This document shows, one piece after another, positions 1-64,000 of a DNA stretch of 64,000 nt. Source of the DNA: Plasmodiophora brassicae. Lineage: Eukaryota. A program made the translations under genes and the position numbers. The notes under the pieces are model-generated. The model made no database searches. It had not been told where the DNA came from and was given only the letters and a program-made list of their open reading frames with translations. The stretch lies in contig CP145420.1 of assembly GCA_036867785.1 (NCBI GenBank), forward strand, positions 372,001 through 436,000, given 5' to 3'. Positions within the stretch are counted from its first letter, which is position 1. The number at the start of each line of letters is the position of its first letter.

Positions 1-943
1 CGGCAACGTCGGCCGGGACGACCATGCCCGACATAGATGCCTGTAGGCGTCGCAGGGCGCTCCAGTTGGAATGCGGTGACCTGGCTGGGTGCAAGGCCGA
101 CATCACCCAGACCTGGAACGGCTGGAACATCCACAGGGACGATGCGACCGTGGATGCGACTTCGACGACAATGATCAGGACGAACGTGGACAGGCTGGCG
201 ATGTGCGGGAACGCTAACTGAACCCAGCATTCGCTGCTGCACTCGATGGCGTACGCGATCAGCGGTTTGATACGGGTCCCGCTGCGCAGCGCCAGACGGT
301 CGCAGACGAGCCAGGGCACCAGGAGGCGGAGGACCAGCGCCAGGGTCCCGAGGGCCATCCCGACAATGCTCTGGACGAACGTTTCATGGGCCGGGACCTG
401 TACGAACCCGACCAACGCTGCTAGGATGAGGATGGCGGCTGTGTTGGCGGCCGACGCCGCCTTAGCGAACTTTCGCGCGTTAGCGACGACGTCGTCGCCA
501 TATGGGTTGACCGCCTTGGCGTATGCCCGGGACTGGAGCGCGTTCACGACGCTTGTCAGCGTCATGGCCACCGCCAGGAGTAGGAACAGGACTGGGTTGA
601 CGTGCAGAAGGTATGGCGCGATAATGGTGGCCACGTAGACGACCCAGACGACGATGCCGCGTCGCACATCGGTGAACAGGAACGCGTCCTCGTCATGGAA
701 CAGGTTCACATTGGAGATTGGCCGGATCACGTACGGGGGCAGCGCCAGCAGCGCCAGGACGACAATCCAGGGCGCTTGCGTGGACTCCAGGGCCGGCGTC
801 GGGTCATGCAGGCCGATAAACCACATGGGGACGAAGACGATCGCCGGCGGCGTCACCAGCAGCAGAAGCAGCCAGACCAGCGTCCCGCGCCGCACAGGCA
901 TCGCATCGGGCACTGCATCAGCAAACACGGGCGCGACCTTCAT
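1..943 (-). CDS. Multi-pass membrane protein, hypothetical (3' end runs off the window)
   Basis: Stop-free minus-strand frame from ATG at 943 to base 1 (MKVAPVFADAVPDAMPVRRGTLVWLLLLVTPPAIVFVPMWFIG...) with many hydrophobic segments. Absent from the ORF track because no stop lies in the window. Confidence 0.75.
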   Translation of the reverse strand, partial: MKVAPVFADAVPDAMPVRRGTLVWLLLLLVTPPAIVFVPMWFIGLHDPTPALESTQAPWIVVLALLALPPYVIRPISNVNLFHDEDAFLFTDVRRGIVVWVVYVATIIAPYLLHVNPVLFLLLAVAMTLTSVVNALQSRAYAKAVNPYGDDVVANARKFAKAASAANTAAILILAALVGFVQVPAHETFVQSIVGMALGTLALVLRLLVPWLVCDRLALRSGTRIKPLIAYAIECSSECWVQLAFPHIASLSTFVLIIVVEVASTVASSLWMFQPFQVWVMSALHPARSPHSNWSALRRLQASMSGMVVPADVA

Positions 944-1271
944 CCACGGTGCCCCCCGTATACAGCCACCGCGGTCGGGGGGTACACCAGGGGTAGGTAG
1001 TACCTACGAACTCCGGTAGATAGACCCGACTATAAATAAAACCGCGTACGGCGGCGTTTTGCCTCGCCACCTGACTGCGTACTGCGTTTGGCCCGGCCCG
1101 GACTGCAGTTGCCGACTGCGGCGAACCGCCCGTGACTGCCCCCATTGTTCACAATAAAGCGTTGGCCACGGTCGGTCTCGGCAGGTGCGACAGTCAGAGC
1201 TGCAGCGGCGGCGTCTGTCCGCGCATTGGGTGTGGCGTGTGCGGCGCGTGCGGTCGTCGCAGGTAGGAGGT

Positions 1272-2071
1272 ATGCGCCCGGGTGGCATCTTCGCCAACGC
1301 TGTGCGGAGCCAGGCGATTAGTCGAGGTGCGACCCCAGTGTGTGCGTTGCCGCGCGCGTGCGTGCGCCGTCTCATGACGCCCGTACAGGGAAGGATGGGG
1401 AGGTGCGGTCGCGGTCCGGACGACGTGGCCTGTTCATCGTCCATCACGACCGATCGCCGACGAATCGCAGGCACCGTCCCGTCAGGCAGCGACCGCCCGT
1501 CGTCGACCTTCTTCTCGACTACGAAGACGGAAGTCGGTATCGCTCCTTCGCTAGGCAGTATCGGCTCCCTGACAGAGTTGCTCGTCCAGCCTATCTTCGC
1601 GCTGCCAGGACGCGCCTACGCGACCTTGTTCGAGATACGCTCGGCGAGATACGCGACGACGACGACGACGATGCGACTGAGGATGCCGCCGTCGACACCC
1701 GTCTGCCTTCGTCATCGCCCATGTCGATCAGCGCTCGGAGCCGGGCAGCGGCGCCTGCTGACCCAGCGCCAGCCCCCTGCGCATCGTCTCTGTGCTGCTC
1801 GGCGTTCCCGCGCCCCACGGAAACGCCCGGTAGCGAGTTCGACCATGTCGCGCTGTCGGTAACGCCTCCGACGCCGACGCCCTTCGTCCACCGGGCGACG
1901 ACGTCCGCGATCCTCGAACCCGACGACATCGACTTCCAGAGCCTGCTCGACAGCCCGGCCCCGGGCGACAGGCGGCGCGCGGCGTCGCATAACGATCGTT
2001 GGCGACCCGATCGTCAGGACATCGACTTTGACGAGTTCGTGTTCAAACCCAGATCCCCATTGCTGTACTAA
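1272..2071 (+). CDS. Hypothetical low-complexity protein
   Basis: ATG at 1272 and a plausible intron ending CAG 1388 join into the 1340..2071 ORF (acidic run, DDIDF repeated twice). 5' structure uncertain. Confidence 0.45.
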
Positions 2072-2230
2072 ATTATCGGACCCTGTTTGTGCGACGAGTG
2101 CAAATCCGGTACACACCGACGGGGGCCCGAGGTTCGATTCGTCGTACCGCGATGCACATCGCCATGATGATAATATCTTCGTCGTCGTCGCCGCCGGTTG
2201 CATGACCGATTCGTTGTCGCCAGGGCCGCG

Positions 2231-5200
2231 ATGGAGACCAGTGGCATCGTGCCTGGAGACGTCGCCGCGCCGGACCAGCAGCGCCCCGGCAAGCGAGCTC
2301 TTCGTCCTGCCGACGTGCTCGAATTGTTTCGCAGCGCCACGTCTGCTGCGCCACGTAAGCCGGGCACCCATCCGAAAGCCTGTGGTTCTGATTGGCGCGC
2401 GTTCCTAGATGGGCAGTTGCCTGCGACGGCGAGAGGGGCGCTCGGTCGCGTGCCGTTCCGGACCGAGCAGAAGCTGGCCGTCGAGTGCTGGCTGAACGAG
2501 AAGCTGGGCCTGGACCCGATCGTCGAGCTGCGGGGCCAGATCGACACGATGCTGGCGAACCAATCGGCGGACCCATACGCGGGCGACTCGTACATCCTGC
2601 GAAAGACCCATCTGTAATATCGACGGCGACGATCCGTCGTCCACGTTCTGACTACCGTGTTAGGGACCAGACAGGGCTGTCCCGATCCGCGTTGAAAGCG
2701 GCCGGCCTGGCACACGACGTCATCGATCGGCTGCACCGAGGGCTGTTCGTGTACACGACGGGCCTTCACGAGCTGTTGAGCGACGTTGGCCCCGATATAG
2801 CCCGGCTGTTCTGGAAGGCGTACTGGCGACTTGCCGACAGGAGCGACACCGGGTCCAGCGAGAACGGTCGCCTGGTCGCCGAAGTACGCGACGAGCACAT
2901 CGAGCATCTGCAGGAGGTGCGCGCCAGGATCGCCGCCCTGGCCAACCATCTCGACGTCGTCAAATCGCTGAGCGAGCGTGACGCCGCCCAACGCTCGGCT
3001 GAAATCGCCGCCGTCCAGACAGACCTTGCTGGCGTCCGCAAGGACCTGTACGACACCCAGACGGAGCTCGACGCGCAACGCAACGCCAACATCGCCCTGT
3101 CCAGGTCGAACGCCGAACTGGACGGGCGTATCGCCCGGATTCAGAAGCAGGTGGCCAGCGCCGAACAAGAGATCGCCAAGCTCAGGCACGATAAGGCCGA
3201 ATGCGAGATCGTCATCAACATCGCCGATCTGAGGCGTCGCAAGTACGAGGACGTGATCGCGTCGTACGAGAAGCGGTCCGCCGAGATGCAATTCAACAAC
3301 GGACGCCTGCTGACCGAACGCGCCGACCTGGACCTGAAGATGGGCGTCCTGTTCTCGTCGTTGCAGGACGCGAACCTGACGATCCGCGCGCTGAAGGACC
3401 AGATCAGCGAGTATGTCCTGGCGCGCGACCAGCAGCACCGGAAGATCGTCCAGGTCCAGAACGAGTGCCACCTGCTGACCGTGAAGTTGCAACGGGAGGC
3501 GCACGACCGCGAGAAGCTGGATGCCAAGTGCACGACGCTGTCGGCGACGATCGCAACGTTAACCGGGGAACGTGCCGCCCTAGTCGACGACCTCGGACGC
3601 GTCAGCGACGACCTCGCCCGCAGCAACTCGTTCCTCGAGACGGCTCTTGAAGAGCTGCGCGTCGCCCGCCAGGACCTTGACGTCACCCGCACAGCGTTAG
3701 CGGATCATCAGCGCGACCTTCGCGACGCACAGGCGCAGGTCGCTGATCGTGACCAACGGATCGTGGCTCAGGCGCGTCACGTCTTCCAGCAATCGGAACA
3801 GCTGGCGAACCTGCGACGACTGAAAGACGGCCTGTGCCGACGCGTGATCGACGAGCGCATCGCCCTGCGACACGCGAAGCGGGCGCGGGCGGCCATGGCC
3901 GCCGATCGCGACGAGATGGAGCAACGGCTTCGGAACCATCAGCAGATGCTGAACGAGGGTCGCGAACAGCTGCGAATGGTCCTGGCTCAGAACGCCAAAG
4001 ACGTCGCCGCCGTGCGCCATGAGCTCAGGAACGTGATCAGCCAGCGTGACGAGCAGATCGAGATCAACGCGACGCTGCGGGCAATGCACGAGGAGTCGCA
4101 GAAGGAGCTGGCGAACCTGACGAACCAGCTGTCGGAAAGGATCACGCTGTCGGAGCAACTAGGCGAGCGCGTTCACACTGCTGATCAGCAACGGCGGGCG
4201 CTGGAGGATCGCCTGGGCGTGTCCGGCTCACAGTTCAACCAGCTGGAGAACCGGCATGCCAACCAGAGCAAGGAGCTGTGCACGGCCATCGACGAGATCA
4301 CGAAGCTGAACACGACCCTGGAGCAGCAGCGGGAAGCGCTCCTGGATCGCACCAACGAACGCGACCAGCTGTCCAACGAGCTCGCCGAGCTCAAGGAGGC
4401 ATTCTTCGCAGACATGGCCAACGTGAAGGCGGCGCATGAGACGGAACGTCAGCAGCTGCTGGACGAGATCGCTAGGGACAAAGAGGAGCGCGACCAGGTC
4501 GAGAGCAGGCTGCAAGAGAAGCTGGCCGAGCATTACTCTGCCACGGAGGAGCTGGAGAGGCAGGTCGTGATGCGTGTTCAGCAGTGTACGAAGCTGGCGT
4601 TCGACCTGCAGCAGATGTCCAAGACGATGGCGACGGCCGAGGAACGCCATCGTTCAGAGATTGGCGTGCTCGAGGCTGGCAACGCCGAGCTGAAGGCGAA
4701 AGTCGACGTGCTAACGGCTGCGTTGACCGCGGCTAACGTTGCCGCCAAGGAGCACATGAAGGCCATGATCACCGACGCGCCGGTACAGCCGTCGTCGGCC
4801 AGGCCTGACATGGTCAGCATTGCCGTGCAGACGATGTCCAGCGGGATCACAGTCGAGCCGAAGACGAACACGGTCGCGATCGCGGCCCCTAGCAGCAACG
4901 CTGACCAGGCGCGCTTGACGCGCCTCCTTCGCGAATTCGATGTTCACGACGAGGTCAGCCAGACAAAGACGGATGAAGATCCAGTCGCCCTGCATGGACG
5001 TCCATCGGTCGGGCGCCGCCCCGAATCGTTCGCTCGTGCAACGTCGGTCGGGAGCTCGACAACGGGGACTCAAAGCGGTGATAGCGCAGGCCAGAATGTC
5101 ACCGATTTGCCTCACGGAGACTTCAAGGTGGAGGCTTCGAGTCGAACGTCATTCAGCCGACGTACGTCCGTGGGTGAATCAGTCGCTCCTGCAAGGCAGT

Positions 5201-5712
5201 CCAGACGACGAGCGCCGCTGTCAAGGAAGACGTCCGTCACTGAAACAGAGGACAAGACATCAGGTGCGTCGAGCAGCAGCAGTAGAAGCAGCGTTTTAGA
5301 GGAAGCGGCGCTGCCTGAAGCGACCGCGACACTGGCGGGTGTGGTTGTTGCGGGCCCAGACGAGACGATGAGCGCGACGAGTTTCGGAGACATGTCGGCA
5401 CTGGCCACGGGACGATGGAACCTATTGAAGCGCAAGGCGAAGCTGACCCACAGCGTCGGCCCGGCTACGGGTACGGAGACTGGCGGCGCTCAAGCAGGGC
5501 CCGCTCCGGTGCTGAGGCGACGAAGCAGCGGTGGCAGTGTCGAGGATGACGCCGACGACGTGTACGTTGGCAAGCCCGGCGATTCAGCGAGACGGCCGGC
5601 GCGATTGCCGCCGGTCACGTCGCGAGCAAACACGGGCGTCTTCTTAGCGCATGGTCAAGCGGCGGCCAGGGATCTCGGCATCGGTCCTTCTGTTCGGTAT
5701 CGGCAACGATAA
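2231..5712 (+). CDS. Large coiled-coil protein with disordered S/R-rich tail
   Basis: ATG 2231; introns 2355-2408 and 2614-2663 join frames into the 1106-aa ORF; ~600 aa of heptad-rich E/L/Q/R sequence. Confidence 0.8.
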
Positions 5713-5778
5713 ACGCGCCTGCTGAGGAGTACAGGTAGCTTGGCGGTATCGGTTCAGTTGGAGCCAGGCGTTTGCCCT

Positions 5779-7401
5779 ATGATCGAGCACGTAATCCTCG
5801 AGTACGGTGTACATCCAATGGTCTTAACGGCACCATCAGCTAGGTCGCCTGACGATCAGGTCGACAATGGGGGCGAACGTTTGCCGACGTTAGCCATCAC
5901 GAAACAGAACTTGGCAGATATATCATCCCTTCTTGATCAGCAGGGGGACACGCTTCGCGTGCTGGTGCTCTCCAATGTGGGACTCAGCGAGGTACCTGAC
6001 GGCCTGCCTAACGGGCTTGAGACACTGGACCTATCCCACAACCAGATCCAAAGCACAGTCGGTTTGCAGAGACTGCCGAACCTCACGACACTGCGACTGA
6101 ACCATAACGCGATCCGGTCCCTGCTTCCCGCTATCGTACGCGGCGTCTCCACTCTAGTCGCCAGCCACAACAATATTGCAAGCTTCGAGGGGCTGCAGGA
6201 TCTTCGCACCTTGACGCACCTTGACGTCCGATTCAATCAGGTTTGTATCAAGCGTCACCACCAACGGGTTCTCTTGTGACTAAGTTGTATCAGATCAAAA
6301 CGATGGATGAGATCAGGAAGCTGGGGCGTAACCGTCGCTTGCGAATACTCTGCCTCGAAGGCAACGATATAGCCAAGGCGAGCGCTCAGTTGCGCCAGAC
6401 GTGCCAGACAAACCTGTCAGCGTTAACAATGCTAGATTCAACGAAACTACCAAGACGGTTGTCGAGCCAGTGTCGGCCAGGTCCCGCCATCCGACCGAGG
6501 ATGCGATCGCAGGAAAGACAACCTGCTTTGAGACCTGCGACGCCACCGGGAACTCACGCATCCGCAATCGTCGATGACGGGTCGATAAGCGAGTCGGTTG
6601 CAGGCGTTGAATACGCCAGTGCGTCGTCGCTGTCTACGCATCTACAGCATATCATCAAAACCATGAACATGAAGATTAACAAGCTCTATACGTACCACCT
6701 CGTTGAGCTCGACCTGGTCTCACGACAACAGGTTCGTCCGAATCAGCACAAATGTGTGCAAAGCGTGACGGCCATCCGCGCAGGTTCAACTGAACGAGAT
6801 CAAGGATTCAGTAGCGACACTGATGTCGTCGCCTGTTCCCACCGGTCCAGCATTGCCGACCGTGAGACTGGACGCCTCCGATGAGCGACAGCCCCTGTTG
6901 AAACCAGATGAGGCCGTCGTCGATGTCAGCGAAAAAGCCGACAGGCGCCAGAAGGCAAAGATTCCAAAGGTCTTGGTCGACTGGATCAAACAGCTGGACG
7001 AGGAGATCGTGACGACGACCAGGTCGCTCCGGCTGCTGCTCGATATTCCCGAAGGGCACGGGTTCGCCGACAAGGTCGACCGATTCGAACGCGTCATGAA
7101 CAGTGCCGACCTGCTCAACTCGTTCAAGCTGCCGGCTGAGGTGGCAAACCTGCTGAAATCGCTCCCGGAAGGTAACGCCACACAGCTCGCCCCTGCAAAC
7201 GGCGACCCGCCCTGAACCAACCGCCACGCAGACCTACTGGACATCATCCGATCCGGCGCCATGAAGTTGGACTGGGCGCGATCCTCCATCCGAACATTCA
7301 TCGGCGCCGCCCGCCATGGCAACCGCGACGCGGCCGCCGTCGCCGACCTGCGCCAGCGCCTGCGCCTGCGCATGGCCGACGCGAACCACGGGCGGCCATG
7401 A
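5779..7401 (+). CDS. Leucine-rich repeat protein (SDS22-like LRRs plus LRR cap)
   Basis: LETLDLSHNQI, LTTLRLNHNAI, LTHLDVRFNQ, LRILCLEGNDI. Introns ~6241-6293, 6732-6784 and 7172-7231; last exon ends ...ADANHGRP* at 7401. Confidence 0.8.
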
Positions 7402-7658
7402 ACCGCAGCCGCAACGCCACCCCACCCCACCCGCCACCAACCCACCCGTTACGCGACTGACGCGATGCAGCTGCAGCCGACCGCGGGCCACCCCACCCCC
7501 ATAGAGAATGACGATAATGCCATTTTGCATGATGCGCCGCAGCGACACATGTGTGGCCGTTTCGTGACTGGGCGGGGTGCGGCGTGCGTGTTCTGTATTG
7601 AGGTCCAGTGGGGGCGGGGCGGAGTTCAGCGCGTCGCGCGCGCGCGCCCCGCGCTGTC

Positions 7659-9470
7659 ATGGACGTGCCGTTGGACAGGGCGCTGGCGGAGCTGGCCAGC
7701 GCCGTGCCCGAGCTGCTTGACCGGTCGCTGTACTATGCTGCGCGATGGGCGTCCGAGCTGCTGCTGTCGAGCGGGGCAGGCGTTGTGCCTGGGGGCGAGG
7801 CGGGGCCCCGATTCGACGACCGGGAAGCGGCCGCGGTCGGGTTGGCGAAATCGTTCGTCGGGCTTCGTCAGCATCGTCGGGCGGCGAATGCGCTCACAGG
7901 GTGCACGACGCCGCTGGCCGTGTTTATCAGGGCGTATTCACGGTTCCTGGCCGGTGAGAAACGGAAGGAGGATGAAGGCCTGGAGCAGGGCAGCACGAGC
8001 CGCCTGGTGAACGAGGAGCTGTCTGGATTGGACGCCGAGCTGAGCGACGCGTACTCGTCGGGTGCACTAGATGGGTTTGGGCTCTACATGTACGGTATCG
8101 TACTGAAATCGTTACAACGGTTCGAGCAAGCCCGACGTGCGCTCGTTGAATCGGTGAACGTGTACCCGTGGAACTGGTCGGCGTGGAAGGCCCTGGCGTC
8201 ACTGGTCACCGACATGTCAATGGTCAGCGCGCCCTGACATCTGACGCACATAACGAGCAATAACCAATCGCTTAGGTCAGAACGCTGGAGCTTCGCGAGC
8301 ACTGGATGCTGTACTTCTTCAGGGTTGAAGTTGGTATCGAGCTTCACGACGGCGAGAGCGCAATGGCTGCGATCAACGTCGTTAAACCGTGCTTCCCACA
8401 GGTAATGATTAGATCGCGAGCCCGATCGGACTAGCGCCACCTGACAAACGTTTGCTTACCGATAGAGCCTGTACATATTGTCGCAAACGGCGATGGTGCA
8501 CTACAATGAGCGGGATTTCGACGCCGCGCAGGAGATCTTTGAAGAGATCCGCGAAACGGATCCGGACCGGCTCGATCAGATGGATACGTATTCCAATATC
8601 CTCTTCGTCAAGGAATCGAAAGGCGCGCTGTCCTACTTGGCGCACAACGCCGTCCAGTCTGAGAAGTACTGCCCCGAGACATGCTGCATCATCGGTAACT
8701 ACTACAGCCTGAAATGCGAACATGAGAAGGCGGTTCTGTACTTCCAGCGCGCCCTGAAGCTGAACCCGCAGTACCTCAGCGCCTGGACGCTGATGGGGCA
8801 TGAGTACATCGAGCTTCACAACACGGCTGCTGCCATCAGCGCCTATAGGCAAGCCGTGGACATCAACCCGAAGGACTATCGAGCTTGGTATGGCCTTGGT
8901 CAGGCGTACGAACTTCTGCAGATGCACACGTACTCGCTGTACTACTTCGGCAAGGCCGTGCACGTTCGACCATTCGACCCTCGGATGTGGTGTGCGCTTG
9001 CCAACTCCTACGAAAGGCTTGAAATGATTGACGATGCTATTCGCTGCTGTAAGCGCGCCGAGTCATGCAACGATCGAGAAGGTCAGTGCCGTAGCGTCTG
9101 AAGTACGTTAGGTGCATCCAATCACACATGCTCTGCAGGCATCGCATTGTACAAGTTGGCCAAGCTCTATGTCGCCAAGAACGATATGAAGAAGGCGGCA
9201 CATTTCTATGGCAAGGTCGTCGAGCGCCACGACGCTCAATCCGGTGAGAACGCCGAGACAGCAGAGATCATCGATGCGTTGATGTTCCTCGCCCAGTACT
9301 ACAAAGACTGCGCTGCTTTCACTGAAGCCGAAGCGTGCTGCGCCAGACTGCTGCATACGACGGGCGCCGACGATGCTCGAGCAATGCAGAAAGAGTTGCA
9401 CCAGCTGCGTCTGAAACGAGACTTTTCGCCTCGAGAACAACAAGACTATGATATGTCAATGTCGCCTTGA
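7659..9470 (+). CDS. CDC23: Anaphase-promoting complex subunit 8 (TPR protein)
   Basis: APC8 motifs: [88 protein letters not shown]; about three introns. Confidence 0.95.
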
Positions 9471-9747
9471 GAAGTACAGTCTCGCGGGTGGCGCGTTATT
9501 TGCCTCCTTTACGTTGTAGCTAGCGTGCTGAGTGGTAAACCAAGTACCGAGTACCGTTCCCTGGGTAAGTATAGTCGATGTCCATCGACGCTCAGGGGCC
9601 GTTCAATGCATGAAAAGAATTCCTGCTCAACGAACGCTATCGTTTCGACATCTATATCGCTTGTATGAGTGGTGACAGTCTGGGAATTCGGAAATATTGG
9701 ATTGCAGGTCCTGGATTCAGCGCTTCACTGTGCCTGGCGGTCTCAAA

Positions 9748-12576
9748 TCAGAAGGGGAACATCGGGTTCCAGATCCGAGGATCCATTGTTTCGCCCCGTT
9801 TGACAGCGTCGGTGCCGTAGACGATGCTCAGCTCCGCCTCGAACATTTCCCGCCGGAACGCGACTCGCACGTCCGGGACATTCGTTGACTTGATATCGTT
9901 GCTATCGGCTCCAACGAGCCGATAGCTAGGGCCAAGCCAATGGCTTTTGCAGCGGTCCGGGAACCCGCTGATTTGTACGGATGTACATGCGATCTCGCAC
10001 ATGTCGACAGAGCTCAACTTCCAGACCTGGGTAGCGACACTGTACTCCTCGAGTAACGGCTCTTTCGTGAAGTGAATCATCAGCGGATCGTCCGTTGAAA
10101 TCGTCACTTTCAATCCCCGAGAGAACAGCCTGGGGAACTAGGCGCACCTTCACATGAGAGACCGATCGATGTCGTTGATAGAGCAACCACATACTGGGTT
10201 CTTATCATACGGAACGAAGAGCATGTTATTGCTCAGCGGGGACAACGAAATCCCAATTTGCGTCAAGTAGAACAGGTATTGCAGTACAGGGCTCTTCCGC
10301 AACATCACCCCGTGCGCAATCTGCGCAAATGAAATTCGGTACGATTGACGGTACGCGCCAAGGGTGATATTATACGTACGGATTCGGCAGTCATGAAGGC
10401 AACGGCAAGGTGGTCCACGTCTCCCGCTTCACCCTGTGGAACGTTTCAACAGTGTTCGCTTTGGTGCACAACGTGACTCAGACCGCGTGTGGGCGATACG
10501 AAAATGTGTTGAAGCCCCGAGCTTTGCGAATATGGTTGAGAGCTTGGAGATTGGCGAAGATGTAATATGACCACATCGAGTAAGGCGGATTGATAGGACT
10601 GTACAGTTTAGAATCCATCAAACATTGACGAATCGGAACGCTTACAGGTCCCAGTCTTCCGGCAGTGGCAATTTCGCATTCAGAACCGGTTCTCTCTGAC
10701 TGATGAAACCGATGAGCAAGGCAACCAAGCCACGAGAGCAAACGCTAGTGACCTTTCGTCATCAACAGTGTCAAAGCTAGCAACAAGCTTCAAGAAGTTA
10801 TGAAGTTTGATATCATAGCTGGGATCGATGGATACATGGAACAGCGGCAGAAAGATATTGTCAATGACTTCCTGGAACCTCTGGACGATCCCGGCGCTCT
10901 TGTAGACGGAGTACAGACGAGGGATTTGTATCATCCACCGCACGTTCGCATGGTACAGCTTGTTATCGTAGACCCAGGCAGCAAGCTTATTCCACTCCTT
11001 CATTGAACGCCCATAGATGGACAGACGGTATTCTGTAGCAAAGTCAGACAAAGCCACAGATGTCCGGGACACATTCAGAAATGGAAAGTACACCTACCCG
11101 CAAATTGGTACTTGTTCGCCTCCAGGTCGGAGAAAACTTCTTGTGTGATTTCGGCCAAGAACCGCCCCTTGATCCGGTTGTCCGTTTTTAAGAAGATTTC
11201 ACGAAGTCTCGTTTCACCAATCGGGTTGTACCTGTTCCCAGTTACACATGCATCGATAGACAACGTGCCCGACAGCACAAACTTCAGGTTAAACTTGTCG
11301 AAGCGGTGAAACGAATCCTGATGGGCGTGCATGTCCAGAGCATCGATGTTGAGGTCATACTCGGTCAGATTCAGGGAGTTGAAGACTTCGCGGAGGGTCA
11401 AAATTTGGCCGTCACTGTCGACATTATCGTCAATCACATAAACCTGGCAATGGCATTGTAATACACACCGTTCTGTACAAGGCAAATTTCCGTCTTCACG
11501 AAGCTTTCGCTTGATGAATCGGAGAAGATGTTTCTGGTTCATGCACGCAGAGTGATGGACGTGATTGTCAACCTTCCGGACATTGTAAAAGTCTCGGTGA
11601 GGGACGAGCTGCCAGCACATGTTGGTTTCGTCGCATACACACGATGAGTCTCCGTACCTTCTGGGCCTCGGACTCGATCCTCTGATTGAGCGTCACATGC
11701 ATGAGGAAACGAGCGTCAAGGATCTGCAAACGTTTGTAGCAAAAGGATTTCGTTGGGCCATCAGCGACGATGTCACAGAGGATCTACAAATGTGTGTGAG
11801 GACAGCCACTGCACGGCAGTCAAGCGCCCTACGTCAAGGTCCTGGTAGAATTGTTGAACAGTTCGCACGGGAAGTGGCGGCTTGCTTCGATCAGGGGTCT
11901 CCCAGCATGTCACAACACCGTTCACCATTTCGAACACGTGCGATGACTTTCCAGGAACTGGACCACGAAATGGGTCCTTCTCGTCTACAGCGGCGTTAAG
12001 ACAATGTGTTCTCGTTTACGTCGAGGGAGCATCTCCAGTACCTTCAATGACAGCACCATCACACTTCAGGGAAGAATTGAAATATCGATGTCGTATGTCG
12101 ATCGCCATCCGCAGCAAGCTCGTTAGTTCAGGGGCGTGGAATGATTCGTCGTCTGAGAATGCTTATCAGAGAAATGGCAAATACAGCAGGCCAGTCAGTT
12201 GGAACCTTCGATTCGCACTCGTTGATACCCGGTTGGCAATTTCTGTGGCAACTCCTTTACAGCGAATAAGAACGAACAACGGACGCCACACGCGACAGAG
12301 CCTACGGGATGAGGTTGGACTTCACGACTGGCCTTTTGCAAGTCATGATATGAGAGACAACTCTGCCTATGTCGGGTAGACTCCAGCGACCCGACAACGG
12401 CGATCTCAGGCGACGATTCTGAACCACTTTCGTTGGACTCCAACCCTGTCTTCACCGGCGACGGTGGGCGGTTGCCGTTGACTGGCTATATCGACAGCAA
12501 TGATCACATATTTGCCCCCGGCATGCAGGCGGGTCCTTACCTCATCGGTACCAAACTGCCGAGACGCCGACGTCAT
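9748..12576 (-). CDS. AMPD: AMP deaminase
   Basis: [73 protein letters not shown]; many short introns; probable ATG at 12576 ([12 protein letters not shown]). Confidence 0.95.
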
Positions 12577-12742
12577 CACGGCAACTGACGACCAGCGAGC
12601 GCAGGCACGCCGCAGAGCAAATTGCCGGCGCCCGGTCAGCGGTACCGATGCCGACACCCGAAATATACGGTGAAACTTGGTACCGGTGCCGGGTTTTCAA
12701 CGTCACCGGGACTCTTTGTATTGATGGTCACGTTGGCACACG

Positions 12743-14203
12743 CTAGCGCTGATGTTCCAGATAGTCCAGTTCCTGAAAGGAAGACAGCAAGCACTGCATG
12801 CGAACTTGGCAAAGTTGGACTGTGCTCCGGCATGTCACCACGCTATGGGACGTTGTCCGAGTGCGGATGGGGGGTTACCGGCAAACTCGATTTCCTTTTG
12901 ACGAAGCAGTTTCGCCCTCGACAGCATGGACTCGATCTGGGCGAGGAGCGTATTCTCAATCGTTTCAGCTTGTTTTGCCTCATCCTGGTCTTGTTCTAAG
13001 GCTTTCGAACGACCTTCCTGCAGCCACTAAAGACAGTTCAGTTGCCGGGTAATGAAACTTGGAGTCGCTACCTGGGTAGCATAGTACCTACTTTTAGGCA
13101 TTCCTGCTTCTCACAGTCCGACGGCTCGCGAAGGACGGGCAACGCCGCAGGTGCGGTACAGCCGCCAGTAGCAGAAAGTGAAACCTGCATAGGCATCAGT
13201 GATTCCTGAAACACAAGGTCACAACGAACCCCAGGACTTCAAGCGAGGGTTTAGAGTTTGGCGAGTCAGCGCATAGAGCGGGCGAAGACTGTTTCATAGA
13301 CAAATTGTCACAATCGGGGGTATCGGATGGAACGCAATCTCTGCCACAACAATCGTTCAGTCGACACCGCAACGAACTGCCACAAACCGAACTTTGGCAG
13401 CGGCTCGATGGATAAGGGAGTGTGCGCGACAGGTGGTCGCATCGTCTTGTCAGTTCTTAGAGGCATTGGCGGTTTCGATGCAATCGGGGCGACAGACTTC
13501 AGAGCTCCCTTAGGTGCACTTTCCGTAACGGCTTCGATAGTGGACTTCGCGGCCTCCACAGACTTGACGATCTGATTCGTAGGCGTCACAGCAATGCTCT
13601 TCTTGAAGAACCGTCCAGCGTCTGCCGTCTCATGCGTTGCAGGCTTCCTGTGTACAGGTGTTAGAGCGTCAACTCTTCAACGCTTGAAATCGGTACGGGT
13701 CGCTGGACGCTTCACTAGGAATTGTTTGCGCGTCGGTGCCACCATTGAACCTTCACGAAGATCAGGAGAATGTCATATATAACACTGGGTGAACCAACGC
13801 TGCCGCCTGGGTGAAGCTGAATGGAGGGATATTGACTCGCGTGCAGTCATCATCGCCGAATGTAATGTTCTGCGGCTCTGATGCGGCATGCCTGTTGGAA
13901 TATCAGCCTAGGTAGGCAGATTGAAGGACATGTACGGTGCCAACAGTTTGTTGATCCTTGGCAGCTTAGGTGCGCGATCAAGGAAGAAATCATTCCCGGT
14001 CCGGTCGTCACTGATAGCCCTGTACACATGTCGTTACTGGTTGGACTGTAGCACGTTCCAATACGTTAGTCGAACGGCCCGTCTCCAGCGAAGCCGGCAT
14101 CGCTCAGATGGTCGGCATCGTCCGGACCGATTCCGTCGACGCGAGGGCGCTTGCCAGGACTCGCAATGGTCGGGTCCGCCGACAGTTTCGTATTCGCTGA
14201 CAT
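12743..14203 (-). CDS. Hypothetical multi-exon protein
   Basis: Phase-consistent exons can be chained (...RAPKLPRINKLLAP|HAASEPQNITFGDDD...|KPATHETADAGRFFKK... and ...EQDQDEAKQAETIENTLLAQIESML...). Both ends uncertain. Confidence 0.5.
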
Positions 14204-14355
14204 CTCCGGACAGTGTCCCAGGATCGCCTCAGCCAACCGCGAAACGAAGGTAACCCACCCGAATTCCAAATGGCAGCCCGAACTGCAGATCTCACTGGCA
14301 GGTCCGATCCCAAAAAGTGAGGCAGCAGTTGAGTAGGGATGGATGTATTGCCTGT

Positions 14356-15619
14356 TCAGTCAAGGCACCGCTCGTAGAAGACTGCAAGGCGTTCGTACAT
14401 TGACCTGACGTGCAGATGAGCTAACCTGCCCCCATACAGTCACCATCTATGGCCGGACCATGTCAACGCATTGGACAAGCCGCGTTTGATGAGTCGAGGG
14501 AAAACGCCACGAAAGAGCCCTTTCGGTCCCTCTTCATGGACGACGCGCAGGAATGTCCCCCAAACTCCCGAGGCGTAATTCGACTCGCGAATTTGTATTC
14601 TAGTGCGCAGGACGTCCATTGCTGAGAGCCACACGATCAGCGTGTCGGATCATACAGGCACCTATGCGATGCACGGACGATGGGTGATTACTGTTCCAGT
14701 AGTACCGGAAATCATGCCCGTCAACAGCGACACAGCGATGGACGATTCGATACGTTCTGGACGAGAGACTGTCAGAAACAGCTGTGACGCGATGAGGAGC
14801 CGCGAAACGCACCTTGAAACATTGGTTTAACCTGAGTATAGATCAAGACATTCACTGACGAGTAAGGAACGTCGCGAACAAGGGTTGGCAACAGTCCAGA
14901 ATACAGACCGCGTACGCCTTCAGCCCGTTGGATACTACGTAGCGCGTCCACAAGGCCTGTGTAGTGATCTGCAACGGCGCCCTCGAACCGAGTCTTCACC
15001 AGAGTTAGCGGGCTTAAAAGTGTCGCCGTGAACAGTCTAGAGAAACCACCGGCAAATGCAGCACTCTTCAGTGGCCAGTTAGATCAAGGTCACCACCACA
15101 CATCGCAGGCACGAGAAACGGGGCGTTTCGCACCTCTTTCGTGGCCTTCCCACGTTCGTCTTTGACCAGAAGGGCATTAAGCATTCCGAAGTAGAAGCCT
15201 GGATATAATTTCAGATCCGGAGCATCCATGCGCTAATGGGCCACGAACCTGCTCCAAGTGCGACTCGTACAACGGACGGCCCAACTCCCCGCCACAGCCT
15301 TCCAGTCCCGAATCAGTAACCGCAGTCGTTACAATAGGGAGCACGAGCGTCGTACGCCGTTATGCCTCTTTCTTTGACAATTTGGGTTGCAGCGTCAAAC
15401 GATCGCGAATACGCGGGTACTCTGAGACCTTCCGACCGGAACGTGCCGATCACCGTGGTCTTGACGACGTCGAGCGGCTAAACGCAACGCCCCGTGAGCG
15501 CGGGCAAACGAACGTGGGCAGCGCCCCCTTAGAACCTGAAGGACAGCGGCAGCAACCACCCCGCTGGAGCATCCGGCGAGAACGTGGACGACAGCGCCGC
15601 CTCGCGCATCGCCAGCCAT
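14356..15619 (-). CDS. SLC25A38: Mitochondrial carrier, glycine-carrier type (SLC25A38/Hem25-like)
   Basis: AGCSSGVVAAAVLQ|PLDVVKT, VKTRFE, GLYSGLLPTLVRDVPYS, LFRGVFPRLIKRGLSNALTW|SMYE. RDxP and PR..KR signatures. Confidence 0.85.
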
Positions 15620-15715
15620 AGCAGGGCACCGATGCGACTACTGCGTAGCACGCCGACAACCAGTAGATACCATGAACGAAGACCAAACCGCTGTTTCTAT
15701 CCTCGACTTTATGGG

Positions 15716-17207
15716 TTACGATTGCGATCGTATTTGCAGGCCTTCAACGAGAACCTGTCGGATGGCCCTCTGTAGCTCGCGCCGATCGACGTCGTATTGG
15801 CCGCTGAGGTAGGAGACGCGCCGATAGGGTCGCTGGATCCACATCGCCATATTATGGTATACGTGCTGGACGCTGCGGATGGGCAGAACGACCTCGGTCT
15901 TCAGCTCCACGAGCCCGGCACCTTCGGCTAGCCATAGAACGTGGGTCAACCCGGCCCCGTGAGTGCCAACCAGGACATGGCTGCCACGAGCTTGACGAAC
16001 TTGTTCGATGGTGCTCATGGATGCGAAATCCAAAGACGTTGCCTGGATTGTACGTCCTGAAGCAACGTTACTGGATGGCATCATTTCGGTCAGGAATGCC
16101 GTAATTACCATCGATCGGCGGCATGTCGTTGATAATGTCGACGATCTCGGATTCCTGATCGACTGACATTGCCCGCCCACCATACGATGACTTAGGTCGT
16201 CGCGCGATGAACGTGATAATGAAGGGTCCCGAGGTCGGCGGCTGATGATCTGCCAGCTGAAAATGCCCCACAATACGTTGCGAGAAATCCTGCAGGAGCA
16301 GGTTTCCAGGGCTCTGCGTGCAGGGCGAGAACGGATACCAGGTATTCACCTGCACGACAGTCATTACATCAAGGGTAGTAGTGCACACGATCATGAATTT
16401 CGTACGAGAATGCTTCCGTGCCTGCCACTCATGCCCAGGATAGCCTGACGAGCGCACACTGTTCCGTCGGCAGCTTGGAGCGCTTCAACCGGCACGATGT
16501 TTGGGAAAATGGCGCCCCAGAAGGTATCGATTTCAGGGCGCTTTTTCGTCACCGAACCGTCTGCGACGATCACGTCGACTCCGGATGGGTCAAGGCCTGC
16601 AATAAGGATAGCCTGGAACGCGCCCAGCAGGCTTTCCATGGAGTGATACAGGTTCCAGTATTCATGTCGAGCGGCGAGAAGGATAGGGCGCTTGTGCCAG
16701 CGCCCGGAACACTTTTCAGCCAGTGTCGTGGCCGGCAGGGACTTTAGTGTCAGGAACTCGGCCGGTACAAGAGCCTGGTCATTGTTGAACTCGGTGATAT
16801 CACAGGACAACTCCAACGTCGTGGGGCTTCTGGAAAGCAGCGATTCGATATCCAGCCCGACGTTGTAGAACTCCAGATGGGACTCCGTAGTGGTCGGATT
16901 CATAACGCCATGCATCGTTTTCGCAGTGGCAGAACTCATGCCACCAGGCGTGCAGATATCGAAAGGAGCCGTCCCGGTCCAGGTTCTGTGTACACTGATA
17001 AGTGGCCACCGCTGGGTATTTGATCATCGGGACGTCGTCGACCCACCGAAGGAACCCCCATCCCAGGGATGCATCGCAATTCGTGAATTGGTTGACCCAC
17101 CGTTGCTGACGAACGAACGGGACGACAACGTCGCTCGTCATCACGACAAGGAAGAGCAAGCATGCAAAGGCCATCAATGCCAAGGCGGCAGCGTCCTGAG
17201 CCCGCAT
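15716..17207 (-). CDS. Glycosyltransferase family 61 (EOGT/xylosyltransferase-like), copy A, type II membrane
   Basis: N-terminal TM; RHEYWNLYHSME; FIARRP; VLVGTHGAGLTHVLWL..GAGLVEL; YHNMA.W. Confidence 0.85.
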
Positions 17208-17533
17208 GGCTGGCGACCCAGACGGACAATGCCCCCAGAAGGAACAGGCTGACCGCCGATGCTGCATCTGCCGAACCCTGGTCACGGCCGCGATGTCACT
17301 GCCAACGTCAACGGCTGCCGTTCACTGCGTGTCGGTCGGGCAACGAAAGCCCGGACGGCAACCCCAATAGCCGTTCTGGGGATGTGGTCCAATCGAAACA
17401 GGAGTAGGAATCCGCTTCACGAAACGATACGATACGTGGTACAAATCCGTCGCCGGCGTCGTATTAGAGACCGTGTCAGATGGATGCAGGAGGATGACAG
17501 GAGGAAGAGGGTGTGATTGTGCTTACAGGTACA

Positions 17534-19055
17534 TTATATTACTCCGCTATCGATACTTCTGTGCATGCCTTCGATAACAACGTGCCGTATGGCATCTTGA
17601 AGCTCGCGTCGATCAATGTCGTACTGACTGCTCAGGTATGATACGTGCCGGTATGGTCGTCGTGACCATACGGCCATATTGTGGAACACGTGCTGGACGC
17701 TGCGAAACGGCAGGACGATTTCCGTTTTCAGCTCGACCAGCCCGGCACCTTCTGCCAACCATAGGACATGGCTCAGACCAGCACCATGAGTGCCAATCAG
17801 CACATGACTGCCGCGAGCCGTCCGAACTTGATCAGAAATGCTCAGGGCCGTGAACTCAACAGCGGCCGCGTGAAAAGGTCGTCCTGCAACAAGGAAACTT
17901 CAGTATCCCTGATGAATCTCACAGATGTCAGGCATTCGCCCATACCATTGACAGGTGGGGTATCGTTGATCACGTCGAGTATTTCGGACTCCGTTTCCAT
18001 GGACATTGTCCGACCACCAAACGTGAAATTTGCATCGGGTCGTCGAGCAATAAACGTGACGATGAAAGGTCCCGAGGCGGGCGGGCGGTAATCAACCAGC
18101 TGGAAGTGCCTCAGGATACGCAACGAGAAATCTTGCAGCAACAGATTTCCAGGACTCCGGGCGCATGGGGAGAACGGGTACCATGTATGCACCTGCGGAA
18201 CGACGTTACCAATGTAGCGAATTGACGTTTGCGCATGGCTCATACAAGGATGCTTCCATGTCTGCCCGTCATGCCTAGAACGGCCCGGCGAGCACACAGC
18301 GTCGTGTTGATGTCAACCAGCGTCTTCATAGGTACCAGTCTCGGGAAAACAGCCTTCCACAACTCATCGATTCCAGGGCGTCTCGCTTTCAGTGACCCGT
18401 CAGCGATAATAACGTCGACTGTGGATGGATCAAGATCCGCAATGTGGACCGCTTGGAACGCCCCAATAAGGCTTTCCAGCGAGTGATAGAGATTCCAGAA
18501 TTCATGTCGAACGGCGAGCAGGATCGGTCGCTCGTGCCAGCGCCCATCGCACTGCTGACTCAGCATCCGGGTCGGCTTCCGCTTCAACGTCAGAAACTCA
18601 TCCGGAACAAGAACCTGCTCGTTGCTAAGCCCCCCGATATTACAGGCCAAATCAAGATTGGTCGCCTTGTCAGAAAGAAGCGACTGAGTGTCCAGAGAGA
18701 CATTATAGAATTCCAGATGCGACTCCGTCGTTGTTGGATACAAGATGCCGTGCACCGTCTTCGCGATGGCAGAACTCTCGCCCCCCGGCATGCAGATATT
18801 GGAGGGCGCCAACGATTTCCAGGTCCTACAAACTAATGAATACATCGGCACAGCCCAAAATCGTGCAGCGTCCGCGTCAACGCACCGAAGGAGGCCCCAG
18901 CCCAGCGTCGCGTCGCAGTCGCTAAACCGGTTCGCCCATCTCTGCTGCTGGACGAACGGCACAACGACGCTGCTGGCCAGCATGACGACCCATGTTAGGC
19001 ATGCCGCGGCGAGCACGGCGACGAATTTGGCGCCGGCGACGCGGGCGCCGCGCAT
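17534..19055 (-). CDS. Glycosyltransferase family 61, copy B (tandem paralogue of copy A)
   Basis: Same motifs (RHEFWNLYHSLE, LIGTHGAGLSHVLWLAEGAGLVELK) and collinear with copy A. Confidence 0.85.
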
Positions 19056-19276
19056 GTGGCTCAGAAGGGCGGCGGCGTGGCTTCTAAGGCGTGCCCAGTC
19101 CACAGCCCGCTAGTGTTATTACTATAGTCCTTCACGCCACGGTGACGGGCCGGAGTACCCTTGCAAAATTCTGTGACCGCCTGCTCTGCAATGTACGTAT
19201 ACTACCGTACAGACGGCATAGGTGGGTGTCCATAGGCCATACCGGTAGCCCATGTGTGACGTCCCGCGGTGAACAG

Positions 19277-20432
19277 AACGTTCGAAGTTGCATCCGCCGA
19301 GAAGCGACGTCTCCGCGGCAACCCGCTCGCAGATGCGAAAACGTAAAATGGATTAGGTAGCGGGGTGCGCGCAGATGATGCCGACGGCGGGCCCCTTCCC
19401 GAATTAGCAACTCGGTAAAGACGTTGGCTGCACGATGTTGGTGAACGTGATCTTGGTGACCTGCACGGTCAGCGTGTTTGTAACGTCCGCGCAGGCAGGT
19501 GGCGACGGTGACCTTGATCCGTGTAGTCCGATCAGTGATGACGAGTACTACGAAAAGTTGATGCGACCAATGAGGCAATTACTCTGGTGACGACGTGAAG
19601 TGCGCAGCGCCCGCCATTCATAGGCCTTCATAGTGCTTCGTACCACGCAGCCGATAACAACTTCCAGATTCGGAACGTGTGGTCCAGATTGAGGACGTCG
19701 CCACTGACGGTCTGTTGGTGCAGATCCAGCGTGTCGCCACCGCGTCCTCCCTTCTCCGCTTTCGATGACTTGACGGTTACAACGAACTTGTACCGGGCAC
19801 TGGGTATCTACGAAGATACATACGCTGTACAGGTTCCTGGGACGCAAGGCAACTCCTATTCCACCGTCTTCTTCTGCAGATGGCGCACGCCACCATGCCG
19901 AGGTCCACGGAGCGGACCAGCATTGCGCTGACGTGCCAGCCTTCAAACAACCGGCCATGCTTCGACGCCTTCGACCTCGGTTGATTTGCCGCATTGCAAG
20001 CTAAACAACAGCTGGAACAACAACGAATCCGTGATTACATGGTCGCATAGGTATATTATACAGCCCGGAACGATAACATCCGTGTTCCTGTCGCGGCAAA
20101 TAGCCATGGTGGCGACAAGGTGGCGACGTTTTCAGGGTATATCGCGTTAATGACTGTTATCATTCTCAAATGAAGCGAACGAGCAGCCAGAGTGGCTTTC
20201 GCCTGTCATGGATGTTACCGAGAGCAGGTCCAAGCTGAATGGCTCTTCGACCACTTCACGCAGGGCGCCAATAGTCGCATGCAGGAGTCTGCCACAAGCA
20301 GTTCCGCTGGCAGCGCGTGCCATATCAGCTGACGGTTGCGTGCAACAAAGGAATCATCCAGTCGGCGAAGGCTACCTCCAGAGCCACCTGCCACGTCAGG
20401 TGGAAATCTGTCAGCAATACGGATACAGGTAG
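19277..20432 (+). CDS. Possible multi-exon hypothetical protein
   Basis: Series of short GT/GC-AG-bounded segments with protein-like translations (AGGDGDLDPCSPISDDEYYEKLMRP; terminal ORF 20208..20432). Model not fully resolved. Confidence 0.3.
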
Positions 20433-20742
20433 CATATCCGAACTGCGACGTTCGAATGTGCTCCCTACATTTCTGATCTTGAGGTATGGTGTTTAGGCGG
20501 CACTGTGGAAATTGTTGTCGTGGTGAAAATCTATGTAGATATGCAAATTTCTGGCACCTGATCTCAGGGAAGGACCTCATTCCGTCCAGGTCCACCTCGC
20601 TCGGCACTGGGTGAACGTGGTGAACGGTAGTCCATGTGTGTCATATTCAGATGGCGGTGACGCAATGGAACTGGGCGCGTGCCAAGAGGGCCCTGTCATC
20701 CCGACAGTAGACAGAAAGCGTGGCGAGAGGGCGACGCGGGCC

Positions 20743-22308
20743 ATGGCTCGGGCCGTTCGCCCGTTGTGGGCGTCGTTAGCCATTGCATTGGCAATAGCCA
20801 TAGCCGTAGCAGACGATCGGGTGCTAATCGCACCCGATTGTGTTGCCGACAATGTCGCCGCCTTTGCGGCGCTGACGATCAACGGTGGGCCCAGTGACCA
20901 GACAAAGGGCATTCTCCAAGAGCTCAAAAATGCCAACGCCAAAGCAGTATTCTTCTTCGACCGGAAAGGCATGTCGTCACCCAAATACGACGATGTCGTG
21001 AAGAGCGCTGCGAACGATGGACACATCGTGGCTTGCCGTGCCGACCATGAGGAACAGGCCGCATGCCAACAGCAGATTGAAAGCATAACGGGGAAACGCC
21101 CACGATACCGACGCCCTGTCGGCACAGCCGACGGGGCGTCGTTTTCCGTTGAAACCAGAACGGCCAGCGAGGCGAACCAGACCATCATCTTGTGGAACCT
21201 GGATCTGTCACAGTACCCGAGCACGGCGACCGCGTCCGATGCCGTATTGGAGGCGTTCAGGAATCGCTACTTCTCAGTCGACGGCACTCTGGCGCGCAAC
21301 GGGTCGTTCATCATCGTTCTCGACAACAACCAGGATCTGCTGGCGACGTTCCAGATCCAGGGCGGCAACAAAGGTCCACGTACGATCGTCTCAGCCATCT
21401 CCTACTATGCGGCGATGATGGATTTCCACATTGTCGACATGCAGACGTGCACCGGCGAATACCCATGGCTGGCGTCGGTACCTGCCGGGAGAACCGGCGC
21501 CAACAGTCCATCCAGTTCCGACGTATCCTCATGGTCTACATGGGCCATCGTCGTCGGCGTCATTCTCGGCTTCATGATCCTCGCTTGTGTCCTGTACGGG
21601 CGAGCGCGATCGAGGTTGCACAAGAACGCGCAGCGCCAGCGTGATAATCTGGAGGCGATGCATGACGAGACCGTGTTTGTGGCGGGTGATCGAGGGGATT
21701 TCGAGCAGAGCGTGCCGGACGGGGACTCGGACAGTGCTGTGGGGATCCATCAGGCCACGATTCGGCCCGATCGGAAGAAGCGCCGGCCGACGCGCAAGAA
21801 GGATTTCCGCGATCTGCCACATTACGAGATCGCCGTCGACCCACATGGCAGGCGGCGAGCGTCCAGTCGGCGTGCCACCACTGGGAACATTGGCAATCGA
21901 ACGGGATCGAAAACGAAACCGGCGAACCGCCCCGCGCGCGTGTTTGACGACGATGACGACAACGACAACCAGCTGGCAGTGCGGCCGAAGCGCATGCATC
22001 GTCGCCCTGTGACGTTTGATTTTTCGACATCGCCGGTAGCGAGACGAAAGACGGGCAGGGACGCCGTTCAGCTTCCGTTCCAGCCATTCGATTACGGAAG
22101 CGGCGCTGCGCACCCGGCTTCGCCTGGACCGGAACCGCAGCCGTCCGGCTGGACCGCGAGATGGAGAGCGGCAACGCGACGGATGCCGACAGGTGATTCG
22201 GTTAACGACGACAGCAACCTCGACGCTGACTTTGAGGAACCCGACTTCACGCCGGGACCGGTGACGTCCGTCGTCTTCAAGAACGATCTCAGCAACAGGC
22301 TTCCGTAG
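20743..22308 (+). CDS. Type I membrane protein with degenerate CE4/NodB polysaccharide deacetylase ectodomain
   Basis: Signal peptide (MARAVRPLWASLAIALAIAIAVA); NodB-like AALTINGGPSDQT..IL..LK..NAKAVFF, TGKRPRYRRP, IILWNLD; TM WAIVVGVILGFMILACVLY; long basic cytoplasmic tail; apparently intronless. Confidence 0.8.
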   Translation: MARAVRPLWASLAIALAIAIAVADDRVLIAPDCVADNVAAFAALTINGGPSDQTKGILQELKNANAKAVFFFDRKGMSSPKYDDVVKSAANDGHIVACRADHEEQAACQQQIESITGKRPRYRRPVGTADGASFSVETRTASEANQTIILWNLDLSQYPSTATASDAVLEAFRNRYFSVDGTLARNGSFIIVLDNNQDLLATFQIQGGNKGPRTIVSAISYYAAMMDFHIVDMQTCTGEYPWLASVPAGRTGANSPSSSDVSSWSTWAIVVGVILGFMILACVLYGRARSRLHKNAQRQRDNLEAMHDETVFVAGDRGDFEQSVPDGDSDSAVGIHQATIRPDRKKRRPTRKKDFRDLPHYEIAVDPHGRRRASSRRATTGNIGNRTGSKTKPANRPARVFDDDDDNDNQLAVRPKRMHRRPVTFDFSTSPVARRKTGRDAVQLPFQPFDYGSGAAHPASPGPEPQPSGWTARWRAATRRMPTGDSVNDDSNLDADFEEPDFTPGPVTSVVFKNDLSNRLP

Positions 22309-22951
22309 GGTTCACACGAATGACTCGTTGCCGACATTGGCTGATTTGTGTTTGTGGCAGGCCGAACTGGACCGAACATGTCGACCCGGGTTCGGGACAC
22401 ACCTACTTCTGGAACAGCCTGACGAATGCGTCCACGTGGAACCGGCCAACGAGATAACCCCGTTTCGGTTGCTGTCAATATTATTCGGCAACACCGTCGC
22501 ATTCATACACTGTGCCAGACTTCTGTACACAATGGTTATCCGCACGCACCCAGGTCACATACGAGTCGGAGCTGGACTACGTACCTACGTACCGGTGCGT
22601 GCACGTTCAGTCACGCGACGAAAATTGCGTGATGGGCAGCGGCACGACGTCGTGACGACCAAAAAAATCGTCGCGGCTCACTTCGCGCGAGGTGGATTCT
22701 CTCTCGGCGCATCCGGTCGTGCCCGCTATGACGACGCCGTCATGCATCACGGTCCAGTACGGGTCAGTGACCTGCAAGTTCGTGCTTCCGTCCACCGGGG
22801 CCGCTCTTGAAGACGTCGGTGCCTGCGTGCGGCTGTAGTTGTACATCGATGTGCTGAGAAGGCGATTGCGCAGTTGATCAAACGGGAGTTCATGCTTGGG
22901 TCACAGGTGCAGGTCGGCTTGACGGTTCCGAATGTCGCGTCGTCCCAGAAG

Positions 22952-24614
22952 ATGCCCGGCCTAGAAGGCATTCAGGTTGTTCAGGATCAAACTGTAAATG
23001 CTGGAGTTGGATGCTAATGTTGTTGTTAGGATTCTCGAGAAAACGACGTCGCCGCATCGCGAGATGTCATTGTCCCCCTCGACATTCCCGTTCTGAAAGA
23101 GCTTCCCCCCGAAAATGTGTTTACTGTTCGTGTTTATCCATCAGCAAAGGATAGCATCCACTCGGTGACAAGCTCGTCCTATCGGTTCTCGAGCTCGAAG
23201 TTTATGCTGGTTCCAGGGCGAATCACCTGTGCAAGTTATTGCCCAGTACGACTTCAAAGGCCAGAACGAATCTGAGCTGTCGTTCTCTGCCGGTGACGTA
23301 ATTGTCCTTGAGTATCAGTATTCCAAGGTCTGTATTGCCACATGCCGGTTGAACAGTGGCTAATAAGGTAAGGCTTTAGGATTGGGCGAAAGGCCACCTT
23401 GCCGCAAAACCCGCGGAATCGGGTTTCTTTCCGTCGAACTACGTCTTCGGGCTGCCTCCTTTCTCTGATAACGGGCCTGAAGTCGCAACTCTATCGAATT
23501 GCAACTTTCAGGATGACGAGTATTTCGAAGGGTATGCCAACCTTAACATTCACCTAGAGATGCTGCAGGTACGTCGCAATGGCTGACTGCCGCTCTTTGG
23601 GCGTGTCTGACAGCATTGCTTGCAGGATAAGTCCCGGACGCTTGCTTACAAGAAGGCTGTCGAACTGGCATCCGGGTTTATCAAGGGAAGGATCGTTCTT
23701 GATATTGGGTGTGGGTCGGGTGTGCTTTCTATCTTCTGTGCAAATGCCGGGGCTGCTCATGTGTATGCCGTTGACGCGTCATCGGTTATTGAGCACGCTC
23801 GGATTGTTGTTAACGAGAACGATTTGTCCGATCGTATCACTCTCCTTAAAGGTCAGGGTCATTGTCACTTGATGTCACCGTTTGCCTCATCCAGTTTCTA
23901 GGTAAAATCGAGGACATCACTCTACCTGTCGAGAAAGTCGACGTAATCATATCGGAATGGATGGGTACGCTCTTGATCTGCGAGTCGATGATTGCGTCTG
24001 TGCTGTCTGCGCGTCAACGCTATCTAGCGCCAGGGGGGTTGATGATGCCAAACATTGGCAACATCCGTCTGGCTCCTATCGACATCAGCGACTTTTATGA
24101 CAGCAAGATCGCTTTCTGGGACGACGTCTATGGCATCAAGATGTCCGGCCTGAAGGCCAAGGCCATGAGCGACTTCTTTTCCAAGCCAATCTTTGATCGC
24201 ATTATTCAGCCCGGGGAATGCCTGGCCGATGATGTTGTTACTCAAACTGTCGACATGACGACCGCCGACGTGGAATCGTTGGAGAGAATGCGCAGCTCGT
24301 TTTCCTTCTCCATTGCAAAGTCGGGGACGCTTCACGGATTCGGTGGGTGGTTTGACTGTCAGTTTCAAGCGGACCCGAAGTCGAAGACCCCATTTGTGCT
24401 ACTGTCGACTTCTCCGTTCGACACTCCGACGCATTGGCGACAAGTCACGTTTGTATTGGCGAACCCTCTTGCCGTCAGCGAGGGTGACATCGTTCAAGGG
24501 CACATTGAGATTCGCCGGCAGGCATTCTGGCGACGTCACTTCGAGGTCGAGCTGACGTTCAAAGTTGGCGAAGAACGGGAGGAGACGACTCAGGTGTTCC
24601 CGCTGTGGCGTTAG
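22952..24614 (+). CDS. Protein arginine N-methyltransferase with N-terminal SH3 domain (PRMT2-like architecture)
   Basis: SH3: VIAQYDFKGQNESELSFSAGDVIVL..DWAKG..GFFPSNYV. PRMT: YFEGYA..IHLEMLQDKSRT, VLDIGCGSG, DVIISEWMG..E, THW loop (PTHWRQ). Confidence 0.9.
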
Positions 24615-25245
24615 CTAGCCCGTGGTCCCCTTGACGATTTCGCTATACACGTCTCGCATGCGTTTAAGGCTCAAAACACTGGGATAGTGTCGCAGAGAGG
24701 CGTCTTTTATGGAAGCGGCCTGGAACTCCATCCTGCAAATGAGTACCGGTACATGGGTCTGCTGGTGGCTGCCGCCACCGCAAGTGTTCACGCTCGAACC
24801 GCTCTGCAGTTTTGGCCCGATTCCCAGAAGGCGGGTCGGCTTGCGCCGCTGCGCGTCCAAGGTGTGTTAACGCTATCTCTGTCGAGATTCGTATTTGCTC
24901 CCTGTCGGTCCGTTGTCAATCGTTTCCGACAACGGATGTGACCTCAGAGAGATCCAATGCTCTCTGTCGTTCATCCCACTTTGCCTTGACCTGGTAGTTA
25001 CACCTGTCCGAGCGTTTGCGAACGGAACGATGTTCTTCTAATGTGTTTGGACCGCATCTGCCGTCGTGGTGCCTTTTATGTTGCGGCATTGTGTTGCTGT
25101 CGTCTATGACAGGGTCACCCCCTTCTGACTATCAAAGGACGTCTCAGAGAATGCGGCAACAGATGTGTACCCGACAATTGAGAGGCGGCGCAGTGAGGTA
25201 CAGCGGTCGACAGACTGCACGATACGTGGGAGATTAGTATTACGT

Positions 25246-27254
25246 TTATGTTTGAGTTGGGACATCATCGTGTGAGCTTCCAGCGTCCTCATTACTCCAG
25301 GGTACGTTAGATCGCCTATCTTCTTCTCCGTCGTTCGAACTGTCCTCGTTGTTGTAATCGTCGCAGCGAAGAATGGCCTCTTGACCGCATGGAGGATCAG
25401 AACGTCGCTCCCCTACATGTGCATCTGTCCAACGGATCCCATGTTGCTGGGGACCAGGTTCCCTCTCCTCAAACGGTGCGGTTGTTTCGCCGTCCGATTC
25501 AGTGTGACTCGCCTTGCACTCAGAATCGGATCTCCGAGCATTCTCGGCATCCGCATCTCGATCACCGCTTTCAGCATCGGTGTCAGATGCAGGCACAGCA
25601 ACTCGTGCGCGTCTCGAAGGTTTCTTCTTGGCATTACGCAGGAGCAGTCGTAGCTTGAGTCGTCGTAGTGCCCGCTGGGAACGAAGCTGCGACGCCTCAA
25701 GGCTGTCCGCGTACCGTTGCAACTCAGCGTTCGCCAGAAGCAGGGAAGGCGGCCGGACCGAAAAGCGCAGAACGAGGGCGCCACTCTCTGAGACGTATCC
25801 GTCACGAATTAAAGCATCTATGCGGAAGAACCTGGAAAAGGATTAGAAGTACGACATTCAGAGAAGCAGATCACAACCCTACCGGTTGTAACCCCAGCTC
25901 TCCCCGGATTCAAACTTTGAGCAGAACCGCCTGGTTATCGTTTTCTCAGGGTCTCGATGGTTGACCTGTCGGCAGACCTAAATCTCCCAACGCTCGCAAA
26001 TATCTGCCAGGGCTACACGTACCATTTGGACTTGATACTCGTACTGCTCGGCGCCGGTGAACTCAGACGACATCTCCAGAAAGACGCTGAGAAACACACC
26101 TCTAGCGGTTCCGTTGCCGTTCGGATAAACCTTGAGACGCCAAGTCAAACCATTTCGAGAGAATGGCTGGCTGTAGATGAGTTCCTCGTTGGCATGGGCT
26201 TCAAGGAAGCTCGATAGACAGAATACAGCACCATGGAATTCCGGGGCAATCTATGTGAAGATGTTTTGACCCAACACTATTGAGGAGCGCGAACGATGTT
26301 CGCTTACCTCAGATTGGAACCGATCGGACACTGATTGCACCTTCGTCCGCGCCCTTACCCGCGCGCTGTTGGCCATTGATTGCAGATCGATGCTCCTGCG
26401 TATCAATTCGCTCCTCGCGCACAGATTCGGGTCGATGTGGCAGGACAGCTCATGAACAATTGACTCAAGGACGCTAATCTAAGCAAGGAGCAATCAGACA
26501 ACGTGCGAATGTCCTGGCACAGAGGAATCACCTCTCGAGCAAGGTCGTTCCGTTGTGCCTCGAGAATCAGCATCTTCGAGCGCATTTGGGACAGAATGTT
26601 CTCATGCATCTGGTTCATGGCGGCGCGCAGTGCAGTAACAGCCTCGTTCTTCCCGAGGACGATGGCGTTAATGTTCGCAGAAATGACGGAATCTTGCTCC
26701 TTCAGTTGGGCAATGCGTTCCTCGACGGCGGCCACCTCCTGTTTCAGCCGCTGCGCTTGACGGTCGTGGACGACAGCAAGCTTTTCGAACGTGTGGCCGG
26801 CGTGCTTGGAGCTCAGCATTGAACAGTCCGCACAGATGCACTGCTGGCAGTCCGAGCAGACGTACTGCAACTCGACGTCGTGTTCCGGGCACATCTCGCG
26901 AGGCAGTACCGGGGCGCGAGTCTGCATGCGGTCCATGGCCTTCGCCAGGTCCTGCACGAACCGGCAATTGACCAGATTCTCGGCGTACAGCTCAGCCTGG
27001 CAGTGAGGGCACTGCGGCCGACGTTCGGTTAGCCACCGAACAATGCACGTCTTGCAGCACATGCTGCTACACGACGGGCACCTACATCCGCACACGAGTG
27101 GGCGCAGCGCACACGACAAGACGCGTCTCGCTTACAGATGGGCGTCAACAACACGGTCGAAACAGATGAAACATCGCAGGATGTCGTCGACTTCGTCGCC
27201 ATCGGCCAGGCGCCTGGGCGTCACGCTGGGCGACCAGGCCGACATCGCCTGCAT
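25246..27254 (-). CDS. TRIM37: RING-B-box-coiled-coil-MATH E3 ligase
   Basis: LRCFICFDRV..CPSCSSMCCKTCIVRWLTERRPQCPHC; B-box CPEH..C..C..C..H.GH; coiled coil; MATH (GLTWRLKVYPNGNGTARGVFLSVFLEM, ESWGYNR). 3' end uncertain. Confidence 0.88.
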
Positions 27255-27665
27255 TGGCCGTGGTGATCTGTATGCGCGTACACTACGTACAGACCCGGGG
27301 CCCAAGTGATGATCGGCACAGCGCGATGGCCGCTGCTGGCGTCACCAATCAACCCCCGAGGCCAAAACGCGCTCTGAAGCTGCCCCAGCCCCCACCCACG
27401 GCCACACCACCGGGACGGGGACCCGGATGACGCCGTCGCCGGATACCGCCTCGCCGCCTCCCCCCCGCTCTGCAAAAATCACACCTCGAAATTGCCCGAC
27501 AAGCAACAACGGCAGTTTGTCTAACGCCGAGCGAGAGGCAGCTGTACCATCTGACGGGCGCCGGTGCGGAACAACGACAGCGGCGCCATGATGCCGTGCG
27601 CTTCGACCGATAGGACGTAGGCCGGTTCCAAAGGGGAATTTTTCGCGCGGCCACCGCCCATAGCG

Positions 27666-29685
27666 ATGACGGCGGGTGATCAGGTCGGCGAGGTTCGCGG
27701 CCGGCTGCGGGCGATGTCGTCGGAGCTGGGTGCGAACCAGAGGACTGGTGAAGCGCATGCGGCGGCGCTGGCGCGGGCGGAGCAGGCCGAGGGGGAGCTA
27801 GAGCGCATCCGAAGGAAAATGTATCAGATCGTGCCGGATTGGAAACGCCTGAAAGAGCAGGCGCAGGCGTTTGCGGCGTCGGAAGCTGCTGCCAATGAAC
27901 GCTTGCGAGTACTGGAAGAAGAGCTTGAACAGCTGCGGTACAATCGCTCTACGATGAACTCGTCAGATGGCATTGCCCAATCCCGCTCGAAGGTTGGCCC
28001 GTAAACGCACGCAACAGAAACCGGCTCGTATCTGATAGCCACGCAGGCAGATCGTGATGAGCAGATCGTCGACCTCTCGACTCAGCTCAGCGACGCTAAA
28101 TGTCGAATAGCCGAGCTGGAAGCTGTGAATAACGCGCTCGTGAAACTGACTGAAACGTCAGAGGCGCAGTCTAGGGAACACCTGGCTGCGTTGAAAGAGC
28201 AGCTTAATGGACTGCAGAAAAGCTATCGTAAGACCGTCCACACTTACTTGCATGTTGATATGTTTACGTGTGCTTGCAGAAATGAGCGATGCCACCAAGG
28301 AAGCTGAGGTAGCGAAGCTCAAAGAGGCCCTCGCGAACAATGTGAGATGCTCTGCATGCTTGATGTCGCTCCCGTACCTTACTGGACATTTGACGCTGCT
28401 AGGTCTCGTCGGTCGAACCACGAGGCCCTTCAACCCGGATGGACGTTTCTCTTGTCGAACTCATCCTTTCTACTCTCGAGCACGAACGGTCGCTTAGCAT
28501 CGCAGCTTGCCATCAATCTGAGGCGGATCAGGAAACAATTCAAGCGATGTCGCATGAATTGGAGGTTATCCGGTTGCAATACGACCGTGCATCAACCGCA
28601 ATCGATGTCCTGTCACGCAGAAGCTGTCGAAGTGCCCTTGCAACGATTACTTGCAACGCTGAGAGAGGTTCTGGTTCTCGAGATATGCCCCTTCATGAAC
28701 GCGGCGAACAAAGCGAATCAGTGCATCAGCGCAATGCTGAGAGAACTCAGCTGCGACGTGAAATTACACATCTTACGGAGAAGTACGACAACGTCCTAGA
28801 ACAGCTTCGCGACCAGCACTCGTACAACTGGGCGATCGTGCGCCTGTTCAACGAGCTTCAAGGTCGGCCAAATCTTTTGTATCACTTCGAGACTTACCAG
28901 ACTTTATGTTTACCGTCGTTATAGAAGAGAGCCGGGAGGGGACAGAGCAAACGCGCACTGAGGAAGTTCGCGAACCGCCTAAGCCAACTGACCACGGGGA
29001 ACAAGATCTGTCGACAGTTGCTCCACGCCCCGCAAAGCCCAGTTCAGAATCGCGTCCCAATCCGAGCCGGTGGCAAACGCGACTGATCGATCGACTGACG
29101 AAGCTCTTCCAGCGTCAGTTATACGACGAGAATGGCAAGCCGATTCCTCGGGCGGACATGTCAGAGGAAACGCAGTTTGTCTATGATCCGGTCTTGAAGA
29201 AGTACGTCGACCTTTCCGATCCGACGTCTGGACAACCGTCGGTTCCAAAGCTGCCACCGCAGAGATCACGAGGTAATCCTTCTGCTCGGCTCAGCGCTGC
29301 GCGACCAGGTGCTGGTCCTCGTTCCCGGTATGCGTTGCCGGATGACTTTTCGTGTACTTCTACACCACCAGCTGCAGCGCCACTGTCTACTCGTCATGTG
29401 CCTCCTCCCGTGCCTGCTCCCGATGCGTTGCCTGATATGCACGAGGCTGAGCGATTGCGTTTCGCTCGCGAGGATGCATTGAAGGCACGCGTCGAATCTC
29501 TGCAGAAAGACCTGACTGCAAGAACGAACGATCTTCATCGCCTGATTGCCGGTGTGGCTGCTCAGTCATCAAGGCTGCGTATCTGTGCTGCGCCCAGACA
29601 ACGTTCCCGCGCCTCATCGTCAACGTTGTATGGTCTACTGGTTGGCGCCGGCGTTGCTGCATCTGCTGTGTTCGCCTACAATTGA
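27666..29685 (+). CDS. Coiled-coil, tail-anchored protein with Sec16-C-terminal-like motifs
   Basis: Multi-exon coiled coil; last exon has GKPIPRADMSEETQFVYDPVLKKYVD, RSRY and a hydrophobic C-terminus (LYGLLVGAGVAASAVFAYN*). Confidence 0.7.
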
Positions 29686-30129
29686 ACAGCAATACATCGC
29701 TATTACCAACCCGTGGGTATATGTTGCAGGAGAGTTTAACCGCAACATGGTCGAACTGCAATCCCTATCTCTAGCCCGGCAACGCGGTGTAACGTTCGCT
29801 GTCCTGCATCCCCCTACACAGAATGCGTCCATGCCATGATTTTCGGCACGTTGGTCAGCCGTCCCTTCCGACAGAAGAGTCCAGCGCGGTTAGTCTTGCC
29901 TGAAACACTTCCGGACAAGGTGCTCCTAAAATAGTTGAATAGTTTGAGCCCTGTTTTCCCGAGAATGTCGCGAACACTCTGTCGTACAGTCGCACATAAC
30001 TAAAAATAGCACCTTTATGAGTCGCACGACCTCGCCTGCAGACTGCCACGGTCGCGGGTGAACCTTGGCGGTTCATTTCGTATCTGCGTGCAGATTGTGT
30101 GTGAGGAAGGCGTTCCACCAGCAACAGCG

Positions 30130-31521
30130 ATGGCCACCGAGGCGAAGGCCCACCTGTCAATTGTGATCTGCGGCCATGTCGACTCCGGCAAGTCGACAAC
30201 GACCGGCCGCCTGCTGTTCGAGCTGGGCGGTATCCCGGAACGTGAAATGGAGAAGCTGAAGCAGGAAGCGGACGTACTCGGCAAGTCGTCGTTTGCGTTC
30301 GCGTTCTACATGGACCGGCAGAAGGATGAGCGCGAGCGTGGCATCACGATTACTGCTACGACCAAGGAGTTCTTCACCGACAAGTGGCACTACACGATCA
30401 TCGACGCGCCTGGCCACCGCGACTTCATCAAGAACATGATCTCCGGTGCCGCCCAGGCCGACGTTGCCCTGCTCATGGTCCCGGCGGACGCCAACTTCAC
30501 CGTCTCCATTGCCAAGGGCAACCGCAAGGCCGGCGAGATTCAGGGCCAGACGCGCCAGCACGCTCGCCTGATTAACCTGCTCGGTGTCAAGCAGCTCATT
30601 GTCGGCGTCAACAAGATGGACACGGACCTGGCCGGCTACAAACAGGAACGATACCAGGAAGTCGCCGACGAAATGCGGAACATGCTCGTCAAGGTCGGGT
30701 GGAAGAAGGACTTCGTCGACAGGTCTGTCCCGATTCTCCCGATCTCGGGCTGGATTGGCGACAACCTGGTCAGCAAGTCTGAGAAGATGCAATGGTGGAC
30801 GGGCGTCAAGGTCGTTGACTTCAACGGCAAGGAGCACCAGGTCGAAACGTTGCTGCAGGCGCTGAACGACTTTTGCGGCCTGCCTGAGCGCAAGCACGGT
30901 GCCCCCCTGCGTCTGCCGATCTCCGGCATCTACAAGATCAAGGGGATCGGTGATGTCCTGACAGGACGTGTTGAACAGGGTGTCGTCCTGCCCAAGCAGG
31001 ACGTCGTCTTCATGCCGACGCATACGGCCAGCAACCCCTGCAAGGGCACCGTCTTCACTGTCGAGATGCACCACAAGCGCATGGAGAAGGCCTGCACGGG
31101 TGACAACGTCGGCATGAACATCAGGGGTCTGAAGTCGGAGCGCATGCCCCATGTTGGTGACGTCATGATCCTGGCGGACGACACGGGCCTGAAGCCGGTC
31201 AAGGAGTTCACCGCCCAGGTCCAGACGCTGGACATCCCTGGGGAGATCAAGGTCGGGTACACGCCGATCGGCTTCGTCCGATGCGGCCGTTCCGCCTGCA
31301 AGATCACCAAGCTGAACTGGAAGGTCGGCAAGGAGACCGGCAAGAAAAAGCTCGACGATCCGCACGCCCTGAAGGCCAACGAGGCCGCCGAGGTGGTCTT
31401 CCAGCCCACCCAGCCGCTCGTCGTCGACACGTTCAAGAACTGTGAGGGCCTGTCCCGAATTGCCTTCCTGGACGGGAATTCGGCCGTCATGCTTGGCAAG
31501 ATCACCGGCGTTCTTCATTGA
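30130..31521 (+). CDS. EFL: Elongation factor-like GTPase (EFL), 463 aa, intronless
   Basis: HLSIVICGHVDSGKSTTTGRLLFELGGIPEREMEKL, SSFAFAFYMDRQK, KEFFTDKWHYTIIDAPGHRDF, GQTRQHARLINLLG are EFL-specific residues rather than EF-1alpha; strong codon bias. Confidence 0.95.
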   Translation: MATEAKAHLSIVICGHVDSGKSTTTGRLLFELGGIPEREMEKLKQEADVLGKSSFAFAFYMDRQKDERERGITITATTKEFFTDKWHYTIIDAPGHRDFIKNMISGAAQADVALLMVPADANFTVSIAKGNRKAGEIQGQTRQHARLINLLGVKQLIVGVNKMDTDLAGYKQERYQEVADEMRNMLVKVGWKKDFVDRSVPILPISGWIGDNLVSKSEKMQWWTGVKVVDFNGKEHQVETLLQALNDFCGLPERKHGAPLRLPISGIYKIKGIGDVLTGRVEQGVVLPKQDVVFMPTHTASNPCKGTVFTVEMHHKRMEKACTGDNVGMNIRGLKSERMPHVGDVMILADDTGLKPVKEFTAQVQTLDIPGEIKVGYTPIGFVRCGRSACKITKLNWKVGKETGKKKLDDPHALKANEAAEVVFQPTQPLVVDTFKNCEGLSRIAFLDGNSAVMLGKITGVLH

Positions 31522-31876
31522 TCCCCGTCCTACGTTGAACCAAGGCCGTTGAACAAGGCTACCGAGGATGTCACCCATGTCATCCAGCCGCTCGTCGTAT
31601 ACCTGCCAGAGCGGCGAACTTGGGTACACGAACGGGCACGCCTCATTTCCCACTAAAATGACGTTGGTGTGGAATTCGCGCGCCGATCGTTGCGGCAGGG
31701 CTAGCGAAGGAGCACTACGATGTATCGTTTAATCAACGTCCCAGTCTGGATGGACGGGACAGGAGCAACGGCTGTCGAGCCCCAGGCGGAATCGACACGA
31801 TCGCAGTACCGTACCAACGTAATCGGCAGCGTCGCCCCATGCGCTCGTAGTGGCTGGCAATCGCGGGTCGTCAACA

Positions 31877-34800
31877 ATGAGCCATGCGGTCGGGACGGGC
31901 AAGAGCGCGTCCGAATACCACATTCAGGTCCGGTCGCGCGCGACGCCGACGTCGAAGACGGTTCTGAGTGTGCTGGCCCCTCCCCTAACGCAGGACGTCG
32001 CGAAAATCCTAACCGAGGTCCAGCATGAGCTGGCACGACTGAAACAGGGTTCGTCGACGCCCAAGGTGCGCGCCAGGGCGCGTGCGACCTGTCGGAGCAG
32101 GGCACTGACGCCCCCAGGGACAGGACCCATCGGCGGTGATGAACATCATCGAACGCGCTCAGGCTGACCTGCAGCGGAAGACGGCCGTCCTGTTCCGCTC
32201 GACCGTGCCCACACTGCCGGCCATCATCGAGGCACCGCCGCCCAGACCGCCTCGCCCCGTCGCCGACCTCGTCCGCCAGCTCGTCGACGAGCGCCAGCAG
32301 GACGAACGGGCGCGCACGCTGGCCGCCCTGGCCGCCCAGCGCCCAAGGATCCCCGGGCGGATCGCCCTGGGCCCGCCTCGCCGAACCGTGCCAGGTAGGG
32401 CGGCAATGCGACGCGCGTCATTCGGGTCTGTCGGTGACACGCGTCTGGGGGGTGGGCGCAGCGGTGATCCCGCGTCACCATCGGGGCGGGGCGCCGCCGC
32501 CGATCCGCCCGACGGACGCCCGGCGCGGTCTGCTCCACCTGATGACGACCGGGCTGATCCCGCGGCACGCCGACGTGACCGCCGCCCTGGTCGGCGACGT
32601 CGGCGGCCTGCAGCAGCGGCCGGCCGTGCTCCACGACCATGGGCAGCAGTTCGTCCATGGGTTCGTCGCCACCTGCCAGCCGCCGGCCAACCTGGTCCTC
32701 GACCTGGGCACCCCGGTTCGCGGCGCCGTCGCCGACGCCCTCAAGGTACGCGGCGCTGCTGCTGCTGCTGGAGGCGCTGCTGCTGAGGTTGCTGCCTGCC
32801 AGGCCCCGCCTCGGCTGTCGCCGGTGACGATCGGCGAGCCATCGCCGCCGCAGCAACCGCCGGGGTCGCTGTTTGCGGTCGATGACGACCCCGTTTCAGT
32901 GTCCGCCGAGTTCGTCCACGACGTCCGGGAAGGACCGGGAGAGAGGGCGCGCGAGTTCGACGAGCTCCTCGACACGTACAGCCTGCACCAGTTCATGATA
33001 CGCCATGGGTACCGCCGCACCGGACGTCTCGCCACGTGCTTGTCCTGACTGTCGGTCGCCTCCCCCGTCCCCCGGTTTAGGTCGACACTGTCGTCGACGC
33101 CCGAGTTCACGTCGTTCCATCGCAGGTACCAGGCGGTGTGGGGGCAGATCCTCCAGGTCGTCCAGCAGTTGGAGCAGCTGATGACCGAGTTCCACGTCCC
33201 CCTCGCCGTTGTCAATGGGACCCTGTTGGCGGAGCGGGCCACTGCTGACGACCGGCCTCTGGCGGTCGACGAGCTGCTCGCCCTGCTGGTGAACGGCGAC
33301 GCGGTGGCCCCCAAATTCCGAAAGTGGACTCGATTCAAAGGCCAGGACGCCTCCGACGAAGCGGCGTGTGCCATCCAGAGCGTCTGGAGGATGTGCAGGC
33401 AGAAACGTCTGTACAAAGTTCTACTGCGAAGGCACCGCTCTGCTCGCACCATTGCAATCGCCTACCGGCTGTACCTGAAGAGAATGGACACGAGGAGCGT
33501 CGTAGCAAGGAAATGGGAAGACGATCTGCGCCAATGGCGTGCTCGTCAAGCCGTCTTCATCAAGAGGCACGTGTCCCTGCGCGCGTAACGCCTGGCGATG
33601 GCTGACGTCGTGTGTCGTGTAGATGGCCTCGCATCAAGGAGCGCCGCCGCATCGTCGTGCATATCGCGTCGGCATGGCGAACACGACCGCAACGGCAAGT
33701 CGGCAGGATCGAACTGAAGGACGACGTAACGCACTGTCACGAGGCCCAGCTGTCTCGGCTCTTCGAGTTGGCCGACCCCAACGTCGAGGTCGTCTACATG
33801 TCGGCGTATCCGATCAGCGACGAGATCCAGCGATACTATGTCCAGCTACTGCAACTTCGTGGGGTGCCCTCGTTGCAGACCCGCCTGAAGTTTCTCTGCC
33901 CCGAACCGCAGGCCATGCTGGTCGACCTCAAGGTCCCACTGGCGACGTCCCTGTACTACTCCCCGAAATGCTTGTCGAGGATACGTCAGCTCACACAAGG
34001 GCACTCGTCGTACATTGTCCCCAATCTGGTCGGCCCGGACGACCTGAAGGTTGCCGTGTTCCTCAAACTGCCCATCCTATCTGCGGAACCGTCCATCGCG
34101 AGGAACATCTCCTCTGGTAATCACGTGCCGCCCGTTGCGTTTCCGTTCCGTTTGGGAACGCTGATTGGGCGTTGCAGCATCTGGAAGCAAGCGGGTATTT
34201 ACAGAGGCCCTCGTTGGATCTCCAATTGGGGCGCATGACATTCACGCTGAATCCGACCTGTACACACAGCTCAGCGAGCTCATCATTGGCAACCTGGGCG
34301 TTCAGAGATGGATCATCAAACTCAACGACGAATCCGGCGGCAGGGGCATTTCTTTCTTCGAGCCCGCCAAGCTGAAGGTCTTCTCGGAAATCGTACAGGA
34401 GCATCAGACGTCGAACAAGTTCTCGGACCCCGACGCGCTCACGTTCAACCAGTACGACGTTCTGCCGCTGCCGTCTCGTTTACGATGTCCCTGAACGGGG
34501 CGACGCACAGGGAACGCCTTCAGTCTGCCTTGTCGCAGACGCTGCAGTTTATCGTCCGCCTCGTGCACCCTGAACTCTACGAGCACGGCTGGCGCTCCTT
34601 TGTCGAGTGCATCGCGCTCGTGGGAGCATGTATTGAGGCGTGCCCGCAGTCGGTTGCGGGGTCGCCGTCTGTAAACCTGTTCATCGAGCCAGACGGGAAC
34701 ATCACCGTCCTGTCAACGCACGACCAGCTGTTCAGGTAATGTATGCGCGCCCTCCCTACGCTGGATATATCTGACGTGGGGTCTCAGTCGACCATACGTG

Positions 34801-35635
34801 CACGTCGGATCTGTGTTCCCCCAGTCCTCGTGCAACCCGGCCACCCTAAGGCAAACGGCCCTGCAAGTTGCAGCGGTGTGCTCCGCACGTGGCGTGCTCG
34901 GGTTCGTTGGCATCGACTTCATCGTGGCCGTCAACGACAGCACCAAACAGCACGTGCTGCTGGCTGTGGACTTGAACCTGCACGTAACGACGACCCAGTT
35001 GACATTCTGGCTGTTTGATTACCTTGCCGCTGGCAAGCTCAGCGAAGCGGGCGACTACAGCATTCCCGCCGCGTCTGCTGCGGATGCCAGTGGAGGGATG
35101 AATTCGAGGTCGTCTTCCAACGCGAGCCTAATGTCGCGACAGCCGTCGCTGGCGGACCTGTCCAAGCAGCTACAGAATAGGCTGTCGACGGCAAGATGTT
35201 ATGCTGCGCTCGACAACGTTGTCATCCCATCGCTGTCAGGCTTGCACTATCAGGCCTTCTTTAGCCTTTGCAGGCTCGAGGTACCGTTGCGATGCATGCT
35301 GGCGTCGCATCATACGGTCACTGACTCCCCCAGCAGGGTATATCGTTCGACATGGCGACCAGGTCCGGCTCAGCGTTCCAGCTGGCCGACTCGATAACCG
35401 CGGGCACTCTCTGCGTCGTCTGTACTGCTGATTCGCAGCTTGCCGCTCTCAACGCGCTTGGCGTAGCTCTGCATTTCCTCAAAGTTCGTCCCATTACACG
35501 TGCCGATCTAAGCAGCCAGTCTGACACACGCACCATGAGCAGGCCAAGGTTGGGATCAGAGACGATGAAGCGGGGAAGTCCAATCTGAACGACCTGATCG
35601 TGACCATCAAAGCGATCACGAACGGTCGTGCGTGA
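31877..35635 (+). CDS. IQCH: IQ motif-containing protein H-like
   Basis: ELLDTYSLHQFMIRHG..TPEF.SF, IQ motif AACAIQSVWRM..QK, RLFELADPNVEVVY, WIIKLNDESGGRGI, GSPSVNLFIEPDG, LAVDLNL; multi-exon; ends ...TNGRA* at 35635. Confidence 0.85.
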
Positions 35636-35717
35636 CGCATGCGTTTACATCTCATGGCTGATTTATTAGACAACTACACAACGATAACCCCCTTCACCGC
35701 ACTGCTAGTCTACCAGC

Positions 35718-37361
35718 TCATAGCTGTGTGGCGGTCAAGTCTTGCACAGCCGCAGCTGGCAAATGAAACTTCCCTGCCTGTGCGTATGCAAGCAGGCGGT
35801 TGCGTTGCATGCAGGCGAGGCATTCGCTTTGAATTGTCTGCAGACGTGCCTGATCTGCAGCTTGCTGAAGGAACTCGGCTCTGACAGCGTTACGCGCCTG
35901 CTCTCCGACAGCATTGTTTAGCGAAGCCCGGTAGGAACTGATCAGCCTGTGGACCGGCATTAGGGAAGAAAGTGTCAGGCCAAAGCGCAGCGCCGCCCTG
36001 ACCTGTAGTTCATGTTGTCGAATCCAAGCTCCAGATTCGCCCGTTCCGCTTGTAACTGCTCTAGCAAGCGGACGGGGGGACACGCAGAACCAACAGGTCC
36101 CTGCGCAGGAACCGTCTGCTCGGGTTCCCTGCCAGGAACCGGACTTGTCGAGCACAGCGGGCGCGCGCCACGAATTGCAGTCTTCGTCGGGACCTTCTCT
36201 GCAACGACTCCTGATCCTGCGGTATCGTTGGTATGGTATGGCAGTACAGAGACCCGTTTGGAGCCAGGTCTCGCCGCCGTCGGGCACTTGGGCGGTAGAC
36301 CATACTGCTTCGCGTCTGGCGCGACGGGACAACCTCGATAACGATCCGGGTCTGACTCTCCAGCAGGACATTGCTTGGTCGGAGCCGATGGCGGTACACC
36401 TTTAGCATTCGACAGGCCGGCGTGGACTTCGCCGGCATCTTCCCCCAGACGCTCAATGGTTCTAACACGCTTGGGGATCTGCTCGAGAGGGCTCGGGGCT
36501 TGCCTGACTTTTCGGGGTGGCGATGGAACTCTTCGGATGCAAGACGGTTGCTTCTGAGGGGTCCCTGGAACAGGGCGAGCAGGTGACTGCTCAGGCCCCG
36601 GTGGCATGCGCCGCTCGTCAGCCGCAGGTCGCAACTTTGACCCAGCAGAGCGTTTCTTGGACTTGTTCTTCTTCACGGCGACGCCCTTGACTGTCGGCAG
36701 CGTTTGACACCGGGCGGTACGTGGCCTGGTTTCGAACAGCTTCTTGCACTGGGCACCCGTCCGCGTAGGGAAATACAACGAGAACAGGCCTGTTTGAATG
36801 CGATTCAGAATCCAGTTGGTACGCCCGCTGGACGTTACATGAATTACCCCACTGCCCGAGTGGAGGACGCTCCTTCATTAGTTTATCAAAGAGGCCCAAC
36901 TCATCCGGGCGCCATTCGCCCTCATCGACAGCGACGCCCGGTTTGCCCCATTTCATGTAGTATGCGTTGGGGTCCGTCGCCAGCGCGGCCCACGCCTTCT
37001 GCCTGGCAGGTGGCCATGCCGCAGATGGGTTTGCCGATGCACCCGATTTCTCGCCGTCGAAATCCAGGCGGCGCTTGGCCGTCACGAGAGCGGCGCTGAC
37101 GCGTTCGAAACGAGCCCGACACTCTGCCGCGCTGAACGGTAGCCCGTCGACGTCGCCGCAGTCCCGTCCAGCCATGACGGCATCAACCAGCGCCTGCGTC
37201 GCCGACCGCGTCCAGCCGTCGGACGCGTTGCCGTTGACGGCGGCATAGTCCGCATCCGACAGCGCCCGCAGCACGTGATGCAGTTCGGCGGTGGCCGCGA
37301 TCGACGACGCGGGCGAGAACGCCACCGTCCGCGACGACGACCGGCGAATGACGGACGCCAT
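35718..37361 (-). CDS. Myb/SANT-like domain protein
   Basis: DGWTRSATQAL..ECRARF and DPNAYY..GEWRPDELGLF..GQWG|LFSLYFPTRTGAQC. 3' end approximate. Confidence 0.7.
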
Positions 37362-37517
37362 GCCGGGCCGACACACACCACCAGGTAACCAAATGGAGCC
37401 GCAGCCGAAACCACCCCCACGGGCGAGGCCGATTCCACCCCTCCTCCGTCCGCCCGTCCGTCTCTCCGCCCGCCCCGACCAGACCGGCGCGCGTTGTCGC
37501 AGCGCCCCGCCCCTGGT

Positions 37518-37537
37518 CGGTTTTGGCGCCAAAACCG
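37518..37537. promoter_or_regulatory. 20-bp perfect palindrome containing two opposed E2F-type sites
   Basis: CGGTTTTGGCGCCAAAACCG, ~160 bp upstream of the Myb/SANT ATG; TTTGGCGC matches TTTSSCGC on both strands. Confidence 0.45.
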
Positions 37538-37799
37538 TGCAACCCCCAAAAAGCCACGGACTCCCATGCCGCGTTCGTTGGGCACGACCGTTTTTTTGGA
37601 TGGTTCAGTTGCCGTTGGCCGCCGCCCGCTCTTCGTGGGTGAGCCCGTGGGGCGCAATGACTGAGAGCAATCATATTACAGGGTGTATTTAATAAAGTTA
37701 TGGACGACATAATATAGCCAGATGTTGATGTGTGAAAATGTTGTCGAACGAGGTGTGTGATCGGTCGTCGTCCCACAGGGAGGCCCGGGGCGCCGGCGG

Positions 37800-38525
37800 T
37801 CAGAGCTGCGCCATCAGGGCGATCAGCTCGGGGTCCTCGCGCTGCGCGTGCGGGGCGCCGGCGGATTTATCGTCAACTAGGTGCTTGAAGAACGGCAGGC
37901 GCTTGTCGCCCTCCTTGACGGGCGACGGTTTCGCCGCCGCCGGCACCTTGACGACCACGGGAGTCGATGGACGCGCGATATTAACGGGCGACACGGCGCG
38001 AACCGGAACCTTGAAACGCATCGAATCCTGTTTGATCGGGGGAGTGAACGACGCCGCCCCGACCGCCGATAGCGGACGTGCCGTCGATGGCGGTGGGATC
38101 GGGGTCACATACCCGGGCACGGCGTCCGGCGTGTAAATGAAATCGTCCTGGTGGATGAAATCGCATCGCGACCCGTACGGGCAGTTGCCATTCAGGTAAT
38201 TCTTGCACTTCTCCGTCTTCCAGCGACGGTGCCGGACGACAGGTCTCAGATCGGCGAGCCCGTGCCTATCCAGACGTAATCAGCGACAACGTCGATGTGG
38301 CGGGGACAAATCCAAAGGCGGAACGTACGCGAATTGGCACTTGTTCGAGTAGCGACAGTACCCGTGATCGCTAAACGAGCGGCACAACTCGGTCTTGTAG
38401 AGGCTGGAGTTGTGCGCATACTGGGACATTCCACGCGACGGCGAGCTGTCATGCGTCTTGGACGGGCGGTGCTCAGACCAGGCGGACTGTGTCGGCGTGA
38501 ACCACACTGCCGAGCTGGTCGACAT
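37800..38525 (-). CDS. Tandem CCCH zinc-finger RNA-binding protein (TIS11/ZFP36/Zfs1 family)
   Basis: YKTELCRSFSDHGYCRYSNKCQFA|H and WKTEKCKNYLNGNCPYGSRCDFIH; one intron. Confidence 0.9.
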
Positions 38526-38888
38526 CTGCGATGGCAATGTCAGACAGATCTGTTTCAGCCTGGGGGCTGCGCCCGCCCCGACTGCCTGCAACGCGACGTC
38601 ACCTGTCCGTGGGCGTGCGAGCGCGACGACGGCCGTTCCTTGACGCAGACGCTCTGGTCGGATGGTGCGGGATGCAGCGGACCCGTTGCGGGATGGGCTC
38701 GACCAATATCGGCAATGAGCGGCGGTCTCTGCGCGGCGGTCGCCAGATTTCCCGGCCTTACGCGCTACGCTACTCGTCCCGACCACGGACTCCGTGGCGG
38801 CATGTACCCCAGCGCTACGTGTCGCACAAAATAGCGTTCTAGCGAATCACACTGCCCTGCCACATTGCAGCTCTCAGGCCCCAGGTTT

Positions 38889-39455
38889 TCAACATGACTG
38901 TCGCCCGCCTCTAAAAATAGTTGGGCAGCCTTTGGAACGTTCCCGACTATCGGTACCTACACATACCGTGACGACTCCAGTCGCGGCGTGCGTGGTGACG
39001 TGGCTGCGACAGCAGAATGCGCGGTCGATTCTGTATAGAGTGTATTGCCACGAGTCCCACTAACCGAGCAGCGTGGCAATGTAATATTCGACGGCGTCGC
39101 TGGCGTCCAGGATGGCGTTGAAGCAGCGAGCGATGGTGGTGCCCAGGGCGTGGAACAGTTTCGCGTGGGCGGTCGTGGTGAGGCCACTCCATTGCCTGCA
39201 GGGGAAGGGAGATGCAAGATGCCACCTCGATGCCGTCAGTGTTGCGGGAACGGCCAGCACGATCAGGGGGTTCTGATCACGGATGGCTTCCTGCAGGTCG
39301 GCGGCGCTAGTGATTTCCACGCGTTCTTGCTCGGCGTCGATGTATGACAAGCGTAGATCGGCCGGGTATGCATCCCAGAGGATCCGCTCGTACTGCTCCC
39401 GAAACGCTTGGCACCGTTCATCGAACCCGATGTCAATGTACCCGTCATCCGCCAT
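38889..39455 (-). CDS. Small PB1-domain protein
   Basis: LRLSYIDAEQERVEITSAADLQEA (OPCA-like motif); short introns; 3' end inferred. Confidence 0.6.
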
Positions 39456-39600
39456 CGGGTCGCGGTTTCTAAACCGGTTGAATTCCGAATCCGCCGAGCC
39501 GGTCCACTCCACAATGGCCGGATGGGCAACCAACAGCGTTTTATACATAAGTGACGTTCACGCTTCACGACCTGCTACGCAGAGCACGACGAGTCGGTCC

Positions 39601-42257
39601 TTACCGCGGCACGACCATGCCAGAGCGTTTGCTGCGTTTCTGAGGGAACCCCAGGTCATATTCGGAGGTCAGAGAACGATAGTGACGCGCTTACCTTGTG
39701 AGCGTGGCGAAGGAGGTTCTTTCGGGCATTGTAGTAGGACAAGGAATCCGGGTCGGTGCTCAGAATGCGTTCGGTCTCAATCTTCTCGAACTGTTCGCCG
39801 TCGTCGAGAACATCGACGCTGTCGACGCCGCGACGTTGCACCTCGCACCACTGTAGGAACTGGTTCGCCAGACGCTGCTTGACCTGGTGTACGTTCTCCT
39901 TCAGCAGCGCGGCCTGGTTCCGCAGCGCGCTCCATCGGTCGTACGATTTGCCATAGTCGACCTTGCGCTGCTTCAGGTCGCGAATCAAAGCGTACTCCTC
40001 TTCGTCGATGATCTCCGTGCTGTCGGGGATGCCCGCGATCCGGTTCGCCGCTTGACGGTTCGCTCGCATCATCGCCAGCGTGTCTGATAGCGCGTCGATT
40101 GCACGCTTCGCGTCGTTGACTTCAGCCCCAGCTGCCTTGATTTGCTGGCGAATATCGTGGCTCTTCTGGACCAGCTCGACGTACTCGTTGTTGCACGTGG
40201 CACCATCGCCCGCCTTCCACTCCTGGAGCAGTCTCTCGTCGTCGATCGCGACTTGAACGCCAGCCGAGATCGGGACGGGATCTGCAGGTGCTGGCGTTTG
40301 CAAGAACGACTGACGATCAGGCGACGACGCCCGAGACAGCACCGCTTCGGCATCGTCCTCGATGTTGGGACGGGAATCCGCAGGCGCGACACCTCCAACG
40401 CTGAATCCAGTCGTTTCGACCAGGTCGCCAACGGGACCCGTTGCAGGGTTCGGAGCTGGTGTGGAGCCCGACGGCGGCGTCGCAGCACCCTTGGTAACGC
40501 CAGGAGGCGGTGTCGTGCCCGTCTTCGTAGACGTTACGGAGGCGGGCGGCTGCTGCTGCTTCGTGGCGGCAGCAGCATCGGGGGTGACGCTTGCCTGAGG
40601 CGTAGACGCGACGACAGGTGCCGCTCCGCGAGCCAGGGCGTTGTACGCGATCCTGAACTGACGGAACAGCTCGTGGACCTGCTGTAGGTTGACGACGTCG
40701 AAGCGCGGGATCTCGTTCGCAAGGTACAGGTCGACCTGGTGCCGAAGTTCAGCCTGCTGCTCGGGCGTAAATTCGTCGTACGACACCGGGCCGCGATTCG
40801 CGATCATGTCATGCTGGGGGGGATGGAGACTTAGGCGGGCATACTCGGAATACAACGATACGACCGACCATTGCCAGTTCTTGTTTGAGAAGCGCAATCT
40901 GCGATTCGTACTTCTTTAGAAGCAGCGTCGGGTCCAGGTCGATATTGATAGCGGCGTCGTTCGTTAAGCGCATCTACAGACGCCGATGGTCAATGCCCCA
41001 GATCAGACGGCGCGCAACGGCTGTCGTACCATTCGCGTGGCAAACTTCAGCGTCGAGATGGTCTCCTCGAGATGCCGCGACTCGGGCCATATGTTGGCGA
41101 TCATTCGCGTGATGCTGTTCCCGCCGAGCGAGTCACGCAGGACATGCGTCAGCTTCGACGAGCGGAACGGAATGTGGTCGCGATGCTTTGTGCTCAGGGC
41201 GATGACAACCTGTTCCAGGAACGACAGGGATCGGTTGATATACAGCGCTTCCTGTTAAAAGAGGTAAGCACCAGGCAAACGAAGTAGACCTAGGAGATGG
41301 TACCTGGAGGGTCTGTCCTCTGGAATCAGTCTTGGCGACACGTTCGCTGCCAGCAAGGTCTACAAGATGCAGCTTCGAGACGATGACCTTCTCAGACGAT
41401 TCGACACGCGATCGCGATTCAAGGTGCATTGTGAAGATCGTGTGCGACCGGGACGAGGCGGTGTTGTGCATGTGCTCAGCCATCGCGCGGTTCGACTCTC
41501 CTTCGAACAGCATGTTCAGGGCCTCCTCCTCGTTGCTGACGTAAGCGAGATGCAATCCCTTGACTGAAACGTTCCCGTTGCCATCTTCCCGTATGGAGAG
41601 ATCGCGGGTCGACGTTGACAACAGGTCACGAAGCGTTTCGTTATATATCTCCAGGTACGAAACCCTGACGTTGATCTCGGTTTCTAGCAACCGTCACGTC
41701 AATTAAACGAGGATAGGGAAATCAAACGCGCTGCATGCCTGGTTTGGATGCAATCGCCCTGAACAGAAGGGTGATGGCACGAGGGGATATGCCTCGATAC
41801 TTGTAGTCGTATGTACCGTTCCCTGAAATTGCAGGAAGATACGTCAGCACGGCACGTAGGAACGGCTCGTTCAGCAACGCCGACCCATCGTGAAAGACTT
41901 GCCGGCTCCCGTTTGGCCATACGCCATGAGCGTGCCATTGTAACCCGCAAGGGTTGACATCACCTTGGGGTGGACAATATCCTTAGTGTCCACAGGGAGG
42001 CACCGGTCACGACACATCCTTACCATGTCACGACCGCAGGCCTCAAACATGTCTTCTTGGCTGGCGTTAGGCATGACGCGGTTGACCCGGAAAGTCCAGT
42101 CTTGCTGAAGGTTGTTCAGCCCGGCAGCGGCGCCGCCCGAGTTTCGGTCCATGTGAATCGACACCGTCCCGGCTTGCGTGTCGAGCTTTATGGCATCGTG
42201 TGCGAAATCGGCCGTTGGCCGTGACCGCACAACGACCTGGATGGCGCTCTTCACCAT
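39601..42257 (-). CDS. KIF9: Kinesin-9 (KIF9/KLP1-like flagellar kinesin)
   Basis: VVVRSRPTADFAH, NN.QQDWTF, YGQTGAGKSFT, SSRSH, LVDLAGSER, HIPFRSSKLT, KIF9-type tail (IIDEEEYALI, DPDSLSYYNA). Confidence 0.9.
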
Positions 42258-42397
42258 CGTGCGGCCGATAGACACCTATTAGGGTCAATCCGTCATCCAA
42301 CGGTACTGACGCGATCGCCGTGTATCGTGGGCAGAGCGCGGGGCACTAATGGGGGTGACCGAGGGCAGTCTCTGTGTATAACGAGAGCGCCGTCAAA

Positions 42398-43479
42398 TCA
42401 GATATCGTCCAACGACAGCTGGAACACACAACGCATCAGGCAAATGCATTGAAACGTTCGAAAACGCTTACTACGAACCATTCGGGTGCGGTACGTAATC
42501 GCAGTGGATGACTCCAATGCCATTGCCCTAATATGGACGGGGAAGATCTCCTTCGATCTCCCATGACGCACCCTGTCCTCGCCGAGTTCGGGATCCTTAG
42601 AGAGCAGGAGATCGAAGTAGGTCAATCTGGACCGGTCGACGCCGTTTTCGACCAGATCGACAACGGCAGGTGCTGTATGCGTCCCCAGTGCGGACAGGTT
42701 GCCGCCGCCTTGCTCGTCGAGAGGATCACTTGCCAACTGGCACAACTTGATGCTGCTGTGTTTGACGACGTTGGCCCCATTCCACAGCCAGTCAGGCACC
42801 TCGCCTGTAGCCGTCACGTGAGAATCCACAGCGAATCTCAAGACAACTCATTAATGGCATGCCGTACGCGGAACAACGACTTCGCCATCGAAATCGTCAA
42901 GAAATTGCACCTCTTCAACACTCATTTCTCTACCGAAGGTGAACCTGAGCCATATGCATCTGATCACCACCGAGCCCGCACACTCGTCACCGTTCCCTGT
43001 GTACCTGCAGAACTCGTTGATGATAGACGAGCGAACCCAGTTCTGCAATTTGCGAAGGCAGGCGAACACAACACCCGTCACGTTAACGCCATCAAGGCAG
43101 TGAACGTAGCAGGGCAGGGTCGACGGATCTGGATCATCCTCATTCGGTGTCACGTCCAACGCGTCGACGTGTACGTCACTGCCTAACCGATAATGATCTG
43201 CAGGATCTTGATCACCTGCTCCTTGGTGATCGATACGCTTTCCGTGTACTTGGGCACACAGAAGTGGTGCGATGCGATGTCGTGCTCTCTGCAGAAATCG
43301 AGGACGTCGCATGTCGGGCGCTCCGGCACCAGCGACACGATCGTGCGCAGCCGCTTCATCGCCAGGAACCGCATGTTCAGCAACGTCGGATACGCGCCAC
43401 GCGACAGGCCCTGCTCGCAGATCGCGAAGCGGAACGGCGGGATCAGCGCCGATGACGGCTGCGCATCCGGTAGGTACAT
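42398..43479 (-). CDS. SIW14/OCA-family tyrosine-phosphatase-like protein (OCA6-like)
   Basis: LIPPFRFA..GLSRGAYP..NMRFL..LRTIVSLVPE; P.YVHCLDGVNVTG..ACLRKLQNW...IINEF. 3' end approximate. Confidence 0.8.
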
Positions 43480-43864
43480 CACCACCGCTTCACGGCGTTA
43501 TGACGCCCAGCATGCCCAACACGGCCCAATGCGTCCACACAGCAAGTCCAGTCGCCCTGCACGCGCAACGCTTCGTTGCGGCACCGTTGAGGCCACAGCG
43601 ATGAGTCTCCGGAACAGGAAGAGCCCCTGAGGAGCAAGCCACTGGAAATGGTCCTCGGATGTCTCCCGTTTCGCGGATTGCCGGTGGACAGTTCCGGTCC
43701 AGAGTCTGCGATTCTCCAACCGTTGGCGTCAGCAGGCCAGCAGACGGTCGTCGACTGTGTGGGTATCGTGCAGAATCCGACGGCCTCTGTTGCATGCGGC
43801 AGCGGCGAAACAAACTCTAGGAGAATATGAGTGTGTGATGAGGATGTTGGAACAGGTCGAAAGA

Positions 43865-44515
43865 TCACTTCAAAGGCCATCTCGGCAATGGCCGCGTAGG
43901 AGGTGAAAGTTGCAGTTACCGGACATCGTCTTCTCGTGAAGGCATAACGTCACCAGGAAATCGCGCAAACGTCATACAGGAACCCTCTCCTATCGTGCGC
44001 CCCAAATAATGGTGAAATGTAGGTGCTGGCATAGGTCGAGCTTGGCGCTACGACGTTTATGCTAATATCACGCTTCACCCTCGACAACGCCGACATCGAG
44101 GTTTCGTGTGAAGTGGCGAAGTTCAGCTGCGTCTTTAGGCTGCCGTATAGCTGTAACAGTCTCACGATTCTTGGGAAGTTGAAATCTATTGGTTGCCGGG
44201 TCGCGGACGGCGTGAATCTCTTCAGGTGTCAGCTGTCGGATTCGAGCAACTTTCCCACGTGCTGATATTAGCATAAGTGTCGTAGCGCCAAGCGCGATCA
44301 GTGCCATCACCTTTGGGCGCCCGATAAAACAGTATTCCTGTACGACCTTTCCGCGATTTCCTGGTGACGTTATGCCTTCACGAAGAGACGATGTCCGGTA
44401 TTTGGATCCGTCTCGTACGTGCACTATACTCTAGAACATCCGGCAGGCAACTGGGCAGCGAACACGGCAACTTCCACCTCCTGCGCGGCCATTGCCGAGA
44501 TGGCCTTTGGAGTGA
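43865..44515 (+). ncRNA. Long imperfect inverted repeat; candidate hairpin RNA
   Basis: Three ungapped helices: 43865-43913/44467-44515, 43917-43982/44335-44400 and 44021-44070/44263-44312. The repeat is directly visible; transcription and strand are inferred. Confidence 0.6.
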
Positions 44516-44839
44516 ATCCTTGGATCGAGTCGGATCCAGAAACGGTCCCGACCAAGCCAAGTTGGCGTCGACCTGCTCGGGCTGCCAATGAAAGGTCTGA
44601 CTGGGAAGTGCGAGCCAGACCGTGACTCATCCCGGTATCAATATGTATAAACCGTGGTGTGACGGGTGCGACAGGTCCAGCGATAGATCGTACAATAGAA
44701 GCGCCATCGGCACACTGACCGGGGATGCCTATTGGCAGGCAGCAGTCGCAGGCGTGCCCTCATCTATCGTCACCCATCCGCACTATTCCTTTCGAGACGA
44801 ATACACATCGCACATGTATTAGATGGGTGTTGCAAGGAT

Positions 44840-45203
44840 TCAGCAGCCGCGCATGACGGACCTGCGATTGGGGACAACAGTCAGGTTCACAGCAGAGGCT
44901 GTGCTCAAGGACGGTGTACCCCGCCGCCAGGAACGTGCCGAACATGAGACCGGATTGCGCGCAGGTCTTCGCCATCGTCTGCAGACGTTTGCCCTTGTTG
45001 CCAGGACCCATGACGGACAGCCCGCCGAACAGAATCCCGATGGTCACGCCCAGCGCGGCTCCTACAGCACACGTAGAGCGTCAGACGCCGGACGCGGACG
45101 ACGCTCCGGGCCGGGTCCTACCCAGGCCAAACCCATGCAAGGCTGTCATGGCGACCCGCCTGGCACGGGGTGACTCGGCGTGCGGAGGCTCCGAATACGC
45201 CAT
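44840..45203 (-). CDS. ROMO1: Reactive oxygen species modulator 1 / Mgr2-like mitochondrial inner-membrane protein
   Basis: GFGLG|AALGVTIGILFGG..SGLMFGTFLAAG|SVMRGC*; two introns. Confidence 0.85.
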
Positions 45204-45392
45204 CGAATCGTTCGTGTTGTCGCTCTCACGAATATACGCAGTCCGTGCAGCACAGTGAGCAGACGGTGCAGCTCCTGTGCGGATCATCCCGTGCCGTCCC
45301 GTCATTTGTGAGGGCTGCCCCTGATGCCAACTGCCCTATTACCTATTCCAGCCCGTTGCAACGCGCGAAGCGACGGCATGGGTATCTACAAT

Positions 45393-46482
45393 TCATTTGC
45401 GGTACATGGGGCGCAGGAACAGGCGCAGCGCAGGGGATTTGTCGGCGACGCGTTTGGGGAAGATCAGGCCGTTGCGTTTCGAGTATTTCGCCAGGGCCGT
45501 CGCCGACTCGTGCGTGATGAATCGGTTCTCGAGCAGATCGTAGATGTTGACGTGCACGGACTGGAGCCGCTGCAACGCTTCCGTCGTCGACGTCGCCGTG
45601 CCCAAGTTCAGAGCGAGCAGCCAGGAGTTCAATACCACCGGGTCGTTCACGACGATCAGTGCTCGACGGTTGGCATCGGTCTTCCAGCTGCTGCGACGCT
45701 TGGGTTCCTGTACCGGTGCCTGCGTTGCTTGCACCTGCCGCATCTGTCGCCTGTACTGACGGGTCTTGCGCCTCCAGAACGCCCAGACCCGATTCCGGTG
45801 CTCAGCCATGAGCGCGTCGTACGACACGCCCGGCCTGGCGTTATGGAGGCTGAGTTTCAACGCCGCACGATGATTGCGCTTGTCGTTCATGTAGATCGAC
45901 AGCAACCGGTTGTGCTCCCTGATCTGCTCCTGCGTCATACTTTTGGTCGGAACCGGATGCCAGCCGGCAGACGGGTGAAACGCAGCCGCTTGGGCAGACA
46001 GCCTCGACGTGGCTGCCGCTCTCAGAACGCGCTGCTCTTCAGCACGACGTTCCTCGTCAATCTGAAGACGAGCAAGGCTCGGCGACGGTAGCCCCGCCTT
46101 CTGCTGTTCCGCATCGCCAGAAAGCTTCAGGTTCTTCTGTGGAGATTTCTGCTGATGCTGTTGGACGGCTTTAGGCGCGACGGATTTGAACAGGACCACC
46201 TTCGAGACGTCATCATGAGTGGCCCACAGAATAAAGGGCAGGGTCCTCACCTCGAGGTCATCGTCGGATTTGTGAGGGTCGTTCCATGTAGGGGGCGCTT
46301 TCGCTGCCCTACCAGCAGAAACGGGCATCTTGGGAAACTGTGACGTCAGTCAGACACGTTCACGTGCGTCGTGCAACGCTGCGTACCCATTCAGGGGCGG
46401 CGCCGTTCAGCGCGACGCGAACCCGCGGCGCGATCTTGACCGGCGCGCTCTTGATCGCGTCGATGAATTTGTCCTTGTTCAT
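45393..46482 (-). CDS. Hypothetical protein with conserved-looking C-terminal domain
   Basis: ATG 46482, one intron into the 311-aa ORF; C-terminus LQSVHVNIYDLL..LAKYS...IFPK.VA...LFLR. Confidence 0.65.
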
Positions 46483-46787
46483 GGCTGTTCAGCTCTGTCC
46501 CAAACGGCCGCTGACAGGCGTTGTGACGAATGGACGGACGGTCACGCGCGCACGTGTTGACGTCAACGATTGTCGGGGGGTCGGCGGCCATTGTTGACTC
46601 ACTGCCCGGGATTCGCCTCCGGGCGACGTGATGAGCGCACGACTCCTCCTGCGCGCGATGCCACGTCCGCGGCCGCCAATCCGGCACAAGTCGGTCCCAC
46701 TGGATTCGTCGCGTGACGTGCCTGAAGAGCCGGATCCGGGCGGCCGGGACGACGTCAGTGCGCGCGGCGGAGTCGCTGGCATCGACG

Positions 46788-47813
46788 ATGGCGACCTCGT
46801 GCATGGTCTGCTGCGGGTCGCTGGCCAGGATGACGGTCCAGGAGCGTACCGCGCACGTCAACGACTGCCTGGACGGGAACAGGGCGGTCGACGCCTGCCC
46901 CGTCTGCGCCGTATCCATGGCGCACCTGACCGTCGCCGAGCGGAACGCCCACGGTCGCCGGCCTTCCTGCGCGCGCCTTGTCGATCGTTGGGATCTGATT
47001 CGGTGCTACGACAGTCGACGAGTGCTCAGATCGCAAGGACGACGACGATTTCGTGGACGACTCCGTCCTGAACGCGTTCGATTCCGTCGACGGGGCCATT
47101 GACGTTGGCCGACCGACGTTCCAGTGCTGGGTCTGCGCCAAGGTGTTCAACGCGCGCGCTCCCGTCAAGTCGCGGCTGCAACACCTGGTGGAGTGCACGA
47201 GGGTCCCCATGGAGGTGCTTCAGGAGATATTCGTCGGGGGCGGTGGTGACGATGACAACGACGAGGAAGACCGTGCCGAACGATGGGAACGGTGTCGCGG
47301 CACGGCGCCGGCCAGGATCGTGGCCAGCATTCGCCGGCAGCTTGCCGTCGTCGACCGGCAGCTGCTAAGCCTGAACCTGTGCAGGCAGAACCTGCAGGTC
47401 CAGCTCGACAGGGCAATGTCGATCGCGTCCCGTTTGCCGCAATGGGAGCGAAGCGCGGTCATGAGCGCCGCCGTGCCAGAACGCCCAGCAATTGTTGCTG
47501 AGGTGGTCGAAGGCAACGTCGGCACAGCTGTGACAGAACAGGCGGCCAGCGCACAGCGGAAGCCGGCCTTGAAGGAAAGCGTTCTTGGAAAGCGGTTCGC
47601 CAGGGTAGCGGACCTGCCGGGCCCGGAAGACATGCGACGATGTCTAGAGAGGGAGGATGACGATGAGGAGGAGGACGATTCCAATCAAGCGGCAGCCCCC
47701 GTTCGAGACGTAACACGAGGTGTCTGCTTTGCTGTGCGTTCTGCGCTCACCCAGTTATGTGTCGATAGGTGAATCCGTTTGTCGGGTGTTTCACCCAGGC
47801 CGATAGCGATTAA
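46788..47813 (+). CDS. Protein with three UBZ4-type zinc fingers (SLX4/SNM1A N-terminus-like)
   Basis: CMVC..RTAHVNDCLD, CPVC..RNAH|VDEC, CWVCAKVF..KSRLQHLVEC; introns 46954-47014 and 47710-47768. Confidence 0.7.
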
Positions 47814-47931
47814 GACATAATGTATATTCGATGACGTGTGTCAAGGATGATGATCGTCAGACAACGTCTGCAGGATAGCGTTTCGGGAGAGCGAACCGCG
47901 AGCGGCGGCCTCAGGGCGGACCCAGGACGCA

Positions 47932-48256
47932 TCAACGACTCCGATCGACTGCGATCTTCTGGCGCTTCTCGAGGATGTCAATCCAACGCTGAACGAGCAG
48001 CTGGCACAAACAAACAGTTAGTATCGGCCAGGCGCGCCGCGGGCCATGGGCCATTGGACCTCGGTGTTCACGGCCGTCGTTTCGAATGCCCCCAGTTGAC
48101 TGCTGAGGACCTGGAACGACTGTACCAACCCTGAGCAACGTTGTACACGTGCCACAGGTCGAGCCGTACCTCCCCAACTGAGCGAATGGCCTTGGCGCAC
48201 CGGTCGTACATTGCGATGCGGTCGGCCGCGTCCAGCGGTCCTTCGTCGGACGCCAT
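47932..48256 (-). CDS. 71-aa Dam1/DASH complex subunit candidate (Duo1-like)
   Basis: Exons 48256-48170, 48119-48060 and 48000-47932, both introns phase-0 GT-AG. Product: MASDEGPLDAADRIAMYDRCAKAIRSVGESFQVLSSQLGAFETTAVNTELLVQRWIDILEKRQKIAVDRSR. Confidence 0.6.
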
Positions 48257-48328
48257 TGCGCGGTCCCGGGCGCGCAATACAGAGTGGGTAACCATCAATG
48301 TGCTCATGGATGGATAACATCCAAGTCC

Positions 48329-51300
48329 CTAAGTCGGTGTATTACTGCCCGAGTAGTCCTGCGTCGATGGAGGAGTTGATGCTGGCTGGCTCAGCAGCGA
48401 CCGCAGATACATGGCTCGATCATCCGAGCGAACGGAGGGCGACTGAGAAACGCAGACAAAGCTGGAACGGAAGTTAGCCAACGTAGCGAACGGCGGATGA
48501 CAAAGGACACCTGTCGTTTTCAGTGCCGGATGAGCAGAGTTCATCGGAGCTGGCATCGGACGACTGCTCTGCTTCCAAGTCGACGAACCCTTTACCCCTC
48601 TTCTGGATGTACTCCCGTACGGAAGCAGTTGACATTGGCGATTGTTGTGATGGGCTCACGCTGATGGCCGCTCGCTTTTGAAGTCGCTGGCAGACGTGAG
48701 TAGAGAACCATGTAAGAGCGGACCTGATGACTTACTTGGTACGACGGCTTCACAGGTTTGCCAGGGACGGTCAAAGGCACACCGTTCGTAGGGCGTATTC
48801 TGCGACGACGCTTGACCGGTGTTGCCGATGATGGGGCGTCAACACCAGATGGGCTCTTCAGCTCTGGAGCAACCGGACCAGGGGGTGGGCTCCTCAGCTG
48901 GGAAACCGGATGGGGCACGAGAAATGGTGAGTTGACGCCGGAGATAGGCGAAGCCACCAGGCTGGCGCACGAGGGTCGGTCAGACGTTCGCCCATTAGGA
49001 GAGGAGACCGGTTCTGAAATAACTGATGGAAATAACTTCGAAGTTGGAGGTCTGCTGATATTTGCATCAACGAGCGCTGCAGGACTAAGGAGTGACGATA
49101 GGTTAGACTGTCCTTCGAGTGGAACGGGTGGAGCATCCCGATTGAGTGATGACAATGCCAGTGACGCGTTCTTGAGGTAGATGTCCCGGATCGACACGCG
49201 CCTTCTGGCTCTCGACGTGCCGAGTTGGGAACTGACATTGCCTCGCTGAGATGAAGGCATTTCTGGCACAGCACATGGTTGCACGGTAGCGTGCGGATGA
49301 TGTTCACTGGTCGTCTCCCGGATTTCGTAAGGAAGGCAGAAGCGCGGATACGTTAACGGGAAGCCAGGGAAACCGGTATCACAAGGAACGTGTGAGACAC
49401 CACGCAACCGAACTTTCTCGGGATGAACCGTCGGAGCAGCCGACCTGCTGCTCGCCAGCATCTCAACGACTTGAATTATACAGGATGATAGACGCTTGCG
49501 GTCGCCCCAATGCAACAGGCGAGAATCGGAACCGTGGCTCGAGGCGCTGACCTAACAAACCAGCAAGGTTCAGCGTCAGGTTTGTCAGTGCGGTTTTCAC
49601 GTACAGGGGCGCATACCTGTTGTCCACTGGAAACGGCAGTACCTAACCGGGGCCCACCTTGACCAGTACTAGAAGCCTGGCGCGACAAAACTGGAGCAGA
49701 GTTTGATGCTGCAGCGACACCTTGACCAGGTGCGGTGCCACGAAGAACAGGGCCGGTGCCCGTCAAAGGATCCAGTCCAATTTCGTCCAGCATTGCATGG
49801 AGCTCGTCATCGCTGCCCCGGACCGGTGAAACCGGTGTCGGAGATGTCACAAGCGCGAATGGTGACACTGGCGACTTGGGTGGCGCTGCCCTGCACGGTC
49901 GTCGCAGAGGACTGACAAACTCTGCTTGGCTGCTCATGGCGGCCTCGACACGAAGATCGACAATCTTTTTCATCACGCGTATCAGGATCATGGATGTCGA
50001 TGAACGAGTAGAAATACGAGCGGCAGATGGCAAAAGTAACTGTGAACATGGAGATGTGAATACGACCCTGAATGAACCCATCGAGCGCATACTTGTTCCG
50101 CTTGTGAAATGTACTTCAGCTGCGGCCGTTGGTCTGTAGGCAGGTAGCAGCAGAAATCGAACTCTCGTTTCTGAATGCCTGACAATGGGGAAAACTTGGA
50201 CGTTGGTGCCTAGGGTTAACGGTCTAATGATCAACCGGACTCTGAAGCGCATATTAGACATACTTTTGTTGCAGGCCTAGGATTAGGCGCCATGGCTTGA
50301 AGAGGACTGATGCGGCAAAGTTCGAACCGAATCTGCGGTACAATTCCTGGAGGATGGATAACACCTTCATCAAGCTTCACTAACTGGAACGATTTGGATG
50401 CAAGCATCTTGTTGATGGCATTCCTTTTGAACATAGCTGCAGCATGAGCTCGAGCTTCGTCACCCTCCATCACGAGAAAAACGCATCGACCGTCGCGCTA
50501 ACGTTTCAGGCCAGAATCGTCAGTAAGCGAGAACAGTCCGTTACCGCAGACTAACCTTGCGGCCGGTTCGACCCATTCGTTGGACAGTTCTCTTAATGGA
50601 TGCCGATGAATCGAACGAAACGACGAGGTCCACCTCACCGATGTCTAGCCCTTCTTCGGCAACGCATGTCGCCACAAGAACGTTGTTGTATCCGCGTCGG
50701 AAACATTCAAGTGTCTATCGAGCACCGCGTAAATACCAGGAATTGAAAGCTAAAGAATGGCAATTTGCGAACCTCTGTTTGTTCTTTAGAATTCATGCCT
50801 TTTCCAGAACCTATGGTGCCGTATCAGTAAAATCTTGTGACACAGATCATCACAGAGTGACCTCTGGAACTGTTCTGGCCGATAAATGGCACTGCCGATA
50901 TAACAGGTTGCAGACCGCTGTTGAGATGATCACATATCTCACGGACGCTGGCGGCGAGATCAGAAAAGGAAGGGGGACCCGCAAATAGTATGCCGACCTC
51001 GTCTTGTAATCAGTGAAGACGATAGCTTTGCTCGTACCAAACTGCATAAAGTGCTCTTGTAAAATGCGGCGTAACTCGTCGAATTTGGGATGAAAGCTGC
51101 TGTTCTTCGCGATTGTTTGCCTGCACCTAACGTTAGCACCACTACAAAGCCCAACGTTCGAGACCACGCGTTACTCGGCAAGTGCGACCATCATGGTGAA
51201 TTCTTCATAGTTGGCCACGGCTCTTCTGTTGCTGGACATTGCTTTGGGCCCGTGCACGAATTCCTCCTTCGCCTTGTCAAGAAATGCTGCAATCATGACT

Positions 51301-52918
51301 TGGACTCAGTGGTGCATTCGATTTGAATGCTGGCGTTGATACCTTTCACAGAGTAGTTGGAAAGAAGTTCTTTACAGAACGACAGCGCGCCAAGAGCGCT
51401 TGCAGCATTGAGAATGGGGAATTGCCGCCCCTGAGCGAACCACACGTCAGGACACAACCAGACCCGCGGTCAACTCAGCAGAGTGCACCCTGTCGATGCG
51501 CCGTTCTGCAATCTCGCGAGAAACTTCTTTGTTGTAGTAGAATTGTGAGTACTTCTGGTGAGGGAGGGGCTATACACTCAGGCGCATCAGCACAACCAAT
51601 AAACAATGGGCGAAGAGTGGACACGCATCACATTGATGTTGTGGGACAGAAGCGCAGACAGGAGACGCTCGAACAGCTGGTCCAGCAATATCTAAGGGAA
51701 CAATTACCAGCATGACCAGGGACCAGCAATACCTGGCGAACCTGAATATTCAAAGCGTCCCTCGTTTGTTGAACCGTGATGACCTCCTCGAGGCGTCCTT
51801 TCACATACCTGCCAATGGCTTACGAGAGGAAACGCCGAGATATATCCAGAAGACCGACTGTTTAACGTCAGGGCTGTCCCGATCGAAGGCAACAATATCG
51901 CCAATTCTCAGGACGTCGATTAGCTTCTGGACATCGGCCTTCGTGGTACCGGGTGTTGCTGATAAAGCCAAGATCCGGCACGGACCGCCAACTGAATAAC
52001 GCGCCTCAACAATGGAGGTCATGGCAGCGTTGCCGGTCGCCTTGTGCGCCTAACATGACAAGAGGGTAAGCAAGTACATACTGACACGGACGATCGACGA
52101 CTGGACCTCGTCAATAACAATGCACACAATCTGATCGAGCGGGCATATTCCACACTTGATGTCGTTCTGGATGGTCTCAGGAGCGCAGAAGAAAACTCGG
52201 TACTTGGACCATAGCTCGGAACGGAGCCTGATATAGGTCGTCAGAACGGGAGGCCATTAGGAATGCAGATTCATGCGATGGACCTTGGTTCCACGTCCAA
52301 GAGTACTGTGACGGCACCTGGTGGTATTGGAGCTGTCTCACAGCACGCTTGTGCCTAGTCACGTGCAGTTAGAGCACATCGGAAGAAGGGAACAGCAGAC
52401 GTGTGTAAGTACCTGTTGAGCGACCAGCGCTCTTGTAGGAGCAACAAAGACGCACTTGCCGGTTGGATACCATCGGAGCATATTCGAAATAAGAACAGCG
52501 GCGATAAACGTCTTGCCTGTTCCATTCTATTAGCAACGCGATGCCGCCTTGCGCATGGCATATGTCTAGGTACCAAGCCCCGTCGGAAGCGCCACCAACG
52601 AATTATGCTGCACGTTGCAGTAATTATTAGGAGAACGGTTTCCACGTGGCAGCAGGGCTGCCCCACCTTCACAGCAGCCATGACGCATTTCACTTGATAC
52701 TCCCGACGCTCGCCGTTCATCGGATACACAATCCTGGCGAGCTGGGTCGGGTCGGAGCACGCCCTGATGGCCGGCAGCCCATCGTTGAACCGTCGTACGG
52801 CATCCCATGCGCCCGGGTCATCAGCCACGTCTGGGACCGACGCCGGGGCACGTGCGAAGTACGCGTCGACCCGGCGCTGCGTCAGCCCCGGACTGGCCGT
52901 CCTCGATGGCCGCACCAT
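48329..52918 (-). CDS. FANCM: FANCM/Mph1/Fml1 DEAH helicase
   Basis: [71 protein letters not shown]-terminal FVDLEAE and RAMYLRSL motifs; no ERCC4 domain seen. Confidence 0.93.
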
Positions 52919-54150
52919 GAAAGACGACTGACTACCTACGTGCGGGTACCACGCCACCCCATGCGCAGTGGCTGGGCCAGTGGGCCACTTAACAATCCAC
53001 GGGGTCGGTATGAACACAGCGATTACACGATCAGCACAGGGGGCACACGTGCAGGTACAAGGGCAACGAGCCAGGTCGATGCTGGGCAGGGATGGCAGAT
53101 GGCGGCACAAGTTGTGCCATCACGCGCAGTACCTAGTCGATTCCGGCACCGAGCGCTGCCATTGAATGGTTTGGTGGACGAGAAAACACTGTTGGCCGCC
53201 GACGGCTAGCTGATTCGGAATGGGAACTTGTCAAGCTGTGAAAAGCTACTTTAAACAGATTAATGACACGAGCGGAGCGACGCGAAACAAGTCAAGGGAA
53301 ACGGTATAAACAAAGGGTATCACGGTGGCAGCATTCCGTCCACGATCTGTAATTTTCATGCGAGCCCAGCAGTGCTGTTCATGGTCTTCCTGGACGGTGG
53401 GTATAGCGGCGCTAGGTGTTTCGTATGGGCCAACATGCCGGCACGCGTCCGAAGGTTCACCTTGTGGAGCTCTGCAGCCGGCTCGGGTACAAGAGTACTC
53501 CGCCAGCAGAACGCCAGCATCCCTCTGGCCTGGTAGTGCCAGCCCATCACCCGTGTACTGGGCTCATCGCGCCTGGACGATATCGGAACGGGAACGAGGT
53601 TCGCTCAGTCTTGTCGACATCACTTTGTCGATCCACTGTGCCATAGCGTCTATGCCGGGGTTTCACATCCCGGCATACCTTGTGTCACGGTTCGTCCACC
53701 GCCTCTGACGCTCAAGCGAGATCCCCTTTGCTCTGGCCCTTTCGGCTGCACTTCTCGAAAGTACGACTTTGGGGAGCGGCCCGCTCCGCGGGCCGTTGCA
53801 ACTCCCAACGCGACGTGCTCGCGACGTGACGACGGCACTGCCGCTGCTTCGCTTCGCGTTTCGTTCATCGCGTGCCGCCGTCTGCGTATCAACTACGTTT
53901 CGTTCCTCGCCTGCCACCAACTGCCCACGGAGCGGCGTGACAGTGGTCAGCAGACTCAGCACACGCGAACCGACAAGTTAGTATGGCACTGGTACCGTTC
54001 CGCACTTTCGGCTGTTGGACACCGGGGTTTTCCGGAGAGCTACATACCGTAGCTGCCGCTACTGAAGACGCAGGCCGCGCGCGTCCGCACATTCCAAAGT
54101 CTGCGCAATCAGCCTCGACTTCTGACTGAAGCGGCATTCCATCGATCGAG

Positions 54151-55105
54151 ATGCACAAGTACCAGCGCGCATGCTGTTTCAGACCTTCGACGGTGCCGCA
54201 TATCGCGACCGTGGCCTTCCTCGCTGGTCTTGGCCACGCTCTTATGCTTCTACCCTGCGACAGCAATGGCGAAATTTATGTGGCAGACGGGCGTGCCGTC
54301 CTGCACTCCTCTGTTCTTCTGCAGTGCGTCATGGATATATACCAGGAAGGCGGAACAGCCGACTCTTACAGTACCGTGCGGCTGGACGTCGCTACTGAGG
54401 AATTGCTCACGCTCGCGCAGTTCATGAACGATGTCGATGACGTATGTCGAACCGCTTCACAGTCTTTCACGACGATAAATCGAATCCACTGAATATCGCT
54501 CATGGGCTCACAGATCGTGGATGCCTGTCAGTGGGTGACCCAGAACATACCAGAACATACAGAAGCTGAACAAATTCGCCGGCTTCTGTCAGCCGCCAAC
54601 CGACTAGGTATTCATCTGTTCATCATCACTGTCGGCATATCGCTGCCACTGCCAGGGACACAGATGCGTGTCCTGCCACCACTCGAATTCTTTCGTGAGA
54701 GACTGGCGCTGCCGACTCTGAACACAGTTGGCCCCGCGATAACGGACCCTGACTTTGACCGGTGACGACCTCGTTTGATGTTATGGAATCCGTGACACTC
54801 GTGTTAAAGTATTGCGAATCATTTTCAGATCATCAGCGGACTGCAGCATCTGCCTGGAGCGACGACCCTCAGAGGCAATCCGAGCGCTGACCTGTGCGTC
54901 ACATACTTTGCACCGGTTCCACCAGCGTTGTATCGATCGCTGGATATTGGTATATGGCCACAACTCGTGCCCAATCTGCCGGAGAAGGATCGCGCACCAG
55001 TGCAGCAGGACCGTTCGGGTGCCAAGTCCACAGGGCGACTTCGAAATAGAGAAATGCTACGTCGATCACGTCCTCACCGGTTGGCAGATTTCTCATTACG
55101 GATGA
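54151..55105 (+). CDS. Putative secreted Skp1/BTB-like + RING-H2 E3 ligase
   Basis: Hydrophobic N-terminus, Skp1/POZ-like segment (HSSVL..; LLSAANRLGI), RING-H2 CSIC..TC..H.FH..CIDRW..SCPICR; introns 54442-54513 and 54762-54828. Confidence 0.75.
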
Positions 55106-56104
55106 CATTCGGGGACAAAGATGACGCTGTCCCGATTGGAGACCTGACACGGTTCACACAGTTTCAATTACACATCAGTTTCGCGGATGTACTCGACGTG
55201 ATACGAAGCAGGCACGTTGGCATTCCTTGCACGAGGGAACGGTCACAGCTTGAGGACACGAGAAAGGACCTGGAACCAGATTGTTGCACCGCCGAGGTGA
55301 CATCCGTTGGTACCCGACTACGGGATGCGCCTCGTAGGACGGAGCTGACGCTGGCAAGGAGCGTTGGTTGGCTTAATATTATGAGTCGACGGCGAGTATT
55401 GCGCTGGTGGTCAGAGCAGCAGCAGCAGAAAGGACCACACTCAATGCGTGTTCGAGGTTCGGGACGATGACAGCTTTTGCTGCGTTTAACGTGCCCTTGC
55501 CGCAGCAGCAGCAGCAGCAACTGAGAGATACGATGACGCCACGTCGGTCCCGGTAGAGATCAGGTGGCCATCTCGTCTATGGACGTAGATCCAAAATGAC
55601 TGGTGGTGTACCATCCAGAACATACGCGATAGGACTGAGCCTCGTTGGCGTTCGTAGCTTATTCTACCATGCTGTCGTCTACTACTACAGCGAGGACAGA
55701 TTGGCCATGTATCGACTGTACGAATACAGTGGACGATTACGCTGGCGATCGTGATGTCGATGCAAGCTGTCATGAAAGACTTGCATCAGCTGCTTATTAC
55801 AGGTATTCTGCTGCAGCTGCCCTGACCAGTTGAGATCCCGGCACGAGTACAGCGTCACCGTTTAAACTTGGACGCGGACTGCTGATTCATTTACTCGGGC
55901 GGTATCTTCCTGCCTTCATCTGCCCTGCCGCACCCTCGGCACACCCCGACAACCTCATCAGCGTGGGAGTGACCTCCAGCGGCACCGCCTGACCCAACGA
56001 CTGATCAGCCCCTGACGGGTCGACTCGCCGGCACTGGCAGGGTCGCCCCAGTGACCTATTCCTGGCGTCTTGCCGCATTCGCGCAGTGGGCAGCCGGCTT
56101 CTTC

Positions 56105-57127
56105 ATGAAGCCGCTGCGCCCACGGGCGCTTGTACTCCTTGGGGCGCCCGGCGTTGGCAAAGGTATCATGGCGCACGTCAGCCTGCGATCCGCGTCTAAT
56201 CGCGCTTCCAGGCACCTATGCAACGCTGCTGAGTGCATGGCTCGGCATCGAGCATATCTCAACTGGTGATGCTATACGCAAACTGATCCGAGATGGGTCA
56301 CCCCAGGGGATGGTGTACAAGAAGTACGTCGACAATGGTATACATTGATGGACGTGGTTTTTAGGTCGTACAATCCAATACGGTCATAGGTGAACTTTTG
56401 CCAAATGTCATGATGAAGCCTTTGCTCGCGGAACTGCTCGCAGGCAAGAAGGACGTAATCATGGACGGGTTTGTGCCACAATCGGTATACTATATCTGTC
56501 CATTGAACGTCAATACTGCAGTTTTCCAAGAGAGGCTTCCCAAGTGGCCATGCTGGACACTGTGGCGGAAATTCGAGCTGTGCTGCTTCTAACGCTGAGG
56601 TCAGAAATCGACATTTCTATATGGTAGATGATGGTGTACGTATATGTATACTATAGACGTGATGTGCTGATCGAAAAGGTCGTCAAACGTCGTGTCTGCA
56701 CCGGCTGCAGCAAAATCTACAACTTGGCCGATATCAAACTGGGAACAATGAGGATGCCGCCGATGCCCCCCAAAGTTGCTGGCGTCTGCGATGACTGTCA
56801 TGGCCGCGTCGTCCAAAGGAATGATGACGCATTGGTGAGACTACGTTGTCCACGGGCATTCCCATTTCTAAACGTTTGTCTCAGGCTGTCGTTCTTAAGC
56901 GCTTGCACGATTACGACGCGAAACACGAACCGATAGTTGAAGAGTACTTGAAGAGGGACGTCGTCATTCCATTTGAACTTACCGGGGTACTGTTTTCCTG
57001 AACAGACGTTAACCGCGCTTTTCTAACGCTCCCCCTACAGGGTAAGAAAGAAATGTGGCCGGACATCCAGGAACTGTTTCGGGAGAAGGGTCTTGCGCCT
57101 GAATCGGAAATTACAGCGAAATTATGA
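56105..57127 (+). CDS. ADK: Adenylate kinase with zinc-binding LID
   Basis: LLGAPGVGK|GT, HISTGD, DG|FPR, RRVCTGC..CDDC, QRNDD; six introns; ends ...ESEITAKL*. Confidence 0.92.
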
Positions 57128-57147
57128 TGTGAATTTAGTGGTACAGT

Positions 57148-59151
57148 CTAGTCGGAGAGAACAGAGATGAACTCTTTAGGCCTGCGACGCAGCTTGTTCG
57201 ACACTGACTTCTCAACAACTGCGGCAACATGAACCAGGATGTCCTCTTTCCAGAAGTCCGCCTCGAACTGCATGCCGATGGGCATCCCAGAAGAGTCGCA
57301 ACCGACAGGGATCGAGATGGATGGGTGTCCAACGAGGTTTGCAAGTGGCGCGAACGTCATGATCTTCGACGTTGTGCTAACATCTGACTCTCCAGCAGTG
57401 GTGACGTCATTCGGCACCTGATGCGCCGTAACGGACGTAACGGGCGTTGCCATTATGTCGACTGTCTTGAAGATCTTCTTGATCTGGTCGGTGGCAAAAG
57501 CTCTGACCTGCTGAGCAGCGAGCAAATCTTGCGCCGTGAACTGCTTTGTCAGAGACAGTGAAATGCGTAATTCCGGCGACAGCTCCGAGAATGGGTTCGG
57601 GTACCGTTCAACGAACCGCAGGATTTCGGACGATATAATTCCAACGTGAGCCTGCAGGCTCGCGAATCAGTTTGGGAACGCCTTCACATTTGGGTTTAAA
57701 GTTCACCTTCGTCATTATGTTCAGGAACGGTATTGTGATGTCAACGATCTCGGCTCCGTGATGACGCGCAAGTGTATCCAGTACTTCCCTGCAACGCTGA
57801 ACGATCTCCGTATCTGCATTCTCGAAATGGGGCCTGAAGACGCCGATCTTCAGGCGCGGAAGAGGCACATCGGTGTTCGGTAGCGCAGCCACGCCCGACA
57901 TGACAGCGAAGGCAATGGCAAGGTCGGCGAGACTTGATGCTATGGGCCCCACATGACCAACGCTGTATGTGAATCCATGTTTGTGCGCGATTCGGTCGAA
58001 CGTTGCCTTCAGACCAAATTGTCCAGTTAACGCACTAGGAATCCGGATTGATCCACCACCGTCGCATGCGACTGTGCAAACACGTCAGTATGAACATGAA
58101 TTTAATAACAACACTGCCGAACCTGCAATAGGAACCAGCCCAGAAGCAACTGAAGCTGCCGATCCGGAAGATGACCCGCCCGGGTATCGGGCTGAATCAT
58201 ATGGATTGCGAGCCGTTCCATGGTGTAAGTTGCAGCCAGTCGTCCCTAGACCAAGTTCGTGCATGTTGGTCTTCCCGATAATGATGGCACCTGCTGCTCG
58301 CAGGCGAGTGATGCAGGGATCATCGCATGACGGGACCTCCTTCACAAACAGTGTGCCGAATGTGGTCATGTACCCAGCAACATCAACCTGTGTCGGACGG
58401 TTTGTAAGACCAGCCAAACATTGAACGCTTATGCCCAGAACCTCGTCTTTGACCGCGATAGGGATGCCGTCAAGTGGACCTAGTGGCGCACCAGCCTGAT
58501 AGCGTTTCGTTGACGCTTCTGCTTGTGCAAGAGCATCCTCGGCATTGACGGCAGTGAATGCCTTCAGCGTCGGATTCAACTTGTCGATTGCACCAAGAAC
58601 CGACTTGATGACGGTCGTAGGCGTCGCTCTGCCGTCCTTGTATCGTTGTACGAAATCGCCTGTCGTCCAGTAGCGGAAGTCGGATTGGGATGACAGCTGC
58701 CGTTTTTCAGATTGCTGCAACTGCACCCAGGTGTCGAGGGGTACGCCGGATTCCGATTCGTTAGAATGCGGGCGTCCCGTGTCAGGGTACGCCATCGGAA
58801 TGAACTTCAATGGCAAGCGATTCGCAAACCTATCACAGAAGACCGCCTGATCAGTGATGATCATGGGTGGTACCATTTCGCGCATTACTCCGTCGGTAAA
58901 CTCATTCGGTTCTGCTTAAATAGGATAACGGAGAGAAGGCTGCCAATGCCGGGCGTTGTCATCGCCCAGGCCATTGCCTATGACCGTCTCAGGAATGTAA
59001 ACGGCTCGGGCGACGCCACGCATGTTACCTTCAGGGGCCAACCCGCCAGTCGAGGCGCCTTCAGCGCATCCAGCTGATACGGCGGGGCGCTGGCCACCAG
59101 CGCCGACGTCTCGGCGCATTCTATCTCGGCGTGCATCTGCTTGACGTCCAT
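57148..59151 (-). CDS. Amidase-signature enzyme, plant-type fatty acid amide hydrolase-like
   Basis: LDGIPIAVKDE, GKTNMHELG, PGGSSSGSAA, DGGGSIRIPS, ANLVGHPSISIPVG; N-terminus KAPRLAG. Confidence 0.88.
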
Positions 59152-59809
59152 CGTGTGTCCCTGGAATGATTATTTTGGGATAACTTCCAACTTCCGAGGC
59201 GTTTCCGTCCGTCCTTGGAATTTGGGGGTCCCGCTGGGGGGCTGCGGACTGATCTTCGTGTGTCCGAGGACCAGATCACGGCCAATGTGGACACGCGCAG
59301 CTGGCGCCCGCTTTGTATCCCGAGCAGCTGGCCGCATTCAGGAGTAGTGCTGGCCGGATTCAAGAGCGTCAGAACGCACTTACACGTTCTTGAAGAACGG
59401 ATGTGCTCAGGTTTTCTACTGCTTGTGCAGGTTCAAACACAGTGCGAACGCATTACATGACCCGCAGGACGACATGATCTGCGTATAAGAGGCTCGACTT
59501 CTACCGCCCGCGAGGGTATGTCATACATAACTTGAGATAAACGGGCGGATACCGGCATCGCCTATATCCTGCAGATGACACTGTCCGCGGCTGGTCTTCG
59601 ATGGACGATAGGTAATCGCCACTAATCGGAAGTTGAGTCAGACGCGGCTGTGTGGCTCGTGACCCATGTTGACATCAGTTTCTGCCGGCTATTCGAGGGT
59701 TGGGCCGGTAGGCCGCGACCATCTGGTTATAGAGCTGGTGGCCGCGGCCAGTCACGAAGCGTCGCCATGCAATCCGTGCGGCCCGCCACGGCAGGTTTGA
59801 ATTGCTCTG

Positions 59810-60941
59810 TCAGTGGGAATGAACGGAATTTAGGTATTCAATATCATTGGGCATATGCGTTTGCAGAAATTCATCGATCTGCAGCTGGCCGTTTTCGACG
59901 AGAATCGCCAGGGATGCCTCTGCCTCCTGATACACGCGATACCGCGAGTTCACTTGGTTCGTGTTGAATACTGTGTACGCTGTGCATACCACAGGTCACA
60001 AATAGAACGTCGGTAGTGTGTGGATAGGTACCAACGCACATGTAAAAAAGGCAGAATTGACGCCAGTGTAGACTTTGGATATCCAGTCGTCCGACCACCA
60101 GTTTCGAAACATGGGCGGGAACATCATACCGAAGATGTGCATGTGGACACGGGAAACAAAAGACTGCGTCATGAGGTTGTCGGGGCGGTTCAGGTCCTTA
60201 GGGCCAACGACGCCCAATCCAGGAAACACAGGATTGTTGAGTAGCAGATTCGTGAAGGGTTTCGCCCATCCCCGAGTTTTGAACTCGATGTCGTCGTTGA
60301 CTGGGGTGGCATGTCTCAGCGTTATCCCCGTTACTTTCATTACAGTACTGACCTTGGTAGAAGAAGTCGGCGTTATCGTGATTCGCTGCAACGGCCAGGC
60401 GATTCCATACCCAGCATGGGCTGTGCTATGTGTCCATGTCATTATTTATACGAAGCAGTTTGCCACGGTTGCCACTGGATCTAACCTCAGTCTTGTTGAA
60501 CGATTTCGTAACCAGGCTGAACGTGTACGAATCACCGACTGCTTTCCTGAATAGAGTCTGCAGATCGCGTCCCCCGTCCTCGCTGTCGTACAATGAGTCG
60601 CCCCGATCGTACCCGAAATATACAGCAAATTCGAAATCGTCTCGGTCAGTTTCATCTAGCGACTGCAGCAACGAAGGAACGAAGGTCGTTAAGAGCGGTA
60701 TCGATGGAATTGTCCAGCCGGGGACAGATCTGGACGGAACCAGAAAAGCGATAACCTTTCGCCTACGCCCAGGTACCCGACGTGCCCTCGGATTCTCGGT
60801 ACCGGGTAATCCTGAACCGAATCGTGGCGTATGCAAGGCTTCGCTTCTACGCGAGACAGCAAGCCACTGCCCAAGCAGGACGACCACGGTTATCGCTGCC
60901 ATGACTAGCAACATCTGGAGACGCCGAATCGTGACGGGCAT
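59810..60941 (-). CDS. Type II membrane glycosyltransferase-like protein (GT-A fold)
   Basis: N-terminal TM; YFGYDRGD, WNRLA, FFYQ|VNDDI, GVVGP, TQSFVSRVHMHIFG..FP..NWWSDDWISKVY. Confidence 0.75.
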
Positions 60942-61526
60942 GTTTCCTAGACTCGGCGCCCCCTCTACGTTATGTGTGGTCGCGACCCCATCTGCGGCCA
61001 CGCCAAGTCACAGAGCACACCATTGGGGCTGGTGAGGTATAAGAAGCCCTGCTTCCACAATTTTATACAGCGTATCGTTAAACCTATCATATCTATCCGC
61101 CCGCGCGCGTTTTCTCTAAGTACGTCTTGCCAGGTATCATGTCAAGTAAGTTTCCGAGCGCAGCACTCAGGATAGCTCAACGTTCTATTCCCAGGTGGAC
61201 GACGTCATTGCAGAAGCGTACACCACAACATGGTGGCGAGACCATCAACACGTCTTGTGGGCCGCTGCTACTCTGGAAGCTTGTGGCTCCTGAATGAGCA
61301 GCCTCGCTGGGCCTGTTTTAGGCTGACTGCGCGTGGCCACGCACGTTTTGATGGCCGACCCGCTGTCTCATTGTGATCAACCACGCATCTAAGGTTCGCT
61401 TGCTATCGGTCATTATCATTACGGGGGGTTGGGCGCGAAAACAGGTGTCGTTGCGCGCATTCCAGGTACCTCTGCAGCGGGCGCGATCTGAATCGAGCCG
61501 CGTAAAGGGCGTCTGGCACCGACTGG

Positions 61527-64000
61527 ATGGCGTCAGCCACGGAGTCGCCAGGCGATGCGTCACTTGGCAAAAGCCAGGCCGTCGATGCGTCTGAGGGATC
61601 GTCAGCGCCTTCTGCCCCCGAGGACGTTGAGGGAAAGCAGGCGAAACCGTTCAGGCTCGCCCCGAGCAATGTCGTTTCCGATGTTCTATTCGCGTGGGTA
61701 TTTTGGCTGTTGTGGCGCTGTCTGGGCGAGGAGCCACAGAATGTTCCTGTACACCTGCGTTCACGTGATCGTTCAGCAAATGCGACCGCCAAGCTTCGAA
61801 AGGCTTACGTGGATGACCAGCGATTACTGAAGGCGCTGTGGCAAGCCTTTGGCATTCGGTTTCTCGCACTGGGGATATGGAAAATCGTGTGGTCGATCTG
61901 TACCTGGGCGGGTGCATACTACCTGCTCGAGCAACTCATGCTCAAACAGCGTCTGTCCATTGCTGTATCCTTACTCATCACGTCAGTCGTCAGCGCTGTC
62001 GCCATCCAGGTTCGTTCTACGATTCTCTTTCGTTGATTTTCTTATGACACTCCATTGCAGAGGCTATACGGCGGCACATACAGCGTTGGGTTACGAGTGA
62101 AAGCGACCTTGATCGACCTTGTGTTTCGGAAATCGCTCGTGCTCTCTCCTGCCAATGTCCACGTTGGGCACATTGTGACAATCATGGCCACCAACATTGA
62201 GGCTGTCGCCGACGCCGCTTCCCACTTCCACTTGTAACTTAACCCTTTTGTTGGCGGCGACCTCGCGTTCAGTACTGACCGAATCTGTCGTTAGTTTATG
62301 GTCTGGATGCCTAGAGGTCCTGCTCATTCTCGTCCTGACGGTCTATTTGGCTGGCTTACGGGCGGCGATTGCCCCTGTTGTCATCATCGTTGCGTTCGTC
62401 ATGCCTGTCCAGCTCTTTCTGGGAAACTTTGTCAGCCAGACATCCTTGTCGTTCGTCGTTGCCGCCAGCGACAGGCTTCGACTGATGACCGAAATTCTAA
62501 CGGCTATCAAGCTGGTTAAGTTTTACGCGTGGGAGAAACCCGTTCTCAAGCGCGTCGAGACGGTTCGTACACGCGAGGCACGAGCCGCATCATTTCAGAT
62601 TTTCGCTCGAGCCATCAATTTCGCATTCGTCTTCGGGGCGCCTGTTTTGACAACACTGTCATGCTTACTGGTTCTTCAACTTACTGGTGCGAAACTGGAT
62701 CCCGTCCTGGCTTTCACCTTGGTGTCCGTCTTCAACACGCTTCGATACCCTCTCCTGCTCTTACCGATGGCAGTCAAAGCGTTTTCAAGCGCTCGGAATG
62801 CCTTCTCGATCATTGATGAGTTCCTTGGGCGTCCAGAGATGATCGACCAGCGTGACAAGGCGTGCCCAGCTGGGTCCATTGAGCTCCAATCAACGTCGAC
62901 TCGCTGGGAGGGTTCCCGGTCAGATACGCTTTCCGATATTTCAGTTCGTGTTGGGCGCGGTGAAGTTCTTGCCATTGTCGGCGACGTTGGATGTGGCAAG
63001 AGCAGTCTGATCGCAGCGATGCTGGGACAGATGCCGATCACATCGGGACGTGTTTCCATCAACGGAAAGGTATCCTATTGCCCGCAAGAGGCCTGGCTGG
63101 TCAACGCGACTATCAAGGAGAACCTTCTCTTCGGGTCGGACTGGGACTCAAAGAGGTACTCTGACGTGATTCGCGTTTGTGCTCTCGAACGGGACCTTTC
63201 TCTGTTCGTGGACGGCGATCAACTTGAAATCTGCGAACGCGGAGCCAACCTTTCTGGAGGGCAACGACAACGTGTATCAATGGCTCGTGCTGTCTACAAT
63301 CAAAGCGACATTGTTTTTCTCGACGATCCCTTGAGCGCGCTTGACCAGAACGTGGGGCGATCCATATTCGACAACTGCGTCAAAGGGTTTCTTGCCGATC
63401 GGGCCGTTGTGCTTGTCACTCATCAACTCCAGTATCTGTCTCAGTGCACCAATGTTGTCGTGATGGTTGACGGAAAGATTGGCGAATATGGGAAGTTCGA
63501 CGACCTGATGCTACGTCCTGATGGACGCCTCCGGTCACTCATGGAACAGTTCAGTACGACGTCAGAAATGGAGCTTCCAGAAGCTGTTGATGAAGCTCTT
63601 ATGAAGATGATTCGTGTTCCAAGTGGAACCAATCTAGCTCTACATGAACCGATGACCGAGTTGTCTCAGAGCCGAGAACAAGAGGACCGAGAACTCGTTC
63701 GCTCTACTGAAGTTGAACTCACCGAGATCGTTTCCCATCCGTCATCTCCGTCAATGGTCATCATACCAAACGAGCGCGCGATCGAGCGAATCGCCTATTA
63801 CAACCGACAACTGCAGGCGTCTGTACAGACGGTCGACGAGGCGACGCTCATGAAGAAGGTTGAATTCGACCAGGCGTCGCTGTTTGGCACAAGATACCTT
63901 CCGGTCCCCCAGAATGGCCACGATAACCGCGATTTCTCACGAACTGTCAGCCATAACATGTACGTATGGCTTTTGCCAAGCATTGTCTAGCTGCTAATTG
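61527..64000 (+). CDS. ABCC/MRP-family ABC transporter (N-terminal half; continues beyond the window)
   Basis: TMD1 with IKLVKFYAWE; NBD1 with GDVGCGKSS, YCPQEAW, GANLSGGQRQR, LDDPLSALD, LVTHQLQYL. Confidence 0.92.

Follow-up and report, generated by a model that had tools for sequence, protein, structure and literature searches.

A transcribed degenerate palindrome between the OCA6-like and ROMO1 genes of Plasmodiophora brassicae as a candidate hairpin-RNA precursor

It is well established that endogenous siRNAs of plants, animals and oomycetes can originate from long inverted repeats giving rise to hairpin dsRNA, and the Drosophila hpRNAs and the Arabidopsis IR71-type loci are long inverted repeats transcribed by the host gene machinery. 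In the part of the Phytophthora survey available, inverted repeats ranked first among the small-RNA sources compared per Mbp, and heterogeneous 21-nt siRNAs were described for a 714-nt inverted repeat, pin-IR2758 (PMC3804510). For Plasmodiophora brassicae, the accessible part of a 2026 report describes a palindromic genomic region yielding small RNAs, 21-nt phased small RNAs with a 5'-C bias, and a machinery of two Argonautes and a Drosha-like RNase III with no Dicer and no RdRP (PMC13547706). Since RdRP is absent according to these data, dsRNA must come from fold-backs or antisense pairs. The small-RNA loci presented in the same source are mainly intergenic, the precursors listed are 58 to ~990 nt long, and the genome has a GC content of 59.4% (Table S4).

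The stretch of P. brassicae DNA analyzed here (64 kb, referred to as the window; GC content of 57.4%, with the examined introns being 49–79 nt long) contains a palindrome of 651 bp at positions 43865–44515. It is located in the 1.26-kb spacer that separates two genes arranged in tandem on the minus strand, with ROMO1 upstream and a gene encoding an OCA6-like phosphatase downstream. With the Drosophila hpRNA and the Arabidopsis IR71-type loci it shares the long transcribed inverted repeat, for which one-strand siRNAs are the expected output. Like the palindromic 'miRNA' loci listed in the P. brassicae report, it is an intergenic palindrome, and the 58 to ~990 nt range of their precursors includes 651 nt (PMC13547706). 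By likeness of architecture, the Phytophthora 714-nt inverted repeat may be regarded as the closest described analogue, as far as the available part of PMC3804510 goes. In both cases the inverted repeat has several hundred nucleotides (714 vs. 651 here) and comes from a plant-associated microbial eukaryote, and a long, nearly complementary hairpin RNA is predicted for both. The locus of P. brassicae differs in having its arms distributed over isoforms of the two genes on either side, and a sequence relationship between the two is not expected. Moreover, 21-nt small RNAs were sequenced at pin-IR2758, whereas the locus presented here is known from its sequence and from long-RNA contigs. The criteria for hairpin loci given in the accessible part of PMC9757828 comprise small RNAs of discrete size, at least 80% of reads from one strand, a minimum abundance and a clean duplex with 2-nt 3' overhangs. 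The 63-nt bulge found here exceeds, at that point, the limit of 20 unpaired nucleotides set by the hairpin rule of that paper.

Both strands of the arms were also compared with Table S8 of the P. brassicae report (PMC13547706). No match was found among the 66 length-compatible entries (280–760 nt) drawn from 239 of the 240 rows, row 237 being left out, in a comparison made by eye and weak as a check. The nearest resemblance among these entries was an 11-nt coincidence of the 3' end of Pb-miR161 with the sequence at ~44020–44030. The PHAS and hc-siRNA loci of that report (Tables S6 and S7) are given only as coordinates of another assembly in the part available.

A repeat search in the 43500–45000 region resolved the inverted repeat into three ungapped helices of 52, 89 and 50 nt. 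The element is composed of the following parts:

43865–43916: left arm of the outer helix, pairing with 44464–44515 (52 nt, 92% complementary)
43917–44005: left arm of the middle helix, pairing with 44312–44400 (89 nt, 87%)
44006–44020: 15-nt insert present only in the left arm (an indel, seen as a gap in the arm-to-arm alignment)
44021–44070: left arm of the inner helix, pairing with 44263–44312 (50 nt, 86%)
44071–44262: spacer (loop) of 192 nt
44263–44312: right arm of the inner helix, the partner of 44021–44070
44312–44400: right arm of the middle helix, containing the perfect run 44352–44383
44401–44463: 63-nt insert present only in the right arm (an indel, forming a large bulge in any hairpin)
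44464–44515: right arm of the outer helix, located inside a contig of RNA run X8 bearing a ROMO1 splice junction

An earlier reading of the same letters, made from the sequence only, had proposed helices of 49, 66 and 50 bp. These values stand as conservative cores, with the full helices being longer for the outer and middle pairs. The longest perfect runs in the arms were 26, 32 and 15 bp, and the 32-bp one (43934–43965 / 44352–44383) had been correctly recognized in that reading. Gapped local alignment of the left half with the reverse complement of the right half, including 365 nt of flank on each side, returned the same three blocks only and revealed that the arm homology ends sharply at 43865 and 44515. 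The element is a degenerate palindrome, in which a unit of ~206 bp has been duplicated in inverted orientation around a 192-bp spacer. Its GC content is 0.53, compared with 0.586 in the remaining intergenic spacer. The palindrome was the sole inverted repeat of at least 30 nt in the 64-kb window, no second copy or fragment of the element was found elsewhere in the window at a word size of 9, and no tandem repeats were detected in 43000–45500. The locus is apparently single-copy as far as is visible within the 64-kb window.

The arms diverge by 12%. The census of 191 arm positions gave 168 Watson–Crick pairs, 7 G-U pairs (read on the plus strand), 6 A-C mismatches and 10 transversion mismatches. 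The outer helix comprised 48 Watson–Crick, 2 G-U, 1 A-C and 1 other pair, and the inner one 43 Watson–Crick, 4 G-U and 3 other. An excess of G-U wobbles on the plus strand (at least 7 vs. about 3 A-C) had been put forward in the sequence-only reading; the count of 7 vs. 6 does not bear it out, and the 6 A-C mismatches of the plus strand are G-U pairs on the minus strand. Altogether, 23 arm mismatches were found, 13 of them transitions and 10 transversions, in addition to the two indels of 15 and 63 nt. Judged from the sequence, the differences between the arms look like neutral decay and not like maintained pairing. The proportion of transitions to transversions, the lack of a wobble bias and the presence of two indels argue against selection maintaining the pairing. 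As the pairing is not evidently selected, any siRNA output of the locus would be read as a by-product of a decaying duplication and not as the product of a conserved structured RNA.

The folding of the 43840–44590 region on both strands against shuffled sequences, a check of the kind which the sequence-only reading had proposed, gave −412.1 kcal/mol with a z-score of −21.4 for the plus strand and −407.6 kcal/mol with a z-score of −24.8 for the minus strand, and none of the 20 shuffles was as good on either of them. The fold-back is genuine and goes far beyond what chance would give. Its recognition between the OCA6-like and ROMO1 genes was borne out by the three helices, by these z-scores and by the Pfam assignment of the two neighbors. 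The element folded alone reached −374.1 (plus) and −368.3 (minus) kcal/mol, both strands folding equally well with no strand preference. The loop had been claimed to fold as well, and this was not confirmed. No structure beyond chance was observed for 44071–44262 on the plus strand (z = −0.44, 63 of 200 shuffles as good) or on the minus strand (z = +0.43, 126 of 200). The additional outer helix of 11 nt pairing 43850–43860 with 44568–44578 does exist, with 10 of its 11 pairs formed, but is marginal as it was equalled by 10 of 300 shuffled flanks.

RNA from four runs originating from four studies (X8, X9, X10 and X14) was mapped as contigs on 43100–45100. The contigs of all four runs represent RNA, as splice joints were present in each of them, and no letter in them differed from the window. 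The depth was available as one figure per contig and refers to whole contigs, not to the individual arms. The genes and introns considered are listed below:

42851–43497, minus strand: OCA6-like gene, Y_phosphatase2 (Pfam, 2.2e-15)
43188–43479, minus strand: exon 1 of the OCA6-like gene, with the ATG at 43479–43477 and the exon joint 43128/43188 detected in four of four runs
43470–43542, plus strand: intron of 73 nt, joint 43468/43542 in X9, GTAGGT...CACAG
44262–44310, minus strand: intron of 49 nt, detected in X14 only, in which 44125–44261 is joined to 44311–44428 (CT..AC, depth of 4.64)
44354–45152, minus strand: ROMO1 transcripts, based on RNA contigs, translations and Pfam Romo1
44760–45080, minus strand: ROMO1, Romo1 domain (Pfam, 2.7e-08)

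In the canonical ROMO1 mRNA, represented by X14, the intron at ~44860–44919 is removed and the encoded protein ends with ...GSVMRGC*. The poly(A) site of this mRNA was placed at ~44790 on the basis of a loose end with a T-run in the X14 contig. An alternative ROMO1 isoform was identified in X8, in which 44354–44782 is joined to 44862–45057 with CT..AC ends, which indicates the minus strand. This isoform retains the ~44860–44919 intron, lacks 44783–44861 and extends to at least 44354. It passes the normal poly(A) site and crosses the right arm of the outer helix and half of that of the middle helix. The 3' end of ROMO1 is characterized by two mutually exclusive splice patterns, the alternative one altering the C-terminus and giving a 3'UTR more than 430 nt longer. 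A further ROMO1 intron of 60 nt was observed at ~45063–45122.

On the other side of the palindrome, the ends of the 43470–43542 intron are canonical on the plus strand only, the minus strand reading TG..CC or CT..AC. Its skipping removes the ATG of the OCA6-like gene (43479–43477). One of the X14 contigs starts exactly at 43542, which is consistent with the same plus-strand junction. In the simplest reading, this intron belongs to an RNA of the plus strand, which is antisense to the beginning of the OCA6-like gene and continues in the direction of the left arm, and which the unstranded assembly merged with the minus-strand OCA6-like mRNA.

The arms and the loop of the palindrome were overlapped by RNA contigs in all four runs. 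The outer left arm was covered fully in X8, X9 and X10, and to 43909 in X14. Contigs bearing the exon-1/exon-2 junction of the OCA6-like gene extended upstream to 43953 (X10), 43963 (X8) and 43987 (X9). In X14, the main OCA6-like contig ended at 43488 and separate contigs of low depth, one of them spanning 43720–43909, reached 43909. The right arm was represented by contigs 44309–44509 in X10, 44418–44577 in X9, 44311–44428 in X14 and by the contig starting at 44354 in X8. Loop contigs were found in each of the four runs with a depth of 3.1–7.4, together spanning 44023–44261. The regions 43988–44022 and 44262–44308 were covered by no contig and no conclusion was drawn from this.

The 49-nt minus-strand intron excises almost exactly the inner right arm and carries the signals GTGATG...CTAAT...CAG on that strand. 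The spliced minus-strand RNA of X14 spans the loop and the right arm. Without these 49 nt, the outer and middle helices still fold with −318 kcal/mol. No contig bridging both arms was found in the four runs. Of the transcribed long hairpin proposed from the sequence, the transcription was thus confirmed in four of four runs, whereas no contig joins the arms.

In X8, the contigs stop at 43963 and start again at 44354, both positions lying at most 2 nt from an end of the 32-bp perfect run. At a shared repeat, a break is expected in a 31-mer assembly graph. The two X8 breaks are most simply explained in this way by the shared 32-bp run and probably do not represent RNA ends; such a break pattern also suggests that both arms were expressed in one sample.

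All strand-informative joints within the element and to the right of it were of the minus strand, and the plus-strand intron at 43470–43542 is located to the left. The RNA of the left arm may be a long leader of the OCA6-like mRNA (minus strand), an antisense RNA (plus strand) or both. As the plus-strand intron makes it possible that the left-arm RNA is partly of the plus strand, the two arms could sit on convergent RNAs and not on one hairpin. The earlier argument for the plus strand lost its basis in view of the 7 vs. 6 count and the equal folding of both strands.

The searches for coding signatures supported the claim that the arms hold no convincing ORF. No Pfam family was assigned to any of the nine ORFs overlapping or abutting the element, and Pfam analysis of four neighboring ORFs revealed Y_phosphatase2 (twice), Romo1 and a sub-threshold S10. 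The 120-aa ORF at 44068–44430 on the minus strand showed no credible relatives. The word-indexed protein search gave 29 candidates, none of them at E ≤ 0.01, and an exhaustive HMMER search against 1.84 billion representatives returned a single match (E = 3.2e-4). This match concerned a motif of 12 residues that recurs within a protein of 1200 aa and was rejected as a repeat-inflated chance hit. Among the checks proposed earlier, the Rfam search of 43000–45500 on both strands was carried out and gave no matches at E ≤ 1. A 24-mer of the perfect run had no matches in metagenome contigs, from which the organism may simply be absent. For exon 1 of the OCA6-like gene, 174 pattern matches were obtained in the metagenome contigs, with no relatives among them by tblastn.

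The terms 'miRNA-like' and 'unrecognised structured ncRNA', used in the sequence-only reading, gained no specific support. A canonical miRNA gene, which would be a short hairpin free of large bulges and secondary stems and giving one precise duplex, was considered and rejected, the fold-back being 651 nt long, with one-sided inserts of 15 and 63 nt and a loop of 192 nt. With respect to the proto-MIRNA model of gene-fragment duplication, the arms resembled nothing else in the 64-kb window and no protein relatives were found. As in hpRNA loci, the inverted repeat is long and can pair into an extended duplex. Its description as a candidate hpRNA precursor is reasonable but unproven.

The reading we favor, tentatively and at somewhat less than an even chance, is that of a decaying inverted duplication co-transcribed with the UTRs of its neighbors, which yields hairpin dsRNA and probably siRNAs. 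A minus-strand read-through RNA carrying both arms would form an imperfect ~190-bp duplex with a folding energy of about −368 kcal/mol. Pairing in trans between the long 3'UTR of ROMO1 and the long leader of the OCA6-like mRNA would be the alternative. The putative RNase III/Argonaute machinery would cut such dsRNA into siRNAs, making the region an hpRNA or inverted-repeat siRNA locus. dsRNA with perfect runs of 26 and 32 bp is a normal RNase III substrate, so hairpin siRNAs would be expected from it where RNAi exists. Because the arms lie in isoforms of two neighbors, any siRNAs of one arm would find their complement in the long isoform of the other gene.

Loci of this kind are already known and one more is unsurprising. 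This one is a transcribed, apparently single-copy locus with arms in alternative UTR isoforms of two housekeeping-type neighbors, and the palindrome offers a small, clean test case of whether read-through transcription feeds RNAi in cis, and also of the origin of siRNA precursors in a parasite lacking RdRP. If small RNAs are absent from the locus, it is simply a decaying duplication. A more far-reaching version, which we regard as highly doubtful, is that the palindrome is split by design into an arm reached by ROMO1 read-through and an arm in the OCA6-like leader, siRNAs coupling termination or isoform choice to the silencing of both genes. If this were true, a failure of ROMO1 termination would create the hairpin, or the isoforms would pair in trans, and an RNAi system without RdRP would have a concrete source of siRNA precursors.

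The main rival readings are an inert relic and a MITE. The same decaying local inverted duplication could be an inert relic, transcribed through the UTRs or read-through of close genes, functionless and giving no consequential small RNAs, which we consider rather unlikely though well short of negligible. The neutral-looking mismatches (13 transitions and 10 transversions, G-U/A-C of 7/6) with the two large indels, the loop not structured beyond chance and the zero Rfam matches all fit such a relic, as do the coverage of the palindrome center only at a contig depth of 3.1–7.4 and the splicing of the inner right arm out of one RNA (X14). However, in any organism with RNAi, a transcribed duplex so close to perfect, with its 26- and 32-bp runs, is naturally a substrate of RNase III, and the highest small-RNA potency per Mbp was that of inverted repeats in one comparable survey, in the part of it available (PMC3804510). 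The absence of any sign of selection on the pairing, which suits the relic, speaks in turn against a cis-acting structural element working without small RNAs, either as a termination or insulation hairpin or as a leader controlling OCA6-like translation. The palindrome does sit exactly between the poly(A) site (~44790) and the start codon that follows (43479). In three of four runs, the left arm is where the contigs extending from the OCA6-like gene end, and the two ROMO1 isoforms differ in reaching an arm. The shared 32-bp run, though, accounts for the contig ends at 43963 and 44354, and the leader carries one arm only, so that it would not fold on itself; we regard this role as extremely improbable.

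A transposon origin, with the element being one member of a dispersed family of non-autonomous fold-back transposons (MITEs with long TIRs) that inserted between the two genes and any hairpin RNA being secondary, was judged improbable. The 651-bp size, the terminal inverted repeats, the lack of coding capacity, the composition of mostly arms and the sharp symmetric ends at 43865 and 44515 agree with such an element, although any inverted duplication would be expected to have symmetric ends. The GC content of 0.53 vs. 0.586 in the rest of the spacer points in the same direction, and so do the termini, TCACT.../...AGTGA, which in our estimation loosely resemble CACTA-type ends. TIR elements, CACTA and Mutator among them, are annotated in the P. 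brassicae genome (Table S5 in the accessible part of PMC13547706). Fungal MITEs, as presented in the available part of PMC3227409, are likewise small, non-coding, dominated by inverted arms and located near genes. The element described here differs from them in the lack of a detectable TSD, in its occurrence at a single place in the 64-kb window (no further copies or fragments at word size 9) and in its 12% arm divergence, which is high for an active MITE. The absence of a TSD had been noted from the sequence and was upheld: in a scan shifting each end by up to ±4 nt (81 offset combinations per length), only direct matches of 2–3 nt were found, as chance allows, and no TSD of 5–11 nt with at most one mismatch was present at the element ends. 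Furthermore, no partly matching RNA contigs diverging at the element were observed, the only loose ends being those at 44790 and 45062.

Some other features of the window were noticed. Directly upstream of ROMO1, a 318-aa open frame is present on the minus strand (45393–46349), for which Pfam gave only a sub-threshold Ribosomal_S10 (E = 0.098). An uninterrupted frame of 1106 aa lies on the plus strand at 2392–5712, with no Pfam families at E ≤ 1e-5. Two families of direct repeats, 300 nt long with 71–74% identity and a spacing of 1827–1840 bp, were found at 15735–16802 and 17562–18642, and look like a diverged tandem duplication of a ~1.8-kb unit. On the minus strand, 39656–42275 encodes a kinesin with a KIF9 domain (PF23735, 4.1e-15) and the N-terminus of the motor domain at 41871–42275. 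This KIF9-type kinesin, which we take to be a flagellar motor, suggests a flagellated organism.
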